Counted from the first letter of the stretch, positions 1 to 64,000 are shown. The stretch: DNA of 64,000 nucleotides from a virus (IMGVR_UViG_3300027983_000011:5938-69937); one strand, 5' to 3'. Numbers and translations are program-made. The notes: generated from the letters alone by a model not told the origin.

Positions 1-1025
1 ATCATTGTTACACTTGAAATAAAGACTGCATCATCTTTATAGAATAAACCAGCTGTCCCGGCTAACTCATGGTAATAACTCTCATCTGCAAAGATATATG
101 GAACGCCCACACTCATTCCGTCCGTTGCACTAACACTCCAACCGGCGTATTTCTGTTTACCACAGACACCGACGATGCAACCGCCTAAATGACTAAGATA
201 TTCATATCGGGTCGCATTCATGCCAATATCAATATAATCTCTATCACATTGTTCGGCAAGCGGAACCCAGACTCTAAAATCTTGACGAATTGCCCAAAGC
301 TTATCCATCTGTGCCAAGAACCATGGATAACTCTTATATTCATGTGGGCGGTGATTAAAAACAATTGTTTTAGTTCCCTTCACAATCTTACCGTAATCAG
401 GAACTTCCCATCCAAGGTATTGTGGAACAACTATTTCGTTTAATTTTTCAATAAACGATTTGTCAAAATGTTTAGCGGCGTGTTTTAATACCAGTGCTTT
501 CTGAGCATCTGTATTAATCCCGCACATCTGCGTCTCAGCCAATCCGAGAAAATTGTGGTCAATCAGCGACATTGGATACTCTGTAATTTCCGGGAATTCC
601 GTCCAATGAGTATAACCGAGGAATGCAGGCTTTAAATTTGTTGTATTATAAATAACATTTTTTACTTGAAGGGTGTGTTCTGGTAGATGACTATAAATCA
701 AATCAAAGTCGTTATTTTTCCAATCAAGCACTTTTAGAAATGCCACTGTATCAAAATGACATCGCATCTGATTCGGATAAGTCGGTAGGGAATAAATAAT
801 CTGGTCAATGTTATCTCTATTAAAAATAAACAATTTCTCGGGTAATAATAGTGTCCAATGAATGTCTTTACGAACTTTCTCCAAGTTTGTTATAATATTG
901 TTTATAACAATTACAAAACTATCCTTGTTCAAATCTTTTGCCCACGTAATATTTGGATAAACTAGTACCTTATAGGGGTAAGACTTTGTGGAATCCTTCT
1001 CGTCTGAAAAATCAAAGATATTCAT
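1..1025 (-). CDS. GT-B fold (GT4-like) glycosyltransferase, 3' end runs off window
   Basis: Not in the ORF track. Manual translation from ATG at 1025: MNIFDFSDEKDSTKSYPYKVLVYPNIT...IYSHLPEH...IVFNHRPHEYKSYPWF...YAGWSVSATDGMSVGVPYIF, resembling the GT-B donor-binding helix. Open to position 1; TTGACA promoter at about 1060-1065. Confidence 0.65.
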   Translation of the reverse strand, partial: MNIFDFSDEKDSTKSYPYKVLVYPNITWAKDLNKDSFVIVINNIITNLEKVRKDIHWTLLLPEKLFIFNRDNIDQIIYSLPTYPNQMRCHFDTVAFLKVLDWKNNDFDLIYSHLPEHTLQVKNVIYNTTNLKPAFLGYTHWTEFPEITEYPMSLIDHNFLGLAETQMCGINTDAQKALVLKHAAKHFDKSFIEKLNEIVVPQYLGWEVPDYGKIVKGTKTIVFNHRPHEYKSYPWFLAQMDKLWAIRQDFRVWVPLAEQCDRDYIDIGMNATRYEYLSHLGGCIVGVCGKQKYAGWSVSATDGMSVGVPYIFADESYYHELAGTAGLFYKDDAVFISSVTM

Positions 1026-1079
1026 ATTTTATGAACATCATGATACAACTGACCCAATTTGTCAATTTGTAATAACTCG

Positions 1080-1165
1080 TCACGTCCTCGGCCGGCCCAC
1101 CATCATTTTTGTATAAGGATGACCACCAATTTCTCTAACGTAGGTTCCATCACCGTTCCATTTAA
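1080..1165 (-). pseudogene. 3' fragment of phage gene interrupted by the IS200/IS605 element
   Basis: Reads (I)KWNGDGTYVREIGGHPYTKMMVGRPRT*; joins in frame to ...VLKGKE(I) at 2848 when 1166-2847 is removed. Confidence 0.8.
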
Positions 1166-1186
1166 TAAATGACAGAAAGAATTCCC

Positions 1187-1612
1187 CTAAGTCTTTAGCT
1201 TAGGGGATGAATTTCTGCCTTGATTTTGTATGTAGTTTTCTATAGTTTCTAAAGACATTTCCTCGCAGGTGGATATGAAATATCCATCGGACCAAAATGT
1301 TTTTTCTTTCCAAAAGTGCAATTTCAAAATATTTGGAATAATTTTCCACACTAAGATTGTTGTTTCTTGTTTTATTTTTCTAACTATTTGCAGTGGAGAT
1401 AGTTTTGGGGCAGAGTTTATCAATATATGGATATGATTATTATCAAATCCAACGTAGTCAATAGAAAAATCAAGAAAAGTTTGATTGAAATAACAACGTA
1501 AAATATCACATAACCAAATGTCCAACAATGACTTTCTATATTTGACAACTAAAATAATATGATATTTTATCAAGAATTTTGCATGATTTTTAGAAAAATA
1601 AGATGTTTTCAT
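1187..1612 (-). CDS. tnpA: IS200/IS605 Y1 HUH transposase TnpA
   Basis: YHIILVVKYRK, HIH (HUH motif), FWSDGYFIST...ENYIQNQ catalytic Tyr helix. Confidence 0.93.
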   Translation of the reverse strand: MKTSYFSKNHAKFLIKYHIILVVKYRKSLLDIWLCDILRCYFNQTFLDFSIDYVGFDNNHIHILINSAPKLSPLQIVRKIKQETTILVWKIIPNILKLHFWKEKTFWSDGYFISTCEEMSLETIENYIQNQGRNSSPKLKT

Positions 1613-1636
1613 CTAAATCGATGATATGTATAGTGG

Positions 1637-2836
1637 ATGTTCAAGTCAACCAAATATCGCTTATACCCAAACAAAGAACAAAAGGTTCTTTTGGATAAGC
1701 ATTTTGGATGCGTAAGATTTATCTACAATTTTGGATTGGAATTAAAAAATAAAACATATCAAGAGACAGGAAAATCTATTTCCAGATATGAAATTCAAGC
1801 TAAAATTCCAATTCTCAAAAAGGAAAAAGGATTTCTAAAAGACGTAAATTCATTATCTCTACAAGCCTCACTTGTCAATTTAGATAATGCGTTTTCAAAA
1901 TTCTTCAAAAAGACCGCCGATTATCCGAATTTCAAATCCAAACATATATCGCGGGATTCATTTCAAGTGGTTCAAAATGTAAAAGTAATCGGTAATAAAT
2001 TATTTATTCCAAAATTCAAACAAGGAATTGAGGTTGTTATATCCCGTCCGATAATCGGAGAAATAAAGACTTGCACTGTTTCTAAATCGCCCTCTGGAAA
2101 ATATTTCATTTCAATTTTGACTGACACCGGTATTGAAATTCCTACCCAACTTCCACTAAATTTAGATAAATCTATTGGGTTGGATGTTGGGATAAAAACA
2201 TTTGTTACATTATCAACCGGAGAAAAAATTGATAATCCAAAATGGATTTCAAAATCTGCTAAAAAACTGCATAGACAACAGAGAATTATGTCTCGTAGAA
2301 ATAAACAGTCAAAACGTAGAGATAAACAAAGACAAATAGTTGCTGTCATTCACGAGAAAATAGCAAACCAAAGAAAAGACTTTCATCATAAAATAAGTAA
2401 AAATATCGTTGACGAGAACCAAGTCATTTGTATTGAAGACCTTTCTATAAAAAATATGATTAAAAATAGGAGACTGTCAAAAGCAATCTCCGATTGTGGA
2501 TGGGGACAATTCTTGTCTTTCATTCAATACAAAGCAAAATGGAAAGGTCATACTATCATAAAAATAGGAAGATTCGAACCATCATCGAAGATGTGCTCAT
2601 GCGGCAAAATAAATAACAATCTAAAACAGTCCGATAGAACATGGAAATGTTCTTGTGGATTGGAACATGATAGAGATATATTAGCAGCAAATAACATCAA
2701 GAAATTTGCTTTGTTGAAACCAAACTTTGTAGGGCAGGAACTGCCCGAAATTACGCTCGGGGAGAGTGGCAATATCATTAAAAATGATCTAAAATGCTGC
2801 TCAACGAACCGAGAATCCGTTAGGTCTTTAGCCTAG
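1637..2836 (+). CDS. tnpB: RNA-guided endonuclease TnpB
   Basis: KYRLYPNKEQ HTH, RuvC I GLDVGIK, RuvC II IEDL, zinc finger CSCG...CSCG, RuvC III HDRDILAANNI. Confidence 0.95.
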   Translation: MFKSTKYRLYPNKEQKVLLDKHFGCVRFIYNFGLELKNKTYQETGKSISRYEIQAKIPILKKEKGFLKDVNSLSLQASLVNLDNAFSKFFKKTADYPNFKSKHISRDSFQVVQNVKVIGNKLFIPKFKQGIEVVISRPIIGEIKTCTVSKSPSGKYFISILTDTGIEIPTQLPLNLDKSIGLDVGIKTFVTLSTGEKIDNPKWISKSAKKLHRQQRIMSRRNKQSKRRDKQRQIVAVIHEKIANQRKDFHHKISKNIVDENQVICIEDLSIKNMIKNRRLSKAISDCGWGQFLSFIQYKAKWKGHTIIKIGRFEPSSKMCSCGKINNNLKQSDRTWKCSCGLEHDRDILAANNIKKFALLKPNFVGQELPEITLGESGNIIKNDLKCCSTNRESVRSLA

Positions 2837-2847
2837 CGGTAGTTCAA

Positions 2848-3196
2848 TTTCTTTTCCCTTTAATACTCTTTCTACAGTGTCCTTATCATCGACAACGGGA
2901 ACGCCATTTTTTAATAAAATGTCTTGTATTTTCCCGGAGACCTCGGAAAAATAACCCACCATGCCGAGTAATTCTATTTTGTGTCTAATTATAGAACGAA
3001 TTGCCTCTTTCGAACCATCATGTGCAGTTGCCACAAACTTTTTTCCTGCGTGGGTATGCTTGATAACACCAACCGCGTCTGGCAGTTCATCGGAATTGAC
3101 ATCTATAACTTCATAATCGTTTTTTGGATTCTCCACATCTTTTGGAGATTTGAAATTTGGATGCCCGCCGACTGATTTATACGTTCTATTGTCAAG
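2848..3196 (-). pseudogene. 5' part of IS-disrupted conserved phage hypothetical gene, also lacking its original start
   Basis: Frame is open from a TAA at 3197-3199 (LDNRTYKSVGGHPNFKSPKDVENPK...) with no ATG before the GTG at 3136; continues at 1165 after the IS. Confidence 0.65.
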
Positions 3197-3205
3197 TTAA
3201 TTAAG

Positions 3206-3604
3206 CTACGGAGTCGGAGTCGGAGTCGGGGTCGGAGTCGGAGTCGGGCCACCAGCGGTTGGTGTAGGTGTAGCAGTAGGCGCTGGAGTGTCAGTAGGTG
3301 CTGGGGTTAGTGTCGGATCAGCAAACAATACACTAAATGTATTCAACGTTGTCAATAATTTCCATCCAGTTTTTGACAAACTACCACTCTTAGAATAAGT
3401 ATAGGGTGTTATATCAGTTGCTCTAACCTTTTCCCATTCTCCCGGAACTCTTCGCGGAACGAAAGTAACGTCTACCCATGACCCAGTTCCACTCACATTT
3501 ACTCTGTGAAATGTATCTTTTGAGTAAAAAAGACCACCGTTGTCAGCCGAAACTAGACCTTCTGGTGAACCGCTGACGGGATATGTGTTATAATAGACGA
3601 CCAT
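3206..3604 (-). CDS. Small probable virion protein with C-terminal Pro-Thr repeat
   Basis: 132 aa ending PTPAPTDTPAPTATPTPT...PTPTP; late-type motif 8 nt upstream. Confidence 0.6.
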   Translation of the reverse strand: MVVYYNTYPVSGSPEGLVSADNGGLFYSKDTFHRVNVSGTGSWVDVTFVPRRVPGEWEKVRATDITPYTYSKSGSLSKTGWKLLTTLNTFSVLFADPTLTPAPTDTPAPTATPTPTAGGPTPTPTPTPTPTP

Positions 3605-3924
3605 TTACCCCAATAAATATTGGGTAATCGCCTTATTATCTAATTCAGACCTTAATTTTTGAGGACCATATTAGGCTCAGTACCCGAACGAACAGCTTCT
3701 AGTTGAATAGCATATCTCCGTTCCATCTTCGTTCCACCTCCTCAAATTCGGCCAGCACTTTGTAAAATTTAAGTTTTTTCTTCACCCGTCAGGTGCTCTG
3801 ACTGTGCAGAAGCATGTCATTAAAAGCTTCTACCAATCCTTTGGCTTTTCGATTTAACTTCGACCGCTCGGTTTCCATTAGTTCATGTCTATCGATTTTC
3901 CATTTTTCTTTCATGGGTATGTTA

Positions 3925-5124
3925 TTATCTACCAACTTCTCCGAAAAATTCTTTATTGGCTTTCGTGTAAGACATGTCAATCATTGTATTATAATAAAGA
4001 ACATCACCTTTGAGTCGGTTCTCATCGTGTAATTTAGAATACCGCTTGATTGCCTTAGCTCTCCACCACTCAACCATAGTACTAGAATCACCCTCAAAAC
4101 GCTTTGTGAGTTTCAATTGTGCTTCGTCCGTCAACCGTTTACATAGAAAGTCTCTCGTATTCTCATAAAATGAAGCATAATAGACGCCTCGTTCAAATCC
4201 GTGGTTATATTTGGAGGCTTTGATGCCAAGTTCACGAAAGATAATTTCAAGAATCCGTTGTTTTACTCCAGTAACGGGACCTGTGTTATTTCCGTCTTTC
4301 TTTACGGTCTTTCTCTCATATTCCTCCGCACGGTTTTCTTTGATATAGTTGTGCCACATTTCATAATAACTATTGTCAGGTTTGATTGAAATTTTACCAG
4401 CGGAGCACCCACATCCGTGCCAATGGGGAATTCCACAATACATTGAGTTAGGACCATATAGACTGGTTGTAGTCATTCCTACAAGGGTTTTACCAACAAC
4501 CTGCTTCCATATATCACGAACATACTTTGATAGCACAAGGGAAGCTATCAGTTTTCCGCCAAGAAAATTATAACCAAACGGTTGAGTTCCCATAATGCAA
4601 CTACCAATGGCTGAATGAATGAGCATTTTATCTTTGATGCGATTCTCCGTGGTCCACCCAAGGTGTTTATCACGACACGTTAGAGCCATAACATCATTGC
4701 TGATAGACGTGGCTCCTAAATATTTTCCCGTGTTATCATCAATAATTAAGAATCGAATAAAACGACCGGGGGTTTGATCGTAAGCCATTGTATGACAAAA
4801 TATACGAATCATTAACCAATCTTCCATGTGCGTCTTATTCGTCGGTTCCACATAAAATATACGTGGTTTCATATCTCGGATTTCCTGCAAGGTCTGTTCC
4901 TTGTTAGTAATATCCATTGGCCGATAAATCTTTGCTTTAACTTCTTCGGATTTTGAAGCTGAATCTCTATAATTCTTAACCTCCACCCACTTCTTATAAA
5001 ATACACTCTCTTCTACAGACATAGTTTTTAACTTGTCCATATGAGCAATAAATTTAATTTTCTCCGCCTCATGGTCGAACACGGTTTGCTCGAAAAATAT
5101 ATCTGCTGAATTTACTTTACTCAT
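3925..5124 (-). CDS. DruA/DUF4338-like protein
   Basis: PGRFIRFLIID..GKYLG, RDKHLGW, QPFGYNFLGGKLIA, TTTSLYG..SMY match the DruA-like family from memory. Confidence 0.65.
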   Translation of the reverse strand: MSKVNSADIFFEQTVFDHEAEKIKFIAHMDKLKTMSVEESVFYKKWVEVKNYRDSASKSEEVKAKIYRPMDITNKEQTLQEIRDMKPRIFYVEPTNKTHMEDWLMIRIFCHTMAYDQTPGRFIRFLIIDDNTGKYLGATSISNDVMALTCRDKHLGWTTENRIKDKMLIHSAIGSCIMGTQPFGYNFLGGKLIASLVLSKYVRDIWKQVVGKTLVGMTTTSLYGPNSMYCGIPHWHGCGCSAGKISIKPDNSYYEMWHNYIKENRAEEYERKTVKKDGNNTGPVTGVKQRILEIIFRELGIKASKYNHGFERGVYYASFYENTRDFLCKRLTDEAQLKLTKRFEGDSSTMVEWWRAKAIKRYSKLHDENRLKGDVLYYNTMIDMSYTKANKEFFGEVGR

Positions 5125-5342
5125 TTTTTATCTTCGTCTTCTTCATTCTGAACAACTAGTTCAACCGAATCTGAATTCACTGGCCAACCATGGATAATAA
5201 TTGGTAGTGCGGTAACGAGCAATGTGAATAGATTAATCAATTTCACAAAAATAGCAGTTATCAGCGATGATATAATTAAGATAAAAGAAACCTGTAGAAA
5301 GGCTGACCAGCTGTTGAACAGTGTAATGAATTCAATATACAT
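5121..5342 (-). CDS. Small membrane protein
   Basis: Long hydrophobic segment, acidic tail; sigma70-like promoter just upstream. Confidence 0.5.
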   Translation of the reverse strand: MYIEFITLFNSWSAFLQVSFILIISSLITAIFVKLINLFTLLVTALPIIIHGWPVNSDSVELVVQNEEDEDKK

Positions 5343-5373
5343 AATGATATTAGACCATATATCGTATGGATTG

Positions 5374-5559
5374 TCAACTATTTAAACCCATTGTATGAAA
5401 GAATGGGATAATTAAATCGTTGTCGGTCTTCGCATAAATGATATATTTTCCATCGATTATAGATTCTTCCGTGCTCACGATTTTTATATCATCAAAGAAG
5501 GTTTCTGGCAGTTTATCTAAATCGATAAATATTGCCGCTTGTTTTTCCTCATCATTCAT
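5374..5559 (-). CDS. Hypothetical protein
   Basis: 61 aa ORF abutting the upstream ORF. Confidence 0.45.
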   Translation of the reverse strand: MNDEEKQAAIFIDLDKLPETFFDDIKIVSTEESIIDGKYIIYAKTDNDLIIPFFHTMGLNS

Positions 5560-5853
5560 TTAATTTTTTTCGTTTTCTATAACTTTTTTGATTTTAGAAG
5601 AAGCTACCGTTTCTTTATTTGGTTTGTATACCCTCTTCATTTTCCAACCACTCCTGTTATCTAACTCAAAATAAAATATTGTAGCTTTATTTGACAGTCT
5701 CGAAATTGTCGCACCGACAAAATTATTTGATCCATACGCCAGAGGCGTGCTCATAGTTGAGTCGAACAATGAGTAAGTGCTCGCACTTAGTTTAAAATGA
5801 AAAAATAAATCTTCTGTCAGTTCAATCTTTTTTGGATATGGTGGTGGTCGCAT
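5560..5853 (-). CDS. Hypothetical protein
   Basis: 97 aa ORF with sense TATTTATA 3 nt before the ATG. Confidence 0.55.
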   Translation of the reverse strand: MRPPPYPKKIELTEDLFFHFKLSASTYSLFDSTMSTPLAYGSNNFVGATISRLSNKATIFYFELDNRSGWKMKRVYKPNKETVASSKIKKVIENEKN

Positions 5854-5867
5854 GTGTATAAATATAA

Positions 5868-5897
5868 AAGGCCGGCGACTTTGAAGTCGCCGGCCTT
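5868..5897 (-). terminator. Intrinsic terminator
   Basis: Perfect inverted repeat AAGGCCGGCGACTT-TG-AAGTCGCCGGCCTT, T-run on the minus strand, after the rIIA-rIIB-HTH genes. Confidence 0.8.
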
Positions 5898-5919
5898 GTG
5901 AAGAACCCCTTCTTCTTAA

Positions 5920-6297
5920 TTAAACAGCTACTTGAGCCGTTTGAGTCTTTGCAACCGGCGTTGCTACCGTAGTAGGTGTTTTGACAACCTCTACTTTTAC
6001 GTCGGTCACACCAACCTCAGCCTTTTTATCTACCGAGAAAGGTAGAACTCCTGAGGCTGTTGCAGCTTCAAGAACAGACTTTGCTGAATTCGCCTTTGCG
6101 AAGACGAGTCGTGGACGACCAATTGCGGGCTTAATCTTTCCAATGACGGAAATCTCATTATTGTCAATCGCCTTCTGAAGTCGAAAGCGGAGGGTGATGT
6201 TAATCATTGAGGGATACTTCCGCTGAGCATCTTCGATTGTGAAGTGTTTGTCAGAAGGCCACTCAATTACTGTAGTATTACGTTTGGTATTTGCCAT
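5920..6297 (-). CDS. Putative winged-helix DNA-binding protein
   Basis: FTIEDAQ...ITLRFRLQKAIDNNEISVIGKIKPAIGRPRLVF: helix plus wing with GRP motif. Confidence 0.55.
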   Translation of the reverse strand: MANTKRNTTVIEWPSDKHFTIEDAQRKYPSMINITLRFRLQKAIDNNEISVIGKIKPAIGRPRLVFAKANSAKSVLEAATASGVLPFSVDKKAEVGVTDVKVEVVKTPTTVATPVAKTQTAQVAV

Positions 6298-6312
6298 AAG
6301 TGTATTTGTTAA

Positions 6313-7494
6313 TTATTCTTTTCCATTGTATCCCGAACGGTATCCGTCAAGGAAATAAGTAGACTCGTAAGAACAGGGCGAGAATTCGATATCGTTTTCC
6401 CAATCGGCCTGCCCGGCCTCAACGCCACGAAGATATTCAGTTTCGGTCCAATCCGTAGTGTAGGACTCAACATCTTCATCGTCTGTATCACTGTCATATG
6501 GCCGCCAATTATAAGCACTGTCATATGGCCGCCCATTATAAGCGTCATTATATCCGTTGGAATAGTTAGATTTTGGCGTGTGATTCTTTCGTCCAAAACC
6601 GTATGCCTCACCATCATCACGGGCGGTGATTCCATCACCCCAACCCGCATTGTAATCGTCTTCGAAATCGTCTTCGAAATCGTCTTCATCACGATCGGGG
6701 GCGAGGACAGTTGCAGACGAAGTATAAACAACCTTTTCGAGTTCTTTTACAACGTCCTTGATTTCAGAAACAACCGTGTAGGTTGATACACGCATCTTCG
6801 TGTGGTCAGCATACTTTGGAACGCTTACAACGTCTTTGGGATTGACCTTGACGATTAGCAGGCGATTTCCACTTTCACCAACTGACTGACCTTTGACAAA
6901 GTGACCAAACTCGATAACGTAACCAAGAGATCCACAGTGTAATCCATTAGAACAGTCTGCCTCATAGTTGTCGTCAACCAGTCCACGGAGCATCACCGGT
7001 GACTTACCGATGTGGTTGTCAAAAGTCCCTGTATGAATATCCGTATAGTTGTTGCGAACCGCCTTATAGGCCAGAAAACAACCATCGTCCGTAATTGGGA
7101 GGCCATGATTTTCGAGGAAAGTGTAAGTTTCGTCAATTGAACGCCGTGATGGATTCGCCAACATGTTCTCAAGGAACTTGAGCATGTGGTCAAACTTGAA
7201 ACCCTCATTCATCATAGCTATAACACGAGCGGTAAGAGTATTATGAAGTGCGGTTTGGCCAAAGTAAATTTGTCCATCTTTGACCTGAACTTGATTGCCA
7301 GTATAACTGATAACAGCTCTGGAGATATTAACCAACAGGTCGATATTATCAAACTTACCGGCCTTTAGGGCATCCACAATCTTTGTAAAATTAGGATGGT
7401 CATTTTCAACTGTCATGGTCTCACCATTGAGATACATGCTGATGCTTCCATCTGTCTTTAGAACATAAGGAACGTGTTTAATTTTATTACTCAT
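6313..7494 (-). CDS. rIIB: rIIB-like protein with acidic repetitive C-terminus
   Basis: LPITDDGCFLAYKAV, CSNGLHCGS..Y, VKVNPKDVVSVP, KMRV..Y.VV; directly downstream of rIIA. Confidence 0.85.
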   Translation of the reverse strand: MSNKIKHVPYVLKTDGSISMYLNGETMTVENDHPNFTKIVDALKAGKFDNIDLLVNISRAVISYTGNQVQVKDGQIYFGQTALHNTLTARVIAMMNEGFKFDHMLKFLENMLANPSRRSIDETYTFLENHGLPITDDGCFLAYKAVRNNYTDIHTGTFDNHIGKSPVMLRGLVDDNYEADCSNGLHCGSLGYVIEFGHFVKGQSVGESGNRLLIVKVNPKDVVSVPKYADHTKMRVSTYTVVSEIKDVVKELEKVVYTSSATVLAPDRDEDDFEDDFEDDYNAGWGDGITARDDGEAYGFGRKNHTPKSNYSNGYNDAYNGRPYDSAYNWRPYDSDTDDEDVESYTTDWTETEYLRGVEAGQADWENDIEFSPCSYESTYFLDGYRSGYNGKE

Positions 7495-7546
7495 AATTTT
7501 TGTTATTTTTTAACTGTCATTATACTATGTTACTATACAAAATATG

Positions 7547-9724
7547 TCAACTGTTTTTATCGATGAAGTTAATAATGCTGGCCACACTAGCGGCACTGCT
7601 ATGATAATTGTTAACAATATCAAATATCCCCATATACTTCGTGGTGATATCCTTAGCAACATCGCCAATATCATCGACAAACGTGGCTGATTTCTCAGCT
7701 TTAATTCCGAAGACTTGTGCTATAATATCATCTTTTCCAACAACTTGTTCAAAGTTTTGAGATTTTTCAAGACGCCGGAATTTTTCTACAGTATCCTTAT
7801 TATCGATATTGGAAATAATATCTTGCCTACTGCATCGGCTGGCTAGATCAGAATACTTCCGACATTCTGGCAGATACGTATTTTTAATATACAACTGATG
7901 AGCAAAATGAGCCGTCTTTTTATCAATGTTCTTTTTGACTAGATCGATGACATTGACCCACGTACCGGTCTTGAGCATAAAAACGTTTTTACGGTTGATT
8001 CCGTAGATTTCCGCTTTTGCATCAATGAGTTTATGTTCAACGGCATACTTGAAAAGGCAGGTGATTTGGCGCTTGGAAAGCTCCTTGGTTTTATACGTCA
8101 CATCAGAATAATAAAAATCAACATAATAATACGACTTTGTAGAAGAGACCGTCAGTGCCCGATGATCCCAATATTCAAAGTCCATATTATAGAAGTGAAT
8201 TCCATCTGTCTTGGAAGTCGTCGGCGACCGAGGAGCGCGTGGTGGCTTCGGCAACGATTCAATCTCAACCATTTGGCTTGCGTCCCACCCAAAAAACTTG
8301 GCATGGGCCTTAAAAACTTGCCCGCCGACCGATTGGTCTGAGATGATGTAAATTTGTGGATGATCACCACCCGGATAATTTGTTTTAATCCAGTTCCGAA
8401 TACGGGCCCGCTTGATATTATCACCAAACGTGTATAAGAATACAGTTCCATACACATCGTCACTTTGTTCTGCGATATAATGACCACTACCAACTTTACG
8501 AAACTTCGCAGTGACTCGGTTGAAATCGTATTGCTCTACTTTGAAGAATCCATAGTGTTCCTCAAATCTCTTTCCCGTCGGCAAGGAGTCGGCAATGCCC
8601 GATGAACGGTGGACCTCAGACACGTTACAGCTGTAGTAGGTGACATCTTTGTTACCAAATTTAATACCAACACCACCAATAATGTTAGTTATAAAATGGA
8701 GAGGACTGTTATAAGAATTGTATCGCTTGTATAGCTCCATACCGTTCCAAACACTCTTGGGCTTCTCAACCGATTTTAGCGCCAACTCTTTTAGTTCATC
8801 ATAAGCGACAAGAGCAGCAGCGATAACGGCCTTTTGAGTTTTTTGGTCGGCATCATACTGCAATTGTTCCTTGTTGGGAGCCACTTCAAGGTCGCCGATA
8901 TTGAAATATAATTCAAACGAACCATCTCCGAGACAGGTGTTGATCTTCTGATAATCAGGATTTCCATATTTATCGCCGGTAAATAGAGCACTAACATTGA
9001 TGGGATATGAATAATTTCCCATGTAGGCGTAGCTCTGATTGCTGTGTCGTTGTGAACTCTTTCGAAGCGCCCAATTCTTTCCTTCGAAATGGTATTCAAC
9101 CTTTTCATAGACGATACTCGCCCCAGTAATTATGGGACGAAAACGAAAAGGGGCGTACGCTTGGCGAATTTTGTCAACGAACATCGCAATGTCCCCCGAC
9201 TTCACTGCGAACTTAACTTCTACACCATTGTGCTCCTTCGTCATTTCAGTAGCAAACTGTAAAATATTTGGAGAGCCGGTCTCATCAATGAAACAGTTAT
9301 AGACATACTTGATTCCGTTGTAATATGAAATTACCGAAAAGTTCTCAGTATAATTGAAAGGTGTCTTCGACCCAAGACCCATACAACCATCAGAATCATT
9401 GTCGTCTGTCTTGGTGCTCTCAAAATATGTGGTATAAATTTGTTCAATTGCCTTAGGCGACAAACCGGTTCCAAAATCACGAATTGAGAACCATGGTTCC
9501 AATGTGTTAGGGGCGTGGACCTCAAACATACGATCGGTATTTTCTGCATCTACGTGACTGTCCCACGCGTTAGCACCAAGTTCACGCGGAATGGCGAGGA
9601 TGGGTTCAGAGTAAAATCCACTTAGAATTTTGAACGCCTTAGCGCTGGCTTTAATCTTAAACTTGGAAGGAGTCAGCCCAGCACTTGTGAAGACCGGCTT
9701 GGAGGTTTCTTGCGTAATAATCAT
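7547..9724 (-). CDS. rIIA: rIIA-like GHKL ATPase protein
   Basis: RELGANAWDSH, IRDFGTGL, YTTYFESTK, GCMGLGSKTPF GHKL motifs. Confidence 0.87.
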   Translation of the reverse strand: MIITQETSKPVFTSAGLTPSKFKIKASAKAFKILSGFYSEPILAIPRELGANAWDSHVDAENTDRMFEVHAPNTLEPWFSIRDFGTGLSPKAIEQIYTTYFESTKTDDNDSDGCMGLGSKTPFNYTENFSVISYYNGIKYVYNCFIDETGSPNILQFATEMTKEHNGVEVKFAVKSGDIAMFVDKIRQAYAPFRFRPIITGASIVYEKVEYHFEGKNWALRKSSQRHSNQSYAYMGNYSYPINVSALFTGDKYGNPDYQKINTCLGDGSFELYFNIGDLEVAPNKEQLQYDADQKTQKAVIAAALVAYDELKELALKSVEKPKSVWNGMELYKRYNSYNSPLHFITNIIGGVGIKFGNKDVTYYSCNVSEVHRSSGIADSLPTGKRFEEHYGFFKVEQYDFNRVTAKFRKVGSGHYIAEQSDDVYGTVFLYTFGDNIKRARIRNWIKTNYPGGDHPQIYIISDQSVGGQVFKAHAKFFGWDASQMVEIESLPKPPRAPRSPTTSKTDGIHFYNMDFEYWDHRALTVSSTKSYYYVDFYYSDVTYKTKELSKRQITCLFKYAVEHKLIDAKAEIYGINRKNVFMLKTGTWVNVIDLVKKNIDKKTAHFAHQLYIKNTYLPECRKYSDLASRCSRQDIISNIDNKDTVEKFRRLEKSQNFEQVVGKDDIIAQVFGIKAEKSATFVDDIGDVAKDITTKYMGIFDIVNNYHSSAASVASIINFIDKNS

Positions 9725-9784
9725 TTTTTAATAGTTAATTAGATTTAGGGGTTTAATTGAATAAGACTTAACAATAGGCATGTG

Positions 9785-9799
9785 TTTATAAAATGTCAA
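9785..9799 (-). promoter_or_regulatory. sigma70-like promoter with TTTATAAA box (rIIA)
   Basis: Minus strand TTGACA-TTTTATAAACACATGCC(17)-TATTGT. Confidence 0.6.
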
Positions 9800-9807
9800 T
9801 GTTTATT

Positions 9808-11853
9808 TTAACGATTTAGAAATTTTTTATTCATCGTGTGAGCAATTTCCATAACATTATTAATATCAATGATTAAGGCATCTTTACCATACATTTTTTT
9901 AAATGCTAGTGTGTTGACTGTAGAACGTCTTTTATCACCAAGTCCATCATTTTCAAGGTAATAACTAATAATTTGGACTCCGTTTTTTCTAAGGTAATCG
10001 ACTTGTTTTTTGGTGTGGCTCCACGCTTCTTCACCTCTATAACTTCCGCCGCCGAAATAGGGTTCGCCGTCGGACAGATTAACAAAAAAGCAATCGAGTT
10101 CGGGTGTTGCTCTTGGAAGATAATCCAAGATAGCTTCGAAAGCCAATCCTTCTGGAGTTGTTCCAGAACAGTTGAGTGAAGGAAACAATTGAATGATTTT
10201 ACTAAATTTATCTTTGCGTGAATCGTAAGCAATAAGAATGTAGGGATTTTCCGACTTCCCAAACTCTCCAACTGAACTACGAAATGAGATGGTGACGTCT
10301 AAATTCTTTACCATTGAAGCCGCCTTGGCCATAGCAACCACGGATGTTAAAGTTTTTCCCCACGCGCTCGACATCGAAGTGGAAGCATCAACGGAAATGT
10401 GCATGTGGGTGTTTTTATACTTATCTTCAGCGGTTTTATAAAATATTTGTTCAGAACCAAAGCCCAAATCAGCGATTAGTCGCTTTTCAATCCGCCCACC
10501 GTTTTGCCGTGTAAACCGTGTAACATGTGAGTCATTGCGTATCTGTAACTTTCGTCCCAACATTCTTCCAAGACGAACGCCATCCAACACCGATTTTTCG
10601 TGCTGATTTTTTAGAAGGGTTGTGTGTGAAGAGTATGGAAAATTTTCATCCTCAATCAGTTGTTTCGTGAAATTTTTCACAAGAATGCAATCAACGATAG
10701 GAACACCAAAATCGCCGCCGACTGGAATAAGTTCAATATCACTATTGTCCAGCGACTCAAGTTTTTTAATAACTTCATCTGAAAATGATTTATGTTGAGG
10801 ATTTCCATCTATCAAATCATCTTGTTCCTGAATTTTCTTTTTGACACGATTAATCTGTTCTTTCGTCAGGTCATCGGACGACTCATCTTCTTCTGCCTCA
10901 CCCTTTAATTCGTCCTGTTTTGAAATTGTATCAACATGTTCGCTCTCACCATTTTCTCCGCCAATAACATCATCTACATCATCTGCGTCATTTTTGTCTA
11001 TATCATCGGTAGGCGATATTTCGTCGGAAGATTTCTCTCCAGAATCACTTCCATCAGAGTCGCCCTTTTGCGGCTTTTTGTCTTCTTTCTTTTTCGGAGA
11101 ATTGTCTTCCTCTACAATCGCCTCCAAAACGATTGTAGCAATCTCACACGCAAGTTCGAGTCGGTCTTTTGGAGTAGAGAGTCGAAGAATGTTATCTAAG
11201 TCTAATTTTTCGTAAATCTCTTCAAGCCGAGGCAAAGCGTCTAGTGGAGATTCCGGATTAGTAATATTGATGATGCGAAATTTATAATTTCTGAGGGTTG
11301 GTTTTCTGGCAAAACCTTTGGACAGAAGTCCCTTGGTAACTTCCGGATCATTAAAGTAGCGGTTGTATAACGCAACATAATATCCGCGATATCCCGGAGC
11401 CGTTTTAAACGCCCAAGCGTCAATGTATCTATCTTCAACGTAGTTAAGCATCTTCTTTGTGAAAGTGTTAATATCTGTTTTTGACATCTTCTTCTGTCCA
11501 GCCAAATAAACAGAGTTTGGAATCTTTCCCCAAAAATTTACTAACATGGCAAAGTCGGATTTTACAATGTGGGAACCTTCGTGTAAAGCAAGGCCGACTG
11601 TTGAATCGATGTGGCCGCGGGAGAGTTCTCCGCCGATGTTAATAGATTTACCATCAGTGGACGATGTGGTTTTCTCCGCAAATTTTACCGGAATCTTTTC
11701 TCCAGTCAAAATCATTACAAAGTTGGAAATGGCACGGCGACAAGCTGACAATCGAATTAAATCTAACTGTGTGGGCTTCTTACCATCGAATTCAAAATCG
11801 TCATCAAGCCAGAATTTTGAATTTTCTGAGTCGGTTTTTTTGTTTCGTGACAT
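9808..11853 (-). CDS. VWA-domain protein with N-terminal HEXXH region (MoxR partner, CobT-like)
   Basis: LALHEGSH and NYVEDRYID; acidic linker; MIDAS VDASTSM...GTTPEG...LSDGEP. Confidence 0.75.
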   Translation of the reverse strand: MSRNKKTDSENSKFWLDDDFEFDGKKPTQLDLIRLSACRRAISNFVMILTGEKIPVKFAEKTTSSTDGKSINIGGELSRGHIDSTVGLALHEGSHIVKSDFAMLVNFWGKIPNSVYLAGQKKMSKTDINTFTKKMLNYVEDRYIDAWAFKTAPGYRGYYVALYNRYFNDPEVTKGLLSKGFARKPTLRNYKFRIINITNPESPLDALPRLEEIYEKLDLDNILRLSTPKDRLELACEIATIVLEAIVEEDNSPKKKEDKKPQKGDSDGSDSGEKSSDEISPTDDIDKNDADDVDDVIGGENGESEHVDTISKQDELKGEAEEDESSDDLTKEQINRVKKKIQEQDDLIDGNPQHKSFSDEVIKKLESLDNSDIELIPVGGDFGVPIVDCILVKNFTKQLIEDENFPYSSHTTLLKNQHEKSVLDGVRLGRMLGRKLQIRNDSHVTRFTRQNGGRIEKRLIADLGFGSEQIFYKTAEDKYKNTHMHISVDASTSMSSAWGKTLTSVVAMAKAASMVKNLDVTISFRSSVGEFGKSENPYILIAYDSRKDKFSKIIQLFPSLNCSGTTPEGLAFEAILDYLPRATPELDCFFVNLSDGEPYFGGGSYRGEEAWSHTKKQVDYLRKNGVQIISYYLENDGLGDKRRSTVNTLAFKKMYGKDALIIDINNVMEIAHTMNKKFLNR

Positions 11854-11855
11854 AA

Positions 11856-12809
11856 TCAGTATGGTGGACTATCATCGTCTGCCTTAACCTTTCTTGTCCC
11901 AAATGGGTTTGACGCAGTGACGTTGACAATGTACTTTTGAACAGCCTGTTTAATCAACGTTCTCTCACTATCGATTCCACCCGAATCGTCGAAATCGGGA
12001 TAGACCACAGCTTCCATAATATTTAGAAGAGAAAATCCATCAACAGCCATTCCGGCCATCTCAACCGCTGCTCGTGTTGAAATAGATTTGCTTAACTGGT
12101 CATCTTTTTCCATTTTACGAGAATCTGTTGTAACACCAGCGATAGCATCAATTAGGGCATCCTCAGCGGATGGATAAATCATTCTCAGTAACGCCTTTTC
12201 TTGTTCCTCAGTCAATGTATCCATCTCAATTTTAACCTGAAAACGGTCAAGCAGCGCTCGGTCCATAACCCGCGTTGCTGTATAATCACTACCAATATTT
12301 GCTGTTGCTATAAAAGAAACGCCTTCGGCAACCCTTACAATCTCAGAACCCTGTTTCTCATCCAACCTCAAATACCGTTGTAGTTCATCAAGAACGGGTA
12401 CAAGGATGTTCCAAGCCTCAGGATGACCTCTGGAAAGCTCGTCCAGTAAAATCACTGCGTTGGGTGTCTTGATTGCTTTGACGAACGCACTTTCGTCAAA
12501 AAAGGTGCCATCTGCCTTGCTGAAGTGTGTGTTGCCAATCAAAGCTGCTCGGGGGTCTTGAGTCGCACCCATGTTGATATAAAAATATTTGTCTTCCCGT
12601 CCCAAGGATTTCACAAGTGACTGTGCAGCAAGGGTTTTTCCGCTTCCAGTCGGACCGACCAAAAGAATATTTTTTCCACGTAACCCACTGCGTACCAAAT
12701 ATTTCCACTTGAGTTCACTGATAATTAACTTTTCTGGCTTAAATTTATACGATTCTTTAATCGCTTCGGAAATATCCTCATAGTCTGAAAGTGATTTTGA
12801 TTTACTCAT
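11856..12809 (-). CDS. MoxR/CbbQ/CobS-like AAA+ ATPase
   Basis: GPTGSGKT, ILLDELSR, IATAN, MDRALLDRF, ISTR. Start placed at ATG 12809, just downstream of the -10 box. Confidence 0.85.
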   Translation of the reverse strand: MSKSKSLSDYEDISEAIKESYKFKPEKLIISELKWKYLVRSGLRGKNILLVGPTGSGKTLAAQSLVKSLGREDKYFYINMGATQDPRAALIGNTHFSKADGTFFDESAFVKAIKTPNAVILLDELSRGHPEAWNILVPVLDELQRYLRLDEKQGSEIVRVAEGVSFIATANIGSDYTATRVMDRALLDRFQVKIEMDTLTEEQEKALLRMIYPSAEDALIDAIAGVTTDSRKMEKDDQLSKSISTRAAVEMAGMAVDGFSLLNIMEAVVYPDFDDSGGIDSERTLIKQAVQKYIVNVTASNPFGTRKVKADDDSPPY

Positions 12810-12828
12810 AACTTCACGATACATACTT

Positions 12829-12843
12829 TTTATAAACTGTCAA
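12829..12843 (-). promoter_or_regulatory. sigma70-like promoter with TTTATAAA box (AAA-VWA operon)
   Basis: Minus strand TTGACA-GTTTATAAAAAGTATG(16)-TATCGT, ATG 6 nt later. Confidence 0.6.
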
Positions 12844-12878
12844 TGTATTTTTCTTCATTGTTATAACTATTTATGTAA

Positions 12879-13520
12879 GTGTATAGATATAAAGATTTTT
12901 TCAATTTAAATGAAGACTACCCTCAGGGGTTTAGTTTAGAAGAATTAAAAAAAGTATCGTCTTTCGCTGGAAAATATCGGTATGTTAACTCACGCCTTCC
13001 AAAACTCGCCAGTGGTTCTGGCCGAACGGTGTTTAAGGTAGATGACACCAAAGTAATAAAACTTGCTAAGAATAAAAAAGGTATAGCGCAGAATAGTATT
13101 GAAGCTGAAGCGTATATTCAAACTTCCGGTGTAACAGCTAAGGTATTCGATTCTGACGAATATGATTTTTGGGTAGAAATGGAATTGGCGAAAAAAGTGG
13201 GGCGAAAAAGATTTGAACAACTCTCTGGAGTAAAAATAGATGAATTGGGCTCGTACCTCAGATACAGAGCAAATCAGATGAGACCAACGAATTCATTTAA
13301 TCGTCCACCAGCAACTTCCGAAGAATTGAATAGGAAAATGGAAAACAATGAATTTGTCGCCGGCATCGAATCGTTGATTGTAGATTATGATATGGAAGTA
13401 GTCGATCTAGCTAGACTTTCGACTTATGGTGAAGTTGAGCGAGAGGGTTCTCCGTCAGTTGTGTTGGTTGACTTTGGATTAACCAAATCGATATATAACG
13501 ACTTCTATCGGGCCCATTAA
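12879..13520 (+). CDS. Protein kinase-like fold protein
   Basis: LASGSGRTVF glycine loop, VIKLAK, helix C Glu (QNSIE), DL catalytic loop, VLVDFGL. Confidence 0.6.
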   Translation: MYRYKDFFNLNEDYPQGFSLEELKKVSSFAGKYRYVNSRLPKLASGSGRTVFKVDDTKVIKLAKNKKGIAQNSIEAEAYIQTSGVTAKVFDSDEYDFWVEMELAKKVGRKRFEQLSGVKIDELGSYLRYRANQMRPTNSFNRPPATSEELNRKMENNEFVAGIESLIVDYDMEVVDLARLSTYGEVEREGSPSVVLVDFGLTKSIYNDFYRAH

Positions 13521-14294
13521 TTATTTACGAATAGTCCAAGCGTCAGCTGCTAGATTTGGGTTGGATATGTAAGAAAATGGCATTTTAAAATATCCATTTT
13601 GCCCCCAACCTTCGCCCCAGCTATTTCTAACTAAAAGCTGACCATCTGAAATATTGTAACCAACTGCACACACCGCGTGCCCACCTAGAAATGTTTCGTT
13701 CGGTTTTGGAAGTTCGAGAATTCCCGTTTTAGCAACATTCGGACCTTCAAATTCTGTGTAGACAGAGAATCCAAACACAAAGGGAAAACCCGCTGCCAAA
13801 CACGCCAACATGTCTGGCAACGAATTTAAGCGAGCATACTCAGTAATCTTGTGAGTCTTAGCTGCTTCATAACAATTCGCCAATGGTTTAATCTTAAATT
13901 TGTTAATGTCATAGTCCCACAACCGTTCGTCACATGTTCCGTGAGTTGCTAAAGCCTGTATCGTTGAGCGTAATGACGCTCCACTGTCAACTTCAATATT
14001 TCCTTCAATTTCCCGTGTGTTGTAGTACACAAACAATCGACTAAAATTCTCACAATCTGTTTCCATACTTTCATCTAAAATTTCAAGATACTCCAAAGCT
14101 CCAACAACAGAATTTGCTGTACATGAACCGAGAGTAGACTGATTCTCCACAGTAGAGCATTTCCCCCGTAAATCAATTTGATTTGGAATCGTCGATAAAT
14201 TTTTAGGCACACCAACTGTTAAGACTCTATCACGAGAGTCAGCTATATCAGGTTTCCAACCGTATTTTGAATTTTTCTTAGAGTGATGTGTCAT
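13521..14294 (-). CDS. Papain-like C1 cysteine protease
   Basis: NQSTLGSCTAN, GGHAVCAVGY, VRNSWGEGWGQNGYF. Confidence 0.92.
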   Translation of the reverse strand: MTHHSKKNSKYGWKPDIADSRDRVLTVGVPKNLSTIPNQIDLRGKCSTVENQSTLGSCTANSVVGALEYLEILDESMETDCENFSRLFVYYNTREIEGNIEVDSGASLRSTIQALATHGTCDERLWDYDINKFKIKPLANCYEAAKTHKITEYARLNSLPDMLACLAAGFPFVFGFSVYTEFEGPNVAKTGILELPKPNETFLGGHAVCAVGYNISDGQLLVRNSWGEGWGQNGYFKMPFSYISNPNLAADAWTIRK

Positions 14295-14546
14295 GACCTA
14301 TAATTATAATATATAGGTCATGAACACACACTTATTTTATCATTGGTCGATTTTTAGTTAAACTCAATCGTTCAACACGTTTACGTCCTACGAATCTTGA
14401 TAGCCTGACGCACCACGAGCATGTAACGAATGTAGGTGTAGTAGCTGGGGCAGTACATTTTCATACCGTATTCGGCCATCTGAGCTACGAATGCATGATT
14501 TGTTTATGACGCCTATCTTGGAAGACGGTTTATCAAATGTCAAGCC

Positions 14547-15167
14547 CTAATATGTAAATTTCTGTTCCACTTGGTATGGCAAATTTAAAGCCTGTAACGC
14601 AATCTCGACCTCTTTAAAACATTCGTTTACTCCACCACCAGTAAGTATGATGTTACGAAATTGTTTGATATAATCCATCAAGTCGGGAATATTCACGCAG
14701 TCGCCGGAATCTCGTAGCAACTCATAGACTTCCTTCCTATCAGTCCGCCTGTATTCTCGGAGATATTTTGCCCACATACCACGGTCCATGTCTCGTGAGT
14801 CTCTCACGTCATTCTGATACATGAATCTCACAAAGTTCGAAATAACTGAATCCTCTAGGTTGTTGTCCATACAATATCTAAAAAACGCATACCCTTTATC
14901 ATAAAATTTTATGGTATTGAGTGTCTCTTCGGTCAGTCCGGCTTCAAACAACCAATATTTATAATCTTCTTCCGTGACCATTCCCAACGTCTCATGCCCG
15001 TTGTACAAAAAAATCAATCGCCCAAAATCGTTCTCGTTTAAGTAGTCACAATATTCATGAATCTTAAAACCGAATGCCTTTTCGTATTCCGGTTGAATAT
15101 CAACTGATATAAAGGTCTTTCCAACGCGAGAAGTCTCAGATAATATACTCTTCAACTTCATAGTCAT
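14547..15167 (-). CDS. Isochorismatase/cysteine hydrolase-like protein
   Basis: ISVDIQPEY (VDxQ) and LTGGGVNECF (catalytic Cys region). Confidence 0.5.
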   Translation of the reverse strand: MTMKLKSILSETSRVGKTFISVDIQPEYEKAFGFKIHEYCDYLNENDFGRLIFLYNGHETLGMVTEEDYKYWLFEAGLTEETLNTIKFYDKGYAFFRYCMDNNLEDSVISNFVRFMYQNDVRDSRDMDRGMWAKYLREYRRTDRKEVYELLRDSGDCVNIPDLMDYIKQFRNIILTGGGVNECFKEVEIALQALNLPYQVEQKFTY

Positions 15168-15175
15168 GAAATTGA

Positions 15176-15859
15176 TTATTTCTTCTTATCTTTGAGCACT
15201 GGAGTGTCTTTCAACTTCGTGGTCAACTTATCAGGACTTGCTTTGTCTTTATCTGGTTTCAAATTAACCTTCTTTTGGAGAGCCATATCGATGATGCGTT
15301 CAATTTTGTCGACGAGGTCGCCGCCCATTTGCATTGTGTTATCATCACCTGTTGGAGAGAGCTTTTTATCAACCTTTTTCTCCGCCTTCTCATCACTATC
15401 ATCGGAGATGTCAAGTTGAGTCTCATCTTCAACATCGGTCATTTGGTCTTCAACCTCTTCTTTATCATCTTCAACCCTCTTTCCAAATCCTTTCTCAGAT
15501 TTATCATAGGCTTTTTTAGTTGATGGTTTTTCAGTATCTTTAGCGTGACCCTTGATAAATTCAACCGCATCTTCCAATTTGAGGCTCTTGGCGACCTTAC
15601 GTTCAGCTCCATTGGTGACAGACTCAACATCATACAAGTCGTTCGCATTTTTAACTAATTTGACCGTATGTTTAGGAGTGTTGGCAATAACCTTCCCTGA
15701 GCCTGGTGGGTTAGATACGTTTCCGTCCTTACCAACGGCCTTTTCCAAGGCCTTAACACCCTCTTCGTCTTTCGAGTGATCGGATGTGCCAAATTGATTC
15801 ATGGTAATTTCTTTTAATACCATCTTTTTGATAACAGACTTTAGTTTTTCGCGGTTCAT
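15176..15859 (-). CDS. Highly charged probable internal head protein
   Basis: Likely start MNREKLKSVIKKMVLKE downstream of TATTTATA; K/E/D-rich. Confidence 0.5.
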   Translation of the reverse strand: MNREKLKSVIKKMVLKEITMNQFGTSDHSKDEEGVKALEKAVGKDGNVSNPPGSGKVIANTPKHTVKLVKNANDLYDVESVTNGAERKVAKSLKLEDAVEFIKGHAKDTEKPSTKKAYDKSEKGFGKRVEDDKEEVEDQMTDVEDETQLDISDDSDEKAEKKVDKKLSPTGDDNTMQMGGDLVDKIERIIDMALQKKVNLKPDKDKASPDKLTTKLKDTPVLKDKKK

Positions 15860-15943
15860 ACTTGTATAGGGGGTTGTGTTGTATATAAATAGTTCTCCAA
15901 TGGAGAAAACAACAAACAAAGCACCAATAATTCTGTCTGCTTA

Positions 15944-16744
15944 TTATACAAAAAATGCCTCTGCCGTGTTAGGGTCAAAGTCTTTTGGATTTACAAATAC
16001 TTCTGAAATTTCATCCGAATGAACATCCTGTTTCGGATATGGGTAAGTTTTGTGCTTTAGGTTCTCCATTATCTTTTTTCTCTCTTTACCCTTTAACAAG
16101 ATGTAAATGTAGCGGTGTTTTGAGGATTCCTTTTTTCTCCAAAATGTGTGGCCAATAGCTTCCTTTAAGTGGTCAACATTATGACTACCATATCTTTCTG
16201 AAACAGTTCGGCTATGAATCCACTCATATGGATTACGTGTAAGGGACACGCTGTAGTTTGGCATAAGGGCTAATTGTGAGTTTCCTTGGTATAACCAATT
16301 GGTACTCTGATATATAATACCCGTGTGTCCAGCTTCATTGTCAGCATAGCTCAATAGTGCTTTGATTTTTGGTCGGTTCTGACGTAACCAGTGAAAGCTT
16401 TGGCCGATGCAGTAGCTCTCCATATTCTTTGCATTGGGTATATCGGCTATCCACAGTCTGACAAGTTCATAAACCTCATTGATATTAAGGCTTTCGGAGA
16501 TTGATGCTGCAGCAGACCGCCCAACGGGATTCCCATAAATGAGACACCCAATCAATTTTTCCGTGTCGTTTTCAAAAAAACTGGATTCACTCGGTTCTTG
16601 TTTTAAAAATACACCTAAGGCCACCGAACACAAACTCCACTTGTGGGAATAATGGTTCTTAACAATTATATCTTTAGCGATGAGATGATTAATCTCCCGT
16701 AGGAATATTTTAGATGTATCTACGAACGAAATAGAGTTGCTCAT
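15944..16744 (-). CDS. Mom-like GNAT DNA-modification protein
   Basis: KNHYSH, YELVRLWI, ESYCIGQS, LLSYAD..AGHTGIIYQSTNWLYQG, KHRYIY. Confidence 0.72.
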   Translation of the reverse strand: MSNSISFVDTSKIFLREINHLIAKDIIVKNHYSHKWSLCSVALGVFLKQEPSESSFFENDTEKLIGCLIYGNPVGRSAAASISESLNINEVYELVRLWIADIPNAKNMESYCIGQSFHWLRQNRPKIKALLSYADNEAGHTGIIYQSTNWLYQGNSQLALMPNYSVSLTRNPYEWIHSRTVSERYGSHNVDHLKEAIGHTFWRKKESSKHRYIYILLKGKERKKIMENLKHKTYPYPKQDVHSDEISEVFVNPKDFDPNTAEAFFV

Positions 16745-16779
16745 TTAATAACCCACAATACAAAATGTAGGTCACAATG

Positions 16780-17316
16780 TCAACGCTTAAAATTCAAAAT
16801 TTGCTTTTCTGAGAATTGGATATTTCTTACCAATTCAAATAACACTACGAAGCCGAGGTTCCCGAAAAGAGATTTGATATAAAATACCCACGCCGGTGTA
16901 TATTGTGGCATGCCATAAACCACCGCGTTGAACCATTCATGTATTCCGTTTCCGTAGATTGGATTAATCGACCACGCAAATGTACTTGTCAACAGAAAAT
17001 ACGATGTCGTCGCAACAAATGTCTTTAGAATTAAATTCATCTGTTTTAATCTTCCAAGACAGTGTATTGAATATAAAAATAACATCATGAACATCATGTT
17101 CCAGCCAACCATGGGCATATTATAGTGCCAATTAATGACGCAATCGGAAATAATATAACCTATAAGTGGAATATGAACATAATTGGTTAATTCTTTTCGA
17201 AAGCATAAAAACAATGCAAACAGCGGCGTCACGTTAAGAAGGATATCATATTCAATTCCGGCGAGCCGGAAAAGAACAACAAATGCGGTAAGGAGTAGGG
17301 GGAATGTGTATTTCAT
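16780..17316 (-). CDS. DUF6580-like membrane protein (BtuM/ECF S-component-like putative transporter)
   Basis: Several hydrophobic helices; FRL...NVTPLFAL, ISD, YFLLTSTFAW, PIY, GMPQYTPAWVFYIKSLFGNL parallel the DUF6580 pattern. Confidence 0.6.
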   Translation of the reverse strand: MKYTFPLLLTAFVVLFRLAGIEYDILLNVTPLFALFLCFRKELTNYVHIPLIGYIISDCVINWHYNMPMVGWNMMFMMLFLYSIHCLGRLKQMNLILKTFVATTSYFLLTSTFAWSINPIYGNGIHEWFNAVVYGMPQYTPAWVFYIKSLFGNLGFVVLFELVRNIQFSEKQILNFKR

Positions 17317-17501
17317 ATTTCAAATTCTAGTTGACCCGTTTTTAACATCGTTTCTATAAACGGAAAGCATAATTGACACATTGTACCGCAACCGGTTTCT
17401 TCACGGATTTCTTGTAGAGTTGTTAGATTTTTTTGGTCGGCCATAATTTTTAATTTATCAAAAGTTGTATCGAAACACACACACATATTTATCGTACTCA
17501 T
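17313..17501 (-). CDS. BFD-like [2Fe-2S] ferredoxin
   Basis: C-X-C-X32-C-X2-C (CVC...GCGTMCQLC); ATG overlaps the nrdJ stop (TAATG). Confidence 0.78.
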   Translation of the reverse strand: MSTINMCVCFDTTFDKLKIMADQKNLTTLQEIREETGCGTMCQLCFPFIETMLKTGQLEFEI

Positions 17502-18547
17502 TATTTGATAGGACATGCCCCTCCGGCACATTCAACGTCGAGACTCTCCGAACCAATGTCATGTTTTATGGTTGATATCGGCTTAACGTTTTTTGAGAGC
17601 TCTTTGTATTTTTCTTCAGTAATTTCTTCGTATGGGGCTTGGCGAAATCCGTGTCCAGAATGAAGAAGGAAGCTGACCGATTTAAGACTGGTCTCGTAAT
17701 TCTTCTTCATCCAGTCTTTGATGTCAGTCAATTCCTCTTCCTTATAATAAATGGTAACAGAGACAGCATTATCGGCCCAAATGGTTTGTAATTTTTTAAC
17801 AAGTTCAAGTTGGTTTATCGCTCCCATGTCATTTGCTAAAATAGCATTTTTCCCATCAGCACATGGAAATTCGACAACCACATTCTCTCGGTCAAGAGTT
17901 CCATCTAATCGAACGAGATATTCAATATTATAACCAAGTTCTTTACAAATCGGAATCAGTTTATCGCCAGAGCCCATTTGGACTCGACGAATGTAGTAGT
18001 TGGCGAAGGCCGGATGGCCGCCTGGTGTGGAGCCAGCCAATAAACTTAACGTTCCAGAAGGCTTTACTGTTGTGAGTTTAATACTAACAGGATAGCCACA
18101 GGCCTTGCTCCATTCAGCATCATACTTACGAAGTTCCTTATAGCAGTTATCCAACCAATCGAGCTTATCCATAGACTGACAGACTCCTGTTACGCCAAGA
18201 CCGATTCTCATATTCTTTTTAACAATCGCTTTTGTTTTTTCATAGTGAAATGGTAGAGTCCAAATAGCTTTTTGTGTCTTGTAAAGAAGTTTGGCGCATT
18301 CGTTCAATTCTTCTTGTGATGTAATGTTGTTTAAATACAATTCACATAGGTTACAAGCTTCACCATCTCCCAAAGTAATTTCTGCGCAGTTATGAACTAA
18401 CACATCGTTCGCAAAAAAGTTTTCGTTTTTCGCGACCGTTATATCATACACATCAGCGTTTTCAACAACTCTAATGCTTTTGATTTTTATACGTTTATAG
18501 GGTAAGTCCGTATTTTCTACGCGTTCTGTTTGATTAGTTGTTTCCAT
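17501..18547 (-). CDS. nrdJ: Class II (B12-dependent) ribonucleotide reductase, C-terminal half with split-intein IntC (18389-18547)
   Basis: VYDITV..NENFFANDVLVHN|CAEITL..CNLCE, TTVKPSGTLSLLAG, C-terminal CAGGACPIK. Confidence 0.93.
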   Translation of the reverse strand: METTNQTERVENTDLPYKRIKIKSIRVVENADVYDITVAKNENFFANDVLVHNCAEITLGDGEACNLCELYLNNITSQEELNECAKLLYKTQKAIWTLPFHYEKTKAIVKKNMRIGLGVTGVCQSMDKLDWLDNCYKELRKYDAEWSKACGYPVSIKLTTVKPSGTLSLLAGSTPGGHPAFANYYIRRVQMGSGDKLIPICKELGYNIEYLVRLDGTLDRENVVVEFPCADGKNAILANDMGAINQLELVKKLQTIWADNAVSVTIYYKEEELTDIKDWMKKNYETSLKSVSFLLHSGHGFRQAPYEEITEEKYKELSKNVKPISTIKHDIGSESLDVECAGGACPIK

Positions 18548-18735
18548 AATTTTAATTCTTTTCTATAGCTGCTTGTGTATGTCTTTATATTATCTATGAC
18601 TATAATTTTTATGTCGGGGTATTCCTTTTTTAGAATATCCACCTTATACAGCCTGTCCTTGAAGTACCCCTTTAATTCGACGATGTATTCTCCTACGGTA
18701 TCCTTTATTGTAAAATCCGTGCGACATTTCTTCAG
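18517..18735 (-). pseudogene. C-terminal remnant of a free-standing PD-(D/E)xK endonuclease between the nrdJ halves
   Basis: Manual translation, no ATG: KKCRTDFTIKDTVGEYIVELKGYFKDRLYKVDILKKEYPDIKIIVID...*; DF...ELKG motif. Confidence 0.65.
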
Positions 18736-20618
18736 ATTATTTTTAGCAAAACGTCATCGGGTGTTAAAATTGAGGCCTTAACATATCCCCTGTTTTCTGT
18801 GTATACAAGATGATTTGGTGTCATCTTTATCGTTGTTCCATCTTCGAGTTCCAGCTCTATGATGTCGGCCTGTTTTCTTGTAAGGTCGCCGGTTTCTATT
18901 GGAGAATTTTCTAAAATTCCTGTTTTTATGTCAAGAGATGAAGCCCACACAATATCTCCATTTTTTACATCTTTGATAACATCTTCAAGTTTTTTATTTC
19001 CGCGAGAAGTGTGTATCAGTGTATCACCTGTTAGACAAGGATTCACGCCTTCACAGTTATCTTTGTTTGTCGGATACATTTTATTATCCTTCATCGGACC
19101 ATCAATCAAGCGTCCAAATTTTTGAGCCAATGGAATATTGATAAATCCATAAGGTTCTCCCTTAGCCATTCCTGTTTCAGCATCTTTCTGATAGCCGGTC
19201 TCCCAAATGTCCCGAGATATTTGATTGAAACTATCAGCATAGATTGAGTTGTTGGATTTATTTCTCCAATTAGGAATGTTTCCATCCGCCCAATTTTTAG
19301 CGCGAATGTAAAGATGGTCATCTGGGTCGCCAATAGCAATCTGAGCAGAATTATGACTTACAATAAATGTATTATTTTCTGGATTCGCTACATAGAAATA
19401 ATTTTTCTCATCAACTTCAATGTCTATAGTTTTAGTCGTGTGAGTATCATATTCAATTTCCACTATTGGAATAAGGTCATAATCTTCAAGATTGAAATCT
19501 TCTAAATTTTTTTCTTTTTTAATCTCATAAGTGTATTTACTTTTTGTTTCGATTACAAGATTTTTAGGTTTTACTAGAAAATCTGTCTCCTTGTTGATTT
19601 CATCTACACTCTTCCATTCCATACCATTTACTTTATTATAAATAAGAAGTCTGTGGTTTTTGGTTGCTGAAAAGGTTTCTCCGTCGATAGTCTTTATGGT
19701 TGATACATTCTGTGTTCCCTGGTCAAATACTGCATTTACTTTTTTATATCCATAAGCGGTTTTAACATTATCCCCAACTTTTATATCTGACAATGCAACA
19801 CTCCCCCTTTCAGTATATACTAGGTAGTTATCAGGCAAACATCTTCTCACATTACCGGCCACCACGACTGAACCAATGATATTATTGATATCGAGTACGT
19901 CAATGGAGCGCAGTTTCTTGCCCTCACGACCTTGTAGAACAGAAATGATTTGTTCGATACCAGTTACCAATATCGTAGGACCGGAAGCGGTTCCACCAAA
20001 TCCAGAAATCTTCTCACCAGACCCACGGACTAAAATTGTAGAATATGTAAATGATTTTCCAGATACAAAAAATGAATCAACCACTTTTCTCAAAAGACTA
20101 ACCCAACCTTCGCGAGAGTCTGGGACAATGAAGTCTGTATCTTTTGTAGATTGGTGTATGACACTGACGCCAGCTTTTACTTTTGGTAATTCGTGAATAT
20201 CAGCCCTCTGAACGGAAAACCCTACTCCGCCGCCTAGCATGAGATTTTCAAATACAAAGCAGAAATCTTCAATATCATTCATGGAGACAAACCAGCAGTT
20301 TAAAAGCGAAGCGCCACCGTAACGAGCCACCGTAGGTGCACCAAGTTGCCACAACATACGTCCGGCAAAATTACACTTTAGATTGAATACCAAGTCGTAT
20401 AGTCGCTCAGCTTCTTCTTTTGTATACTTTGCTCCAATATCTTGGGCACCATTTATACAACGTTCGACTGTCTCAAACCATTCTTCTTTTGTTCCATCGC
20501 CCTTGATGCGTGAATATGTTCGCTTATATACGATATAACCGAGACCATTAAATCCCCAGTCTGGGTTTTTATTTTTATATTTGTTGACGAACGCATCTGA
20601 TAGAATTTTTTCTGACAT
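18732..20618 (-). CDS. nrdJ: Class II ribonucleotide reductase, N-terminal half with contiguous mini-intein (19350-19841) and split-intein IntN (18732-19037)
   Basis: VYKRTYSR, LLNCWF, GGGVGFS, PDSREGW, GNVRR|CLPD...SHN|SAQIA, GVNP|CLTGDT...TPNH. Confidence 0.93.
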   Translation of the reverse strand: MSEKILSDAFVNKYKNKNPDWGFNGLGYIVYKRTYSRIKGDGTKEEWFETVERCINGAQDIGAKYTKEEAERLYDLVFNLKCNFAGRMLWQLGAPTVARYGGASLLNCWFVSMNDIEDFCFVFENLMLGGGVGFSVQRADIHELPKVKAGVSVIHQSTKDTDFIVPDSREGWVSLLRKVVDSFFVSGKSFTYSTILVRGSGEKISGFGGTASGPTILVTGIEQIISVLQGREGKKLRSIDVLDINNIIGSVVVAGNVRRCLPDNYLVYTERGSVALSDIKVGDNVKTAYGYKKVNAVFDQGTQNVSTIKTIDGETFSATKNHRLLIYNKVNGMEWKSVDEINKETDFLVKPKNLVIETKSKYTYEIKKEKNLEDFNLEDYDLIPIVEIEYDTHTTKTIDIEVDEKNYFYVANPENNTFIVSHNSAQIAIGDPDDHLYIRAKNWADGNIPNWRNKSNNSIYADSFNQISRDIWETGYQKDAETGMAKGEPYGFINIPLAQKFGRLIDGPMKDNKMYPTNKDNCEGVNPCLTGDTLIHTSRGNKKLEDVIKDVKNGDIVWASSLDIKTGILENSPIETGDLTRKQADIIELELEDGTTIKMTPNHLVYTENRGYVKASILTPDDVLLKII

Positions 20619-20687
20619 ATAACAGTTTTTGGTTAGAGGTTTATTGTTGGCTGGGTCAATAAGTAGTTTTGGATTTGGTGAAATTTA

Positions 20688-21179
20688 TCACAAATCTTTA
20701 TTATTACCAAAGTCGTCTTTACGATATCCTCTCCATTTTGAGCTAAGTTGTTTTTTGACATCATTTTCCCCATCATCGGATTCCATGTTAGATTTTATGT
20801 TGGAAGATTCTGCTGATTTTTCGTCATAAATACGTATATCACCATTGCCCGTGTCCATCTTCGAGTATAAGGTTATACCATCTGGTCCAAAGCGGTTCTT
20901 AATGATGTGCATTCGTGCCGTACTATTAGCCTTATCAGAAATATTTCGTGAAGCGCTCATCACAAAGTCCGCCGTCATAATTTTACGGTAACTGTCGGAA
21001 ACGTTATGTGCCTGAACAATATCTTCGCCTGCGCCGCTATTGTGAGTGTATACGTCATTGGCAAAAAACATATGCGTGTCGGCAACGGTTATGTCGATGG
21101 TTGGCCGGTCGCCCAACAGCTGAATACTCTCAATTTCGTCTAAGATAAAATCTTCGGGGTTTAGGTCATGTTCTTTCAT
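20688..21179 (-). CDS. dnaB: DnaB/gp41 helicase C-terminal half with split-intein IntC (21039-21179)
   Basis: TIDITV..HMFFANDVYTHN|SGAGEDIV...SDSYRKIMTADF...IKNRFGPDG. Confidence 0.9.
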   Translation of the reverse strand: MKEHDLNPEDFILDEIESIQLLGDRPTIDITVADTHMFFANDVYTHNSGAGEDIVQAHNVSDSYRKIMTADFVMSASRNISDKANSTARMHIIKNRFGPDGITLYSKMDTGNGDIRIYDEKSAESSNIKSNMESDDGENDVKKQLSSKWRGYRKDDFGNNKDL

Positions 21180-21215
21180 AATTTTTGTTGATAAATTTGA
21201 TGCAATTTTCTATGA

Positions 21216-22541
21216 TTACTTTTTAGTAAAAAGTTTATCGCCAACCGATAGGCCGGTCTGAATATTTTTAAAATTTCCATATTGAGTCGGAAACAGATGC
21301 CGTGAAGAGCAGTCGATATATTTTCCACTTTTTAACTTAATTCGATACACTGGTTGGTTTTCTATCGGAAAAATTTTTGTGACAGACTTATATCCGGCGT
21401 GTGTTAATACTTTATCTCCAGAAACTAAATCCCTAGCCTGGATGATTCCTTTCGTATCTACTTGAATATTAGTGTCTAATGAAAAACAGCGATTTGTTTG
21501 TGAGGCGGTCCAGATAGGCACCCCCAACTCACCCGCAATCATACGAAGTTCTTCATAGATTCCACCCATTTCTGAGTAGCTATTAGAATTCTTTTCTTTT
21601 TCAATCGGCCGGAGAATGTCAGCGTAATCAACGATGATAAGGTCTGGTTTAATTCCCTCTAACATAGCAACTCTCTCAAAGTGAAATTTGAGTGATTGAG
21701 CGCTCACCGTTTTGATTGGAAAATATTTCACAAACAACTTTCCTGGTACAGACTTGAGTTTTTCCTTAACTGCGTCAGCGTAATTTTTAACATTTTGAAA
21801 TTGAATTCCTGTAAAACAACAATCATATCGAAGTCCGACATAATTTTCATTCAATTCTAAGGTGTAATGTAGTACATTTTTTCCCTTCAACATTGCAGAT
21901 GCACCGACTCGCGCCAAAAGCCAACTCTTACCAATACCAGCGGGAGCAACAAATACTCCAAGTTCTCCTGGCCCAAGACCCCCGTCGATAAGCGAATCAA
22001 CTACATCCCAGCCAGTTGAAACCGTCTTGCGTGACATTTCACTCATACGTTTGTCAACTTCGATGTGATAGTTGTGGCCGAGATTTCTTTCCATGCCGGC
22101 TTTAAGAGCTTCATCAACTAAATGTTTAACCTTTTCATACTCACCCACCTTAATCAAATCGACCGAATTAATAATCGCTCCCTTTAGTTTTTGATTCTTA
22201 CAAAATTCAAGAAACTGTTCACGAACAAAATCTAAATCCGAATCAGTCAATTTCAAGAACACCGATTTCAAATTGTCAATTACCATAGCCTTCAATATTT
22301 CATTATTGATGGTAGAAATTCTAACCTTGAATACCTGTAACGTTGGAACGGAACTGTATTCAAGATAGTATGAAAACGTCTCTTTCAAAATCCAACGGTG
22401 TGCTTCGTTCTCAAAGGCCTCTGGGTCTGCAATGTCAAGAACTCTTTCTAAGAAAGTTTTTTCTGAAAGGATACCAGCGATGATTTTTGCTTGAAATTCA
22501 AGTCCATACTTGTGTAGATTATCTATAATGATTGGTGACAT
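21216..22541 (-). CDS. dnaB: DnaB/gp41 helicase N-terminal half with split-intein IntN (21216-21488)
   Basis: APAGIGKS, YTLEL, IIVDYADIL, WTASQTNR|CFSLDT...CSSRHLFPT. Confidence 0.92.
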   Translation of the reverse strand: MSPIIIDNLHKYGLEFQAKIIAGILSEKTFLERVLDIADPEAFENEAHRWILKETFSYYLEYSSVPTLQVFKVRISTINNEILKAMVIDNLKSVFLKLTDSDLDFVREQFLEFCKNQKLKGAIINSVDLIKVGEYEKVKHLVDEALKAGMERNLGHNYHIEVDKRMSEMSRKTVSTGWDVVDSLIDGGLGPGELGVFVAPAGIGKSWLLARVGASAMLKGKNVLHYTLELNENYVGLRYDCCFTGIQFQNVKNYADAVKEKLKSVPGKLFVKYFPIKTVSAQSLKFHFERVAMLEGIKPDLIIVDYADILRPIEKEKNSNSYSEMGGIYEELRMIAGELGVPIWTASQTNRCFSLDTNIQVDTKGIIQARDLVSGDKVLTHAGYKSVTKIFPIENQPVYRIKLKSGKYIDCSSRHLFPTQYGNFKNIQTGLSVGDKLFTKK

Positions 22542-22593
22542 AATTGTTAAGTGTATATTAGGTTATTTGGGTTAAAGGTCAATTGATAATAAT

Positions 22594-22737
22594 TCACGGG
22601 CCAAAACTTTCCCGCAACTGCTTAGCGTAAGCTTGCATGATATTTTCTCTACTACTTAATTTATTGCGACCCTCCCACGCTAGGTAGAAGTTTAAATTCG
22701 GAAATGTGCCATTGTTGGTTTTTACGTATGCTTTCAT
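22594..22737 (-). pseudogene. Short, probably internally deleted gene remnant
   Basis: MKAYVKTNNGTFPNLNFYLAWEG...*, 47 aa; N-terminus resembles phage ATP-grasp proteins. Confidence 0.35.
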
Positions 22738-22741
22738 AAAT

Positions 22742-23800
22742 TTACTTTGACAGACAGTCGAGTGGATAAAATACTTCTTGAAGCCAAAGGTGGTAGTTTG
22801 GAATAGCTGTGTGCATCCCGTGTTGGGTCAACCGTTGTATGAATTGAAATTTATTGAGACTATAATCTCTACCCAAAGCATCTGTAATTCCCATTTGTAA
22901 AGTTGGTGAAAAATCGGGCTCCTTTAACTGCATCAATTTATAGTTTAATTTAACTGTATCGATATTGCTAACAACGTCGGCATAACACTTTGATTCGTTT
23001 ATTTTATCCTTGGCAAATGTTTCAATTTTATCGACACTTGTCTCTGTCGATTCGGTAATCATTGGAAATCTTTTAATTGCTGTTTTGATAGCAATACCTT
23101 TAATACCAGGAATATTGTCAGAAGTATCGCCGGTCAGAGTTCGGTAATAGACAAAGTTTGTCGGATGAATACCGTATTGATTAACAACATCCATTGTGCT
23201 GTAAAGTTTTTTCTTGATTGGACTCCATACATTTACGCGGTCGTTCACCAACTGCAAAAAATCCCTATCAGCGCTCATGATTGTAATTTTATTCTCTGGC
23301 TTGTTGTAAACACTTGTGGCAATATAAGCTATAGCATCATCGGCTTCAATGTTATCTACTGCAATTACTGATACCGGTAGGCAATCGAGGAAGTCGTTGA
23401 CCAGTACGGACATTTGGTGCATCATCGCTTTTCGCTCATCTTCTGGATTACTCATTTCTTCGTAAGCTCGATTTACTCGCATCGTAACTTTACTTTTATT
23501 TTTATAATCCGGATAGAGTTTGCGCCGTCGTTGACTTCCACCTTTTCCGTCAAATACAACAATTACACGCGTCGGCTTCAGTAATTTAACAGCATAGCCA
23601 ATCGTGGTTAAGAATCCAGAGATTCCTCCACAGTGTTCACCATTTTCTGTTAGAGTTGGCACGACCAGAAATACCCTGATATAATTATTAGTTCCGTCCA
23701 CTATAAGTATATCACTATTGCGGGTTCTGGATGATACTGGAGCTGCATTTTTGTGCACTTCTTTTATTTCTGCAAAAATTGATTTGTATTTATTGTTCAT
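22742..23800 (-). CDS. 5'-3' exonuclease / flap endonuclease (T4 RNase H-like)
   Basis: IVDGTN, VFDG, RR..YPDYK, EADDAI, SADRDFLQL, GDTSDNIPGIKGI. Confidence 0.92.
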   Translation of the reverse strand: MNNKYKSIFAEIKEVHKNAAPVSSRTRNSDILIVDGTNNYIRVFLVVPTLTENGEHCGGISGFLTTIGYAVKLLKPTRVIVVFDGKGGSQRRRKLYPDYKNKSKVTMRVNRAYEEMSNPEDERKAMMHQMSVLVNDFLDCLPVSVIAVDNIEADDAIAYIATSVYNKPENKITIMSADRDFLQLVNDRVNVWSPIKKKLYSTMDVVNQYGIHPTNFVYYRTLTGDTSDNIPGIKGIAIKTAIKRFPMITESTETSVDKIETFAKDKINESKCYADVVSNIDTVKLNYKLMQLKEPDFSPTLQMGITDALGRDYSLNKFQFIQRLTQHGMHTAIPNYHLWLQEVFYPLDCLSK

Positions 23801-24141
23801 GATTTAGAATTCTCCCAATCGTTTGCCCAATCTAGTGTGTTATAAACCTCGCCACTTTTGTTATGAATCAATTTACCATTGAAGTGTTGCCAGTGATGCC
23901 GCCATTCGTGCGCTAATGACGCCCTAGCCCCCGCATCAGTATTCCAGTGAGATGTGTTAATAATAATTACCCCGTTATTTGTAGATATACCACAATCATC
24001 TTTCTCGATTGGATATTCGTGGTTCGGTCGTGGGGTAATGTAGCCCGTTTTTCCTTCGTATCCACCTTGCGCAAATACCAAACTAGGATACGGAAGCCAC
24101 TTATCCATTTTCCATAACCAATGTAATTCTATGCTTCTCAT
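23797..24141 (-). CDS. Small HEXXH metalloprotease-like protein, possibly truncated
   Basis: SLAHEWRHHWQ motif. Confidence 0.5.
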   Translation of the reverse strand: MRSIELHWLWKMDKWLPYPSLVFAQGGYEGKTGYITPRPNHEYPIEKDDCGISTNNGVIIINTSHWNTDAGARASLAHEWRHHWQHFNGKLIHNKSGEVYNTLDWANDWENSKS

Positions 24142-24186
24142 AAAATGAAAGCTGTATGGAGATGTTTCACTCCATACAACAATTTG

Positions 24187-25416
24187 TTATTCGTCGATAC
24201 CCTCTTGGCTCGAATCAACCTCAACGTCATCCTCCAACTCAGAATCTGGTGACTTGTATTTCATGATACAAATATCACACAGTTGGTTGTAAAGAAACTC
24301 ATTTACGTCCGATCGAGATGTCAGAAGTTTTGGGAAATCCCTCTTCTCAAAGAATATCTGTTCCTCACCGTCAGCAACAGGAAGAAGAATTTGGAGAGAC
24401 TTAGCTGACTTACTCTCTTCCTTTTCTGCCTCCTGTTCCTTCTTAGTTTTCTTAACATTCTTGTCTTCCTTTACCTTCTTAGCATTGGTGACAACTTTAT
24501 TTTCGAGTAGTGTTTCTAACCAACTACCGTAAGCATCGATACCACGATCGAAGAAGATATTAAATTCACATCCTCGTAAAGGCGGCCCCATGCGATTCTT
24601 AATAACAACTGCCTTGGTTTTAATACCAATTGGCACTGTTCCAAGCTTAATACTTCCTGTCGATTTAAGACGAATGCGAACTGAAGCGTGGAAGGCGAGA
24701 GCCTTACCGCCACTCGTTGTCCAAGGGTCGCCAAAACCTACAAAACCAATCTTTTGACGGAGTTGGTTTGTGAACACGAGACAGATGCGTTGCCGAGCGA
24801 TTAATTCTGTAACTTTACGCATAGCCTTGCTGATAGCAATAGCTTTTCCTGTAGCATATCCGTCCGCTCCGTGGTCTGACGCCATTTCTTTCTTCGTTGA
24901 AGCAGCAGCGATGGAATCGACAACAATTGTAACAAGTCGATTCTTATTAGAATTACGAACCTTAGCCACTATAGTTTCGATATTATCAAATATGTCTTCA
25001 ATGGTATTAACATTGATATACAACATCTTTTGAACATCTACACCAATTGCTGATAAGAACTCAGGCGAAACGGCATATTCGGTATCAATGAATACAGCTA
25101 CTCCACCTTGTTTCTGTGTGTCGGCGAGCAAATGTGCTGCAACCAAACTTTTTCCCGAAGCTTCCAAACCGGTTAATTCAGTAATACGCCCAACGGGCAA
25201 ACCGCCACCAGGACGATTAGCGATAGCAATATTGAGTTGGTGTTCTCCGGTTGAAATCCAGTCTGTGATTTTAGAAGGGTCTTCTGAATCACTTAGGAAA
25301 AAAGCTACTTTTCCACTGTCTTTATTTGCTTTGTTTAATGTCTCGGCGAGGGAATCAGCCAGTTCATCGCGGACAGGAGCAACTTCGTGCTCAATTCTAT
25401 TTTTCTTTGTAGCCAT
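24187..25416 (-). CDS. recA: RecA/UvsX recombinase
   Basis: GRITELTGLEASGKS, FIDTE, IVVDSIAA, TNQLR, TSGGKALAFHASVRI, KNRMGPP. Confidence 0.95.
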   Translation of the reverse strand: MATKKNRIEHEVAPVRDELADSLAETLNKANKDSGKVAFFLSDSEDPSKITDWISTGEHQLNIAIANRPGGGLPVGRITELTGLEASGKSLVAAHLLADTQKQGGVAVFIDTEYAVSPEFLSAIGVDVQKMLYINVNTIEDIFDNIETIVAKVRNSNKNRLVTIVVDSIAAASTKKEMASDHGADGYATGKAIAISKAMRKVTELIARQRICLVFTNQLRQKIGFVGFGDPWTTSGGKALAFHASVRIRLKSTGSIKLGTVPIGIKTKAVVIKNRMGPPLRGCEFNIFFDRGIDAYGSWLETLLENKVVTNAKKVKEDKNVKKTKKEQEAEKEESKSAKSLQILLPVADGEEQIFFEKRDFPKLLTSRSDVNEFLYNQLCDICIMKYKSPDSELEDDVEVDSSQEGIDE

Positions 25417-25438
25417 AATTATTTTGGGTTAAGTAATA

Positions 25439-25466
25439 GCAGCGGTTGGAATCTACCAACCGCTGC
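25439..25466 (-). terminator. Terminator-like hairpin after SSB
   Basis: GCAGCGGTTGG-AATCTA-CCAACCGCTGC. Confidence 0.65.
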
Positions 25467-25497
25467 CTTACAATTAGCTGGGTTCTTTCAGAACCGA

Positions 25498-26301
25498 TTA
25501 CGAACTGAACAACTTGTCGAAGTCTTCTGCAACTTCTTTAGCCGTCGCCGTTACCTTCTTTCCAGAAGCAGCAACTGGGCTCTCCGTTGGCGTTTCTTCC
25601 GTAGATGCGACATCGGCAGATGGTGTACCAACCTCGTCATCACTCTCGGGAGCGTTGAAGTAGCTGTCCATAATTGCTGCCAATTCTTCGTATGTTAGTT
25701 CCGGGAATAGTTCAAGAATGTCCTTCTGGTCTCTGAACTTTTCCAATACAACCTTGTTGGTCATATCAAACGCTGGAGTCTGATTTGGCTTGACGCGGAT
25801 ATTTGTCTCCGGAAAGCTCTTACCAGTTTCTTCAGCCGATTTGAATTCAACAAGAATATCACGGCCCGTCTTCGGGTCCGTAATATCACCGTAGTCAGGA
25901 TCGGCGATGATACCAAGGATTTCTTGATAAACCGTCTTTCCCATACCCCAGAACTTAACTCCCTGATCCTCTTCTCCACGAACGAGAATTGGAACATAAG
26001 TACGCATCTTTGGTTCAAGCTTGCGTCCTTCTTTCCAACTTTCCTTATCTCCGGTGCTCTTCAACTTATTGGCGAACTCAACGATTGGGTCAGGCCGATT
26101 GAACGAAGCAGGACTTAGATAAGTCTTGTTATTGATACCGTAGTGAAAGAGAAGCTCGATGAATGGGTTCTCTGGGTTGAACTTATAAGGGACAATGCGA
26201 ATTACGCTTTTTCCCTGTGGTTTCCACAAATGTGCTGACTTTCCGTTTGTGGTCTTGAGTGCCTCAAGGCGACTCTTAATCTTACTCATGTCTAATGCCA
26301 T
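25498..26301 (-). CDS. gp32-like single-stranded DNA-binding protein
   Basis: WKP, IRIVP, PF.E..FHY, GVKFWG.GKTVY, DYGDITD...GRD, acidic tail DFDKLF. Confidence 0.85.
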   Translation of the reverse strand: MALDMSKIKSRLEALKTTNGKSAHLWKPQGKSVIRIVPYKFNPENPFIELLFHYGINNKTYLSPASFNRPDPIVEFANKLKSTGDKESWKEGRKLEPKMRTYVPILVRGEEDQGVKFWGMGKTVYQEILGIIADPDYGDITDPKTGRDILVEFKSAEETGKSFPETNIRVKPNQTPAFDMTNKVVLEKFRDQKDILELFPELTYEELAAIMDSYFNAPESDDEVGTPSADVASTEETPTESPVAASGKKVTATAKEVAEDFDKLFSS

Positions 26302-26476
26302 AATTTTCCTTAGTTATTTTTTATTTGTTAATACGAATTGAATTTTCAATTAGTAAGTGTGTAATATGATTGATTAATGCACGTTTGTCAATTTGAAATA
26401 AGCCTTTGTCATTTTTTAATCGTTAATTGTGAGCATTAATCGCTCGCAATAAATATCAATCCGCCGGCAAAATATC

Positions 26477-26860
26477 TTATTTTACCGGATAAAGCGTCAA
26501 CAATTTTGTTGGAACTATTTTCAGACCAGAGTCACAGTTTATGATAATACTGTTTTTATATTTTGACCAATCCACTTCTCTGTTTGGGTTATTATCCCTG
26601 TCCGCCAATACGTTCAAAGCGTTGATTGAATAAATTACATTGAAGTCTTTTTTTCGGTGCACAGAAATTGTTTTGTAATGTCGGAGATTTGTTGTTTTTT
26701 CCACATTGTAAGTTAGAAAAACTTCTCGGGTGTCCTCTAAATTCTGCAAAACAAAAATTGACCGCCCTATTATATTATATGAACCTATAATTGAGGATAT
26801 ATCTTTTTTATACCCTTCCATTGTAGAAAAGGTGCACAGCAGCTGGGAATAAAATTCCAT
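26477..26860 (-). CDS. Conserved phage hypothetical protein
   Basis: QLLCTF...TISVHRKK..NVIYSINALN; coupled to the upstream ORF. Confidence 0.6.
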   Translation of the reverse strand: MEFYSQLLCTFSTMEGYKKDISSIIGSYNIIGRSIFVLQNLEDTREVFLTYNVEKTTNLRHYKTISVHRKKDFNVIYSINALNVLADRDNNPNREVDWSKYKNSIIINCDSGLKIVPTKLLTLYPVK

Positions 26861-27762
26861 TACGTTTGAGGTAGAGCTCTCTTTATGAAAACAGATAGAG
26901 CTTCTCTATCTGGGTGATTCACCGGAACAACCTGTTCGTCATATCCTACAACGGCAACTTTTTCACCTTCGCCGCCGTGCCATTCACCATATGGAGTCTC
27001 TTTCCAATTTTTTGAAAGAGCAAATTTCTTTGTCAGCTCTGGAATTGAAGGTCCGCTTGGAGCTGCTGGAGCCGGTGCCGGAGCTGCTGGAGGCTTCGGA
27101 GTCGAATCGGTTGCTGCAACTGTCCCACCAGCTGAGCTTTCGGGTGACGCTGGAGCAGCCGGCTCTGTTTCTGGACTTCCCGCGCTCGGTAATTCAGAAT
27201 CACCAGAAGGTTGTGGTTTTGGAGTTGTATTGGTTGGTTCATCTTTAGCTGGGACAGCCGGAGATTGAGGGTCCACCTTTACACCACCAGCAGCCGGAGC
27301 AGTTTGTTGAGCTGGTGCAACAGCTTTGGCTGGCACCGGTGTATCTGGTGCTGTTGGTTGTTCTCCTTGCACTGGTTCACTTGTGCTCACATCTTGCTGA
27401 GATTGGTGAGCCGTCTTACCCTTCTTTTTATAATACGTGTTCATCCCGCCTCGGCCGTGAGTAGGATCATTTTGGAAATGCGTACCCTTTTGAATAGCGG
27501 CATTACGATAATCGGCTGATGGAAATGTTACTAACCAACCTTCTTTATTGTAAGCCTGTCTATCTGGATGTTTTCCCTCACGTAGTATTAAATTGTTTAC
27601 AAGCTCTGTAACCATACCCGCGTCAAACCCAGCATCAAATAGACGCTCAGCTAAAACCTCAACGTGTTCGGGGTTACTCATTTCTAAGATACCACTCTCA
27701 ATCCTTTCATCGAGAGTGACTTCCATTAAAATCTCTTGAATAAAGTCATTTGTCTTTTTCAT
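26860..27762 (-). CDS. Hypothetical protein with Pro/Ala-rich linker
   Basis: 300 aa, late motif upstream. Confidence 0.6.
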   Translation of the reverse strand: MKKTNDFIQEILMEVTLDERIESGILEMSNPEHVEVLAERLFDAGFDAGMVTELVNNLILREGKHPDRQAYNKEGWLVTFPSADYRNAAIQKGTHFQNDPTHGRGGMNTYYKKKGKTAHQSQQDVSTSEPVQGEQPTAPDTPVPAKAVAPAQQTAPAAGGVKVDPQSPAVPAKDEPTNTTPKPQPSGDSELPSAGSPETEPAAPASPESSAGGTVAATDSTPKPPAAPAPAPAAPSGPSIPELTKKFALSKNWKETPYGEWHGGEGEKVAVVGYDEQVVPVNHPDREALSVFIKRALPQT

Positions 27763-27788
27763 ATTGTGTCGCCCTTATAAATATACAT

Positions 27789-29159
27789 TCAAAGTTCTAT
27801 CTGACTCATCTCAGCGTAATTTTTTCCAACATATACTTTTACCGGAAATTTGTTATCAACCATGATGTCACGCAGCTGACGTATCGTTTCCTGACCATCC
27901 TGACGATGTGCGTCGAATAAGAGGCTATCATACGTGTAGAGTGTAGGTTGAGTCAGGCGACCCTTTAAATGGTCAAGAATCCTTCCCAACGTCAAAACAC
28001 CTATTTCTGTCTCATAGGCTTGTAGTATATAGTTGAAAAGCTTGTTCGGCGACGGGTTTTCGATGTGACATTCCTTTATTTTACGAAAATAGACTGGCGT
28101 CTCTACAAATCCATTAGCTTCAAAATACTGCCATCTGTGGTCGATGTATTCTTGGATTTTCTTAAAATATGGTATATGTGCCCACCGTTGTTGAATTCCA
28201 CCATAAAATTGTTGAAATGTGTAACCTTTTGTTTCACCAATCTCTTTCATACTAACATTCTTTTTCTTAAAGAAGTGTTTGGCAAGATATTCGTATGGAT
28301 TGACGTCAAAACCCATCTGATAGTTAATCAATCTAGTAATCAACCGTGGGTGGAATGCGCTGTAGTCTATCATAACAAGCATTCCATCCGGCCCGTGGCG
28401 GGAAACAAAAAGATTACGAGAACCATCGGTTTTGTTCAGTGCGGCATAGTTTACTCCACCGAAACGGTTACTTGGTCGACCTGTAGATGTAAACAAGTTA
28501 TACTGGCTGTAAATTAGATTATTTTTAACGTTCTTCTCCTGCTCTTCTCCGAATTGAAGAATTAACTTTTCTTTATCGACCGCTATTCCTATCCTTTCGA
28601 GTTCAGCAAACCGTGTGATGGCAATATTATTTACAAATTCAAAACTTTTATCGAATGAGGTTTCTTTCGGTGGAAACACGAATTTTAAATATTTCTGCAT
28701 GAATAAGTCACAGTGTTTCATAATAGGAATCGATTTATTTAAATTTGAAAATCGTCGGAACGTACCTGATATAAAAACTGATGCACTATTTGAAACGTCC
28801 TCAAATTCTTCAAAGCATCCTGTGTCCAAATATTTTACAACATTTAAATCAACAAATCCACAGTCTTCGCCAAATACATGAACCAGAGTTTTTTTATCAA
28901 ACGTGCACTTTCTTCCCATACACATTTTTAAATTTTCCCGAACTTTATCCAACGAGCCATCTAAAGAAAGTCCTTCATTGTGTGATATTGGGATAACCCA
29001 TAAATCTCCCTGTGCTGGGAATATTGTAATAATAAGAGACGGTAGATTATTTAAAGCGTGTTTCTCTACATCGCACATAACTACGTCCACAATACAACTG
29101 TCTACTCGTAGTTTGGATAAAAATAAGTCAAGCTCGTGAGCCGTTTCAACAATGACCAT
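27789..29159 (-). CDS. Short divergent family A DNA polymerase
   Basis: TSTGRPS, motif A IDYSAFHPRL, motif B K..TFQQFYG, NYILQ, motif C YTYDSLLFD. Confidence 0.75.
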   Translation of the reverse strand: MVIVETAHELDLFLSKLRVDSCIVDVVMCDVEKHALNNLPSLIITIFPAQGDLWVIPISHNEGLSLDGSLDKVRENLKMCMGRKCTFDKKTLVHVFGEDCGFVDLNVVKYLDTGCFEEFEDVSNSASVFISGTFRRFSNLNKSIPIMKHCDLFMQKYLKFVFPPKETSFDKSFEFVNNIAITRFAELERIGIAVDKEKLILQFGEEQEKNVKNNLIYSQYNLFTSTGRPSNRFGGVNYAALNKTDGSRNLFVSRHGPDGMLVMIDYSAFHPRLITRLINYQMGFDVNPYEYLAKHFFKKKNVSMKEIGETKGYTFQQFYGGIQQRWAHIPYFKKIQEYIDHRWQYFEANGFVETPVYFRKIKECHIENPSPNKLFNYILQAYETEIGVLTLGRILDHLKGRLTQPTLYTYDSLLFDAHRQDGQETIRQLRDIMVDNKFPVKVYVGKNYAEMSQIEL

Positions 29160-29195
29160 TGAACAAACATATCAGCATTCAACGGACTGTCAACT

Positions 29196-29588
29196 TTAAT
29201 ACCCACGCCAAAATTCTAATGGATTTTTTAAGAACGGTGTTAAAGAAACTTTTGAATTAATTTTTACTTTTTCTATCTGCTGAAGATTTTGGTTTTGAAC
29301 ACCGTAGTCCTCTATAATATTCCCAACCTTAGTGAAATCTTTTTTGCCAGTTATTCTCCACAATATTTGATAAACAGTGTAAACTCGGTCGTCGATATTT
29401 TCTATAGTATTAGAATTTATCTCGCATCCAGATTTATCACTGTTTCTAATTGCTATGTATCTTTCAATATAGCCTCTGGAAAAATCACCTGATGCGGGAA
29501 TTGGTTTATATGGCACGGGTGTGTTGTAACTTTTTAAAAAAATGTTTGATCGCCCATACTCAAAAACTAGATTGTTGTTCGTAATCAT
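29196..29588 (-). CDS. Hypothetical baseplate-region protein
   Basis: P.P...DFSRGYIERY...WRITG; likely start MITNNN overlapping the upstream stop. Confidence 0.55.
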   Translation of the reverse strand: MITNNNLVFEYGRSNIFLKSYNTPVPYKPIPASGDFSRGYIERYIAIRNSDKSGCEINSNTIENIDDRVYTVYQILWRITGKKDFTKVGNIIEDYGVQNQNLQQIEKVKINSKVSLTPFLKNPLEFWRGY

Positions 29589-31909
29589 TGTGTTATTACT
29601 ATTGGTCTGACACGAGCCATTATACTTGTGGTCCACCGGTTTCCTTCAACGACACTCTTCACACCTTCGATTTGCCAAACGGCCCGCTTCGAAGTATAGG
29701 CATCGTGGGTTTTGTCCACAGCAAACATGTCGAGATATCTGATTCCGCCAATACCCAAGGTTGTAAGATTCATTTCAGTCCCTGGCATCATCGGAGAAGC
29801 CAACTCTAAAGTCTTTTTTCCAAATTTTATTAACTGTTTAATCATACTAGGATCGTGCTCAGTTAGAATGTGAGATTTTCCATTTTCTGACGATATAATT
29901 GCGTCTTTATTATTATACCGTGACATTACTTTTTTAAATTTGTCTTCCACCGATTCAATCTTAACGTTGGAAAACGCTAGTCCAAATAATCTGTCATCTG
30001 ATGTAAACATAGTAACCTGTGGACCATTGCTTGTTATAATCTGCCCGTTAGCATAAGTGGGCTTGGTGCTTGGTGAGGAGGAATGATATTGATATTTACT
30101 TTGACCCAAGATGGCTTGGTTGGCCATTTCTTGACTCATCTTTACGTCCATGCTCATTTCTGTAAAGTGAGCGCTACCAATCGAACCAAGTATAAATGTC
30201 GGAACCTTTGGTATTCCACCAGAATAGCTATTATCGATTACTGAATACTTTGTATTTCCAATAGGCTCAGGTATAACCCTAAACTCCCAAATATTAGACC
30301 CAGCATCAGATATTCTCATGAGAACGCTTTCGATGAACTTTAACGTGGTATCATTAGCATTAGCCTCCTGTGTAATCATCTTTTCTGAAATGTAGATATC
30401 TTTTAAGTACCCATAGTAACCCGAGTGGTGCTTCGTGTCGCCAGAAACATTTAAATCTTTAGACCGTGGAAATTCGTGACCAATGGGTCTGTCATAATTA
30501 ATGACGGCATTCAAATCATCATAATCAAATTCCACATTCAACTCTTTGAATTTGTCCTTGAACTCTGCAAATTCTATATTTACAACGTTGGGTGTCAGTG
30601 TATCATAAGAAATTGCTGCTATATTTTCCTGACGACCCCTCGTCACAGATTTTCTGTCTAAGGAGGCGGCTTGAATTCCTTCCAAAGCCTTGGCGGAAAG
30701 ATTTTCGGTGTTACCATATTTATCTTTCAATTTTTTTGCTAACGTGATGTTATCTAACACACTTTTAATAATGTCCATCGAAGGACGTAAATTTGGAGAA
30801 TATTTGTTAGGTATCAAAACATCTACATCGGATGATTTTAGAAGTGGATGAGCGGTAATAATTGTATCATCAATGTCAAATCTCAATATTCCGTGGGCGG
30901 GCGCTCCGGTTCCAGATGTAGATTGGTTGAGAGATAACTGTTCGTTTACAAGTTGAGCAAATCTGCTCATAGGAACCCATATACTGTCCTCATCTTCTTC
31001 ACCGTTCTTTTTTTTCTTAAAGTTTGTTCCATGATTAGCCCAATTTTTCAAATCGTTTTCGACAAAACTGCGGAATGATTTCATCGAGCTGTTGACATTC
31101 CCTTCCTTTTTTACAGACGACATTCCTAATGATTGACCTTCAAGTAAAAATAAACTACTAGCGACTATAGTGGTGCAGTCATATCCACCAGCTGAATTCA
31201 TTTTGAAATTATAATCAAAGACTTTTCCAAGATGGCAATCGTAATTTCCTCGTGATTTTTCAATTTGTTCATAAATTAGATTGGAGTTGGTGAACATGCC
31301 TATTATACCACTCCCCGAACTGGTTTCACTGGCGGCAGTTCCAACAGCAGTCAAATCGATTAAGGATGATGGGTTATAATTATTCCAACCCCACTCAACT
31401 ATAATGCTGACGCCCGGACTTAAAAAATATGGAAACATGTAATTCAACTGATCCACGGAATTACAACGCCACGTAATTGTAGCCTTTCTACACAGGCCTG
31501 GGTAACTAGAACCTGCCCCGTAGAATTCAGTCTCAATTCCAACTATACCCGGCGCTGGTCGATGAGGAAATACAGCCGCCTCATTATTTTCAATCTCATG
31601 CGGCTCTCCATACGCCGTATAGCCCAAAGTCGTAAAGTTTGTTTTTCCCGTGATACTACTTTTGTCGAATCCATAGGTATCATTAAACCCATGAACATCA
31701 CCCATAACAAATCCTTTTTTCTTTCTACCATTAGTTTCAACCATTCCATTTGAACAAACGCGCATCCAAGCGGTTCTTGGTCCGGAGTATGTTTTAAAAT
31801 CACCCGGATTAATTCCGTATTCAGACGCCCGGTGCTTCAATTCATCTTCAACGTATGATGCTAAAGGACGCAGCGCCCAAGGATTAATTTTTTTAAAATC
31901 TGTAGCCAT
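29585..31909 (-). CDS. Probable baseplate hub protein
   Basis: RPAPGI, FLSPG.SIIVEWGW, C-terminal GIGGIRY...WQI..VK..V...WTT; position after the LysM gene. Confidence 0.55.
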   Translation of the reverse strand: MATDFKKINPWALRPLASYVEDELKHRASEYGINPGDFKTYSGPRTAWMRVCSNGMVETNGRKKKGFVMGDVHGFNDTYGFDKSSITGKTNFTTLGYTAYGEPHEIENNEAAVFPHRPAPGIVGIETEFYGAGSSYPGLCRKATITWRCNSVDQLNYMFPYFLSPGVSIIVEWGWNNYNPSSLIDLTAVGTAASETSSGSGIIGMFTNSNLIYEQIEKSRGNYDCHLGKVFDYNFKMNSAGGYDCTTIVASSLFLLEGQSLGMSSVKKEGNVNSSMKSFRSFVENDLKNWANHGTNFKKKKNGEEDEDSIWVPMSRFAQLVNEQLSLNQSTSGTGAPAHGILRFDIDDTIITAHPLLKSSDVDVLIPNKYSPNLRPSMDIIKSVLDNITLAKKLKDKYGNTENLSAKALEGIQAASLDRKSVTRGRQENIAAISYDTLTPNVVNIEFAEFKDKFKELNVEFDYDDLNAVINYDRPIGHEFPRSKDLNVSGDTKHHSGYYGYLKDIYISEKMITQEANANDTTLKFIESVLMRISDAGSNIWEFRVIPEPIGNTKYSVIDNSYSGGIPKVPTFILGSIGSAHFTEMSMDVKMSQEMANQAILGQSKYQYHSSSPSTKPTYANGQIITSNGPQVTMFTSDDRLFGLAFSNVKIESVEDKFKKVMSRYNNKDAIISSENGKSHILTEHDPSMIKQLIKFGKKTLELASPMMPGTEMNLTTLGIGGIRYLDMFAVDKTHDAYTSKRAVWQIEGVKSVVEGNRWTTSIMARVRPIVITQ

Positions 31910-31911
31910 TA

Positions 31912-32208
31912 TTAGACGCCATTCTCTGCATTGAATTTAGCCACTATTGACTGAATATTCCTTGGTATTCTCAGCTGTGTTCCAACTGGAGGACGTAGAG
32001 TAGCCTTCAATCTATTTGCTTGAGCAATAACCCACCAATAGGATTTATCAGAATAATACTTTTCTGCTAATGTGTCTAAATAATCCGCCTCAGTTGATAT
32101 GATGTAGATATCAGTTCCAGAAAATGGAATTTTTGGATATAACGTAGAACGCATTACACGCTTTCCATCAAAGCGGTTAAATGTGGGGTTTGATTGATAT
32201 CTGTTCAT
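31912..32208 (-). CDS. LysM/gp53-like baseplate wedge protein
   Basis: DYLDTLAEKYYSDKSYWWVIAQAN...GTQLRIP. Confidence 0.8.
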   Translation of the reverse strand: MNRYQSNPTFNRFDGKRVMRSTLYPKIPFSGTDIYIISTEADYLDTLAEKYYSDKSYWWVIAQANRLKATLRPPVGTQLRIPRNIQSIVAKFNAENGV

Positions 32209-32253
32209 GGCGAGCCTATTGTATAATTATAATTTGATGTGCTTGTGGTATTA

Positions 32254-34461
32254 TCAAAAAGATGTTTGATCCAACGTAGATGGTCCGCGAGGTGCCAAAA
32301 CATCTTCTCCAAAATATTTACCACCAGGAGAGAAATCGCTGGTAGCTATTTTAGCATTTTCTACAGCCTTAGCATTCTCACGTAATCTACGTTCGTTTCT
32401 ATATTGGGTGTACTGTTTGGCTCCCGACTCGTTAAATCCTTTTAGTGTATCATCGAAATATCTCAAAGCGTCTGTTTGTGACCGTTCCTTTTCAATCAAC
32501 GCCATAGAAACTGTAATATCGACTTTCATCGGCAATTGAGCAACGTTGCGCGTAGATGAAATTTTTCCATTATTATAGCTGTAGATAGTTGCTCTCAATG
32601 TTTCCCAAGGACTATCGTCCGGAACATTCACACCAAAATTTCGTATCACGGCTGGTTGGTCCACAAACAAATCACCAATTCTAAATTTGAGCATTGGAGG
32701 ATACATAAATTCACCCAATCCACCTTCGGCTTTACCCTCGGTATATTTAGCTGGCCGGGTAAGACCGGATAGATAATTTATTCTGTTCCACATTGGTTCA
32801 AGGTCTGAAACACTAGAAGCGTACACCGAAAATGTGAAATAAATTTCTCGGCTGAAACCTTTGTACATGTATAGTTTATCAGCACGACCAATGTATTGAA
32901 AATCTTCCCACTCAACACTTGTATTTTCACTCATACCGGTCATGGTGGCTCTAAACGGAATATAGACCTCATTCACAACGTCGTAGAAGTAAAAGAAAAT
33001 TATGTCTCTAGATGTATTTTCGGTTCTATCTAACAGTTGTTTCGGAATATTCTTCGACTTAATTGGTTTATATTGATTATAACCATCTGACTTCATCGAC
33101 CCGGCCATATCTTTTCCATCGCCGCTGTCTAATACCTTCGTCTTATCTATAATAGAATTTTCGTAATTTGCTCCGATGGTATCCCGAATATCTTTATATG
33201 TCTTATAGGCACCCTTAAACAATTCAGATGAAATTGCATCATAATCTTTGTTGGCTTTTTGGATGGTATTCCATTTTATTACAGCCGAATTAATTCTATT
33301 CACGGTGCTGTCACCCAAAGCCTCATCCACGGTCTTCTTTGTAACAGTTGAATTGATATTTGACGGTTTACCAAGTGTCTTTCCATGAACATCGACCGAC
33401 GGATCGAAATTTTGTGTCTTTAATGTATCAGTTAATTTCTCTATTGGAGAACTAAAATTACCATTCGAAGACTGTGTTGGACCATAGTACCAGTTATCTT
33501 TCGTGTCTCTATCATCGGTTGACGGATAAAAACGGTGGACATGTTCTGTGGTGTATATTTGCCCATTGATGTTATAGCTAAGAAGTCCAGAACGATCTTC
33601 GTAAAATGCGTGGTAAGCCTTAACCTTGTCAGAATATTCTACGCGATATTTCCAGTCAGCCTCTTTACTTTTCGTCGATGGTATCAGACTTGTTACCTTA
33701 GAAATAATTGAATTACCAAGCGACTTTAAAAATGTTGAGAAGACGGATTGACCTTGGGCGTTTGTTCCATTCGAAACAAACTTAGCCATGAAATGATCCC
33801 GTCCGGCAACCGATGTTTGATATCGTGTCAATCCCTTTGCTGCCCACCCTGCTCCACTTTTAGATTCAATTGAAAGAGCCTCAAGTCCGAGTTTAGCCGT
33901 GCCAGGAGGCGCAACCTTGTCCAGAATAGCTTTTGTCTTAATCCCAACACTGCTTAACAGTCCGTCACCAATTGTAGCAAAGAATCCTCCACCGGAAGAT
34001 TCGATGTGGCGCATTGGGTATTTATCTTGAGCCCCGAATAACCGTGCCAATGAACTTATTCCACCAGAAGTTACAATGCTGGCTGGATTCCAAATTCTAG
34101 TTTCGTTGAAAGCGTTCTGATTCTGGATTGAAAACTGAATGGCTGAGAATACCAATCCCGTTCCACTTGCCATAAACTTAGTCAACCGTTGGGTGTCTTG
34201 GATAGATGATCCGACTGGAAAAGTAGTATTATCGTATTTCTTTAGGTATTTTTTTACCCTTGAGTCGTTTAACCCAGTCCACACGTATGGCTGTTGATAG
34301 CCCAATGAGAATCCCCCGCCACTAGCATCGTAGGGAGAAAACTTGGAGTAAATGGCTACAGACGAATCAGTAAATCGGTCAGCCAACGTAATTCCCGATT
34401 CAACCGATGGGCGGTTAATTGGAACAAGTGCGTTTGGTTGAGAGTTGGTTGTCGGAATCAT
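32254..34461 (-). CDS. Probable tail tube initiator/baseplate (gp48/gp54-like C-terminal domain)
   Basis: FRATMTGMSE...W....YIGRADKLYMYKGFSREI.F.F, PPMLKFRIGDL; follows tape measure. Confidence 0.6.
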   Translation of the reverse strand: MIPTTNSQPNALVPINRPSVESGITLADRFTDSSVAIYSKFSPYDASGGGFSLGYQQPYVWTGLNDSRVKKYLKKYDNTTFPVGSSIQDTQRLTKFMASGTGLVFSAIQFSIQNQNAFNETRIWNPASIVTSGGISSLARLFGAQDKYPMRHIESSGGGFFATIGDGLLSSVGIKTKAILDKVAPPGTAKLGLEALSIESKSGAGWAAKGLTRYQTSVAGRDHFMAKFVSNGTNAQGQSVFSTFLKSLGNSIISKVTSLIPSTKSKEADWKYRVEYSDKVKAYHAFYEDRSGLLSYNINGQIYTTEHVHRFYPSTDDRDTKDNWYYGPTQSSNGNFSSPIEKLTDTLKTQNFDPSVDVHGKTLGKPSNINSTVTKKTVDEALGDSTVNRINSAVIKWNTIQKANKDYDAISSELFKGAYKTYKDIRDTIGANYENSIIDKTKVLDSGDGKDMAGSMKSDGYNQYKPIKSKNIPKQLLDRTENTSRDIIFFYFYDVVNEVYIPFRATMTGMSENTSVEWEDFQYIGRADKLYMYKGFSREIYFTFSVYASSVSDLEPMWNRINYLSGLTRPAKYTEGKAEGGLGEFMYPPMLKFRIGDLFVDQPAVIRNFGVNVPDDSPWETLRATIYSYNNGKISSTRNVAQLPMKVDITVSMALIEKERSQTDALRYFDDTLKGFNESGAKQYTQYRNERRLRENAKAVENAKIATSDFSPGGKYFGEDVLAPRGPSTLDQTSF

Positions 34462-34519
34462 GTATATGTGAGGTGGTATCTCTATCAATAAATATAACCA
34501 CTCACTTATTTTTTGTCCA

Positions 34520-37216
34520 TTAACGTCCGTAGTTAGTCAACTGCTTAGACACCAACCGTCCGTCCATATATACAGAGACCTTCCCACCAACTAAGGCGTC
34601 CAATATATTATCAAGTTTCTTTCCAAGCACATCAACTTTTTCAGATTGCGAATTGTCCTTCACCGCCGCTTTAGATATTTCGTTGAGTTTTCCAACATCA
34701 ATGTCTGGAATATCACTTAGTTTTTGAACAGCAGCAGCGATTCTTTCCAATGCTGTAGCTGTTTCCATCAATTGACTGCTGAGTGAACCGAGTGTTATTA
34801 ACTTATCAACCAAACCGTCACCGCCTGTAAGTTTTCCAATAATTGACCCAACACCGGCCCCAATTCCAAAAGAACCTAAGGCGGCTGAGATAGCGTATAT
34901 TCCTCCAGATGCCAACCACAAATCTTTGGCAGAATCGCCTAACGATTTAAGAGGTCGAATCATGGCTTCAAAACCAACACTAAGGGGTATCATAGCTTCA
35001 CCAGCTAATTTGGCAGCATACGCAAATGGGACCAGTGCCAATCCGAGAAGTCCGAGGACGACGGCACCAGTACCAACAAGCGCAGCTACGGCGGGAATTC
35101 CTATAATAGCTGCGGCACCAGCTACAAGTCCAATAGCAGCGGCTGCCATGCCGAGGGCAGACAAATCGAGACCGACAAAATTATGTAAAGCTTTCCCCAG
35201 AATCCAAAGTGACCCAGCCATAATTACCATTGAGACCGCACCTCTCATAACCAATGGATCTCCCAAAAACTTAATACCTTTTCCAATACCTTGCACCATT
35301 CCTGCAAAAGAATTTCCAACGGATTTACCAATTCCCGCCATCGATTTTGCTATACCTCCACCGGCAGAACCCGCCTTTCCAAATATATCTCCAAAGAGTC
35401 CACCCTTGATTGCTTTAAAGGCAATAACAGCGGCCCCTACGCCGACTATCGCTCTGATTATTTTACCAATCATTGACATTGTTTCTTTACCCTTTTCACT
35501 CCACGAATTAAATATCTCATCTGTGTAATCCCTAATATCTTTTAGTGGTTTGAAAAACAATTGGAATCCTTTTGCTATCCAACTCACTGCATCCGCGATT
35601 CCTGGTAGAATTATCAATCCGATTGGGAGTAAAAGATCACTAATCGAGGTGAGTATCGACTTTAGAGAGTTATTAATATTCTCCATCTGCGTTTGTCTCT
35701 GTTTGTCCTTCAACCAAGCGGCTCCACGTTTAGCATCTGTATCTGTTATTCCGTTTTTAATTCGGCTATTACTTTTCTCATACTCTTGTAGCATGGCAAC
35801 TTGGTCCGCCGTTCCACTCGTTCTAACAGCCGCTAACATCTTTTCTTGGTTCTGTTGTTCGATGATTTCCTTGACGGTCATACCGGACACCTTAGACAGT
35901 GCTTCTTGTTGGTAGAGATTTAATTTAGAGAAGTCCCCAATGTCTTTCAACTGTTTCATCGCCGCTTTACGTGAGCCTTCGATGTCTCCCTCAAAAGCCA
36001 ATTGACGAGCTAATTGGAAATTAACGCTCTTACCGAGAAGAGCGGAAGCTTCCATTTCAGAGTTAATAGAATCTTGGAAATTTAATAGTTGTCTAGCCGA
36101 CTTAGCCATCGACTCCAAACTTGTCCCAGCCAATCTAGCAGCAACCGCCGTCCTAACCAATTCCATTGGATTCTTTCCGAGGAATTTTAAAGTGTCTTCT
36201 GAAGCTCTGGCCATGTCCTCGAACACCTGCTTTACAGGAACACCGGCTGATTTAGCTAAACTTATAGCGACATTTGAAATGTCCGATGATGTGGTCCCAG
36301 CGGCCTTTGAAAGCGAATTAAATAACTGTACGACCTTTGCCGAATCTTCGCCAGCAACCCCAATATTAGCTGCCAGCAGCGCTACTAATTTTGTATTTTT
36401 CGAAGATTCCAAAGCTGTAGTTTGAAACACGGCTTGGAGTTCTGCGGCGGCCGCGAACGCCTCTTTTATATTGATTCCAAAATCCGCGTATTCTAAATTT
36501 ATCTCTCTAGCGGAGTCGGCAATACCACCCATTTGACTTCTCATCAAGCCTGTCTTTTTACGAAAATCCCCAGCGGCCGTATCAAGTTCTATAAAACGAT
36601 CCAATCCTAACCCCATAACAGCCGCCCAACCCGATGCAGCCGATGTCATAGCTGAAAATAATTCACCCATGCGCTTATAACCATCGCCTATTTTTTCTCC
36701 AACGCCTAAAGCCACTTTCTGCAGAGGGCCCCATCTTTTTTCAAGTTTGAGTTTTTCCAACTGTGTCGCAAGTTGATTTCGCTGTTGGTCTGTTAGACTC
36801 TCTTCCAATTCAATAAGTTTTTTTGTATCCGTCATTTTTCTTTTAATGTCGGATAGAATAGATTGGAGGTGAGCTTTTTCATGGCCGTCGAAAACAGCCA
36901 ATCCTTCCTTAGCTAACTTTTCCATAACCATTTCCTCAGCCAAATCAGATTTAATAGCCTTTCTATCAGCTCGCATTGCTGTCAAATCTGATTTCATTCT
37001 ATTCATTAAGGATGTTCTATCTACTTCGTATCGATATATCTCCTTCGTTTTAGACTGAATTTGTTTGGTGAGGTCGAGAGTTTCCCTCGAAGACTTTGTA
37101 ATCGAGTCAGATACATCTTCCAACTCACGCTCAACAGCCAAGATATCACGTTTACTCTTAGCGTAGTCTGCTGTGAGTTTTTGGATTTCTGATAATCTTT
37201 CTTTTTCGTTGGCCAT
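34520..37216 (-). CDS. Tape measure protein
   Basis: 898 aa coiled-coil, Ala/Gly-rich; LLNFQDSINSEMEASALLGK; C-terminal VYMDGRLV; tail-cluster position. Confidence 0.8.
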   Translation of the reverse strand: MANEKERLSEIQKLTADYAKSKRDILAVERELEDVSDSITKSSRETLDLTKQIQSKTKEIYRYEVDRTSLMNRMKSDLTAMRADRKAIKSDLAEEMVMEKLAKEGLAVFDGHEKAHLQSILSDIKRKMTDTKKLIELEESLTDQQRNQLATQLEKLKLEKRWGPLQKVALGVGEKIGDGYKRMGELFSAMTSAASGWAAVMGLGLDRFIELDTAAGDFRKKTGLMRSQMGGIADSAREINLEYADFGINIKEAFAAAAELQAVFQTTALESSKNTKLVALLAANIGVAGEDSAKVVQLFNSLSKAAGTTSSDISNVAISLAKSAGVPVKQVFEDMARASEDTLKFLGKNPMELVRTAVAARLAGTSLESMAKSARQLLNFQDSINSEMEASALLGKSVNFQLARQLAFEGDIEGSRKAAMKQLKDIGDFSKLNLYQQEALSKVSGMTVKEIIEQQNQEKMLAAVRTSGTADQVAMLQEYEKSNSRIKNGITDTDAKRGAAWLKDKQRQTQMENINNSLKSILTSISDLLLPIGLIILPGIADAVSWIAKGFQLFFKPLKDIRDYTDEIFNSWSEKGKETMSMIGKIIRAIVGVGAAVIAFKAIKGGLFGDIFGKAGSAGGGIAKSMAGIGKSVGNSFAGMVQGIGKGIKFLGDPLVMRGAVSMVIMAGSLWILGKALHNFVGLDLSALGMAAAAIGLVAGAAAIIGIPAVAALVGTGAVVLGLLGLALVPFAYAAKLAGEAMIPLSVGFEAMIRPLKSLGDSAKDLWLASGGIYAISAALGSFGIGAGVGSIIGKLTGGDGLVDKLITLGSLSSQLMETATALERIAAAVQKLSDIPDIDVGKLNEISKAAVKDNSQSEKVDVLGKKLDNILDALVGGKVSVYMDGRLVSKQLTNYGR

Positions 37217-37264
37217 ATTTTATAGTGTACCTATAAATATTATCAGTTCCGGCCTTTTGAACTA

Positions 37265-37487
37265 TCATTTTCTGACAACTTGACCCGGCTGTGGGCCCTT
37301 GTCAGCCGCTTTCTGCTGCTTGGCTTCACCTTCCTTAACTGACACCAGTTTTCTTAGGTAAAATCGACGCATTTGGACAGGAAGTGAGTATACGCCCTCA
37401 TGTGTGAAACCCCCTTGTCCGTAATAACAGAGATTGAAGAGTTCGTCGTGTAACTGAGACTTATAATTACTCGCTAGGCCAAAAAAA
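37265..37487 (-). CDS. gp51-like extension of the tail/baseplate chaperone, probably made by frameshift
   Basis: FFGLASNYKSQLHDELFNLCYYGQGGFTHEGVYSLPVQMRRFYLRKL; no usable ATG; entered at T7 run 37481-37487. Confidence 0.65.
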
Positions 37488-38297
37488 GTCCACACCAAGT
37501 GGCAATGCCATCCTCGCGGTGTGGCCGCACGCTGGACATGTGAAATCAAAGTTCATGTCCAAGTCGGGGTTGTTTCCCCTAATATGTGAACGAAGGGATC
37601 GTGAATCCATAGCGGTTAATTCCGTATCAACAAATTTCTTAATCAAGTTACGGTCTTCGTTACCGTCGATAGCAACAATCATGTATTTGAGGCGGGTGGT
37701 CATCTCAGGAGAAACACCGTTTGGTGAAATCTTGGAGAGGCTCTTCAGTTCCGTGTCAATGGATTGTTCGTCCCGATGAGTCAATAACTTGTATGAAATA
37801 TTCTTTTTAGACTGTGGAAGTTCGTAGTTAAAACGATTTACTCCCTTTGAAAGTTTTGAAAAGTCAAACTCTTTCGAATGAAGTTCGGAAAGATTAACTA
37901 CAAATTCGCTTTCTTCACCACACTCAGTACACTTAATTTTGGCTGGATATTTATCACCATATGCTAAACGACGAGCAGCAATGAAAATAGCATTCTTATC
38001 ACCAATCAAAATATCATCCAATTTTATTGCTGGGTTGATGATTAAAGCTTTTAGAAGTTCATCCAATACGATACCTTTCTTAATGAGATTCTGACTTGTC
38101 AAAATATCTTCTTCCTTAGCCGTCATGAATTTTAACTCAATGCGACCTGATGATAGCGGAGACTCTGGTGGATAAAAATGTCCTTCAGTCGGAAGGTCGA
38201 TGAATTCTGTTGGGTATGTCTGTTTTACAGGGATATCCGATTGTCCCACTTGGACTGGCTGCGGCGCTCTTGCGATTGGTATATTTTGGTTTTCCAT
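37467..38297 (-). CDS. gp26-like baseplate hub / tail assembly chaperone
   Basis: LPTEGHFYP, MTAKEEDILT, GDKNAI...RRLAYG, two CxxC, ends DFFWP. Confidence 0.8.
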   Translation of the reverse strand: MENQNIPIARAPQPVQVGQSDIPVKQTYPTEFIDLPTEGHFYPPESPLSSGRIELKFMTAKEEDILTSQNLIKKGIVLDELLKALIINPAIKLDDILIGDKNAIFIAARRLAYGDKYPAKIKCTECGEESEFVVNLSELHSKEFDFSKLSKGVNRFNYELPQSKKNISYKLLTHRDEQSIDTELKSLSKISPNGVSPEMTTRLKYMIVAIDGNEDRNLIKKFVDTELTAMDSRSLRSHIRGNNPDLDMNFDFTCPACGHTARMALPLGVDFFWPSE

Positions 38298-38365
38298 AAA
38301 CTTTTGAATAATCTTGTTTCGTATATATATCGTTTAAATAAAACTTTTTGACGAAAAGAAGGCAT

Positions 38366-38398
38366 AAAAAAAGGATTGGTATTTCACAATCCTTTTTT
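38366..38398. terminator. Bidirectional terminator
   Basis: AAAAAAAGGATTG-GTATTTCA-CAATCCTTTTTT. Confidence 0.65.
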
Positions 38399-38430
38399 AA
38401 GTATAAACGTTGGCGTCTTGTTATAACCAA

Positions 38431-39399
38431 TTATGTTTTTGAACCTGTTATTTTAATTTCCTTTGAGCCGGGGTCGAATCTCAAAATGAAGCGCTTTAAT
38501 CCCTGTACCTTTTCTGGAGTAACCTTTATCATGTTCAAAATTTTTAATACATCGGGAGAAAGTTTAGCATCTATCTTTCCTGTAAATGCCATGACTTCTT
38601 TTTCCAAATATGACTGCAATTGATTTGGCCCGTAGTATGGTAAATCTGGGTCTAACTCTATAACATTGCCCGATGGGTCGATGAATTCAAATGCATAGAC
38701 ATCATCAACAACCTCCGGCGCCGTATCAGAGGATGCATCAGAAAACGCATCGGCTGGAACTGATGCTTTACCTTTATAATTTAGGCCAGTATTTTTTACA
38801 GCGGTTGTCCGGTTAGCATTGCCAGCACCAAGGGCGCCCTTGGTGCGATATTCATCAACCGCCTCTTTTACCAAAAACTGCAGGGCCTCTTTGAGACTCT
38901 TTTTCTTAGGAGCGGTTCCTCCGACGGGACGTTTAGTACCTTCCTTCTTCTCACCAACAGGAACCTTTGGTGTGTCGGACTTCTTCACGACACGCTTGGT
39001 CTCAGTGTTTTTCTTCTTTTCCTTGACCGGCAACTTTGTGCCTTCCTTCTTTTCCTTTGGTTTATCCGTCGAGGTGATTGATTTGGAATCAGATTTCATC
39101 TTCGTATTAGGAGTTTTCTTGGATGCCACGGTATTGCCGGATAATCCTTTTTTAGCTTCGGTCAGGGTGGTTTCTTCGATTTCTACTTCTTCGAGAACCT
39201 CGCGTATCATTTGTTTAAGTTCGTTCTTCTTCATAATATTTTCGTGTTGGGTACTTTTTTCCAACTTGTTTAAAGCAATGTCCTCTGCGGATTCTTTATC
39301 TTGTGAATCCTGATGAGCGCCGACCAAATCCGAAGGGATCTCATTGGAACCGTCTTCTAACATTTCCCGTATCATTTGTTTTAGTTCTGATTTTTTCAT
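38431..39399 (-). CDS. Lys-rich probable internal head protein
   Basis: MKKSELKQMIREMLE and internal copy MKKNELKQMIREVLEE. Confidence 0.6.
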   Translation of the reverse strand: MKKSELKQMIREMLEDGSNEIPSDLVGAHQDSQDKESAEDIALNKLEKSTQHENIMKKNELKQMIREVLEEVEIEETTLTEAKKGLSGNTVASKKTPNTKMKSDSKSITSTDKPKEKKEGTKLPVKEKKKNTETKRVVKKSDTPKVPVGEKKEGTKRPVGGTAPKKKSLKEALQFLVKEAVDEYRTKGALGAGNANRTTAVKNTGLNYKGKASVPADAFSDASSDTAPEVVDDVYAFEFIDPSGNVIELDPDLPYYGPNQLQSYLEKEVMAFTGKIDAKLSPDVLKILNMIKVTPEKVQGLKRFILRFDPGSKEIKITGSKT

Positions 39400-39402
39400 G
39401 TA

Positions 39403-40005
39403 TTATACCTTCGATTGTATTCGTTGTAGTTCGGCGTTTTTGCGAGCCAACTCGGTTTCTTTACGACTAATTTGGTTCTGTAGTGGTGTAACGGCTTTGG
39501 CCAATTTACCCTTTAAATTCTGCATGTCGGTTTGAATCTTGTTTTTGTCTCTTTCAAGATTAGCAATTTTTTTCTGATCATTTGGATTCGCCGATTGAGA
39601 TGTGCTAAGAGCATCTACCATGGCATCGGCCGGACTCATTGGTTCTCCAATTTCCTCTAAATGCGACTTCTTTAGATAGTTTGGTTTTGCCTCCTCAATG
39701 TCGTGGATTAAATTGACCATTGAATTGATAATACCGTCCGGCTTTAATTGATAAGCAACGTTCCGCAAATTCCCATTTTTAGCATCTTTAGCTACAACTT
39801 CTAAATCATTAGCAATTTTCTGTTTCCATTGACTGTATAACATATTACCGTAACCATTTAACTGAATAATTGGATCTGCACTGCGGCGATTCCCTACAGG
39901 CTTGTCCATGATATATCCATACTTCGATCCAGCTTTATCCATAGCCTCATTTAATCGGTTTCGGATAATGGACTTGACAATCTCCTTTAATTCAGCTTTT
40001 TTCAT
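39403..40005 (-). CDS. Probable internal head protein, coiled-coil C-terminus
   Basis: MKKAELKEIVKSIIRNRLNE N-terminus. Confidence 0.55.
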   Translation of the reverse strand: MKKAELKEIVKSIIRNRLNEAMDKAGSKYGYIMDKPVGNRRSADPIIQLNGYGNMLYSQWKQKIANDLEVVAKDAKNGNLRNVAYQLKPDGIINSMVNLIHDIEEAKPNYLKKSHLEEIGEPMSPADAMVDALSTSQSANPNDQKKIANLERDKNKIQTDMQNLKGKLAKAVTPLQNQISRKETELARKNAELQRIQSKV

Positions 40006-40009
40006 GATA

Positions 40010-40459
40010 TTATTCGTCCCATCCGACCGTCATTTCAACCTGTAAAATAAGAGTTTTTTCTCCATTAAGCCGCCCTCGCTTTATAACTTCTGCAAAACCA
40101 GATGTGTATGGAGACCCAGGTCTAGCTTCCGACCTTAGTCTCTTAGCAATTGTCTCTAACAAACGCTCTTCATAGGTCTCCTCGTCTTCGGTCAAATTAG
40201 AAATCACCTCAGGATCATCAACGGGTACAGCTAATTTCCATGAATAAATTGTTGTCCCACTCTCTTCTTCCGAATTATCAACTTTGATGGATAGCGGAAC
40301 AATGTATTTATCAAATGGAAATCCTAAAATACCCCTCACATCTTGTTCAGTGCCCGCTTTTACAGCTTCAGTAAAGACCTCTTCCACACATTCCATGATA
40401 ATATCACGAATAAAATTGGTTTTGCTATGAACAGCACGTTGGTTTTTTGGGGGATGCAT
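40010..40459 (-). CDS. Hypothetical late protein
   Basis: FIRDIIMECVEEVFTE motif; TATTTATA upstream. Confidence 0.5.
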   Translation of the reverse strand: MHPPKNQRAVHSKTNFIRDIIMECVEEVFTEAVKAGTEQDVRGILGFPFDKYIVPLSIKVDNSEEESGTTIYSWKLAVPVDDPEVISNLTEDEETYEERLLETIAKRLRSEARPGSPYTSGFAEVIKRGRLNGEKTLILQVEMTVGWDE

Positions 40460-40511
40460 TAGGTAGGTGAAGTTTTCTATAAATATACACCAAACCGCAG
40501 AATCCGCTGAT

Positions 40512-40691
40512 TTAGCGTATCAAGTTTCTCAGAAAGTCAAGATGGTGGACGCCTTCATACTTTGCGACGAAATAACAGAAAGACGCCACCACATGGGGAG
40601 TTTCTTTTTTTAATAACTCTGACATCTTTTGATATTCTTCGTCCCTGAACATCTCAAGGTATTCTTCGCATCTACTGTCTAAATTTTCCAT
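40512..40691 (-). CDS. Hypothetical protein (59 aa)
   Basis: Manual translation MENLDSRCEEYLEMF...FLRNLIR*, directly after the HNH gene. Confidence 0.45.
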   Translation of the reverse strand: MENLDSRCEEYLEMFRDEEYQKMSELLKKETPHVVASFCYFVAKYEGVHHLDFLRNLIR

Positions 40692-40692
40692 G

Positions 40693-40956
40693 TCACTTTT
40701 TAGTCTTGAAACATGGTAGAAATTCCGGAGGCTTATTTCGTATCCATTTAAGATATTTTTGAAACCGTGGTTGATCTTTTAAAGCCGCGGGTGTATTATA
40801 GACGTTACTTAACTCATTGTTAGTAAATAAATCGTGGATTGTATTATGACACGGTATACAGATGGTAGTTTTCTCCTTACCACCCTTTGCTCGTGGGACA
40901 AAGTGGTGATCGTTAGAGTATTCAACATCACGACGGCATAAGGGGCAATTAAACAT
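40693..40956 (-). CDS. Small HNH endonuclease
   Basis: CPLC..HHFVPRAKGG...ICIPCHNTIH. Confidence 0.82.
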   Translation of the reverse strand: MFNCPLCRRDVEYSNDHHFVPRAKGGKEKTTICIPCHNTIHDLFTNNELSNVYNTPAALKDQPRFQKYLKWIRNKPPEFLPCFKTKK

Positions 40957-41002
40957 CCACCAACATTTACAAGACTATTGGTAGTTTGTCAACCACCAAC
41001 TT

Positions 41003-41944
41003 TTACATCCATTGACCCGGACGTTGATTTCGCGGAGAATAACTCTTCCCAGCAACATACTTGTCTAACACCAACTCACCAAGCTGGTCCAAAATAGCCT
41101 TATCTGTAACCGGCCGCTCACTCGCGTCAAATGCTCCCACCCTTTCCACCGATTCCGGAACTTCTGCCAAAGTGTCGCGGCCCTGGCCAGAGTAACCTCT
41201 TCGGGCATCAAACTCGTGGTCCACAGAGACTTCGTTCCACCCAAATTCAGCGCTTACAAAATAAATTTGTCCATTCAAAGTTACTTCTTCATCTTCTACA
41301 TCCCATTCCTCATTTGGTGCTTCTTGCATTACACGATTTTTTAAACCAGCGATTTGTCCACCCAATTCTTTCAAACCGTGCATCTGAATAAGCTCATCGG
41401 CCAAAGCGACGATTTGAGTTAATTTTGCTTGTTGATTGTTGGCTGGACTTATCGTGTTAATGATCCTCTTTATAAGTCTACCAATTTCAACCTCGCGTTT
41501 TTCTTCCGGGTTATTTACATCACCCTCGGCGTGTTCAAATACACCCTCTTCACTATCTGCACAATCCTTATATTGGTATCCTTGTTTTTTCTCCCACGAA
41601 CTTAGTGCGTTTGGGGTTTTGCGGGTAGGACACGGAAATCTAGAAGGATGTGATTGATTGTGTCGATTTATTTTTCTATCAAAATCGTCACGCTCATCTT
41701 GGTCCGGGTCATGGTCTTCCGAAACGTCTTTGTTTTCCCAAGCTGCCCACATCTCATTTACACGAACATCGCCTTCATTTTTCTTATTGTGAATTGCCCA
41801 CATGGTAGAATATGCTTTCGGCGTCTCTCCATAGTGCTTAATAAGTTTATCATGTAGAGATTTTGGAAAATTTGGTGGGGCTGTTTCCGTCATCATCTCA
41901 TTAATCGATTCACGGATGAGTTTTTGAATTTCTGTTTTTTTCAT
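41003..41944 (-). CDS. Mosaic probable internal head protein
   Basis: Likely start MKKTEIQKLIRESINEMMTE after TATTTATA. Confidence 0.55.
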   Translation of the reverse strand: MKKTEIQKLIRESINEMMTETAPPNFPKSLHDKLIKHYGETPKAYSTMWAIHNKKNEGDVRVNEMWAAWENKDVSEDHDPDQDERDDFDRKINRHNQSHPSRFPCPTRKTPNALSSWEKKQGYQYKDCADSEEGVFEHAEGDVNNPEEKREVEIGRLIKRIINTISPANNQQAKLTQIVALADELIQMHGLKELGGQIAGLKNRVMQEAPNEEWDVEDEEVTLNGQIYFVSAEFGWNEVSVDHEFDARRGYSGQGRDTLAEVPESVERVGAFDASERPVTDKAILDQLGELVLDKYVAGKSYSPRNQRPGQWM

Positions 41945-42041
41945 AGTATCAGGGTGTCGATATATAAATAGAAGTGTGGTGTGTGAAAGAAGCACAAAAA
42001 ATCCCCTATTTTCATAGAGGATATTTTTAGACTTATCTATT

Positions 42042-42530
42042 TTAGTATTGGAGTATAGCGTAATCGTACCGCAGAGTGACGTTCATCATAAGTGCGTCAC
42101 TTGTTCCCCAATCAAGGTTGTTACCATTGAAAGATTCAACAAATGCACCTTTAAGTGTCCACTCTTCAACTTTATCAAGTGCTGGGCCGAGAACGTTGAT
42201 GGTGACATCTTTCTTATAGAAATCAGCGTAACCGTTGCGGCCGGTGACAGATTCATGACTCAAACGAACCCATTCCATAACAGCTTGAGCTGCGGAAGGA
42301 ACAACTGGGTCATAGAGGGTAATTTCAATAGGTTGCCATTCAGACTTACCTTTGACGTAACGCTTCAAGTTGATGTGTTCTAATGTAATTGGGTTGTTGT
42401 TGAACGAAGGCCGTCCAGCTGTTTTAATCATGTACGCTGGAATTCCGTCGATGTACATCGTGAAACGATTTTGTACCTTTGGTTCCCAGCTTTGAAAGAA
42501 TGCCTCATTTTGGTCTAGTAGTTCTGCCAT
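42042..42530 (-). CDS. Tail tube protein (gp19-like)
   Basis: EPKVQNRF, KGKSEWQPIEITLYDP, VMEW, YKKD, EEWTLKGAF, LDW. Confidence 0.88.
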   Translation of the reverse strand: MAELLDQNEAFFQSWEPKVQNRFTMYIDGIPAYMIKTAGRPSFNNNPITLEHINLKRYVKGKSEWQPIEITLYDPVVPSAAQAVMEWVRLSHESVTGRNGYADFYKKDVTINVLGPALDKVEEWTLKGAFVESFNGNNLDWGTSDALMMNVTLRYDYAILQY

Positions 42531-42649
42531 ATTAGTGTGTAGTTAAATTTAGTTTAAGCGTATTGCCCGTCTACACTATAAATAAAACAAAACTCAAAAA
42601 ATTGTGCAATTCTCATAGTATTTATCAGTAGTCGAACCAATCTACATTA

Positions 42650-43747
42650 ATGGCAAGAACAAGAGACCCAAAAACAGATTTACACAAGACATGCCCAACT
42701 TGTGGCGCTAAATTTGTCTGTAAACCAAGTAGAAATAAAACATATTGCACCAAACGTTGTGCAGCCAACTCCACTACCGTGAAGGGCAAGAATAGAACAA
42801 ACGTTAAGAATACTTTTAAGAGAGTGTATGGTGGCCATCCTATGTCTCTAAAGAAACCGATTTTAAAAAACCCGCCACTTGAACCGATATTATCGGATTT
42901 TAAAAGTGAAATCAAAGAATACGTAAGCGGTTTAATTGAAATATCCATTGATAAGTCTACGTTGTATCCAATTGATGTGGACATATTCATCCCCTTAAAA
43001 AATATTGCTATAGACTTAGTTAGAATAAGCGACAATTCAGAGGTAATGGGACAGCGGCACAAGAATTACCATTTGAATAAAACAAAGATATGTTCGCTCA
43101 AAGGAATCCGATTACTCCACATCTTCGAGAACGATTGGTCTGAACACAAAATCGCAACAAAGTCTGTTTTGGCAAACATTCTAATACATAGAAATGAAAA
43201 GATATCCGCTCGTGAATGTGAAGTGTGTAGCGTATCGTCACGTTGGAAAGATGAATTCTTATCAAAGAACCACATTAAGGGAAAAGATAGATCATCAATC
43301 AAACTTGGACTAATCCACGAAAAAGAGTTGGTTGCAGTTATGACTGCTAATAAATCTAAATTTTCAAAATCTGATGGAATAGAAATTAACCGATTTTGTT
43401 CAAAGGCGGGTTATACGATAGTGGGGGGAATGAGTAAATTGTTTGATACTATATTAAAGTCGTACGAGCCTGCAACCGTGGTCGCTCACTGTGATAGGAG
43501 ATACTTCTCGGGTGAGACATACCTAAAACTCGGATTTCATTTTGTGGATAATACTCGACCTGAGTATCGGTATGTAACAGAATCTTATGATCACCTCGAA
43601 ACCAAGAATAATTGGAGAAGAGACGTGTTAAAGAAAAAACTTAAAAAATTTCAACCAGAAAAATCTGAGTGGGAGAATATGAAGGCCAATGGTTTCGACA
43701 GGATTTGGGATTGTGGTCATTCTAAGTGGGTCTGGGCCAAAAAATGA
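42650..43747 (+). CDS. Hef-like homing-endonuclease-family protein with C-terminal GNAT-like domain
   Basis: CPTC...YCTKRC zinc motif, DIFIP..NIAID, GIRLLHIFENDW, ARECEV, RFCSK...VGGMSKL, RIWDCG. Confidence 0.7.
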   Translation: MARTRDPKTDLHKTCPTCGAKFVCKPSRNKTYCTKRCAANSTTVKGKNRTNVKNTFKRVYGGHPMSLKKPILKNPPLEPILSDFKSEIKEYVSGLIEISIDKSTLYPIDVDIFIPLKNIAIDLVRISDNSEVMGQRHKNYHLNKTKICSLKGIRLLHIFENDWSEHKIATKSVLANILIHRNEKISARECEVCSVSSRWKDEFLSKNHIKGKDRSSIKLGLIHEKELVAVMTANKSKFSKSDGIEINRFCSKAGYTIVGGMSKLFDTILKSYEPATVVAHCDRRYFSGETYLKLGFHFVDNTRPEYRYVTESYDHLETKNNWRRDVLKKKLKKFQPEKSEWENMKANGFDRIWDCGHSKWVWAKK

Positions 43748-43748
43748 C

Positions 43749-43777
43749 TTGACAGTTTATAAAAACCTGTATACGGT
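43749..43777 (+). promoter_or_regulatory. sigma70-like promoter with TTTATAAA box (RNA ligase)
   Basis: TTGACA-GTTTATAAAAACCTGTA(17)-TACGGT, GTG 7 nt later. Confidence 0.6.
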
Positions 43778-43784
43778 TGTGGTG

Positions 43785-44792
43785 GTGAAACATATTCCGT
43801 ATCCATCTATCGAGCAGTTCCGCAGCGCAATTCATAAAGTCCGAGCCAAGGCTCGCCAAACAGGCGTTGACGTGAACGGAGACCCTGTTTATGATGACAC
43901 AATTCCCGCTCCTACACTCACTTACGAAGGTACGGTGAAGCTACATGGGACCAATGCTGCTATCGGGTGGAGAAATGGAGAGGGAGTCTGGTTTCAATCC
44001 AGAGAAAACGTCATTACACTTGAAAAGGATAACGCTGGGTTCGTGCGTAGTTTTGAGGGTAAAGACCTAAACACTTGGCTTTCAACGATGTTTGCCCACG
44101 CCGACGAAAAAGTCTTGTTTGGGGAATGGTGTGGGGGAAATATCCAACCAAACGTGGCTCTGTCCGGCCTCTCAAAGAGATTTGTGATATTTGCTGCGCT
44201 TATTGATGGCGAATGGCAATCACGTTCTACGGTGTCATTGATAAGTTCAGACGAATTTGGTATCGAAAACATTTACGACTATCAAACCGAGCAAATTGAA
44301 ATCGACTTCAATAAGCCAGAACTCTCCCAAAACGAACTTGTCCGGTTAACTACACGGGTTGAATCTGAGTGCCCGTTTAGTAAGGCTCATGGGATTTCGG
44401 GAATTGGTGAAGGGATAGTATGGCAATGTAAAACAATTGGTTGGGATTTCCCAGAATATACCTTCAAGGTGAAGGGAGATGCACATGCCAATTCTAAAGT
44501 AACTAAACTTAAAACTGTAAATCGTCCGGAACTTAATAAAGCGATTGAAATTGCGGAGGTGGTCACGCCGCCGTGGCGGCTATCACAGATGTTGGAAGCT
44601 TCTTGTGATTTGATGAATGGGGGTATTGTTGACCGCAGAAAACTCGGCGAATATATAAGGTTAGTCACCGCCGATGTTGAAAAGGAAGATTTGGATATTA
44701 TTACATCCGCTGGACTTGAAATGAAAGATGTGGCTGGAAATATCTCTAAAATTGCCAAAAATTACTTTTTTGAACAGGAAAAATATAAATAG
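43785..44792 (+). CDS. Rnl2-family RNA ligase
   Basis: Motif I KLHGTN, FQSR, FGEWCG, FVIF, GEGIVW, FKVKG; start reassigned to GTG 43785. Confidence 0.82.
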   Translation: MKHIPYPSIEQFRSAIHKVRAKARQTGVDVNGDPVYDDTIPAPTLTYEGTVKLHGTNAAIGWRNGEGVWFQSRENVITLEKDNAGFVRSFEGKDLNTWLSTMFAHADEKVLFGEWCGGNIQPNVALSGLSKRFVIFAALIDGEWQSRSTVSLISSDEFGIENIYDYQTEQIEIDFNKPELSQNELVRLTTRVESECPFSKAHGISGIGEGIVWQCKTIGWDFPEYTFKVKGDAHANSKVTKLKTVNRPELNKAIEIAEVVTPPWRLSQMLEASCDLMNGGIVDRRKLGEYIRLVTADVEKEDLDIITSAGLEMKDVAGNISKIAKNYFFEQEKYK

Positions 44793-44803
44793 TCATTATG
44801 TAA

Positions 44804-45186
44804 GCGTTTCCAGCCCCATCAAATTTCTACGCGAAACAAACTGCCACCAGAAGTCTCATTATTTTGGCATGTCTGTTTCATGACGTTGGGAAGATGTGGG
44901 ACTATGCAGAAGCGGATGATGGTACGTGGTTCGGTACTGACCACAAGCGGAACGTCCATCACATCTCTCGCTCGGCTATTGAATGGTCTAAGGCGGTAGA
45001 AAAAACAAATACATGTCGTGACATAGAGGATGAAGATTACATGCAATTCTGACTCATCACGGCCAACGAGAATTTGGTTCTCCAGTAGCACCTAAATCCC
45101 GATTGGCGTGGATTCTACATCTGTGTGATAACATGAGCGCTAGAATGAATGACGCCGATACGTTGGATGTAATTAGAAGAAAATAA
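44804..45186 (+). pseudogene. Truncated, frameshifted YhaM-like HD-domain gene
   Basis: LACLFHDVGKMWDY...HISRS..., frameshift near 45035, then LHAILTHHGQREFGSPVAPKS..AWILHLCDNMSAR. Confidence 0.75.
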
Positions 45187-45222
45187 GTTGACAAACTGAA
45201 ATAAGTCCTATAGGGTTATATT

Positions 45223-45534
45223 ATGTCGAATATAAATGTCGGTGAATTAAAAAATTTTATTAAACAAAATGCCGATGGTGTATGCTTTCAGTCGGTGGAC
45301 TTCTCTACCGAAAGTGAGGAGCTTTCATCAAAAATCAAACAGATACTAACGAACATGTTTTCAAACTTGAGGGATGTTGAAGGAAAGGAAATCGTCAAAG
45401 AGACCGTTATCACCATTGAAAACACAGCTGAAAAATTGGGTGGAAGTGTAACTTTTACTTTAATCGGAACTGGCGAAAAAATTTCTGTAGATTTCGGGGT
45501 CGATATTGAAACAACTCCTATTAAAAATGAATAA
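45223..45534 (+). CDS. Hypothetical protein
   Basis: TTGACA-17-TAGGGT with ATG 6 nt later. Confidence 0.55.
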   Translation: MSNINVGELKNFIKQNADGVCFQSVDFSTESEELSSKIKQILTNMFSNLRDVEGKEIVKETVITIENTAEKLGGSVTFTLIGTGEKISVDFGVDIETTPIKNE

Positions 45535-45591
45535 AAGCCCACAGTCGAAACACCCGATGCAACTGAGACTGTGTTGGCGTAATCCAAAATT

Positions 45592-46072
45592 ATGAAAACA
45601 AGAATCGTACTCACACTAATACTCACATCCATTTAGGGATTCCTCAACCGTGGACTGTTTTATACCGACGATGTAATCATTAAGAATACACTGGCCGTAA
45701 ACACTGTAAACGGAGGGGACGCGGGGAGGGGCGACGGCGCACTTCTTGCACAGAATACCTACGCCACTTCAGGTCCAACATTAGTGTTGTTCAGCACTCT
45801 AGCCGTTCTTACACTTCTATTCGTGGTGTGGTCTAAGCCGCTCTCAAATCTGTTCAAGTTTTCCGAAGATAAAATTTAACCTGCTCAGTAACAAATACAA
45901 AATGAAAAATAAAATCAATACGCTAGTCGTAATTCCAATCAGTGCCTTGGAACTTTCTCTCACGGGGTGTGCATTCGTCCCGTTGAACCAAAGGTGCTGG
46001 AAACAGCCCAATCGAACGAAACTAGACCCAACAAAAGTCAAGGAGTTTGCTGATGCCTTGCACGACCTCTAA
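45592..46072 (+). pseudogene. Decayed membrane protein and lipoprotein gene pair
   Basis: MKTRIVLTLILTSI*GFLNRG... has an in-frame TAG; next ORF MKNKINTL...SLTGC has a lipobox, then shifts frame and is truncated. Confidence 0.5.
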
Positions 46073-46077
46073 TTTAA

Positions 46078-46485
46078 ATGAAAGACAATTACACACTAGA
46101 ACCCGATAAAATCACAATCACGGAGTTGTGGGGTTTGGGCCATATTACATTCAACCCACCACTGGTGATTGAGGTATATTTACCCGAGGCACCCGAAAAG
46201 GACTATGCCCATATTGTATATGACTTTGGTATGAGTGACCGTGTTCCCATTACAAAAGAGAAAAATTGGTTAATCAATTACGCTAAAAACAATGAGGAAT
46301 GTGACCCATTAAAGACCGTGTTCTCCACCATCAAGTTTGATTTGATGCATGCGTTTTTTCATTTCAACGAAGACCCGAACTACGGCCACACCCATTGGGC
46401 GTTGTATGGGAACTTGGAGAATCGGGTTGACTGCAACGATGTAGAAGAATACGGTGGAAAACCGAACCGACCTATTGAAACGTGA
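46078..46485 (+). CDS. Hypothetical protein
   Basis: 135 aa ORF with ATG. Confidence 0.5.
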   Translation: MKDNYTLEPDKITITELWGLGHITFNPPLVIEVYLPEAPEKDYAHIVYDFGMSDRVPITKEKNWLINYAKNNEECDPLKTVFSTIKFDLMHAFFHFNEDPNYGHTHWALYGNLENRVDCNDVEEYGGKPNRPIET

Positions 46486-46539
46486 GGCAGCGCTAAAGTT
46501 GGGCACAAAAAACACGGAAGCATCTAATCGGAAGACGAG

Positions 46540-46846
46540 CATGACCATGAAAAAAAGCAAACGAGCGCAGCAACACATTAAAGAAGTATCCAAAGAACAG
46601 CGAGCACAAATTAGCAAAGCCCTGAGCGGAAGAACTCAATCGGACAAAACGAAAGCTAAAAAAAGTAAACCAGTACTCCAACTCGGGTTGGACGGCAAGT
46701 TAATACGCAGATGGAAATCCTTGAGAGAAGCAATCGGGGAAGGCAAATTTACTCCACAACTAATGCGAGAGTGCATTGCCGGTAGTCGAGATGAATATAA
46801 AAACTCAAATAGATGTACGAGAATAAATAACTGCGTTTGCACTTGA
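46540..46846 (+). pseudogene. NUMOD3/NUMOD1 homing-endonuclease remnant without nuclease domain
   Basis: ISKALSGRTQSDKTKAK, SKPVLQLGLDGKLIRRWKSLREA. Confidence 0.6.
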
Positions 46847-46943
46847 CATTTATAAAGTGCCGTATATATTTATGAGTGTAGCAAGAGTGTTATTGATGAC
46901 TCGAACTACATTACAACTCAAAAACTAGATAAAGGATAAGTTT

Positions 46944-47930
46944 ATGAATATGAAACCAGTAGAAAAGGATTATACCGTGGGCGTAATTGTGGCGCGTTTT
47001 CAGTGTGCCTCTCTCCACGAAGCACACAAAGAACTGATTGATACAGTTCTTTCTAACCATCCTAAAGTGATGATATTCCTTGGGTTAAGTCCCGTAAGAG
47101 GAAGTATTTACGACCCGCTAGACTTCCAGCCCCGCAAACAAATGATTCTTGAGGCATATCCCCACGATAAATTTCCAAACTTGTCTATTGGCTACGTCAA
47201 AGACAATCGTTCTGATTCCGATTGGTCCACTAAGCTGGATGAAAATATCAGAACGGAAATGGAACCAAATGACACAGTTGTTCTTTATGGCAGCCGAGAT
47301 TCATTTTTGACCCACTACACTGGCAAATTCGATGTTCGCGAGTTGCAGTCCACTCGTTACGTCTCAGGCACCGAACTGAGAGCCAAGATTGCTCAGGCAC
47401 CTCAGAATAATCCACAATTTCGGGCGGGAGCTATTTGGGCAACGGCCCAGCGATACCCACTGGTTTACTCCACTGTTGATATCCTGGTATTCGACCCTAA
47501 AGAACGTCGAGTTCTTTTGGCCCGTAAGCCCCTCGAAAGCCAGTATCGTTTCGTAGGTGGTTTTGCCGACCCAAAGGATGATTCGTTTGAAGTTTCCGCT
47601 CTTCGTGAACTGTCTGAGGAAACTGGTCTAGCCGTTGGTCTGGTCGGACTCCGTTACGTCGGGAGCAAGAAGGTTGATGACTGGCGCTATGCTAACAATC
47701 CTTCTGAAAAAATCATGACCCATTTGTACGTTGGAGTTTACTCCATGGGCTGCCCAAAGGCGAATGATGACATTGCTGAGGTTCGTTGGTTTGATTATGA
47801 CAAATTGAACACGACCACTACAAATAGCGAAGGAACCAAATCCGCCGCTGAATTTACATTGGTGGAAGAGCACCGCCCTCTTTGGGTGATGGTTAAAAAT
47901 TACATTGATACAAACTTTCCGAAGGCTTGA
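46944..47930 (+). CDS. nadM: Bifunctional NMN adenylyltransferase / Nudix ADP-ribose pyrophosphatase
   Basis: VARFQ...HEAH, SGTELR, GGFAD...ALRELSEETGL Nudix box, ANDDIAEVRW. Confidence 0.9.
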   Translation: MNMKPVEKDYTVGVIVARFQCASLHEAHKELIDTVLSNHPKVMIFLGLSPVRGSIYDPLDFQPRKQMILEAYPHDKFPNLSIGYVKDNRSDSDWSTKLDENIRTEMEPNDTVVLYGSRDSFLTHYTGKFDVRELQSTRYVSGTELRAKIAQAPQNNPQFRAGAIWATAQRYPLVYSTVDILVFDPKERRVLLARKPLESQYRFVGGFADPKDDSFEVSALRELSEETGLAVGLVGLRYVGSKKVDDWRYANNPSEKIMTHLYVGVYSMGCPKANDDIAEVRWFDYDKLNTTTTNSEGTKSAAEFTLVEEHRPLWVMVKNYIDTNFPKA

Positions 47931-47987
47931 TATAACATAAGCCGACGAAACAACAAACAGAAATCCTGATAAAGATAAGGAAATTAT

Positions 47988-49427
47988 ATGAACAACATAA
48001 TGACACAGACTGACAGTTACAAGATGGGTGGACACTGGAATATGTACCCCGCAAACACCAATGGAGTGTATTCATACTTTGAATCCCGTAAAGGGGCAAA
48101 GTTTGACAAGACTCCGTTTTTCGGGCTTCAATACATCATCAAGAAATACCTCGTTGGTATCGTGGTAACACGAGCCAAGATTGAGCAGGCAGCAATGCTG
48201 GCCACGGCTCACTTTGGCAACAGCACCTATTTCAATCGCTCCGGTTGGGAATACATTCTCAAAGCGCACGGCGGCAAGCTGCCCCTTCGCATTAGGGCAG
48301 TGCCCGAAGGGATGCCCGTCACCGTGAATAACATTCTCATGTCGGTGGAGAACACCGACCCAAAGACCCCGTGGTTGACCAACTACGTTGAGTCTTTGCT
48401 AACTCACGTGTGGTATTCGTCTACCGTTGCCGCATTGAGTCGGTCCACCAAGGAAATGTTTACTGAATTCCTCAGTCGCACGAGCGATAATCCGGGTTGC
48501 ATCAACTTCATGTTGCACGATTTTGGATATCGCGGAGCCACGACCGCCGAAGCCGCTGGTATTGGTGGATGTGCTCACATCACTAACTTTCTTGGGACCG
48601 ATACGCTTCCCGCGTTGGAATTCGCCGCCGAATACTATGGTGGCATCTGGGCCGACCGTGCCGGGGAAGACGTCAACCCTTACAGCGGTCTCGCTTACAG
48701 TGTAGCCGCTACCGAGCACAGTGTAATGACTGCATTAGGACCAAAGGGAGAGATCGATATTCTTGAAGACCTTTTAAACAAATACCCAACCGGTATTTTG
48801 AGCGTGGTCTCAGACTCATACGACATTTACAACTTTGTTGAAAACTTTGTGTGTAAGCAGTTCAAAGACCGCATCCTTGCCCGTGATGGTGTATTCGTGG
48901 TTCGCCCTGACAGTATTTCGCCAACCCACCCAACACCGGAAGGTGAAACGTTGTGGATTGTCGAGACGTTGGCCAACAACATGGGCTACACCACCAATAG
49001 CAAGGGCTTCAAGGTTCTCAATCCTAAGACCCGCGTATTGTGGGGCGATGGTATTGATAAGGACGGAATTGAAAAGATTCTCACCACACTTGAGAAGGCC
49101 GGATATTCTTCCGAGAACATGGTCTTCGGTATGGGCGGCGGATTGTTACAGAAGTTGAACCGCGATACTCAGAGTTTTGCATTCAAGTCGAGTGCTCAGA
49201 AGCGTGATGGTAAGTGGCACGACATTTACAAACAGCCTAAGGATTTGTCCAAGGCTTCTAAGCGTGGCAAGTTGAAGTTGTTCAAAGATGGTGATGGATT
49301 CAAAACAGTGAGCAGCAATGACGTCGGCTACAACAACGAAACCGACATTTTGGAGACGGTCTTTGAAGATGGTGACATCATCAAAGAATACACCTTCGAT
49401 GAAGTTAGAAACAATATCAAACTATGA
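47988..49427 (+). CDS. nadV: Nicotinamide phosphoribosyltransferase (NAMPT)
   Basis: TDSYK, YSYFESR, LHDFGYRG, AATEHS, SVVSDSYD, VRPDS, GDGI, FGMGGGLLQKLNRDT. Confidence 0.95.
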   Translation: MNNIMTQTDSYKMGGHWNMYPANTNGVYSYFESRKGAKFDKTPFFGLQYIIKKYLVGIVVTRAKIEQAAMLATAHFGNSTYFNRSGWEYILKAHGGKLPLRIRAVPEGMPVTVNNILMSVENTDPKTPWLTNYVESLLTHVWYSSTVAALSRSTKEMFTEFLSRTSDNPGCINFMLHDFGYRGATTAEAAGIGGCAHITNFLGTDTLPALEFAAEYYGGIWADRAGEDVNPYSGLAYSVAATEHSVMTALGPKGEIDILEDLLNKYPTGILSVVSDSYDIYNFVENFVCKQFKDRILARDGVFVVRPDSISPTHPTPEGETLWIVETLANNMGYTTNSKGFKVLNPKTRVLWGDGIDKDGIEKILTTLEKAGYSSENMVFGMGGGLLQKLNRDTQSFAFKSSAQKRDGKWHDIYKQPKDLSKASKRGKLKLFKDGDGFKTVSSNDVGYNNETDILETVFEDGDIIKEYTFDEVRNNIKL

Positions 49428-49576
49428 AAGCATCAGAAGCAAGACAAATAACAGACAGATGTGAATCACAGGATATCGGTCGCATCATAAAAATACTCGA
49501 ACGTGACGGATACACCGTCAAGCGTGAGTATGGGGACCAGAGAGACCCGTATGACATACTTAAAATATCCTGGTGA
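49424..49576 (+). CDS. Small phage protein (50 aa)
   Basis: MKASEARQIT...DGYTV...LKISW*; ATGA overlap with NAMPT. Confidence 0.5.
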   Translation: MKASEARQITDRCESQDIGRIIKILERDGYTVKREYGDQRDPYDILKISW

Positions 49577-49618
49577 ATTCTATTGACATTTTATAAACGG
49601 TTGGGTATTGTTGTGCTT

Positions 49619-50017
49619 ATGAATCATCAGTCAGATAAATATACACAACTGCTTCTTGAGAATGGATTTAAGCCACTCGACCACGAAAATCATTTCGGGA
49701 AGGGTGGCGTTCCATATGTTTACTATGCTTCACGAAAGCGTGGTACGGTCCATGAGTATGTTTCCCTAATCTATTACATGGAAGAGTTTTGTGAATCTGT
49801 ATACGAACTATACTGTTCAGAAAAAAATACTCGGTCGCCAAAAGGAAACCTAAAAAAGTCTGAATCTGCAAAGCGGGGGTTCACCACGTTGCTGAGTGCT
49901 CTTCCACACACAGTGGAACAACTTCGTGAGTATGTAACTAAGTCAGAAGAAGATACAAAACTATTATCAAACACTCTATTTGAGCATCTGCTCGATTTAG
50001 AGAAAAAGAAAGACTGA
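49619..50017 (+). CDS. Hypothetical protein
   Basis: ATG 7 nt after TTGACA-TTTTATAAA...-TATTGT promoter (49583-49611). Confidence 0.55.
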   Translation: MNHQSDKYTQLLLENGFKPLDHENHFGKGGVPYVYYASRKRGTVHEYVSLIYYMEEFCESVYELYCSEKNTRSPKGNLKKSESAKRGFTTLLSALPHTVEQLREYVTKSEEDTKLLSNTLFEHLLDLEKKKD

Positions 50018-50129
50018 CTATTAAGGGAACGTTATGATGAAAATCGGAGTCGAGAAGTACGGTGAATAACTCCACACAAACCCAGTATCATATTGACTAA
50101 TGGTAGGTTAACTACATAGTTACAGTTAA

Positions 50130-50567
50130 AGGAAGCCAACGAATAAATTTAACATACAAAGAACTTTTAAAGATAAGAAGGAACGCAATTGGGAAAAGAT
50201 TTCCATCTGCGTCGATTTGCACGATGTTGTACTGGAGGGAAAGTTCAATCGATTTAATGAAGGAGCGAATTTTTTTCCGAATGCTGTAAGAGTTTTGAAA
50301 CAGTTTTCGTTTCGCAAAGACATTGTTTTGATTCTATGGACCTCCTCTCACGACGATGCTATGAAAAATATCATTGACCGAATGAGTGGGGAGGGTATTG
50401 AGTTTCGGTATATTAACGAAAATCCAGAATGTCCCAACACTGAACTCTGCAATTTTAATTCTAAATTTTATTTCAACATTCTCCTTGACGATAAGGCGGG
50501 GTTCGAAGGTGAAACCGATTGGTTACTGGTTGAGGAAGAATTTAAGCGTCTGGGTGAATGGGATTAA
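50130..50567 (+). pseudogene. HAD-like phage protein whose start codon appears mutated (AGG)
   Basis: Frame TAA|AGG AAG CCA...KERNWEKISICVDLHDVV...LILWTSS...INENP...ILLDDKAGF; motif I Asp lies upstream of the TTG used by the ORF track. Confidence 0.55.
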
Positions 50568-51106
50568 TTATATCCAAGTCGGTTAAACATTACATGAAAA
50601 ATAGGACATACAACTTTCTTAAAACTTTCTGTTTTGCTTAGCCAAACAATGTTACCAGAGTCTTCTCCGGTAGCTTCACCCGCGGTCTTGCCAGATACGT
50701 CTAAAGCGTATAAATGGTACATTGTATCACAACTCTTGGTCCCTCTACATGTTCCAAGTGGCTCTAAATCTTTTTCTTCACATTCATATCCACCTTCTTC
50801 TTTCAATTCCTTAATAGCTGCTTGAATTGGCGTGTCTCCCTCATCTACTCCACCCGTTAACGAGCTAATTTCCGCTTGTCCACCCCAACATGGAGTCTTT
50901 TCTTTTCTAACACCGTATTTCCAACTATCTAGACCGTTTCTTTCATACAATAGAACTGCTATAATATTTCCATTACACCGTGTTTCATGACTATAAACGT
51001 AGGTTTCTCCATCTGGAGTATCCTTGCTCATCAAAGAAACCCAATCATTTTTATAAAGTACCTTTTCTCCAGATACATCTTCACGGAGTAAATTTTTTAA
51101 TAACAT
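50564..51106 (-). CDS. Nudix hydrolase
   Basis: GGVDEGDTPIQAAIKELKEEGGY Nudix box. Confidence 0.85.
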   Translation of the reverse strand: MLLKNLLREDVSGEKVLYKNDWVSLMSKDTPDGETYVYSHETRCNGNIIAVLLYERNGLDSWKYGVRKEKTPCWGGQAEISSLTGGVDEGDTPIQAAIKELKEEGGYECEEKDLEPLGTCRGTKSCDTMYHLYALDVSGKTAGEATGEDSGNIVWLSKTESFKKVVCPIFHVMFNRLGYN

Positions 51107-51107
51107 A

Positions 51108-51827
51108 TTATACCTTATTTCTAGTTTCGTGTAGAGTCATTTCTTCGTCATAAATCTTGGCTGAATATGATTTCATGACATCTAACAATCCCTGTGCCCT
51201 TAAAATTTTGAAGACTAGATTTTCAGTAGAAAACTCTCCCTTTTTATCCAAACCAGCTTGACGAAATTTATACAATTTTGCCAGGATGATTCGTAACTCA
51301 TCGTCATCTTTGCTATTTATGGCTTTCTCAATTTCACCCTTTAGTAATGTATACTTTTTCTTAATTAGCGGCTTGTCAAACTTGATGGTTTTTCTTACTG
51401 GTTTTTTCAGCCAAACTTTATCCTGTACTGAATAAACAGAAACGGATTCTGGCTCCTCGTTAACATTCTGAACATATAGTTCGACGTCATGATCCTTTAC
51501 TTTTATTTCGTGGGACTTATTCCAATTTGTCTTGATTGCCGTGAGCATAATCCCCGCATATTTTTCATCCATGTCGAGTTCGTCATAATCTACAACGACG
51601 TGTAAATCCAAATCAGAATACGGGGTCCAATTGTAGTTTGTTCCTGAGCCAATTAAAATAACATCTTGGATTCTTAAAGATAATTCTGCTTCGGCCAGAT
51701 ACTCATTGATAAAGTCTTCAACAATCTGCATGAGACGTTCTTGAACATCCGCCTTCATTACATACTCTTCATCCTTTTTGTCCCAAATATCGGGACACAA
51801 TTCGTCATTGTAAAGTGGATATTTCAT
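51108..51827 (-). CDS. Pol-beta superfamily nucleotidyltransferase
   Basis: GSGTNYNWTPYSDLDLH (GS..DxD), DVELYVQ, GEFSTENLVFKILR. Confidence 0.8.
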   Translation of the reverse strand: MKYPLYNDELCPDIWDKKDEEYVMKADVQERLMQIVEDFINEYLAEAELSLRIQDVILIGSGTNYNWTPYSDLDLHVVVDYDELDMDEKYAGIMLTAIKTNWNKSHEIKVKDHDVELYVQNVNEEPESVSVYSVQDKVWLKKPVRKTIKFDKPLIKKKYTLLKGEIEKAINSKDDDELRIILAKLYKFRQAGLDKKGEFSTENLVFKILRAQGLLDVMKSYSAKIYDEEMTLHETRNKV

Positions 51828-52402
51828 ACATCTAATTCATTAAGAGCACGAATGCTGCTTGCAGCATCTCTGTGTAGAATCGCTAAATAGTTTTCTCCAG
51901 CAGCGTTCCAAGCGTCTATATTTTTTGGGGTATCGTCTACTAAAATGTGTCGAGTGTTTGGTTGATCGATAACAAACTGTGGTTTCTTTATTCCACCCGG
52001 AGCTAGGATTACTGTAATATTTTGGCCGATGTGGGTCTTAATCCACTGAGTCTTTCCGTTCAAGATGCCGGTACCCTGGCCAGCAGATAGGACAACCGGT
52101 GCTGGATTAGTATATTTCTTTTTGACATAGTTCCACAGTACCATGGCGTCAGGCATCGGGTCGAGATTGACCCAAAAATCAGGAACAGAACTAATCAATT
52201 TCCAAAACTTTTTTCGAGCAATTTTTTCATCCCCGCCGCACATCGGTGCATCTTTAAAATTACGAGGAGAGAAGCCACCGGACAGTTTCTTAAATCCCTT
52301 ATCTATATCGACAAGTACACCGTCCATGTCCATGTAAATTTGTGTCTTTAACGGGTTACCCTGTTCAATTTCGTTTATTATATTTCTTAGTAGTATACTC
52401 AT
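51824..52402 (-). CDS. HAD-family 5'(3')-deoxyribonucleotidase-like protein
   Basis: YMDMDGVLVD, FW.NL.PMPDA, VLSA, GK..WI, LVDDTPKNI..W. Confidence 0.82.
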   Translation of the reverse strand: MSILLRNIINEIEQGNPLKTQIYMDMDGVLVDIDKGFKKLSGGFSPRNFKDAPMCGGDEKIARKKFWKLISSVPDFWVNLDPMPDAMVLWNYVKKKYTNPAPVVLSAGQGTGILNGKTQWIKTHIGQNITVILAPGGIKKPQFVIDQPNTRHILVDDTPKNIDAWNAAGENYLAILHRDAASSIRALNELDV

Positions 52403-52414
52403 CCTTTATAAATA

Positions 52415-53215
52415 TCAGATTTTCATTCGATTGTCCAATCTTTTCTTGGATTTTTCCCACCCAACTTCAACTATATACCCCGCTTTACGGAGGCGATCAA
52501 TCCGGATAGCATCTTTCGACCAACGCTCCGAAGCGAACATTTTAAGAGATTTGTTATAATAATCGGAAAAACACTTAGCAGGATTGCAATGCCAATAATC
52601 CCCAAAACACTCAACTACCTTATTGATAGACGGTATGTAGATATCAACAGCTACTCTGACATCTTCTAAATATTTTTCGAGTTGGGCGTCTGGATAATTT
52701 TTAAGAATTTCGTCGTAAATTCGCCTCTGAAATTTAGACACTCGCTTTCCATTAGATTTGATACCATGTGGTGAATCGAGGAAACAAGCGGTTCCATATT
52801 TAGTCAAGCATGTCTGAACAGTTTTCTCCTGATTATTACACTGAACATCACCATAACGTTTTAATTTAGTCTCTGATATTTTGAGGCGAGACTTTTCACT
52901 ACGCATGGGTTGATTTTTAATTGTCCAATCTCTAGCCTTTTCTCTATGATTGTCAGATTTGGCCGCACAGTCTTGCGAACAATATTGTGGAGGCAGATTG
53001 CTCCGATAATGTTTTTCACGCTTTCTTCTACTAAACATCTTTCTGCAATGTTTACATGGTACGGTTTCGTGATTCTGAGATTTTCTCCATTCATACATTG
53101 CCTCTCTATCTATAAATCTCTGTTTGCGGTGCTTCCAATCGGTTGTGAATTTATTTCCTGTCCACTCACAAATTTTTTCTACTGCCGCCGGGTTTCCATG
53201 GGATGTTATACTCAT
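52415..53215 (-). CDS. Vsr-like/DUF559 homing endonuclease with N-terminal zinc motifs
   Basis: CKHC...YCSQDC, KYG repeats, VDIYIP..NKVVECFGDYWHCNP, GYIVEVGWE. Confidence 0.78.
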   Translation of the reverse strand: MSITSHGNPAAVEKICEWTGNKFTTDWKHRKQRFIDREAMYEWRKSQNHETVPCKHCRKMFSRRKREKHYRSNLPPQYCSQDCAAKSDNHREKARDWTIKNQPMRSEKSRLKISETKLKRYGDVQCNNQEKTVQTCLTKYGTACFLDSPHGIKSNGKRVSKFQRRIYDEILKNYPDAQLEKYLEDVRVAVDIYIPSINKVVECFGDYWHCNPAKCFSDYYNKSLKMFASERWSKDAIRIDRLRKAGYIVEVGWEKSKKRLDNRMKI

Positions 53216-53299
53216 ACCCTATAAGTATAAACTTAAAATCCAAAAATGGCAAAAAGAAACCCAATTTTTCAATTGGGTAACTCGTTGAATTATAATACG

Positions 53300-56284
53300 T
53301 TACGCTGTTGGGAACACAGCACCTGTGGGCAATACGTTGAAATCCAGTACGATGAACTCAGCGGTACGCGATGGTTTCAAGTAGATTTGCCCGTAGAGGA
53401 TACCACGGTCAACCATGTCTGGAGTGTTATTAGTATCATCCATTACAACCTTGAAGGCGTATAGACCACTACGTTGTTGAACTGATTCCAAGTAAGGGTT
53501 GACGATACTTAGGAAACGGTTACGTGTTGCCGATACGTTCTGTTCGAATACAAGGAAACGTGAAGACGATGCGATGTATTTCTTGAGAGCAATCATCAAA
53601 CGACGAACGCTTACACGGTCGAGAGCCGATGGACTACGTTGAAGTGTTTTTTGACCCCAAGCCACGATACCTTGACCAGGGAAAGCGGCGATTGGGTTGA
53701 CCTTACCTTCGTAAAGTCCATCACGCTCAACGTGTGTTAGACGGTCAACAACTTGAACAGCGGCTGGGATGCCACCACGGTTGAGACCAGCTGGTGCGAA
53801 CCACTCTGCAGCAACCGCGTCATTGGCAGCGTAAACAGCCATCATAACAACGGAAGGAGGTGAAGCGATAATCTTATTTGTGTTCGTGTCCTTGATTTTC
53901 ACCCATGGGTAATAAGTAGCAGCGTAATTCGTATCGAACTCACTTGCCAAATCAACTGCGTTCAACTGTGAGGACTCTCCAGCCAATTGGTTAGGAGCGA
54001 TATCAAAGATATAGAACGCATCTCCACGATTTTCACACATTTCAACCGTTAGGTTAACGACGTATGGGTGTTGCTCGTAGTTAACACCTGGTGTGGTGAT
54101 AAGATTGAAATCGTATTCATCAGAATTACTTAGAGCAGCAATCGCTTGACGATATCCATAGGTTCCACGAGAAACGTTGGTAGAACAATCAAGTCCTTGT
54201 TGGTTAGTGGAGAGTATGTCATCTCCACTGAGAACAGGAAGAGATGGGCTCTGACCGTCAAAGCCGCCTTGGAAACCAAGAACGAAGCGGCGTTTCTTAA
54301 CTGTAGTTGATTCGGTAGAAGCAACGTATAGTGGGGAAACTCCACAATCGTCTTCCAAGTCGAAAGCGTCATTTGAAGCGGCGCTTGCACCTTGTGGGAT
54401 TGGAGCGAAGTATTGTTTGTTGTCACGTTCAGGTCCAACGGCGGAGCCAGAAGGATAGAGGGCCAACAGAGTAGCGTCCGCGTCCGAAGGAGCTGGATTG
54501 AACAATACGCCGGAAGTCCAACGACCAGGTTGTAGTAAATAAGTTGAAGCGGAGCTGTATGCCATCTTCGGAAGAACACCTCGGCGAGCGTATTCTCCAC
54601 CTGTTGGTGAAGCGTAAGCAGCGAATCCGAATGGAAGGGAGTCTGTTGGCCAAGGAGCAACGGCTGTTTCAATACGAATCAACTTGCTCTTGTTAGCATA
54701 ACTTCCGAAACTTAGAACCTTACCGTTATAATCGATGTATGAATAAGTGTCACCGATACGACGGGCAACAAAGTCCGAAGAATCTGGATTCAAGTTTAGG
54801 TTATCAAACTTTTCCAAGACGATTGGACGCTTGTCTGTATCCGTGTAAGAACGGAGGATAAGAGAGAACGTGCCGTAATCTGAACCTGGGATTGAACCAG
54901 CCGACTTTACGTTAGCGATTTCAACCTTATAGGTTGTGTTCATATCAGTTCCGTCACCGGCGGTGTGAACCTTGAACAATTGGTAGTGGTAAGAACCTGT
55001 TCCACCTGTTGAACCTGCCCAATTTGCTACTGCCTGAGATTGAATCCAAGGTGTGTAAGCGTTGGTTAGGTCGTATGTAGAAGTACCGACATCAGGTGTG
55101 ATACCGTCAGAGAACGAGAGAGCGTCACGAGTTTGAACTTGAATCTTCCAACTTCCGGAAGCAAGTAACTCAGTCATGACCGTAGCCATCTTGTCGTCGA
55201 ATACGTTATAGATGTAAGCAGCTTCAATTTTTGCTCCAGCAGGAACAGCTACATATCCAGCTTGTGGATTATCACCAAATACATTCGAAATGTATGCGGA
55301 ACTTTCTCCATCGATGGAGAAATCATATGTTCCATAGCTTGAAGTTACGTTATTATCATCTTTGGTGTTGAGGACCAAACGATATGAGGTTGTCACATCG
55401 GTTGTAATTGATGGGGTTAACACCGAACCACTGAATCCGTCGAGGTTTTGTCCACGGTCGAGTGCGGTATTAGCCAATACAGCCAATACAACTTCGTCAC
55501 TTCCTATGGAAGCAGTCAAGCCGCCACACGCGTCTTCGATAGAAATTCCTATATTAGCTTCCCAGGTGCTTGTATTAAATTTACCATATTCTCCTGTAAT
55601 CCATCCTACAACGGAGGCTTCGGTTGCACATGCACTAACAGAGGTTATTTCAACGGAACCGCTGAATGAGATTGCTTTGTTGGCAGCGTGTGGGAGATAT
55701 GATACCGACATTGTTGGTGAACCAACTAAGTTACCAGCGACGAAAGATGAACCTGTGTAGTTAGTAGCACTAATTTGTGCGGCAAAGGTTCCAACTACAA
55801 TTGTCTCTCCGGCGTAAACACCATCAACAAATGTAGCACTTAGTGTTCCGGTGATATCAAATACATCAGCGCCGTTCGATTGGCTAATAACTGTTCCAAT
55901 GGACTTGCCTGTGAACGAACTACTTTCAGTAAAGCGGTCTTGTGTTCCAGGGATAGCTGTGACGAATAGAGCAGCACTCTGCGTATAACCGGCAAGACCA
56001 CCAACACGAACAATCGTTACTTCACCTTGTTGACGAATGTATTGTTGAGCGGTATAAGGGCCATATAGTTTGCCGTCGGGATCACCAAAGATACTGGTGA
56101 GGTCAGCTTCACTACGGATTACGGTTGGGGTGAAACCAGGTCCTTTTGGGAAAGGAGCGACGACTACGCCGCCAATCTGCTCAATTCCTTGAGCGAGATA
56201 TGATGAATCAATCTCCTTTGTGAAAACGCCTGGTGAAACGATGCGTTCGGATGGGCTATATTTGCCGTTTTGTTCTAATGCCAT
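53300..56284 (-). CDS. Contractile tail sheath protein (gp18-like)
   Basis: SPGVFTKEID, YAATYYPW, WFAPAGLNRG, VNPI..FPGQG..WGQKTLQ..SALDRV.VRRL, FEQN, AEFIVLDF. Confidence 0.95.
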   Translation of the reverse strand: MALEQNGKYSPSERIVSPGVFTKEIDSSYLAQGIEQIGGVVVAPFPKGPGFTPTVIRSEADLTSIFGDPDGKLYGPYTAQQYIRQQGEVTIVRVGGLAGYTQSAALFVTAIPGTQDRFTESSSFTGKSIGTVISQSNGADVFDITGTLSATFVDGVYAGETIVVGTFAAQISATNYTGSSFVAGNLVGSPTMSVSYLPHAANKAISFSGSVEITSVSACATEASVVGWITGEYGKFNTSTWEANIGISIEDACGGLTASIGSDEVVLAVLANTALDRGQNLDGFSGSVLTPSITTDVTTSYRLVLNTKDDNNVTSSYGTYDFSIDGESSAYISNVFGDNPQAGYVAVPAGAKIEAAYIYNVFDDKMATVMTELLASGSWKIQVQTRDALSFSDGITPDVGTSTYDLTNAYTPWIQSQAVANWAGSTGGTGSYHYQLFKVHTAGDGTDMNTTYKVEIANVKSAGSIPGSDYGTFSLILRSYTDTDKRPIVLEKFDNLNLNPDSSDFVARRIGDTYSYIDYNGKVLSFGSYANKSKLIRIETAVAPWPTDSLPFGFAAYASPTGGEYARRGVLPKMAYSSASTYLLQPGRWTSGVLFNPAPSDADATLLALYPSGSAVGPERDNKQYFAPIPQGASAASNDAFDLEDDCGVSPLYVASTESTTVKKRRFVLGFQGGFDGQSPSLPVLSGDDILSTNQQGLDCSTNVSRGTYGYRQAIAALSNSDEYDFNLITTPGVNYEQHPYVVNLTVEMCENRGDAFYIFDIAPNQLAGESSQLNAVDLASEFDTNYAATYYPWVKIKDTNTNKIIASPPSVVMMAVYAANDAVAAEWFAPAGLNRGGIPAAVQVVDRLTHVERDGLYEGKVNPIAAFPGQGIVAWGQKTLQRSPSALDRVSVRRLMIALKKYIASSSRFLVFEQNVSATRNRFLSIVNPYLESVQQRSGLYAFKVVMDDTNNTPDMVDRGILYGQIYLKPSRTAEFIVLDFNVLPTGAVFPTA

Positions 56285-56376
56285 AGTGTTGTATTCTCCT
56301 GTTAAATGTCAGAAATAAAAAGTCTATCTATAAATATGAGTTATTTTTTCAAAACATGTAAAATGTCAAAAAATTA

Positions 56377-56396
56377 GGGAGATGCGAGCATCTCCC
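56377..56396 (-). terminator. Terminator-like hairpin
   Basis: GGGAGATGC-GA-GCATCTCCC followed on the minus strand by TAATTTTTT. Confidence 0.65.
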
Positions 56397-56421
56397 CAAT
56401 TTCAATATAACCAATGACAAA

Positions 56422-56694
56422 TTAGACTTTTTTAGGTGCCGGTGTGAATATCCCTGACTGTGGATCGAGCTGACCTTCTCCATATCGGGCAACAATCTTG
56501 TCGAGGAACTCTCGCTCACGCGTTTGAAGAGCAGCGTGTTCAGCGTCTTGTTTCTTTTCAGCCGATTCCAATTGCTTCTTCTGAAGGGTAATATTACCAT
56601 AAACCATGGTAATCTGGCTGTATGAATCTCTAATAGCGGCGACCTCAGCTAACTCAGCTTCGTCGAATTTAATAGGTTGTGGTGTATTTTCCAT
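56422..56694 (-). CDS. Small coiled-coil protein
   Basis: Coiled coil then RYGEGQLDPQSGIF; immediately upstream of sheath. Confidence 0.65.
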   Translation of the reverse strand: MENTPQPIKFDEAELAEVAAIRDSYSQITMVYGNITLQKKQLESAEKKQDAEHAALQTREREFLDKIVARYGEGQLDPQSGIFTPAPKKV

Positions 56695-56735
56695 AATGTG
56701 TATGTATATATAGGTATTATAATTAAAAAACAGTG

Positions 56736-57512
56736 TTAAAAGCCTAAATTCTTTTGGCGAACAAAACCCAAGTCATAAGTTGTTTGAGATATTGGTTTAT
56801 CGCCAAAGGGTAGTATCGATGGAGAACAGTATCTCCAATCTGGCCCCCACTTCTTGTCAAGGTACTCAATGTTCTTACGAGTTACATCGTTTAACTTCTC
56901 ATATAATTCCGGATTTGTTCTTGTCGTTTGCCTTCCTTCGGAAGAATATTGAGTTTCGTCGCCGTTACCATGAAGATAACCAGCTTTCAAAGACATAATC
57001 TTCTTTATGGGCTGGTGAACGAACCTAAGAAAATAGTCGGAATCCTCACAATACGCCGGATATAGATTTTCATCAAATAGTCCAAATAGCTGAATAATAC
57101 TGTCTCTGATAAGGAATAGATCCCAGCTTCCGACATCGAATTCGCCTTCATGTGCATGGATGAGTCCAACTTCTGGATCAGCCTCCGCCGCTTCATACAT
57201 TTCCTTTAAAAGACCTGGACCGAACGCAACGTCGTCATTTACAATAACCCAATATGGGCAATTCATATAACATTTGATAATCAAATTCCACGCTCCAGAA
57301 ACTCCCACATTCGATGGCATGTGAGACACCACAATGTTTTTTATAAATTTGTGTTTGATTTTTTTTAATAAATCGAGTTGTTCATCTAACTCACCCTTCC
57401 CATTATTATCGATGATTACAAAGGTGTCCACGGGAAAATCAACACTCATTAGTAGCCGGGTCACCCAATACGCACTATTTACAACAGCCGTTCCTATTAC
57501 TGGTATACTCAT
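56736..57512 (-). CDS. GT2-family glycosyltransferase
   Basis: IIDN, NVGVSGAWN, VNDD (DxD-like), GLFDENLYPAYCEDSDY. Confidence 0.85.
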   Translation of the reverse strand: MSIPVIGTAVVNSAYWVTRLLMSVDFPVDTFVIIDNNGKGELDEQLDLLKKIKHKFIKNIVVSHMPSNVGVSGAWNLIIKCYMNCPYWVIVNDDVAFGPGLLKEMYEAAEADPEVGLIHAHEGEFDVGSWDLFLIRDSIIQLFGLFDENLYPAYCEDSDYFLRFVHQPIKKIMSLKAGYLHGNGDETQYSSEGRQTTRTNPELYEKLNDVTRKNIEYLDKKWGPDWRYCSPSILPFGDKPISQTTYDLGFVRQKNLGF

Positions 57513-58421
57513 ATTTTTATAAAATTCCTCTCATATTTAAAAATTTCATCATCTGGACTTGCTCCATTTTCGCACCGACGACACATATCAAAACATGAAT
57601 ATGGTTTTGGAATAATGTCGTCATAACTCTGCGTCAATAGATTCCCTATAATGTTTTCTAGCCCGTAGTCCATACAACACAACATCACAATTTGGCAACA
57701 TGACATTGTGATATAACCGCTCTTCACATTTGCAAGTTTTTGGAACATCGGATATGCCCGCCGACTTAAATCTATCTCTTAGTTTGAGAAGTTCGGGCTT
57801 CATCGTTGCTTCGCCTAAAAGATTACCGGCACGGTCCCACATCTGATATACTACAGCACTTTCGTAAATGTGTTTAACATCCTTGTGCACCGCACCCATG
57901 GCCATCACGCTAAAATTAGTAATTTCACACTCAACCGTTTTTATTCGCTCTATCACTTCAATGTATCGTTTAGAAATCGGATGTTTAGCCAACCTTTCAT
58001 CGTCTGGTAAGTGTAAAACAAATCCACCGTTAGGATTGGGTGAAAATGGTATATTTTTAATTCTATCTACATCTTCAATCGTCATTCCGATTCCGGTAGT
58101 AAAAACCGCGACCAAATGGCCCTTGGTGTGAGCATACAACAACATATCGGTTGTATCTTTATTCAACCATGGTTCTGTAAATCCTGCGAATGTTATTCGC
58201 ACCTGTGTGGGCAATTTATCAAGAACTTTTTTAAAATTGTCCAACGTTAGCGTTTTTTCACCTGTATAAACTTTTTCCAATGTTCGCTGAGGACAAAACG
58301 CGCAATCTACAACACACCCCTTCAGCGGGATGGATGTGGTTATTTCGAGGGTTGGAAATTTTACAAGTTTCCACTTGTCCATGGACACTCCTGGAAAAAC
58401 TCTTACTTTGTTATCTTCCAC
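57509..58421 (-). pseudogene. Radical SAM/SPASM protein, frameshifted in the SPASM domain
   Basis: CVVDCAFC (CxxxCxxC), FAGFTEPW; LPNCDV then CCMDYGL...GNL...CRRC in another frame, shift near 57680. Confidence 0.72.
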
Positions 58422-58422
58422 A

Positions 58423-60966
58423 TTATCGATTGTCTATGTAAATTACTACCGTCGAGTAGTATTTGATAAAATGATCATTCCACAAATCCCACTTAATGTC
58501 TATATTATCCAGAGAAAAAACATAATGATTTATCAAGGTCTTTAAATATAAATCTCTGAATAGCCTGAACTTCTTTTTATCAGCTTCGGTATGTAAATGA
58601 AATTCACCCGCAATTTTCTTAACATTCTTTTTTATCCACTCATAATTTTTTTCATTAAAGATATCATATTCGCCACCCTCACAGTCAGTTTTTAGAAAGT
58701 CAATTCTATCAATTGAGTGATTTGCTAGGAAGGTTGTAAATTTTATACTACCGGCAAACTTTTTCTTCGAGTACATCGCCATTGAATCTTTATTAAAAAG
58801 ACCAGAAAATTCAATAGGACCATCGACTGCACCAATCCCCTTTGGTATACATTTAACCGGGACGGTAACATTTCCCATATTTCGCTCCAACGTTTTAAAT
58901 AATTCGGAATGTGGTTCGAAGCAATATATCTTTTCTGGTTTATTCGATGCGGCCATATACGAAAATGGTCCGACACTTGCCCCGACATCAACTACAACAT
59001 CACCCTCTTCGACATTAAAAAACTTTTGATATGTATTTTCAATAAAATTTTCTCGATTTACAATTTTTAAAAATTCTTCATTCTTTGAAATTTCCCCCCA
59101 CTCAAAATTAGTCGCTGACCCAACCGGATTCAACATATAATCTTCAGCTGCTTTCACATGGTCTCCGAGAGATTCCATCAATTCAATCATCTTAATATCG
59201 ACTAAATCTGGATGGACATACCAGTCTTCATAGTATCTCCAATCGTCAGGAGCAATATTTTTTGCAACCATTCTGTATCCATGACTCTCTAAGTATTTTC
59301 GAGACTCAACCATTACAGTACGAGTCGTATCACAATATGCGTCGTGTTCAAATGTAACGACGGCGAATTTTCGCTTATTGAACGGAATATTTAACAAAGC
59401 CTTGTACGAAACGTCCAGTGGCTCACAGTCTATTTGAAGATAATCTATGTTGGTGGGGAGTCCGTGGACGGTAAAGAGGTCTTCGTAATTTACAGTAGTG
59501 CCATCTTCTTTTACACACGGGTTCCGTCTTTCCGAAGAAAAGTCTTTTACAAAACCATCATCTATTTCAAGAGAAATTCCATTCCAATCAAATGACTGTT
59601 CTAAAAGAGCTGTATTACTTCCATAAAAAGGCTTACCAGAACCAACCTCAACGTATGTGCCGTTTCTTTTTCCATTTAACATAGTTAAAACAAATATGTC
59701 TTGATAAGACTCTGAAAAGTTTTTCTCAACTATTTGTGATCCGCTAAATTTAAATTTGAGTCTATCGAACTTGGTCTTGTCGTAACTCACAATCACATCT
59801 GTCTGTAGCTGATTTAAGAATTTCAAATTATTAAGGACTGCTCCTCTGTGCGTTAAATCTAAATTGTGGTCACGTATTAAATGCAAGAATGTATTTTTCG
59901 ATTCGCCACATAGGCCGACCCACCAAGAACTGACAGCTCTCTCGAAAATAATTCCATATTTTCCTGGGTAATCAGTCTGTATTAATAACGGGGGAGAATT
60001 GAAATCGCATATTTGTTCTCCTAAAGACGCTATGGTAAAGCAGTTTACCCAACCTTCCACATTTGATTCATTCTCATAAAAGCGGCTTAGTAGGTAGTAA
60101 GCCTCTGGTCGTCGCGGTAACAATACCATAGCTCTCTGTAAAAGTCCTCTCACCGATAGCCCCCGCGTACCCTGTTTTGAAAAACACATAGACGCTCTAA
60201 TTAAACCTTCATACGCAAACACATCATCGGATGCTCTTTCTGCTGCTCGAATGTAGTAAGAAATAGCTGATGCGGTTTGTCCAATGGAATCATAATAAAA
60301 TCCCAAATAGAAGTTTGTGTGAGGTGAAGCAGTATCTGTGATGTATCCTCGTAGTAAGGCGTGGATGTCTGAACCAATCACCTGTGTATAAAACTCATGA
60401 ACGCTAATAAGGTTTAACCACTCTCGTCTATTCTTAGCAAGGTTCTCATAAGTTAATGAATCGGTTGAAGTAAGTCGAAATGCTTTATTGTCACCCTTGC
60501 AAATTATTCCACATCCTTCATCGGTATCAACCACAACCGAAATCAATTCTTCGGAAGATCTTCTCAGTTTGACAAAAGCCTTCCAACAGTCACCGTTCCA
60601 CATTCCACCTTTATAGGGGATTGCTTGAGCCTGTTCACTCATTGGATTCATATCGTGGCAAATAATATAACCATTCGGATTTAAACACATCAAAGCATTT
60701 TTAATGTCTCGTTCAACTTGGTCAGCGTGATGTAATCCGTCAATAAAGATGATATCGAACATTTCCTCGTTCTGTCTAAAAAATTCATCAGAGTTCATCA
60801 CCAGCACAATTTCTGGATTCTTCCAATCGGATTTAACGGGATCAACACCCGTCTTTCGTTGGCAGATTACTTGATCTAAATTATTTCCATCGTATACACC
60901 GATTTCAAGATAAGACTTAGCACCAATCTTAGTAATCAGTGAATTTATTATAGCGGTTCTATTCAT
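58423..60966 (-). CDS. Multi-domain protein: class I methyltransferase + TPR + two FkbM-like methyltransferases
   Basis: YLEIGV..FDIIFIDGLH..HD; TPR RRPEAYYLLS; YVEVGS..IDYLQIDCE; VVDVGASVG..FEP..IDFLKTDCEGGE. Confidence 0.8.
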   Translation of the reverse strand: MNRTAIINSLITKIGAKSYLEIGVYDGNNLDQVICQRKTGVDPVKSDWKNPEIVLVMNSDEFFRQNEEMFDIIFIDGLHHADQVERDIKNALMCLNPNGYIICHDMNPMSEQAQAIPYKGGMWNGDCWKAFVKLRRSSEELISVVVDTDEGCGIICKGDNKAFRLTSTDSLTYENLAKNRREWLNLISVHEFYTQVIGSDIHALLRGYITDTASPHTNFYLGFYYDSIGQTASAISYYIRAAERASDDVFAYEGLIRASMCFSKQGTRGLSVRGLLQRAMVLLPRRPEAYYLLSRFYENESNVEGWVNCFTIASLGEQICDFNSPPLLIQTDYPGKYGIIFERAVSSWWVGLCGESKNTFLHLIRDHNLDLTHRGAVLNNLKFLNQLQTDVIVSYDKTKFDRLKFKFSGSQIVEKNFSESYQDIFVLTMLNGKRNGTYVEVGSGKPFYGSNTALLEQSFDWNGISLEIDDGFVKDFSSERRNPCVKEDGTTVNYEDLFTVHGLPTNIDYLQIDCEPLDVSYKALLNIPFNKRKFAVVTFEHDAYCDTTRTVMVESRKYLESHGYRMVAKNIAPDDWRYYEDWYVHPDLVDIKMIELMESLGDHVKAAEDYMLNPVGSATNFEWGEISKNEEFLKIVNRENFIENTYQKFFNVEEGDVVVDVGASVGPFSYMAASNKPEKIYCFEPHSELFKTLERNMGNVTVPVKCIPKGIGAVDGPIEFSGLFNKDSMAMYSKKKFAGSIKFTTFLANHSIDRIDFLKTDCEGGEYDIFNEKNYEWIKKNVKKIAGEFHLHTEADKKKFRLFRDLYLKTLINHYVFSLDNIDIKWDLWNDHFIKYYSTVVIYIDNR

Positions 60967-61958
60967 TGTGTAAAAGAGAAATCTAAAAAGTCTTCTATGA
61001 CTTTTAGCGGGGTTTTTAATATGTAAGCTGCGTTATCTTGAAATCCGAAAGTTATTAGTATGTCGTCAACGCCATAACGACACATTCCAACACTGAACTC
61101 TACTTGGGCGTCCATCATAAAGAATTCTTTTGAGTATTTGACAATGTTCCAGTTTTTATCCCATACAATAAACCGATGGTGATATACGGCGTCTTTTCTA
61201 CCGACTTCTGAATTAAATAAATCTACCTCGTGCGTCATGGCAAACCGATAATTTCCAATTGTTATAACCTGGGTTCCACCTCGTAAATCACGCCGTAAAT
61301 CGGTAGAACTGTCTGTCATAGCCACTGTCTCACACGTTTTTAAAGTGGGGTCAACCCGAACCACCTCAGTTGGCATAGACCATTTTACATAATGATATGG
61401 CATGTCGAGAATCGGCATCCAATTTTTTTCACAATACGATTTTGGATCTTTTGGTGGCGGAATGCGAAAACGTGATACTTCTTTGACACCATCTGCCCAC
61501 ACTTCAATCTCAGATAACTCCATACGACCTTCGCCATTTGTGGTGGTGTCACGTCTGACACCTGAAATATAGAGTTTTTGACCCCATTTAAAAATCCGCG
61601 CGTCTTCCAAACCAACAAATTCCCACAGTGGCTCGTAAGTATCAAACTTACTCATGTCAATTTTGAAAAATTTATTGATGTCAAGATTACTATCCATCTC
61701 ACAATAATAATTTGTTGTTCTAAGGTGTAAGTCGTTTTCTGGATGAAGATATGTTAGTGGTCCCCAGGGATGTAGAAATATTTTATTCTCTGAGTGGTAA
61801 AAGGTGTAGTTCACATGACGCACTACCACCAGTATTCTTCCATTGTCATTATAGACTGAGGGATTCATCAACCCCGTTCCACTAGTCAAGTCGGATGGTA
61901 TGATCAGCGGCTTAATCATACCGCCAGCTTTCAAGGCTTCTTTAACAAAATTATTCAT
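60963..61958 (-). CDS. Beta-propeller glycoside hydrolase/phosphorylase-like protein
   Basis: MNPSV, GLEDARIF, CEKNWMP, LRGGTQ, VEFSVG, ITFGFQD. Confidence 0.6.
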   Translation of the reverse strand: MNNFVKEALKAGGMIKPLIIPSDLTSGTGLMNPSVYNDNGRILVVVRHVNYTFYHSENKIFLHPWGPLTYLHPENDLHLRTTNYYCEMDSNLDINKFFKIDMSKFDTYEPLWEFVGLEDARIFKWGQKLYISGVRRDTTTNGEGRMELSEIEVWADGVKEVSRFRIPPPKDPKSYCEKNWMPILDMPYHYVKWSMPTEVVRVDPTLKTCETVAMTDSSTDLRRDLRGGTQVITIGNYRFAMTHEVDLFNSEVGRKDAVYHHRFIVWDKNWNIVKYSKEFFMMDAQVEFSVGMCRYGVDDILITFGFQDNAAYILKTPLKVIEDFLDFSFTQ

Positions 61959-62010
61959 AAAGTGTATCTATATATACTAAATGAAAAAAGTATTGTGTCG
62001 TTATAAGAAA

Positions 62011-62259
62011 TTAAACTTCGTCAGTCAAAAAAACTTTATCACCGGTGAGTATTTCAACCCGCGTTTTTAATGGCATTGTGATGGCCACAAACATATCTGC
62101 TTCACCGGGAACATCAATCGTAGAATATAGTCCCGACATAACGACAACTGGTTGATTAATTTTTTCTAAGATAACTTTTAATCCGGTATTTGGTGTAGCG
62201 TATGCAGACTGGAGGGCTGTTACTATATCATCCCTATTTAATTGTATTTCTGTTTTCAT
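62011..62259 (-). CDS. Hypothetical protein
   Basis: 82 aa ORF with sigma70-like promoter. Confidence 0.45.
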   Translation of the reverse strand: MKTEIQLNRDDIVTALQSAYATPNTGLKVILEKINQPVVVMSGLYSTIDVPGEADMFVAITMPLKTRVEILTGDKVFLTDEV

Positions 62260-62306
62260 AATTAAAGAATTTTACATAAACTGATACAACAGTCAAGTTA
62301 TAATAA

Positions 62307-63233
62307 TTAACACGACGAACCCTGTGTTCCGCTCGGTGGGTGGCCATCCAAGGCACATGGAGTTTCCCACCATGTGTCATACGCGATGCCAGAGTAGTCG
62401 ATAGCACTACCACTTCCACCGGCGCAATATGTCCACGTCTCATAAATGGTTCCACCATCATCGTAATACATAGTCCAATAGTGACATGCTGGTGCAGGAG
62501 TTGCTGTCGGTGTAGCTGTTGGGTTTGGCGTTGCTGTTGGGTTTGGCGTTGCTGTTGGTGCAGGAGTTGGTGTTGGTGCGTAGAATACTGGTGTGACACT
62601 CGTTGGGTATGCTGGCATTGTGAGATGGCCATATCGCACGAGTCCTATCTGACCATCGTCGGTTGTAGCGTAACCCGACCAGTAACCCCATGTGTAGCCG
62701 GAGATACCAGTACCGGTAATATTGACCCGCATTCCAGCTGCATAATTTCCACCACCGGACAGAGCCGAAGTACCCTGACCACCATTGACGGATAGAGTAT
62801 ATGTCGGGACCGGAGTTGGTGTTGGTGTAGCCGTAGGTGCAGGAGTTGGTGTAGCCGTAGGTGCAGGAGTTGGTGTAGCCGTAGGTGCAGGAGTTGGTGT
62901 AGCCGTAGGTGCAGGAGTTGGTGTAGCCGTAGGTGGCGGGGGGGTGGGCGTAGGAGTAGCCGTGGGCGCAGGAGTAGCCGTGGGCGCCGGAGTTGGAGTA
63001 TACGTGATATTATAATCACAAAAGATATTGGCAAGGTCAGTATTTGCCACATAACCCGTCGCACTTGTTCTAAGCCCGGTGGCGGCTCTCGGAGTCCTAC
63101 CATCAATTGGTTGGTAAACATCAATCAAATCTGTTGCGCCATCGTAAAGCTTCGTGGCATTGGTCTTGGTCCCGAAAGCATAGGACTTGAACAGGGTATT
63201 TAAGTCACTAGCTCCACTTTTAAAACCGCTCAT
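62307..63233 (-). CDS. Probable virion fibre/appendage protein with Pro-Thr-Ala repeats
   Basis: PTATPTPA repeats, InlB-B-repeat-like domain (YTLSV..GGGNY..G..V.I...GYTW..WSG), Cys-rich tip. Confidence 0.65.
   Translation of the reverse strand: MSGFKSGASDLNTLFKSYAFGTKTNATKLYDGATDLIDVYQPIDGRTPRAATGLRTSATGYVANTDLANIFCDYNITYTPTPAPTATPAPTATPTPTPPPPTATPTPAPTATPTPAPTATPTPAPTATPTPAPTATPTPTPVPTYTLSVNGGQGTSALSGGGNYAAGMRVNITGTGISGYTWGYWSGYATTDDGQIGLVRYGHLTMPAYPTSVTPVFYAPTPTPAPTATPNPTATPNPTATPTATPAPACHYWTMYYDDGGTIYETWTYCAGGSGSAIDYSGIAYDTWWETPCALDGHPPSGTQGSSC
62812..62998. repeat. 24-bp tandem coding repeat (PAPTATPT)
   Basis: GTAGCCGTAGGTGCAGGAGTTGGT repeated about four times plus degenerate copies. 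Confidence 0.85.
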
Positions 63234-63234
63234 A

Positions 63235-64000
63235 TTATTTAATAAGTTGCTTTTTAACTTCGTTCAGTTCTACGCGAAGTTCTTTAATAGCTTCAACCAA
63301 TAATGGAATGACCTTTTCATAATGGATTGTTTTATATTTCGCTGGGTCGATTGGTGCTGGAACTACCACTTGAGGGAGTACCGCTTCAACTTCTTGAGCC
63401 GATAAGCCAACTTCAAGTTGTTTTTTGTAACCGAGTTTTTGAGCTATTTCGTTTGGTTCGTAATAGAATCCATTCAGAGCATCAACTTTATCCAAGGCGA
63501 ATTTTATGTTGCCCTTGCGAGTTTTTAAAGCATTGTCTGAAAAATTGGCGGTGATAGTACCAGTGGCGGTCAGCGCACCAGCGATGGCAATCGTCGCTCC
63601 ATTGTCCGTTATAATACTGTTCCCAAGGGTTGTAGCAGCTGTGTATTTTGGAATATAGGTTGTGGTGCCAGATATAGAACCTATACCTTGGATTCCCTGT
63701 ATGCCTTGGATTCCCTGCGAACCAGTTGTTCCTTGGGTACCGGTAGTTCCTTGACGACCTTGTATACCTTGGATGCCTTGGGTACCAGTTGTTCCTTGGG
63801 TACCAGTTGTTCCTTGGGTACCGGTAGTTCCTTGACGACCTTGTATACCTTGGATGCCTTGGGTACCAGTTGTTCCTTGGGTACCAGTTGTTCCTTGGGT
63901 GCCAGTTGTTCCCTGGGTGCCAGTTGTTCCTTGTATTCCCTGTATGCCTTGGATTCCCTGGGTACCAGTTGTTCCTTGGGTACCAGTTATACCCTGGGTG
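63235..64000 (-). CDS. Collagen-like tail fibre with C-terminal peptidase S74 chaperone (5' end outside window)
   Basis: Single frame: (GTQGTT/GIQ)n...TANFSDNALK...VGLSAQEVEAVLP...IHYEKVIPLLVEAIKEL. Confidence 0.88.
   Translation of the reverse strand, partial: TQGITGTQGTTGTQGIQGIQGIQGTTGTQGTTGTQGTTGTQGTTGTQGIQGIQGRQGTTGTQGTTGTQGTTGTQGIQGIQGRQGTTGTQGTTGSQGIQGIQGIQGIGSISGTTTYIPKYTAATTLGNSIITDNGATIAIAGALTATGTITANFSDNALKTRKGNIKFALDKVDALNGFYYEPNEIAQKLGYKKQLEVGLSAQEVEAVLPQVVVPAPIDPAKYKTIHYEKVIPLLVEAIKELRVELNEVKKQLIK
63685..64000. repeat. Gly-X-Y collagen coding repeat
   Basis: 9/18-bp units such as CCTTGGGTACCAGTTGTT, with a longer block duplicated. Confidence 0.9.

Follow-up and report, generated by a model that had tools for sequence, protein, structure and literature searches.

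Two bacterial systems are among the closest described counterparts of the locus analysed here. BtuM of Thiobacillus denitrificans (PDB 6FFV, 8OVV), discovered via B12-related gene neighbourhoods, is presented in the available text of its report as a protein of ~20 kDa with six helices that works without an ECF module and whose Cys80 in loop 3 is invariant, essential and ligates cobalt (Rempel et al. 2018, PMC6072759). A bacterial precedent for clustering with class II reductase genes is the nrdJ-cbrS-cbrT-pduO cluster of Lactobacillus delbrueckii (PDB 6FNP), where, according to the portion of the report at hand, CbrT by itself failed to support growth and the ECF module was required (Santos et al. 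2018, PMC5997447). For phages, a possible enhancement of B12 uptake has been raised as a speculation about marine phages that carry RTPR (PMC10547690).

The window, which is the whole 64-kb stretch of DNA analysed, belongs to a 70-kb fragment of a freshwater T4-like phage that represents ~30% of the genome by CheckV. Its minus strand carries, in this order, a class II (RTPR-type) nrdJ that is split by an intein into an N-half and a C-half, a gene for a Bfd-type [2Fe-2S] protein, and a gene for a DUF6580 membrane protein. All three lie where a preceding sequence-only reading had placed them:

19842..20618, minus strand: nrdJ extein segment 1, N-half ORF residues 1-259 (RNR alpha and class II insertion domain)
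19350..19841, minus strand: 164-aa contiguous mini-intein in the nrdJ N-half (Intein_splicing, Hint_2 and Vint matches)
19038..19349, minus strand: nrdJ extein segment 2, residues 424-527, collinear with the NrdJ of phage contigs L002 and L083
18735..19037, minus strand: split-intein N part, 101 aa, at the end of the N-half ORF (TIGR01445 intein_Nterm E 1.4e-13; Hint E 3.4e-10)
18732-18734, minus strand: stop of the nrdJ N-half
18548..18731, no strand: 184-nt spacer between the nrdJ halves
18389..18547, minus strand: split-intein C part, 53 aa (TIGR01443 intein_Cterm E 3.9e-08; Intein_splicing E 5.8e-09)
17504..18388, minus strand: nrdJ C extein, 295 aa (TIGR02505 RTPR E 6.9e-52; phrog_367 E 9.1e-64)
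17313..17501, minus strand: Bfd-type [2Fe-2S] ferredoxin, 62 aa, or 57 aa if translation starts at ATG 17486 (PF04324 Fer2_BFD)
16780..17316, minus strand: DUF6580 membrane protein, 178 aa, candidate corrinoid carrier (PF20221; AF2 model; VIA-align)
16755..16783, minus strand: promoter-like TTGACA-17-TATTGT that overlaps the stop codon of DUF6580 (weak: it agrees with the consensus at 10 of 12 positions, and shuffles yield matches of this quality equally often)
15944..16744, minus strand: Mom-like DNA-modification gene, given for context (PF25680 Mom E 4.1e-46; phrog_1384)

Residues 5-160 of the membrane protein align with positions 9-148 of the 162-position PF20221 DUF6580 profile (E 1.6e-09). 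The score of 38.7 bits exceeds the cut-off of 27, and a six-frame search of the record places the family at 39.2 bits. R17, Y121, G135 and F145 are invariant across 75 aligned DUF6580 sequences including the phage protein, which likewise retains P31, A34, D58 and F156. Four phage-type homologues share 45-52% identity with it, and the phage clade departs from the family at N111S, G127E and Q130N. Our literature search for “DUF6580” found no paper. The AF2 model of the protein (pLDDT 94.2, pTM 0.86) contains six membrane-length helices. Comparison of this model with 48,161 chains by VIA-align reveals BtuM bound to hydroxocobalamin as the top match (8ovv_A; Z 11.3, rmsd 3.7 A, 156 of 175 residues), followed in rows 2-9 exclusively by ECF S-components (HmpT-type, CbiM, RibU, BioY, FolT; Z 8.4-9.7), all of these values lying below the Z of ~13 under which, by the tool’s own caveat, helical bundles may share a common arrangement only. 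The nine best rows align 140-156 residues, and the first match that is not an S-component, a designed nanocage, appears in the tenth. Foldseek returned ThiT as its best match, at E 3. The S-component fold that the sequence-only reading had put forward as a test is thus seen in the predicted model, which superposes on S-components over its whole length and has BtuM as its best solved match.

Like BtuM, the phage protein is a small membrane protein with a six-helix S-component fold, in its case in a predicted model. However, the two are only 13% identical in the structural alignment, and a search from the DUF6580 side revealed no sequence relation: a profile of the 75 DUF6580 sequences, run against PDB sequences with E values up to 10, matched no BtuM chain. 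Its sole match, a marginal one, was 6fnp_A (182 residues, E 0.065, 16.1 bits, profile positions 4-124), which is labelled “Membrane protein” and which, judging by its size and the ECF-CbrT paper, we take to be CbrT. The loop-3 cysteine is also missing: in five of five phage-clade proteins there is no Cys between model helices 48-64 and 72-87, and the counterpart of BtuM loop 3 instead begins with an invariant His-Tyr. The only family-wide Cys of DUF6580, C38 (57 of 75 sequences), precedes a charged stretch at 40-47 that would lie on the cytoplasmic side by the positive-inside rule. By sequence, DUF6580 is probably not BtuM. The earlier label “BtuM/DUF6580-like” holds for the fold and for BtuM as best match, but it merges two families, one of which lacks the loop-3 Cys. 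A further difference is that BtuM comes from proteobacteria and lacks a ferredoxin partner, whereas the phage gene has a Bfd-type neighbour.

Similarly to ECF-CbrT, the phage locus clusters a gene of S-component fold with class II nrdJ, DUF6580 lying two genes behind nrdJ. Here too the systems diverge. CbrT depends on the ECF module, whereas the phage fragment shows no EcfT; and where the lactobacillus cluster has cbrS and the adenosyltransferase gene pduO, the phage cluster has the Bfd-type ferredoxin. EcfT/CbiQ (PF02361) gave no match in four of five DUF6580-bearing Verrucomicrobiota genomes, which are possibly incomplete, and action of DUF6580 without an ECF module is therefore plausible. 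By analogy with BtuM, the carrier may plausibly act alone.

Bacterial relatives tie the DUF6580 family to cobalamin. An RF00174 cobalamin riboswitch lies within 6 kb of DUF6580 in 10 of 23 Verrucomicrobiota loci (5 of 11 and 5 of 12 in two sets), and the five whole genomes considered (4.5-7.6 Mb) contain one or two detected cobalamin riboswitches each; in two of these five, the single detected riboswitch is the one at the DUF6580 gene. In eight of these ten loci the switch points away from DUF6580, toward divergent PEP-CTERM and pilin-like genes of unassigned function, and DUF6580 itself is therefore outside switch control there. In one locus (L017), however, a riboswitch, a DUF4465 gene (E 1.6e-54) and DUF6580 follow one another on one strand. 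The available part of the source (PMC13398666) describes the DUF4465 domain family as B12-binding, so that bacterial DUF6580 is linked both to cobalamin riboswitches and to a gene of a B12-binding family. According to the sequence-only reading, a distribution of homologues independent of nrdJ would speak against its proposal, and formally the bacterial homologues are so distributed, since none of 80 Verrucomicrobiota DUF6580 loci has an RTPR-type nrdJ within 6 kb. Because these homologues adjoin B12 riboswitches, we do not count this independence against a B12 role.

Together with the phage gene neighbourhood described below, these results lead us to favour, with modest confidence, an explanation in which DUF6580 is a solitary inner-membrane carrier of cobalamin or related corrinoids, co-expressed with the phage’s B12-dependent RTPR, and the ferredoxin is a one-electron carrier. 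The phage would express the carrier together with its adenosylcobalamin-dependent ribonucleotide-triphosphate reductase, and the carrier, whose substrate we infer to be a corrinoid, would import cobalamin or related corrinoids without an ECF energising module. Outer-membrane uptake and adenosylation would presumably be provided by the host. The ferredoxin may either reduce the imported Co(III) corrinoid en route to adenosylation or help release the corrinoid from the carrier. If true, infected cells would gain B12 uptake during B12-dependent phage DNA synthesis. The 70-kb fragment, ~30% of the genome, contains no match to a cobalamin riboswitch, a btuB/TonB-dependent receptor, a PduO or CobA adenosyltransferase, or EcfT. 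Within the 64-kb window no match to any Rfam family attains the gathering score, hence no cobalamin riboswitch is seen ahead of the transporter genes. The earlier claim that the phage brings its own B12 importer is thus backed by the fold, the family’s B12 link, the recurrence of the trio in a second phage contig and the nrdJ-cbrT precedent, but is weakened by the rarity of the arrangement, as detailed below.

Analysis of the reductase gene reveals two intein insertions. The C-half (17501-18547) matches Ribonuc_red_lgC (E 1.3e-12) and Intein_splicing; against TIGR02505 RTPR it scores 176.6 bits (E 6.9e-52, model positions 483-724) and the N-half 164.2 bits (positions 10-280), each half being scored by itself. 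The splitting of the gene leaves both scores under the cut-off of 340 bits. The exteins total 658 aa, compared with 644 aa in the intact homologue of L083. The N-half (18732-20618) holds both the mini-intein and the N part of the split intein. Extein segment 1, whose boundaries follow from the NrdJ proteins of L002 and L083, both free of inteins, matches PF17975 RNR_Alpha (E 4.9e-23), PF21995 RNR-II_ins_dom (E 5.8e-11) and TIGR02505 (E 3.7e-48). The mini-intein starts with Cys and ends in His-Asn followed by Ser, and the NrdJ of L002 and L083 lack it at the corresponding site. The C part of the split intein likewise ends in His-Asn and is followed by the +1 Cys of the C extein. This last segment shares 63-67% identity with NrdJ from three IMG/VR phages (L083-L085) and carries a C-terminal Cys-x4-Cys tail before the TAA stop at 17501-17503.

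The ferredoxin matches PF04324 Fer2_BFD with E 4.3e-08 (33.8 bits, cut-off 26). The C-X-C-X32-C-X2-C motif announced by the sequence-only reading is present as C7-x-C9-x32-C42-x2-C45 (numbering of the 62-aa form), all four cysteines being in register with Pseudomonas aeruginosa Bfd chains (E 0.01) and present in all four phage-type homologues compared. The homologue in L002 is 40% identical to the ferredoxin. Like P. aeruginosa Bfd (PDB 4E6K, 6E6Q-S), the phage protein belongs to the small [2Fe-2S] fold family PF04324 with four ligand Cys. Unlike Bfd, it adjoins nrdJ and DUF6580 and carries a fifth cysteine, C38 of the ferredoxin, that is conserved in all four relatives. Near bacterial DUF6580 genes we found no convincing Bfd motif. 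A one-electron carrier serving the B12 pathway is, in our view, the most likely role of this protein. The previous assignment as cobalamin reductase or electron supplier was more specific than the data, its sole support being gene position.

At the junctions, the nrdJ stop TAA (17503-17501) overlaps an ATG in the ferredoxin frame (17501-17499) as TAATG, and the ferredoxin stop TGA (17315-17313) overlaps the DUF6580 ATG (17316-17314) as ATGA. The called protein of the collection (P0129), however, is the 57-aa form, whose ATG at 17486 lies 14 nt past the nrdJ stop; for this reason, coupling of nrdJ to the ferredoxin via TAATG is possible but not certain. Of the translational coupling proposed for all three genes, the ATGA overlap is borne out, and coupling through TAATG is a possibility. 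No terminator-like site was found on the minus strand from 20618 to 16780. Phage genes often have overlapping stops and starts, and the recurrence of the trio in phage contig L002 is therefore the stronger argument against chance.

In L002, an intein-free nrdJ is followed by DUF6580, Bfd and Mom. Relative to the window the order of Bfd and DUF6580 is reversed: a gap of 139 nt with no called gene separates nrdJ from DUF6580. There is probably a third case, as the longest contig measures 3,653 bp both for the Bfd homologue P0133 and for the DUF6580 fragment P0121. The module is nevertheless rare: neither DUF6580 nor Bfd occurs at any of 24 other phage loci with a related nrdJ (0 of 22 in IMG/VR, 0 of 2 in GenBank). 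Nor did IMG/VR and GenBank phages, queried with this phage clade and with a profile of Verrucomicrobiota type, yield any cassette pairing DUF6580 with btuB. In the literature searched we found no description of the nrdJ-Bfd-DUF6580 arrangement, in agreement with the earlier statement that no phage module of this form is described, and it appears to be undescribed. The window phage and the L002 phage are related, and shared descent could account for their common neighbourhood.

This distribution bears on an alternative that we consider unlikely, in which the proximity of the three genes reflects descent, or insertion at a recombination-prone site, instead of joint action, Bfd frees iron from host bacterioferritin, and the membrane protein has another envelope role. 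Consistent with it, the best alignments of the ferredoxin are to bacterioferritin-associated ferredoxins, in which the four ligand Cys all match, and one source gives P0133 that very name. Moreover, the close nrdJ relatives L083-L085 lack both genes, a zinc-ribbon protein rather than Bfd follows nrdJ in L083, so that the position behind nrdJ is variable, and the phage context of the trio comes from two related phages only. However, Bfd and DUF6580 are adjacent and overlapping in both phages despite their swapped order, and since bacterial DUF6580 genes have no convincing Bfd-like neighbour, the pairing arose and was kept in the phage lineage beside nrdJ. Class II reductases do not require iron, and the DUF6580 family’s own B12 link likewise argues against unrelated neighbours.

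Rather improbable, in our judgement, is that DUF6580 moves another substrate of the B12 regulon, such as cobalt ions or a corrinoid precursor, and that the phage thereby boosts B12 synthesis or remodelling by the host. The structural matches include cobalt S-components (CbiM 4m5c, Z 9.0; 5x3x, Z 8.7), clusters named ABC_cobalt (TM 0.62) and CbiM (TM 0.59) appear in the Atlas structure rows, and cobalt transporters are also controlled by cobalamin riboswitches. A corrinoid substrate is favoured over cobalt by the lead of BtuM, 1.6 Z units over the other structural matches, and by the B12-binding-family DUF4465 gene between riboswitch and DUF6580 in L017. Making B12 from cobalt also takes ~30 host enzymes, which is slow for a lytic cycle.

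It is very improbable that the reductase receives its electrons from the ferredoxin in place of thioredoxin or glutaredoxin, with the membrane protein incidental: the ferredoxin gene does lie directly behind nrdJ in the window, the 70-kb fragment has no thioredoxin or glutaredoxin match, and the E. coli nrdAB operon includes the [2Fe-2S] ferredoxin YfaE, but YfaE acts on a di-iron subunit that class I enzymes have and class II enzymes lack, NrdJ retains the Cys-x4-Cys tail of RTPR-type enzymes, which dithiol proteins reduce in two-electron steps and for which a one-electron [2Fe-2S] protein is no direct source, and DUF6580 sits between nrdJ and the ferredoxin in L002.

The nrdJ-Bfd-DUF6580 unit probably ends at the promoter-like site at 16755..16783, which would drive the Mom-like gene. 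A Mom-like ORF also occurs in L002 (2339-3052), and Mom is thus the downstream neighbour in both phages.

Direct reading of the minus strand confirms the gene order and overlaps described in the sequence-only reading. The TAA stop of nrdJ shares a base with the ATG that starts a Bfd-type [2Fe-2S] protein of 62 aa (TAATG) with the pattern C-x-C-x32-C-x2-C, and the TGA stop of this ferredoxin in turn overlaps the start codon of a membrane protein of 178 aa (ATGA). No terminator-like site was found on the minus strand from 20618 to 16780, and the observation is therefore established by the three open reading frames, their stop/start overlaps and the lack of such a site between them. A 57-aa form of the ferredoxin, which is the protein called in the collection, begins at the next ATG, 14 nt downstream. 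A promoter-like site (TTGACA-17-TATTGT) overlaps the stop of the membrane protein gene, ahead of a Mom-like gene.

Features of the nrdJ region
18732-20618, minus: nrdJ N-half, comprising exteins 1-259 and 424-527, a mini-intein and the N part of a split intein
19350-19841, minus: contiguous mini-intein of 164 aa in the nrdJ N-half
18735-19037, minus: split-intein N part of 101 aa in the nrdJ N-half
184 nt: spacer between the nrdJ halves
17501-18547, minus: nrdJ C-half, comprising a 53-aa split-intein C part, then a 295-aa extein beginning with Cys
16780-17316, minus: DUF6580 membrane protein of 178 aa
15944-16744, minus: Mom-like DNA-modification gene (PF25680, E 4.1e-46)

Both halves of nrdJ match the monomeric RTPR model TIGR02505 (E 3.7e-48 and 6.9e-52), and the summed exteins amount to 658 aa, compared with 644 aa for the intact homologue of L083, a phage with a related nrdJ. 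The +1 residue of the split intein, whose parts lie within 18389-19037, is the Cys that opens the C extein. At both intein sites of the window, the nrdJ genes of L083 and of L002, a second phage contig, carry no intein. The neighbouring DnaB-type helicase is interrupted by a split intein of its own: it consists of two open reading frames (20688-21179 and 21216-22541), the first ending Hint-like and the second starting intein-C-like, and split inteins therefore occur in two adjacent genes. Pfam matches (DnaB_C) are confined to the larger of the two. In L083, a close relative phage, a large intein bearing a Hint domain of the homing-endonuclease type interrupts an IMP dehydrogenase/GMP reductase-type gene (7550-9763), and a 352-aa zinc-ribbon protein lies 3' of nrdJ, at the position occupied by Bfd and DUF6580 in the window phage.

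The membrane protein scores 38.7 bits against Pfam DUF6580 (PF20221; curated cut-off 27) and has no match in PHROGs or NCBIfam. Four close homologues (45-52% identity) were found in a collection of 5.8 billion proteins, and an exhaustive search of 1.84 billion 50%-identity cluster representatives returned 116 DUF6580 matches at E <= 0.001, mostly of 185-205 aa. Across 75 near-full-length sequences picked from these and aligned, the residues R17, Y121, G135 and F145 never vary, the phage protein included. The AlphaFold model built on this alignment (pLDDT 94.2, pTM 0.86) has six long helices and a short outer helix. Foldseek against the PDB gave nothing at E <= 0.001, its best match being ThiT at E 3. 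An exhaustive VIA-align comparison with 48,161 chains put hydroxocobalamin-bound BtuM at the top (8ovv_A; Z 11.3, rmsd 3.7 Å, 156 residues, 13% identity), followed by ECF S-components at all of ranks 2-9 (Z 8.4-9.7); the first match of another kind, a designed nanocage, stood at rank 10. In a second VIA structure look at the PDB, only ThiT exceeded Z 5 among the matches listed. The ESM Atlas is in line with the VIA-align ranking: the nearest clusters there are DUF6580 proteins of Verrucomicrobiota, Pseudomonadota and Acidobacteriota, and clusters of ECF S-components, CbiM and ABC_cobalt are among the structural neighbours. We accept an S-component fold for the protein as modelled. The first rank of BtuM is suggestive only, since VIA-align warns on Z values below 13 for helical bundles.

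The description of the protein as BtuM/DUF6580-like is supported for the fold, with BtuM as top structural match, but by sequence DUF6580 appears not to be the BtuM family. Even with E up to 10 allowed, a profile of the 75 sequences retrieved no chain of BtuM from the PDB sequences; the sole match was a 182-residue chain of 6FNP (E 0.065), the entry for the B12 transporter ECF-CbrT (PMC5997447). The residue reported to define BtuM is an invariant cysteine in loop 3 that ligates cobalt (PMC6072759), whereas the loop between helices 3 and 4 contains no Cys in any of five phage-clade DUF6580 proteins. In these five, an invariant His64-Tyr65 stands at the start of that loop. The only widely conserved Cys of the family, C38 (57/75 sequences), precedes a charged stretch that the positive-inside rule would place in the cytoplasm. 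No phage relative was detected by tblastn in 50,697 GenBank phage records with either the phage protein or a bacterial homologue (P0018) as query. Pattern scans of IMG/VR with the phage-clade (A1) and Verrucomicrobiota (A4) alignments also returned no DUF6580 relative, but cannot show absence because the peptide patterns were narrow.

In bacteria, DUF6580 lies near cobalamin riboswitches at part of the loci examined. Of 80 DUF6580 loci from a genome scan, almost all in Verrucomicrobiota MAGs, 23 were searched with Rfam; these had been chosen for full 6-kb flanks before any result was seen. The cobalamin riboswitch (RF00174) was present in 10 of the 23 (5/11 and 5/12). The control consisted of five whole genomes of 4.5-7.6 Mb, in which only 1, 1, 1, 2 and 1 cobalamin riboswitches were detected; by chance, one would be expected in well under 1% of 12.5-kb loci. 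In two of the five genomes, the single riboswitch is the one at DUF6580. In eight of the ten loci the riboswitch lies directly upstream of DUF6580 on the opposite strand and controls a divergent PEP-CTERM and pilin-like operon; in the other two it lies on the same strand, about 2 kb upstream. One Verrucomicrobiota locus (L017) has the order riboswitch, DUF4465 (E 1.6e-54), DUF6580, and DUF4465 is described as a family of B12-binding domains (PMC13398666). EcfT/CbiQ had no match in four of five DUF6580-bearing genomes, which fits a carrier acting alone.

The 47 open reading frames tallied from the ten riboswitch loci include N_methyl, SIS_2, PEP-CTERM and A24 peptidase proteins and one DUF4465. 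No TonB receptor was among them; because the frames were picked crudely (longest frames, one strand), genes at high-GC riboswitch loci may be missed. In Chthoniobacterales MAGs (L009, L010, L011, L014, L021, L026, L036 and L038) the riboswitch lies at about 5500-5900 on the minus strand, opposite to the DUF6580 strand. The operons under these riboswitches encode PEP-CTERM and N-methyl (pilin-like) proteins but no member of a known B12 family; these proteins may be B12-capture proteins of the surface that are as yet undescribed.

The co-occurrence of nrdJ, Bfd and DUF6580 across phages gives a divided picture. The trio recurs in L002, a 3-kb metagenome contig with an intein-free nrdJ, a 139-nt gap, DUF6580, a Bfd-type gene overlapping the 3' end of DUF6580, and Mom; the DUF6580 and Bfd-type proteins are 51% and 40% identical to those of the window. 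The trio is thus kept together, with its last two genes swapped in order. A 57-codon frame (L002 1483-1656) with no counterpart in the window spans the gap, and a Mom-like gene lies 3' of the trio in both phages (2339-3052 in L002). A third case is probable through a Bfd homologue (P0133) and a DUF6580 fragment (P0121, in the cluster of the phage-type homologue P0003), for each of which the longest contig is 3,653 bp. On the other side, a search of 22 IMG/VR loci whose nrdJ is related (63-67% identical in three cases) found neither DUF6580 (hmmsearch) nor a Bfd motif within 5 kb at any of them, and both genes are absent from the two GenBank phages with related nrdJ. This is substantial evidence against a tie between DUF6580 and nrdJ in phages. 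Nor does the proposed tie of DUF6580 homologues to nrdJ extend to bacteria: RTPR-type nrdJ occurs at 0/80 Verrucomicrobiota DUF6580 loci, where no convincing Bfd motif was found either.

The ferredoxin aligns with Pseudomonas aeruginosa Bfd with all four ligand cysteines in register, and five cysteines are kept in all four phage-type ferredoxins. It has no PHROGs match and no tblastn match in GenBank phages; a large protein collection yielded the protein itself only, and two more with a two-sequence profile. The position of its gene points to a function in the pathway of the other two genes of the trio. Judged from that position, the most sensible candidate role would be one-electron reduction of an imported Co(III) corrinoid. 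That it is a dedicated redox partner of the DUF6580 carrier seems doubtful, and a complex prediction for the two proteins scored 0.00 against a mark of 0.32, which counts neither for nor against binding. As a reductant of NrdJ itself the ferredoxin is unlikely, because NrdJ retains a dithiol-type Cys-x4-Cys tail and the ferredoxin gene of L002 does not adjoin nrdJ.

B12 is a scarce vitamin in natural waters, and many aquatic phages rely on a reductase that requires it to make DNA precursors. We lean, somewhat cautiously, towards the membrane protein being a corrinoid carrier that serves NrdJ. In this reading the B12-dependent reductase and a solitary corrinoid carrier of S-component type would be expressed together by the phage, and the host would contribute the outer-membrane uptake and the adenosyltransferase that lead on to adenosylcobalamin. 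Such an arrangement resembles the nrdJ-cbrS-cbrT-pduO cluster of Lactobacillus delbrueckii, in which an S-component-type B12 carrier is reported to be clustered with nrdJ (PMC5997447), and RTPR phages have been speculated to enhance B12 uptake (PMC10547690). The original proposal of a cobalamin-acquisition module is partly supported, by the S-component fold, the riboswitch link of the family and the trio in L002; it is weakened by the apparent distinction from BtuM and by 24 related-nrdJ phage loci with neither gene. A self-sufficient two-part B12 supply of an undescribed kind, in which a solitary DUF6580 carrier would import Co(III) corrinoids and the Bfd-type protein would reduce the cobalt for cofactor release and adenosylation priming, we regard as improbable. 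The ferredoxin of this scheme would bind to the carrier itself or work at the step just after it, and cobalt reduction would parallel the reduction of iron by Bfd for release from bacterioferritin.

An S-component-type B12 carrier clustered with nrdJ is known already; the phage form, which combines a Bfd-type ferredoxin with a carrier from an uncharacterised family, is new. The searched literature held no mention of DUF6580, described no such module among phage cobalamin or nrdJ auxiliary metabolic genes and, by title and abstract, offered nothing related on phage ribonucleotide reductase with bacterioferritin-associated ferredoxin. BtuC permease matches are reported among putative auxiliary genes of P2-like prophages (PMC13100340). 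If correct, a B12 carrier gene in the reductase operon would directly answer how phages with a B12-dependent reductase secure their cofactor, would be testable by published assays, would give DUF6580 its first function and would hint at a new role of Bfd-type ferredoxins. Should the two-part supply hold, DUF6580 would join BtuCD and BtuM/CbrT as a third family of inner-membrane B12 importers, and a widespread one, and phages would adjust the host vitamin economy so as to run a B12-dependent reductase.

The source record is 69.9 kb long (about 30% complete by CheckV), of which the window covers 64 kb. The T4-like replication genes in the window comprise, besides the split DnaB-type helicase, those for proteins resembling gp32 and RecA/UvsX and for a 5'-3' exonuclease. 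The nearest relatives in culture are distant: the RecA protein shares 44.5% identity with its counterpart in Microcystis phage Mel-JY01, and for the NrdJ C-part the values are 52% with a Caudoviricetes genome from spring water and 47% with Maribacter phage Panino. Three runs labelled freshwater metagenome, possibly the source, contain near-identical DNA, as does, in pieces, one estuary run from a different study; no RNA sequencing run was among the runs listed. No Rfam family reached its gathering score in the window, which therefore holds no cobalamin riboswitch. No TonB-dependent receptor, PduO-/CobA-type adenosyltransferase, EcfT, thioredoxin or glutaredoxin was found in the fragment, and all these absences, that of the riboswitch included, are weak evidence because about 70% of the phage genome is unseen. 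An AAA_5 (MoxR-like) ATPase at 11856-12824 was considered as a CobS-like cobalt chelatase subunit and rejected, as it matched no CobS model. Within 9808-12824, the gene after this ATPase encodes a protein of 681 aa that matched nothing in Pfam or NCBIfam, and positions 13521-14294 code for a cysteine protease of the papain family (PF00112, E 2.5e-15).
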